A DNA stretch of 14,968 nucleotides, from positions 1 through 14,968 of the forward strand of contig JAHBVZ010000182.1 of NCBI GenBank assembly GCA_019637235.1, in the 5' to 3' direction. The stretch comes from Labilithrix sp. (GTDB lineage Bacteria > Myxococcota_A > Polyangia > Polyangiales > Polyangiaceae). This document shows, in pieces, positions 1 through 14,968 of this stretch. A program made the position numbers and the translations under genes. Position 1 is the first letter of the stretch. Each line of letters begins with the position of its first letter. The notes beneath the pieces were generated by a model, which saw nothing but the letters and a program-made list of their open reading frames with translations, was not told the origin of the DNA and did not search any database.

Positions 1-5800: not shown

Positions 5801-7089
5801 ACCCGTCACGGACCGCCGCCAAAGGACTGCCCGAAATGCATCGACACCTCGCCGGGCGCCGCGTGAAGGGAGGGCTCTTCCTCCTCACATGCGCGCTCGC
5901 CGCCTGGCTCTTCGCCGGTTGCTCGAGCACCGTCTCCGTCGCCGAGTCGCCGGACCTGGGATCGGGCGGCTTCACGGGGCCGGGCACGGCCGACGGCGGA
6001 GACGCGTCCGTCGGTCCGGACAGGCTGCTCCAGTGCGTCGCGACCGAGTGCCCGTTCCCCTATACGACGTGCGAGACGGACACGCCGACGTACAAGTGCG
6101 AAATCAACCTCATGAACGACCGCAACAACTGCGGCGGGTGCGGGGTGAGCTGCGACGACTACGAGCCGATCGGAATGATCGGCCAGTGCGTCCAGGGCAA
6201 GTGTGACTTCCAGTGCATGATCGCCCTCGAGGATCCGATCATGAACCTGAAGAACTGCAACGGGATCCTCGACGACGGCTGCGAGGTCGACGTCTACAGC
6301 GACCCGATGAACTGCGGCGTCTGCGGGAACAAGTGCAACCCGGGCGACGCCTGCATCGAGGGCCGATGCGGCTGTCCCGCGGGCTTCACCAGCTGCAACG
6401 GGCGCTGCGTCGACCTGAGCACGAACGATCAGAACTGCGGTGAGTGCGGCCGCGCCTGCCCCTTCATCCCGGAGGACGGACCGTTCGCCGGCTGCGAGCT
6501 CATCGACAAGCACGCGCAGGCCAAGTGCCTGAACGGCGTCTGCGGGAACCTGGCCTGCCAGCTCGGCTGGGGGGACTGCGACAAGGACATGGGGCAGTGC
6601 CCGAACCACCCGCAGGGCGCCTGGTCCGGCTGCGAGACGCCGGTCACGACCCTCGAGAACTGCGGCGCGTGCGGGAACAAGTGCGGCCCCGGCCAGATCT
6701 GCGGCCGCGTCGGCCTCGAGATCAAGTGCATCGACACCTGTGACAAGCTCGGGCTCACCGACTGCGGGAGCGCGGGCGAGCAGGGCGGCGGCTGTCGCGA
6801 TCTGAACAACGATCCCAACTACTGCGGCTCGTGCGTGAACGCCTGCCCGGGCGCCGGCCCCCACCAGAGCGTCACCTGCAACAAGGGCAGCTGCGAGTAC
6901 CCGTGCGACGACGGCTACGCCGACTGCAACGGCGATCTGGCCGACGGCTGCGAGGTCAACACGATGATCAACCCCAACAACTGCGGCGGATGCGGTGTCA
7001 CGTGCGACGGCGTCCTCGGCCAGCCGTGCATCGAAGGAAAGTGCCTCACGGCGACCTGCGACGAAGACGGCGGAGTGCTGGCGCGATGA
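5797..7089 (+). CDS. Cysteine-rich secreted lipoprotein (430 aa) with about six repeats of the motif NCGxCGxxC(x..)C..G.C, resembling the STIG1-type Cys-rich domain
   Basis: ATG at 5797 overlaps the previous stop. The signal peptide 'GGLFLLTCALAAWLFAGC' has a lipobox-like Cys. Repeats include 'NNCGGCGVSCDD', 'MNCGVCGNKCNPG', 'QNCGECGRACP', 'ENCGACGNKCGPG', 'NYCGSCVNACPG' and 'NNCGGCGVTCDG', each followed by 'C..G.C'. There are many Cys. There is no CXXCH, so it is not a cytochrome. Stop TGA at 7087-7089 overlaps the next ATG at 7086. The part of ORF 4357..7089 upstream of 5797 is not part of this gene. Confidence 0.75.
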   Translation: MNPSRTAAKGLPEMHRHLAGRRVKGGLFLLTCALAAWLFAGCSSTVSVAESPDLGSGGFTGPGTADGGDASVGPDRLLQCVATECPFPYTTCETDTPTYKCEINLMNDRNNCGGCGVSCDDYEPIGMIGQCVQGKCDFQCMIALEDPIMNLKNCNGILDDGCEVDVYSDPMNCGVCGNKCNPGDACIEGRCGCPAGFTSCNGRCVDLSTNDQNCGECGRACPFIPEDGPFAGCELIDKHAQAKCLNGVCGNLACQLGWGDCDKDMGQCPNHPQGAWSGCETPVTTLENCGACGNKCGPGQICGRVGLEIKCIDTCDKLGLTDCGSAGEQGGGCRDLNNDPNYCGSCVNACPGAGPHQSVTCNKGSCEYPCDDGYADCNGDLADGCEVNTMINPNNCGGCGVTCDGVLGQPCIEGKCLTATCDEDGGVLAR

Positions 7090-8342
7090 AGCTCTCCCTC
7101 GACCGACACCTCCGCGCGCGCGCGTTCGCGCCCGTCCTCGCGCTCGGCTCGGCCGTCGGCTTTCTCGGCGCGTTCGCCAACTGCGCGGCGAGCGAGCAGG
7201 AGCCGGGCATCGACATCGACGCCGGACGCGAGGTCACGCTCGGAGCTCCGGACGCGCAGCCGTCCGACGCGTCGTGCGACGCCGACGACGCCGGGTGCGT
7301 GGTCGCCCCCGACTGCTCGCAGGTCGACTGGTGCGTCGTTCCGTCCGGCGTCCGATCCTCGGAGCGACTCACGTCGGTGTGGGGCTCGAGCAAGACCGAC
7401 GTCTGGGCGGTCGGCTCGCGAGGCAGCGCCGTCCACTACGACGGCGCCGCGTGGAAGGCCGTCCCGATCGACAACAAGTCCACCTTCTTCTCCGTCTGGG
7501 GCAGCGGCCCGAGCGACGTCTGGGCGGTGAGCGACACGATGACGATCATGCGCTCCGGCGGCTTCGCGGACGGAGGCGTGACGTGGACGCGGCTACCCCC
7601 CGTGAGCGTCGCTCCATACTTCGAGACCGCGACGACGGTGATGTTCGGCTTCGGCCCCGACGACTTCCGCATCGGGACGCAGCCGAAGGACGACGGGCCG
7701 AACCAGACGTCCGGCAACATGCTCGTCAAGGCGGCGAGCCCGGTCGAGGAGGGCAAGAGCCCGCTCACGCGCGTCGGCGGCCTCAAAGGAACCGTCACGG
7801 GCATCTGGGGCAGCTCCCCCGACGACGTCTGGATCCTCGTCGACAACCGCCGCACCAACAGCAACTACCAGGGGTCGGCGATCGAAGCGGGCAAGACCTT
7901 GCACGGACGGCCCGCCGCTCCGGGCGTGGACACGAAGGGCGACCCGCTCGACTGGACCCCGGTCGACAGCCAGGCGACCGTCGTGCTCCGCGGCATCTGG
8001 GGGAGCTCGGCCTCCGACGTCTGGGCGGTCGGCGACCACGGCACCGTCCGGCGCATCCACCCGAACGATCTCCGCTGGCAGATCGTCGACTCGCCGACGA
8101 CCGCGAACCTCCGCGCCGTCTGGGGTACGGGCCCCGAGGACATCTGGATCGTGGGCGACGCGGGGACCGTCCTCCACTGGGACGGCCTCGAGCTCAAGCC
8201 GGCGACGACGCAGCTCCCGGAGACCGACGCGCCCAACCTGTACGGCGTCTGGGGGAGCTCGGCAGACGACGTCTGGGCCGTCGGCGAGCACACCGTGCTG
8301 CACTACACGGGCGCGAAGGCGCCTCCGTCGGAGGGACCGTGA
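7086..8342 (+). CDS. Secreted beta-propeller-like repeat protein (418 aa) with six WG[ST]G..DVWAVG blades
   Basis: ATG at 7086. The signal peptide 'FAPVLALGSAVGFLGAFANCAAS' has an AFA|N or lipobox-like site. Repeats are spaced about 45-50 aa apart: 'LTSVWGSSKTDVWAVGSRGSAVHYDGAAW', 'FFSVWGSGPSDVWAVSD', 'VTGIWGSSPDDVWILVD', 'LRGIWGSSASDVWAVGDHGTVRRI', 'LRAVWGTGPEDIWIVGDAGTVLHWDG' and 'LYGVWGSSADDVWAVGEHTVLHY'. Stop TGA at 8340-8342. The ORF-track N-terminal extension 6831..7085 overlaps the previous gene and is not coding. Confidence 0.75.
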   Translation: MKLSLDRHLRARAFAPVLALGSAVGFLGAFANCAASEQEPGIDIDAGREVTLGAPDAQPSDASCDADDAGCVVAPDCSQVDWCVVPSGVRSSERLTSVWGSSKTDVWAVGSRGSAVHYDGAAWKAVPIDNKSTFFSVWGSGPSDVWAVSDTMTIMRSGGFADGGVTWTRLPPVSVAPYFETATTVMFGFGPDDFRIGTQPKDDGPNQTSGNMLVKAASPVEEGKSPLTRVGGLKGTVTGIWGSSPDDVWILVDNRRTNSNYQGSAIEAGKTLHGRPAAPGVDTKGDPLDWTPVDSQATVVLRGIWGSSASDVWAVGDHGTVRRIHPNDLRWQIVDSPTTANLRAVWGTGPEDIWIVGDAGTVLHWDGLELKPATTQLPETDAPNLYGVWGSSADDVWAVGEHTVLHYTGAKAPPSEGP

Positions 8343-9559
8343 TGATCGCTCGTCGAGGATCGTTCCTCGCCATCGTCGCGGGCCTCTCGGCGCTCGCGGT
8401 CGCCGGCGCCGCCTGCGCCACCTCCGACGTGGCCATCGGCAGCGTCGGCGACGACGACGGCACCAAGCTCGGCGGCGACGGCGGCCCTGCGGACGACGCC
8501 GAGGCCGTCGACGCCGGCGAGGAGGCGAGCCTGCCTCCGCAGCGCGCGTGCTCGGACCAGAGCTTCTGCCACACGCCCATCCCCGCGACCGCGACGCTCA
8601 CCAGCGTCTGGGGCGACGGCGCGGGCGCCGTCTGGTCGGTGAGCGCGCAGGGGAAGATCTACCGCTGGGACGGAGCCGAGTGGAAGGTCCACCACGAGCT
8701 CGCCGGCGCCGTCCTCACGGCGGTCTGGGGCGACGGTCCCACCGACGTCTGGGTCGCCGGATCGAAGGGGCTCCTGCACGGCACCGGCGCGAGCGCGGCG
8801 TCGCTCGTCTTCGCGCCCGTCGCCGATCTCCCCGGCAACCCCGACGTCCCGCTCACGTCGCTCTGGGGCTCGGGCCCGGACGACATCTGGGCCGTGGGCT
8901 ACGGCCAGGATCCGTCGACCGCCGCGCTGCTCGGGCGCGTCGTGCACTTCGCCGGCGCCGGGGGCTGGGGCGAGCTGTCGCTCGGCGTCCCGCGCGAGTA
9001 CGACTGGGATCCGGATCCCGCGGTCGCGCCGATGCAGGTCTTCGGCTCCGCGTCGTCGGGGGCGTGGGTGCACGGCGCCTGGTTCGACGACCAGAGCAAC
9101 GCCGTCGCTGTCCTCTTCCGCGTCGCCCCCGGCGCGACTGAGGGCGTCCGCGTGCGCATCCCCGAAGGCGAGGACTGGCCGCCGCGCCACCGGCCGCTCA
9201 CGGGCGCGGGCGTGACCGACGACGGCACCGTCTGGCTGGCCGCCGTCTCGCAGTCGGGCCGTCACCGCTACATCCGCGGGAACGCCCCGTACGGCGGGTC
9301 GGACTGGGAGCTGCTCTACCGCCCCCAGTACGAGTCGAACCCCCACTTCTTCTGGGGCAAGTCGAGCACCGACACCTGGCAGGTGGGCGACTTCGGGCGC
9401 CTCCGTCGCTGGGACGGCGCGAAGTGGACGCAGGCCGTGATCATGGTGACCAGCGCGCCGGTGAAGAGCGATCTCTTCGGCGCGTGGGGCACCAGCGACG
9501 ACGACTTCTGGGTGGTGGGCGACGGCATCGCCTTGCACAAGCGGCCCAAGTCGCCGTGA
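8342..9559 (+). CDS. Paralogous secreted beta-propeller-like repeat protein (405 aa), same WG..D.W.VG repeat family as the upstream gene
   Basis: ATG at 8342 (GTG at 8339 is also possible), overlapping the previous stop (TGATG). Signal peptide 'FLAIVAGLSALAVAGAAC'. Repeats: 'LTSVWGDGAGAVWSVSAQGKIYRWDGAEW', 'LTAVWGDGPTDVWVAGSKG', 'LTSLWGSGPDDIWAVGYG', 'HFFWGKSSTDTWQVGDFGRLRRWDGAKW' and 'LFGAWGTSDDDFWVVGDG'. Stop TGA at 9557-9559. Confidence 0.75.
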   Translation: MIARRGSFLAIVAGLSALAVAGAACATSDVAIGSVGDDDGTKLGGDGGPADDAEAVDAGEEASLPPQRACSDQSFCHTPIPATATLTSVWGDGAGAVWSVSAQGKIYRWDGAEWKVHHELAGAVLTAVWGDGPTDVWVAGSKGLLHGTGASAASLVFAPVADLPGNPDVPLTSLWGSGPDDIWAVGYGQDPSTAALLGRVVHFAGAGGWGELSLGVPREYDWDPDPAVAPMQVFGSASSGAWVHGAWFDDQSNAVAVLFRVAPGATEGVRVRIPEGEDWPPRHRPLTGAGVTDDGTVWLAAVSQSGRHRYIRGNAPYGGSDWELLYRPQYESNPHFFWGKSSTDTWQVGDFGRLRRWDGAKWTQAVIMVTSAPVKSDLFGAWGTSDDDFWVVGDGIALHKRPKSP

Positions 9560-9569
9560 GGACCGAACG

Positions 9570-10958
9570 ATGAAGCGAATGCACACGTGCCTGCCCGCGC
9601 TGGTGGCGATCGCCGTCGTCGGCGCGACGGTCATGGCCTGCGCCGACGACAGCGGCGGGAGCGCGCCCGAGCTCGACGACGCGGGAGCGCCGCCCCCGAC
9701 CGAGACCCTGTCCGACGCGGGCGCGGAGGCGGATCCGCCGCCGCCGTCGCGGAAGCCGCCGTTCGATCCCGCTGACGCGAAGGTGACGTGCGCCAAGGAG
9801 CCGTGCGCCGTCGAGATCGCCGCCGGAGAGGCCCACTTCTGCGCCCGCATGAGCGACGGCGCGGTCCGCTGCTGGGGCGCGAACACGGCCGGGGTGCTCG
9901 GACGACCGCCGTCGCCGGACGACGCGCCCGCCGTGGTCACCGTCGCAGGGCTCAGCGGCGTCGTGCAGCTCAGCACCAGCGGGACGACCGCCTGCGCGCT
10001 ATCGAGCGCGGGAGCCGTGCACTGCTGGGGCAACAACGCCGACGCGCTGCTCGGCCTCGAGGCCGACGATCCCGCCTCCGACGGCGCGCCTCACCCGACG
10101 CCGGCTCCGGTCGCGCTCCCCGGCCCCGCGGTGCGCGTCGACATCGGCCCGCGCGTGGGCTGCGCCGTCCTCGCGACGACCGAGACCTGGTGCTGGGGGT
10201 ACAACGGCAGCGCGCAGCTGGGACGCGCGACGGCCCAGCCGCTCGGGGCGCCCGCGCGCGCGCCGCTCGCCGGCGTGAAGGCCGCGCGGACGGCGCACGG
10301 CTCGTTCACGAGCTTCGCGGTGACGGCCGAGGGCGACGTCGTGAGCTGGGGGACCGTCGGCGGGCCGCGCGGCAACCTCGCCGCGCGCGCGTCGTCGATG
10401 GAGCTCGATCCGCGCCCGCTGCCGATCGGGCTCGGCGACGTGACGCGGCTCGCGGTCACGTCCAGCTCCACGGTTCAGCGATGGGGCTCCCCGCAGCCGC
10501 CGCTCGACGTCTACGGCCGCGCGTGCGCCGTGGTCGACGGCGAGGTCTCTTGCTGGGGCCGCAGCGAGTACGCCGCGCTCGGCACGGGTAGCCCGGACCT
10601 CGCGCTCAGGCCGACGAGGGCCGCCATGGACAGCGGGTTCGCGTGGGCCCAGCAGGTCGCGGCCGGCGGCGAGACCACGTGCGCCCGCCTCACCGACGGG
10701 ACGGTCCAGTGCGCGGGCGACAACCGCCGCGGCGGGCTCGCCGTCGGCGGCGACGCCGGCGCGGCGTTCTCGATGGCGTTCCGGCCGGCGACGGAGCTCG
10801 TGGGGCGCGCGGTCGGCGTCGCCGCGACGCAGTCGGCGGTCTGCGCGCTGCTCGAGACCGGCGCCGTCGCGTGCTGGGGCGCGAACGACGCGGGGCAGCT
10901 GGGGCAGGGGACGAGAGACGACGAGGCGCACGGGACCCCCGTAGCCGTGAAGTTCTGA
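9570..10958 (+). CDS. RCC1-repeat (regulator of chromosome condensation-like beta-propeller) lipoprotein (462 aa)
   Basis: ATG at 9570, 10 nt after the previous stop. The signal peptide 'LPALVAIAVVGATVMAC' has a lipobox. Repeated RCC1 signatures: 'VRCWGANTAGVLG', 'VHCWGNNADALLG', 'TWCWGYNGSAQLG', 'VSCWGRSEYAALG', 'VQCAGDNRRGGLA' and 'VACWGANDAGQLGQG'. Stop TGA at 10956-10958. Confidence 0.8.
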   Translation: MKRMHTCLPALVAIAVVGATVMACADDSGGSAPELDDAGAPPPTETLSDAGAEADPPPPSRKPPFDPADAKVTCAKEPCAVEIAAGEAHFCARMSDGAVRCWGANTAGVLGRPPSPDDAPAVVTVAGLSGVVQLSTSGTTACALSSAGAVHCWGNNADALLGLEADDPASDGAPHPTPAPVALPGPAVRVDIGPRVGCAVLATTETWCWGYNGSAQLGRATAQPLGAPARAPLAGVKAARTAHGSFTSFAVTAEGDVVSWGTVGGPRGNLAARASSMELDPRPLPIGLGDVTRLAVTSSSTVQRWGSPQPPLDVYGRACAVVDGEVSCWGRSEYAALGTGSPDLALRPTRAAMDSGFAWAQQVAAGGETTCARLTDGTVQCAGDNRRGGLAVGGDAGAAFSMAFRPATELVGRAVGVAATQSAVCALLETGAVACWGANDAGQLGQGTRDDEAHGTPVAVKF

Positions 10959-10972
10959 GAGGTGTGTGCTTC

Positions 10973-12793
10973 ATGAGCTCTTCCAAGACAGCGTCGCGCG
11001 GGTTCCTCTGCGCGCTCGGGATCGCCTTCGGCGTGTCCGCCATGGGCGCTTGCTCGGGCGCCGATCGCCGCTTCGCCACGAACGACGATCAGTTCGAAGG
11101 GGACGCCGGGCCGCTGCCGGACGAGTCCGAGAGCTGCGGGCGTCACTGCTCGCGCGACCTCAAGCAGGTCCTCGAGGGCTGCGAGGGCGCGGAGACGGTC
11201 GTCCAGCAGTGCAACCCCGACCAGGGTTGCGGCGGGGAGGCGTGCGTCGACGCCTGCCTCGCGGCCCAGGCGCAGCGTGGATCCGCCGGCTGCGAGTTCT
11301 TGACCTTGCCGCCGGAGGACGCGACGGGCGTCAACGGCTCGTGCTTCGCCGCGCTGATCGCGAACACGTGGGACCGCGCCGTCGAGCTCACGGCCGAGTA
11401 CGACGGCGCGCCGCTCGACATCTCCGGGTCGACCTACATCGTCGACCGCAAGGGGGCGGCGACCTCCGAGTCCTACACGCTGCTCGAGGGGCCGCTCCCG
11501 GCAGGGCAGGTCGCCGTGGTCATGCTCTCGGATCAGTCCCCCGTGCACGATCCCGTGGGCGGCCAGATCGTCCACTGCCCGCCCAGCACGAAGGCCGCGC
11601 TCGACTTCGATCCCATCCGCCACGGGACGGTGCTCACCAAGTCGTTCCGCATCGCGGCCGACGCCCCCGTCGCGGCGTACGCGAGCTACCCGTACGGCGG
11701 CGAGATCGGCAAGTACCCGACCGCGACGCTCCTCTTCCCGGTGTCCGCCTGGGAGAAGGAGTACATCGCCGTCAGCCCGTTCGACTTCCCCTTCGATTTC
11801 TGGGTGCAGGTCCCGAACCACCGCTGGCTGCAGATCGTCGCGGCGGAGGACGCGACCGACGTGACGATCACGCCGAACGCGGACATCGGCGCCTCGCCCG
11901 AGACCGCCCCCGCGTACGCGGGGCAGCCGCAGACCTACCGCCTGGCGCGCGGGCAGGTCCTCCAGATCATGCAGCCGCGCGTGAACCTCACCGGCTCGCC
12001 GATCTCGGCCAGCAAGCCGATCGCGCTCTTCGGCGGCTCTTCGGCGACGTTCCTCGCGGCGACGGCCGCCGACGTCCTCGGCCAGCAGATCCCCGCGGTG
12101 GCGCAGTGGGGCTCGCGCTACGCCGTCGTCCCGTTCCGCTCGCGCATCCAGACCTTCGACAGCGACTTCCGCGAGAACGTGCCCTACACGCTCCTGGGCG
12201 CGGTCGACGGCACCGTGCTCGAGTACGCGCCGTCGCGGCCGAACGGCGCGCCGGAGACGCTCTCCGCCGGTGAGTCGGTCCACTTCTTCACCGACCAGGT
12301 CTTCGTCGTGAAGTCCCAGGACAAGGAGCACCCGATCTACGCGGCGGTCTACATGACTGGCTCGGGGTACGGGAACGGGACGGGGCAGCTGACGACGGGG
12401 GATCCGGACTTCGTGAACATCCCGCCGGCCGATCAGTTCGTCGATCGTTGCGTGTTCTTCACGGACTACACGTACCCCGACACGTCGCTCACCGTCGTGC
12501 GCAAGAAGGTGCACGGCCAGTTCAAGCCCGTCACGCTCGACTGCACGGGCGACGTCACCTCGTTCTTGCCGCTCGACGGGCAGGACGGCGAGTTCGAGTA
12601 CGCGTGGGTGAAGCTGACCGAGGGCTACGTCGAGCGTGCGGTCGGCGAAAAGAAGTGCGGGTACGGCCGGCAGGAAGCGTCCAGCGACGGACCGTTCGCG
12701 ATCACGGTCTGGGGGACGGGCCTGGCTTCGAGCTACGGCTACGTCGCCGGGACCGGGCTCCGGCCCATCAACAGCTACGCGCCGATCAAGTGA
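10973..12793 (+). CDS. Secreted lipoprotein (606 aa) with a domain resembling the N-terminal IgGFc-binding (Fcgbp-N) domain, plus an N-terminal Cys-containing region
   Basis: ATG at 10973, 14 nt after the previous stop. Signal peptide 'FLCALGIAFGVSAMGAC'. 'YRLARGQVLQIMQPRVNLTGSPISASKPIALFGGSSATFL...LGQQIPAVAQWGSRYAVVPF' matches, from memory, the Fcgbp-N pattern 'DLTGS.V.S.KPVAVFSGH.C..VP...CDHLVEQL.P...WG..Y.V'. The 716-aa ORF-track version begins upstream inside the RCC1 gene; that extension is rejected. Stop TGA at 12791-12793. Confidence 0.7.
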   Translation: MSSSKTASRGFLCALGIAFGVSAMGACSGADRRFATNDDQFEGDAGPLPDESESCGRHCSRDLKQVLEGCEGAETVVQQCNPDQGCGGEACVDACLAAQAQRGSAGCEFLTLPPEDATGVNGSCFAALIANTWDRAVELTAEYDGAPLDISGSTYIVDRKGAATSESYTLLEGPLPAGQVAVVMLSDQSPVHDPVGGQIVHCPPSTKAALDFDPIRHGTVLTKSFRIAADAPVAAYASYPYGGEIGKYPTATLLFPVSAWEKEYIAVSPFDFPFDFWVQVPNHRWLQIVAAEDATDVTITPNADIGASPETAPAYAGQPQTYRLARGQVLQIMQPRVNLTGSPISASKPIALFGGSSATFLAATAADVLGQQIPAVAQWGSRYAVVPFRSRIQTFDSDFRENVPYTLLGAVDGTVLEYAPSRPNGAPETLSAGESVHFFTDQVFVVKSQDKEHPIYAAVYMTGSGYGNGTGQLTTGDPDFVNIPPADQFVDRCVFFTDYTYPDTSLTVVRKKVHGQFKPVTLDCTGDVTSFLPLDGQDGEFEYAWVKLTEGYVERAVGEKKCGYGRQEASSDGPFAITVWGTGLASSYGYVAGTGLRPINSYAPIK

Positions 12794-12883
12794 GCACGAG
12801 AGCGATCGTCGAGCCGGCGAGGGCGAGAGGACGGGGCAGGGCGCCGTCGATCCTCGAATCGATCTTCCGAGAACACCATCATT

Positions 12884-12910
12884 CCATCCGCCCGCGCGCC
12901 GGCCGGATGG
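12884..12910 (+). other. GC-rich imperfect inverted repeat (potential RNA hairpin) between the operon end and the RBS of the next gene
   Basis: 'ccatccg' (12884-12890) and 'cggatgg' (12904-12910) are exact reverse complements, and 3 more inner pairs extend the dyad. It is followed immediately by a strong RBS 'gggaggg' (12909-12915) and ATG 12924. No T-run follows. It could be a T-less terminator for the upstream operon or a leader structure. Confidence 0.3.
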
Positions 12911-12923
12911 GAGGGCTTGAGCC

Positions 12924-14968: not shown

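Follow-up and report, generated by a model that had tools for sequence, protein, structure and literature searches.

PropA and PropB, two lipoprotein-like seven-bladed beta-propellers of Labilithrix sp., form a fixed pair within a multiplied ECF-sigma cassette

The window, that is, the whole 14,968-nucleotide stretch of DNA that was analyzed from the soil myxobacterium Labilithrix sp., contains two adjacent genes for lipoprotein-like seven-bladed beta-propellers, and all features described below lie on its forward (+) strand. PropA (gene 1, 7086..8342, 418 aa) starts with an ATG at 7086 and stops at 8340-8342, while PropB (gene 2, 8342..9559, 405 aa) starts with an ATG at 8342, which overlaps the TGA of PropA as TGATG, and its stop codon ends at 9559. 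The initial annotation had placed two adjacent exported proteins at 7086-9559, coordinates that run exactly from the ATG of PropA to the last base of the PropB stop codon. It did not mention the operon context, which we regard as the more remarkable feature. The two genes belong to an eight-gene cassette with the order OMP-like protein, ECF sigma factor, putative anti-sigma factor, CysA, PropA, PropB, RCC1 propeller and FCGBP_N protein. The cassette is translationally coupled, with start and stop codons that overlap along it as ATGA, ATGA, ATGA and TGATG.

The first cassette gene (3248..4354) encodes a secreted protein of 368 aa in which a Pro/Ser-rich linker connects an N-terminal domain to a C-terminal region of about 170 aa whose last residues are GIGYEFP. 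It matches nothing in Pfam or NCBIfam; its position and sequence pattern suggest a candidate outer-membrane protein, and in 71 related loci jackhmmer detects a homolog that immediately precedes the ECF gene. An AT-richer intergenic stretch (4355..4414) follows, a candidate promoter or 5' UTR that is largely conserved in the ortholog locus L001 even though the flanking proteins are only 60-79% identical. A sigma-70 consensus promoter was not found in this stretch, nor was a shared promoter motif found upstream of 68 ECF genes. The ECF-type sigma factor (4415..4957, 180 aa, GTG start) matches Pfam Sigma70_r2 (1.5e-8), Sigma70_r4_2 (3.8e-13) and Sigma70_ECF (1.2e-4), and exceeds the cutoff of NCBIfam TIGR02937 (70.6 versus 42.9 bits). 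The next gene (4954..5800) overlaps the sigma gene by ATGA and encodes a putative anti-sigma factor that has a single transmembrane helix and, at its C terminus, a small helical domain. Because it matches no Pfam family, this role is proposed from position and topology. The gene is frameshifted in this contig, an observation that weighs against the functional reading favored below: a tblastn search with an intact 292-aa ortholog aligns to frame 1 (4954-5406) and then frame 2 (5498-5770). The ortholog in locus L004 is intact (281 aa).

The structural genes encode six proteins, all with lipobox-like signals. CysA (5797..7089), which overlaps PropA by ATGA, is a lipoprotein-like, Cys-rich protein (54 Cys in 430 aa, lipobox LFAGC) that is Stig1-like (Pfam Stig1, 7.6e-10) and MXAN_6577-like (NCBIfam C_rich_MXAN6577, 89.4 bits, below the cutoff of 100). 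Downstream of PropB lie an RCC1-repeat propeller lipoprotein (9570..10958, 462 aa, lipobox VMAC; Pfam WD40_RLD 9.5e-48, RCC1_2 1.8e-32 and RCC1 6.6e-22) and an FCGBP_N lipoprotein (10973..12793, 606 aa, lipobox MGAC; Pfam IgGFc_binding 8e-90). A second Cys-rich lipoprotein, CysB (12924..14138, 57 Cys in 404 aa), has at least six copies of the repeat E[TS]D[VLI]DCGGxC at intervals of about 49 aa and no match in Pfam or NCBIfam. CysB was seen in the cassette lineage of the window itself and in locus L034, but in no other locus examined.

PropA and PropB have similar N termini, with a charged n-region and a hydrophobic stretch followed by a cysteine (C33 in PropA and C25 in PropB) that is invariant or at least 90% conserved among homologs. 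Read from the sequence, these features support export of both, in agreement with the initial annotation, and mark them as putative lipoproteins. The predicted PropA signal peptide (7086..7184) ends in a lipobox-like F-A-N-C, in which A31 and C33, together with the following A34, are each at least 90% conserved among 66 homologs; the PropB lipobox is G-A-A-C. After Cys33, PropA has a tether of about 30 aa that is acidic, of low complexity and disordered (residues 1-62 have a pLDDT below 50). A four-Cys cap (C64, C71, C77 and C83; 7275..7334) begins just ahead of the N-terminal closing strand and extends into it. In the 66 homologs, C77 and C83 never vary and C64 and C71 are at least 90% conserved, and disulfide bonds may link these residues.

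AlphaFold2 models both proteins as closed seven-bladed beta-propellers (pLDDT 84.4 for PropA and 85.5 for PropB; pTM 0.81) with 28-29 strands arranged as seven blades of four. By DSSP of the model, the PropA propeller proper spans aa 82-407 (7329..8306), and the PropB model places its propeller at aa 75-400 (8564..9541). The N-terminal strand apparently closes blade 7 in the models, and strand 82-84 of PropA probably completes it. The blades share a consensus of about 39 aa, L-x-x-V-W-G-S-G-P-N-D-V-W-A-V-G-x-x-G-T-I-L-H-Y-D-G-x-x-W, in which strand A (xxVWGS), a tight GPND turn, strand B (VWAVG), strand C (TILHY) and a shortened Asp-box-like DGxxW turn precede strand D. Both proteins carry the W-G-x4-D-V-W repeat. 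The loose motif [WF]G-x4-[DGT]-x-[WR] occurs seven times in PropA (aa 99, 138, 187, 241, 305, 346 and 389) and five times in PropB, where a slightly looser pattern finds six copies (aa 90, 129, 175, 234, 338 and 382). Shuffling each protein 20,000 times gave on average 0.08 and 0.12 copies and never more than 3. Copies are 39-64 aa apart in PropA and 39-104 aa apart in PropB. Both models have seven blades, so each protein would contain one or two whose sequence has degenerated.

The repeat described by the initial annotation is thus real and builds propeller blades as proposed there, although its spacing of 45-50 aa gives way to a canonical unit of about 39-46 aa. The annotation could not place the motif confidently in a named family, and indeed every Pfam and NCBIfam model stays below cutoff, and neither a clear match to a characterized family nor a fold other than a propeller was found. 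The best scores of PropA are with NCBIfam Ycf48 (20.2 bits, cutoff 326; E 2.5e-4), Pfam PSII_BNR (15.5 bits, cutoff 27) and Pfam Tectonin (14.9 bits, cutoff 30; E 0.018), while PropB has no relevant match. Of 66 family members, seven match PSII_BNR (best E 1.3e-6) and four match Tectonin. In Foldseek searches, Ycf48 chains occupy roughly the top ten ranks for PropA and PropB alike (E 1e-12 and 6e-11; target-normalized TM 0.66-0.75; identity 14-20%). These weak sequence matches and the Foldseek ranking identify Ycf48, an assembly factor for photosystem II (PSII_BNR, in the Asp-box supercluster), as the nearest relative of PropA and PropB. The two proteins are members of an unnamed, presumably extracytoplasmic and lipid-anchored seven-bladed propeller family whose repeat lies outside every curated family, and this family would be a distant offshoot of the Ycf48/PSII_BNR lineage within the Asp-box propeller supercluster. 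The suggested resemblance to two-component-regulator propellers or tachylectin-like blades holds only at the fold level (Bacteroides HTCS sensors at ranks 14-23 for PropB, tectonin 2 at rank 27 for PropA), but Ycf48 is closer.

Ycf48 acts on the D1 protein of photosystem II during assembly, and the cyanobacterial protein is a lipoprotein. PropA and PropB could by analogy be lipid-anchored chaperones that hold segments of membrane or envelope proteins which are still unassembled while their complexes are being built. Ycf48/HCF136 (PF14870; PDB 2xbg, 5ojr and 8am5_S) is likewise a seven-bladed propeller of about 300 aa, with an N-terminal lipid anchor in cyanobacteria (predicted for PropA and PropB), and its blades share the succession of hydrophobic strand, tight turn, W-x-V-G strand, G-x-I-L strand, D-G-containing hairpin and W. 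It is the best structural match of both proteins and, for this reading, counts as the sole curated family with any sequence signal. PropA and PropB differ from it in the absent SxDxGxTW box, in the extra four-Cys cap and large insertions in blades 3-4, and in forming a fixed A/B pair inside a multiplied ECF-sigma cassette. A chaperone role is unlikely: the scores remain far under the family cutoffs, the host is a nonphotosynthetic myxobacterium, and such a role leaves unexplained why diverged copies exist by the dozen, every one accompanied by a sigma factor of its own and four further lipoproteins.

It is about equally doubtful that the propellers are enzymes within a degradative locus, such as lyases or glycosidases that resemble virginiamycin B lyase or the Asp-box glycoside hydrolases. 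The fold match to virginiamycin B lyase is generic (13-14% identity), with WD40 proteins scoring almost equally, the canonical Asp-box (SxDxGxTW) is absent from both proteins, and no cassette gene matches a hydrolase or lyase family. Conservation is highest in inner strands A and B (entropy 1.1-1.3 bits versus 2.0-2.5 in the loops of PropA homologs), and the conserved positions are mostly W, G, D and H of inner strands and turns. No catalytic constellation is evident among them, which points to a noncatalytic binding role. A few invariant polar residues (R195 and R322) could be part of an active or binding site; an active site would speak against noncatalytic function. On both faces the loops have entropies of 2.0-2.5 bits and neither face stands out as hypervariable, an observation that counts against the binding-or-scaffold reading. 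The 39-aa repeat is found in 41,618 representative proteins. These include giant adhesin-like proteins with long tandem arrays, typical of binding modules rather than enzymes, in which the unit is fused to LapA, Calx-beta or FGE-sulfatase-type domains.

PropA and PropB are paralogs, as initially annotated (BLASTP identity 28% over 356 aa, E 3e-21; profile-profile probability 100%, E 2.3e-91, 376 columns). Adjacent, homologous genes on the same strand could result from a recent local tandem duplication, leaving a redundant or subfunctionalizing pair without wider organization, and to the initial annotation the pair looked like a diverged local duplication. In a neighbor-joining tree of 138 propellers drawn from 70 tandem pairs in 12 genomes, one clade comprises every first-position gene (70) and the other every second-position gene (68). 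The A-to-B identity within a locus (0.26) equals that between loci (0.26), whereas A-to-A and B-to-B identities are 0.42 and 0.37, respectively. Since the clades sort by position and within-pair identity is no higher, the A/B duplication is an old one that took place before the whole cassette was multiplied. The A-then-B order is never reversed among the 70 pairs, and both genes are under purifying selection (dN/dS 0.21 for PropA and 0.22 for PropB against the ortholog in locus L001). A recent local origin is thus very improbable.

The cassette is conserved well beyond the window. Among the best 79 genome loci of at least 572 relatives (denominators vary by gene), PropA is accompanied by CysA upstream (71/72), a second propeller (69/74), RCC1 (68/72) and IgGFc_binding (62/67) genes downstream, and an ECF gene (58/69). 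The initial annotation had suggested looking for more copies of the repeat in the genome, and five genomes each hold at least 10-19 cassette copies among these 79 loci, diverged to 30-50% identity; three cassettes lie on a single 21-kb stretch. Pairwise distances of the five lipoprotein genes covary (Spearman 0.69-0.83), indicating en-bloc duplication. ECF distances track them weakly (Spearman 0.17-0.28), so regulator and structural genes may not always travel together, or the short sigma factor may be saturated. This weak tracking, like the lack of a shared motif upstream of the 68 ECF genes, counts against the functional reading favored below.

PilY1 is extracellular and its C-terminal domain is also a propeller. 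The label "Type IV fimbrial biogenesis protein PilY1" that public records give to several L. luteola paralogs is nevertheless unsupported, and PropA and PropB can hardly be pilus tip adhesins of this type: PilY1/PilC Pfam models do not match even at E <= 1, the proteins are one-third the size (about 400 aa) with lipoprotein-type signals, and neither the window nor the 79 related loci contain a pilin or minor-pilin gene. In a published survey of pilus genes in myxobacteria, pilY1 belongs to fimU-pilWVY1X clusters (PMC6060248).

PropA and PropB are, in the reading we consider reasonably probable, ancient paralogs that serve as the fixed A and B parts of a multiplied, self-regulated cassette, as putative binding or scaffold subunits of the envelope. 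Other propellers offer parallels. The Bacteroides HTCS sensors (Reg_prop; BT4663, BT4673 and BT3049) also carry extracytoplasmic seven-bladed propellers, which recognize glycans and act on a dedicated regulator within a family of multiplied loci. They match PropB at the fold level (E about 1e-8), but Reg_prop gives no Pfam match at E <= 1, and the propellers here are separate lipoproteins rather than kinase fusions, with an ECF sigma/anti-sigma pair as regulator. Tectonin/tachylectin-type lectins (PF19193; PDB 5fsb) share Trp/Gly-rich blades, making carbohydrate binding a plausible analogy, although the query-normalized TM is 0.37. The cassette as a whole appears to resemble FecA-FecR-FecI and the ECF-regulated Bacteroidetes PULs, in which an outer-membrane component, a single-pass anti-sigma factor and an ECF sigma factor lie beside the surface proteins they control; in Bacteroidetes, each genome carries many such loci, whose specificities have diverged. 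In contrast to those loci, no TonB-dependent transporter, SusC/SusD or enzymes are present here, the OMP-like protein is small, and the structural genes encode three propellers, an FCGBP_N protein and Cys-rich proteins.

A binding or adhesive role is suggested by the giant proteins built from the same 39-aa unit and by the FCGBP_N domain, which is typical of bacterial surface proteins in gliding bacteria; L. luteola has 103 FCGBP_N proteins by the count of Lang et al. (2016; PMC4948705). PropA and PropB would be noncatalytic binding or scaffold subunits that join the coencoded lipoproteins in a heteromeric envelope complex, probably at the outer membrane or exposed on the surface, and each cassette would be switched on by its own ECF sigma/anti-sigma pair. 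Labilithrix-type myxobacteria have multiplied and diversified the cassette many times per genome, and this divergence may give each complex a different ligand or partner specificity, with glycans, cell surfaces, prey or the substratum as possible ligands.

The G+C content of the window is approximately 72%, which gives rise to many spurious open reading frames, and the genuine genes were chosen via homology and family matches. Labilithrix is a member of the Myxococcota. The gene for PropA (418 aa) is located at 7086..8342 and the gene for its paralog PropB (405 aa) at 8342..9559, both on the forward strand; the interval of 7086-9559 given in the initial annotation is therefore exact. The ATG of PropA overlaps the stop codon of the preceding gene (ATGA) and the ATG of PropB overlaps the stop codon of PropA (TGATG). 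A loose W/G repeat motif occurs seven times in PropA and five to six times in PropB, while shuffled sequences of the two proteins contain it 0.08-0.12 times on average and three times at most (20,000 trials). The repeats that had been noticed are thus present, but the spacing of 45-50 aa assigned to them is too long, as the canonical unit is approximately 39-46 aa (observed spacing 39-64 aa in PropA and 39-104 aa in PropB). The two genes are paralogous, as had been supposed from their repeats. PropA and PropB are 28% identical by BLASTP (E 3e-21) with homology spanning almost the entire length, and their profile-profile comparison has a probability of 100% (E 2.3e-91).

Both proteins begin with a basic n-region and a hydrophobic stretch followed by a Cys (C33 in PropA, C25 in PropB). 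This lipobox-type Cys is kept in at least 90% of PropA homologs and is invariant in PropB homologs, while the residue at position -1 before C33 of PropA is an atypical Asn. The Cys is followed in both proteins by an acidic low-complexity segment that is disordered in the AlphaFold2 models. Judged from sequence, we read these N-termini as probable lipoprotein signals plus a flexible tether. Further conserved Cys residues are located just before the first strand, four in PropA (64, 71, 77 and 83) and two in PropB (70 and 76).

AlphaFold2 models were built from input alignments of 66 homologs for PropA and 59 homologs for PropB, with a mean pLDDT of 84.4 and 85.5, respectively, and a pTM of 0.81. 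The predicted models contain 28-29 strands each that form seven four-stranded blades, which bears out the earlier suspicion of a beta-propeller. In the models, the fourth strand of blade 7 is apparently supplied by an N-terminal strand (residues 82-84 in PropA and 75-77 in PropB) in a "velcro" closure, and both chains stop directly after blade 7. On each blade, the xxVWGS portion of the motif forms the inner strand A, GPND the A-B turn, VWAVG strand B, TILHY strand C and DGxxW the C-D hairpin. Blades 3-5 contain insertions and are sequence-degenerate, which is why only five or six repeats had been counted initially. Per-position entropy is lowest in strands A and B (1.1-1.3 bits) and reaches 2.0-2.5 bits in the loops on both faces; when mapped on the strands and loops, it reveals no single hypervariable propeller face.

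PropA and PropB are part of a cassette of eight genes, all on the forward strand. The first encodes an OMP-like protein (3248..4354) and is followed by genes for an ECF sigma factor (4415..4957; TIGR02937, 70.6 bits, above the cutoff of 42.9) and a putative anti-sigma factor with one hydrophobic helix (4954..5800, overlapping the sigma gene at ATGA). Next are the Stig1-like Cys-rich lipoprotein-like protein CysA (5797..7089), PropA, PropB, the RCC1-repeat propeller lipoprotein RCC1 (9570..10958) and the lipoprotein FCGBP_N (10973..12793; Pfam IgGFc_binding, 8e-90). From the sigma gene through FCGBP_N, stop and start codons overlap or are separated by gaps of 10-14 nt. The OMP-like protein matched no family and the putative anti-sigma matched no anti-sigma family, and both assignments are positional. 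ECF cell-surface signalling modules use a TonB-dependent outer-membrane transducer, whereas the cassette has a small OMP-like protein instead; no TonB-dependent receptor or Plug domain is present in any cassette gene. The OMP-like protein is secreted, has 350-370 aa and an OMP-like C-terminus, and is the constant first cassette gene; jackhmmer places it directly before the sigma gene in 71 loci, at around 4.1-5.3 kb in the locus coordinates of L001-L081.

Relative to an intact 281-aa ortholog in another Labilithrix MAG (L004), the window copy of the putative anti-sigma gene carries a frameshift. One nucleotide is deleted near 5408, and several small indels are clustered up to approximately 5500. 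Either the gene is a pseudogene or the assembly is wrong at this point. The 60-nt spacer preceding the ECF sigma start (4355..4414) is AT-richer and largely conserved with the ortholog in the related locus L001, while the proteins flanking it are 60-79% identical between the two loci; the spacer is a candidate promoter or leader. A search for shared 6-mers upstream of 68 ECF genes recovered T-runs and weak words (TTCTGA in 21/68) and no shared promoter, and a scan of 2800..14968 for sigma-70 promoters and terminators found none. Downstream of the cassette is CysB (12924..14138, forward strand), a Cys-rich lipoprotein-like protein with 57 Cys in 404 aa. CysB contains at least six E[TS]D[VLI]DCGGxC repeats approximately 49 aa apart, has no Pfam or NCBIfam match, and is found solely in the window's own cassette lineage (L001 and L003) and in L034. 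Upstream, a forward-strand gene at 154..2928 encodes a bacterial protein of 924 aa that is homologous to the major vault protein of eukaryotes (Pfam MVP_shoulder 1.9e-13, Vault_3 7e-7; phmmer against MVP chains of the PDB, E 6e-21 over residues 318-833). This gene is also adjacent in L004 (98% identity), and in the window a tRNA-Glu (anticodon CTC; 2983..3055, forward strand) is located between it and the first cassette gene.

The same arrangement is found elsewhere in Labilithrix-like genomes. On the 78-kb contig of L001, genes for a 347-aa protein, an ECF sigma factor, a 292-aa protein and a Stig1-like Cys-rich protein precede PropA, PropB, an RCC1 protein and an IgGFc_binding protein, an order matched by the window, and two more copies of the arrangement flank this locus. 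At least 572 relatives were found in a genome scan, and neighbours were counted at the best 79 loci, which come from 12 genomes (13 from L. luteola DSM 27648 and 10-19 from each of four MAGs). PropA is accompanied by CysA in 71/72 loci, a second propeller in 69/74, RCC1 in 68/72, IgGFc_binding in 62/67 and an ECF sigma in 58/69 (by tblastn alone). The cassette copies are just 30-50% identical to the window proteins. In Myxococcus sp., a relative of 659 aa is encoded on its own, surrounded by housekeeping genes, and the cassette therefore seems particular to Labilithrix-like lineages. Lang et al. (2016; PMC4948705) noted 103 FCGBP_N proteins in L. luteola without explanation. This number fits approximately 100 cassettes in the bacterium which, at approximately 9.5 kb each, would by extrapolation occupy approximately 1 Mb (approximately 8%) of its 12.2-Mb genome. 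Searches of the literature on Labilithrix and on Ycf48 in non-photosynthetic bacteria gave no description of the PropA/PropB family or of the cassette, and this FCGBP_N count was the one relevant remark.

As anticipated in the initial annotation, neither propeller could be placed in a named family, as Pfam and NCBIfam scans gave nothing above cutoff. PropA scores 15.5 bits against Pfam PSII_BNR (PF14870; cutoff 27) and 20.2 bits against NCBIfam Ycf48 (NF010237; cutoff 326), and PropB has no relevant match in either collection. Just 7 of 66 PropA-type homologs reach PSII_BNR at E <= 0.01, and a profile search of PDB sequences returned chance-level matches only (TLAP2, E 0.02; Lmo0182, E 0.43). 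The top Foldseek matches of both models are Ycf48 chains (target-normalised TM 0.66-0.75), which have the same seven-bladed fold as predicted for PropA and PropB. Pereira and Lupas (PMC9218822) placed PSII-like propellers in the Asp-box supercluster. BNR or Asp-box propellers repeat SxDxGxTW in the hairpins between strands C and D, whereas the canonical box (S.D.G.[TS][WFY]) has no match in PropA or PropB; a shortened D-G-x-x-W occurs in one blade of PropA and three of PropB. Because the scores are below the cutoffs and the canonical Asp-box is absent, we place PropA and PropB outside the Ycf48 family, as a separate and unnamed branch off the Ycf48-like lineage. A hint of this relationship is already contained in COG-style labels (for example "photosystem II stability/assembly factor-like").

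Ycf48 is a protein of oxygenic phototrophs whose target is photosystem II D1, whereas the host of PropA and PropB is a myxobacterium, and no photosystem genes are present in the window or related loci. It is possible that the propellers work like Ycf48, as assembly chaperones, but this would leave the multiplicity and packaging of the cassette unexplained. An enzymatic role of the propellers is unlikely: the fold matches to virginiamycin B lyase are generic, no catalytic family is matched, and the repeat is found in long arrays. Relatives in L. luteola carry the name PilY1, but identity as this pilus tip adhesin is not supported and the names are without support: there is no PilY1/PilC match in Pfam at E <= 1, the proteins are one-third the size and have a lipoprotein-type signal, and no pilin genes are found in the window or the 79 related loci, while pilY1 is expected in a minor-pilin cluster (PMC6060248). 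Membership in other propeller families was also considered and rejected. The likeness to two-component-regulator propellers suggested earlier holds at the level of fold (Foldseek) but not of profile, as Reg_prop has no Pfam match at E <= 1, and neither a Y_Y_Y domain nor a sensor kinase fusion is present. For the suggested tachylectin-like character, the Tectonin match (PF19193) of 14.9 bits does not reach the cutoff of 30, and the query-normalised TM to tectonin 2 is 0.37. The WD40 repeat profile is not found in the propellers.

The repeat itself is widespread. Among 90%-identity clusters, over 4,384 relatives of PropA were found, most of them proteins of approximately 400 aa from Labilithrix and related MAGs, while PropB has a narrower set of 135. 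A profile of the PropA alignment, searched against 1.84 billion representative proteins, matched 41,618 of them at E <= 1e-3 (7,014 at E <= 1e-30). Many of the best matches are proteins of 700-6,700 aa with 8-45 matched stretches. These large proteins, for example in Desulfonema limicola and Pendulispora albinea, have the same 39-aa pattern in regions that are blank in Pfam, and some also carry LapA, Calx-beta or FGE-sulfatase-type domains as fusions. The giant proteins reach 6,713 aa and 45 matched stretches, and WP_207689828.1 of D. limicola is an example with near-perfect 39-aa copies.

The initial annotation read the pair as a local duplication that has diverged. This is refuted by a neighbour-joining tree of 138 propellers (70 tandem pairs, 12 genomes), in which the upstream genes form one clade (70/70) and the downstream genes the other (68/68). 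Mean identity is 0.42 among A proteins, 0.37 among B proteins and 0.26 between A and B, and is also 0.26 between A and B of one locus. These comparisons of sequence therefore indicate that the A/B duplication is older than the multiplication of the cassette and that A and B have not been homogenised since. Pairwise distances of CysA, PropA, PropB, RCC1 and FCGBP_N co-vary (Spearman 0.69-0.83 in 39 complete cassettes), as expected for en-bloc duplication. Those of the ECF sigma co-vary weakly with the lipoprotein genes (Spearman 0.17-0.28 in the 39 complete cassettes, L003-L081), which could mean that the short sigma protein is saturated or that cassettes have exchanged their regulators. The dN/dS against orthologs is 0.21 for PropA and 0.22 for PropB, and both are therefore maintained by selection. 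Identity to L003 (MAG ACE_MYX5, contig 268) is mosaic over 5797..12793: CysA and PropA are 99-100% identical (dS 0.013) and PropB, RCC1 and FCGBP_N approximately 94% (dS 0.10-0.19). The pattern points to recombination with a breakpoint close to the PropA/PropB junction, or else to a MAG of mixed strains.

The two lipoprotein-like seven-bladed propellers are kept as a fixed A/B pair. Their genes are translationally coupled to those of four or five further exported proteins of lipoprotein-like type, and genes for a private ECF sigma and a single-pass membrane protein precede them. The cassette products may form a heteromeric complex in the envelope, where PropA and PropB would act as non-catalytic modules for binding or scaffolding. 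With its sigma/anti-sigma pair, each cassette would be a self-contained regulatory unit, and divergence between cassettes would diversify specificity. A binding role is favored because the same repeat builds giant adhesin-like proteins, FCGBP_N is associated with bacterial surface proteins, the conserved positions are mainly structural W/G/D/H residues, and glycan-sensing propellers are among the fold neighbours. We have little doubt about the structural and evolutionary statements on the propellers and the cassette. The functional model of binding or scaffold propellers in a self-regulated envelope complex is tentative and could well be wrong; its weak points are the lack of a hypervariable face, the lack of a shared promoter motif, the positional assignment of the anti-sigma and OMP-like proteins, and the frameshifted anti-sigma gene. 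Structure, evolution and function taken together form the best explanation overall, and we consider it fairly probable.

The propeller fold itself is of an ordinary, known kind. Three things are new: the 39-aa repeat is defined as a distinct unit outside Pfam and NCBIfam, A and B occur as a fixed pair, and the ECF cassette of eight genes has reached high copy number. The 39-aa unit (VWGSGPNDVWAVG...GTILHYDG..W) has no curated model, yet it occurs in more than 40,000 representative proteins. A dedicated model would provide an annotation for a large set of envelope proteins now called "hypothetical", since giant, adhesin-like proteins from Desulfonema and further bacteria contain the unit as well. 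A bolder and rather unlikely reading is that the cassette is an envelope receptor or adhesin of a modular, self-regulated and so far undescribed type, with a recognition repertoire of approximately 100 specificities. If so, an OMP-like anchor would carry five lipoproteins, including an obligatory PropA/PropB heteromer, under the control of a private ECF sigma/anti-sigma switch. Its logic would resemble that of polysaccharide utilisation loci in Bacteroidetes, with a wholly different set of parts. Labilithrix-type myxobacteria would then devote roughly 1 Mb of a 12-Mb genome to approximately 100 diverged specificities with which to recognise prey, polymers or kin. The idea is experimentally accessible because L. 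luteola DSM 27648 is cultivable. By extrapolation, if the 103 FCGBP_N proteins are all in cassettes, this would partially answer why these myxobacterial genomes are so large and would point to a recognition or adhesion repertoire that has so far been unstudied.
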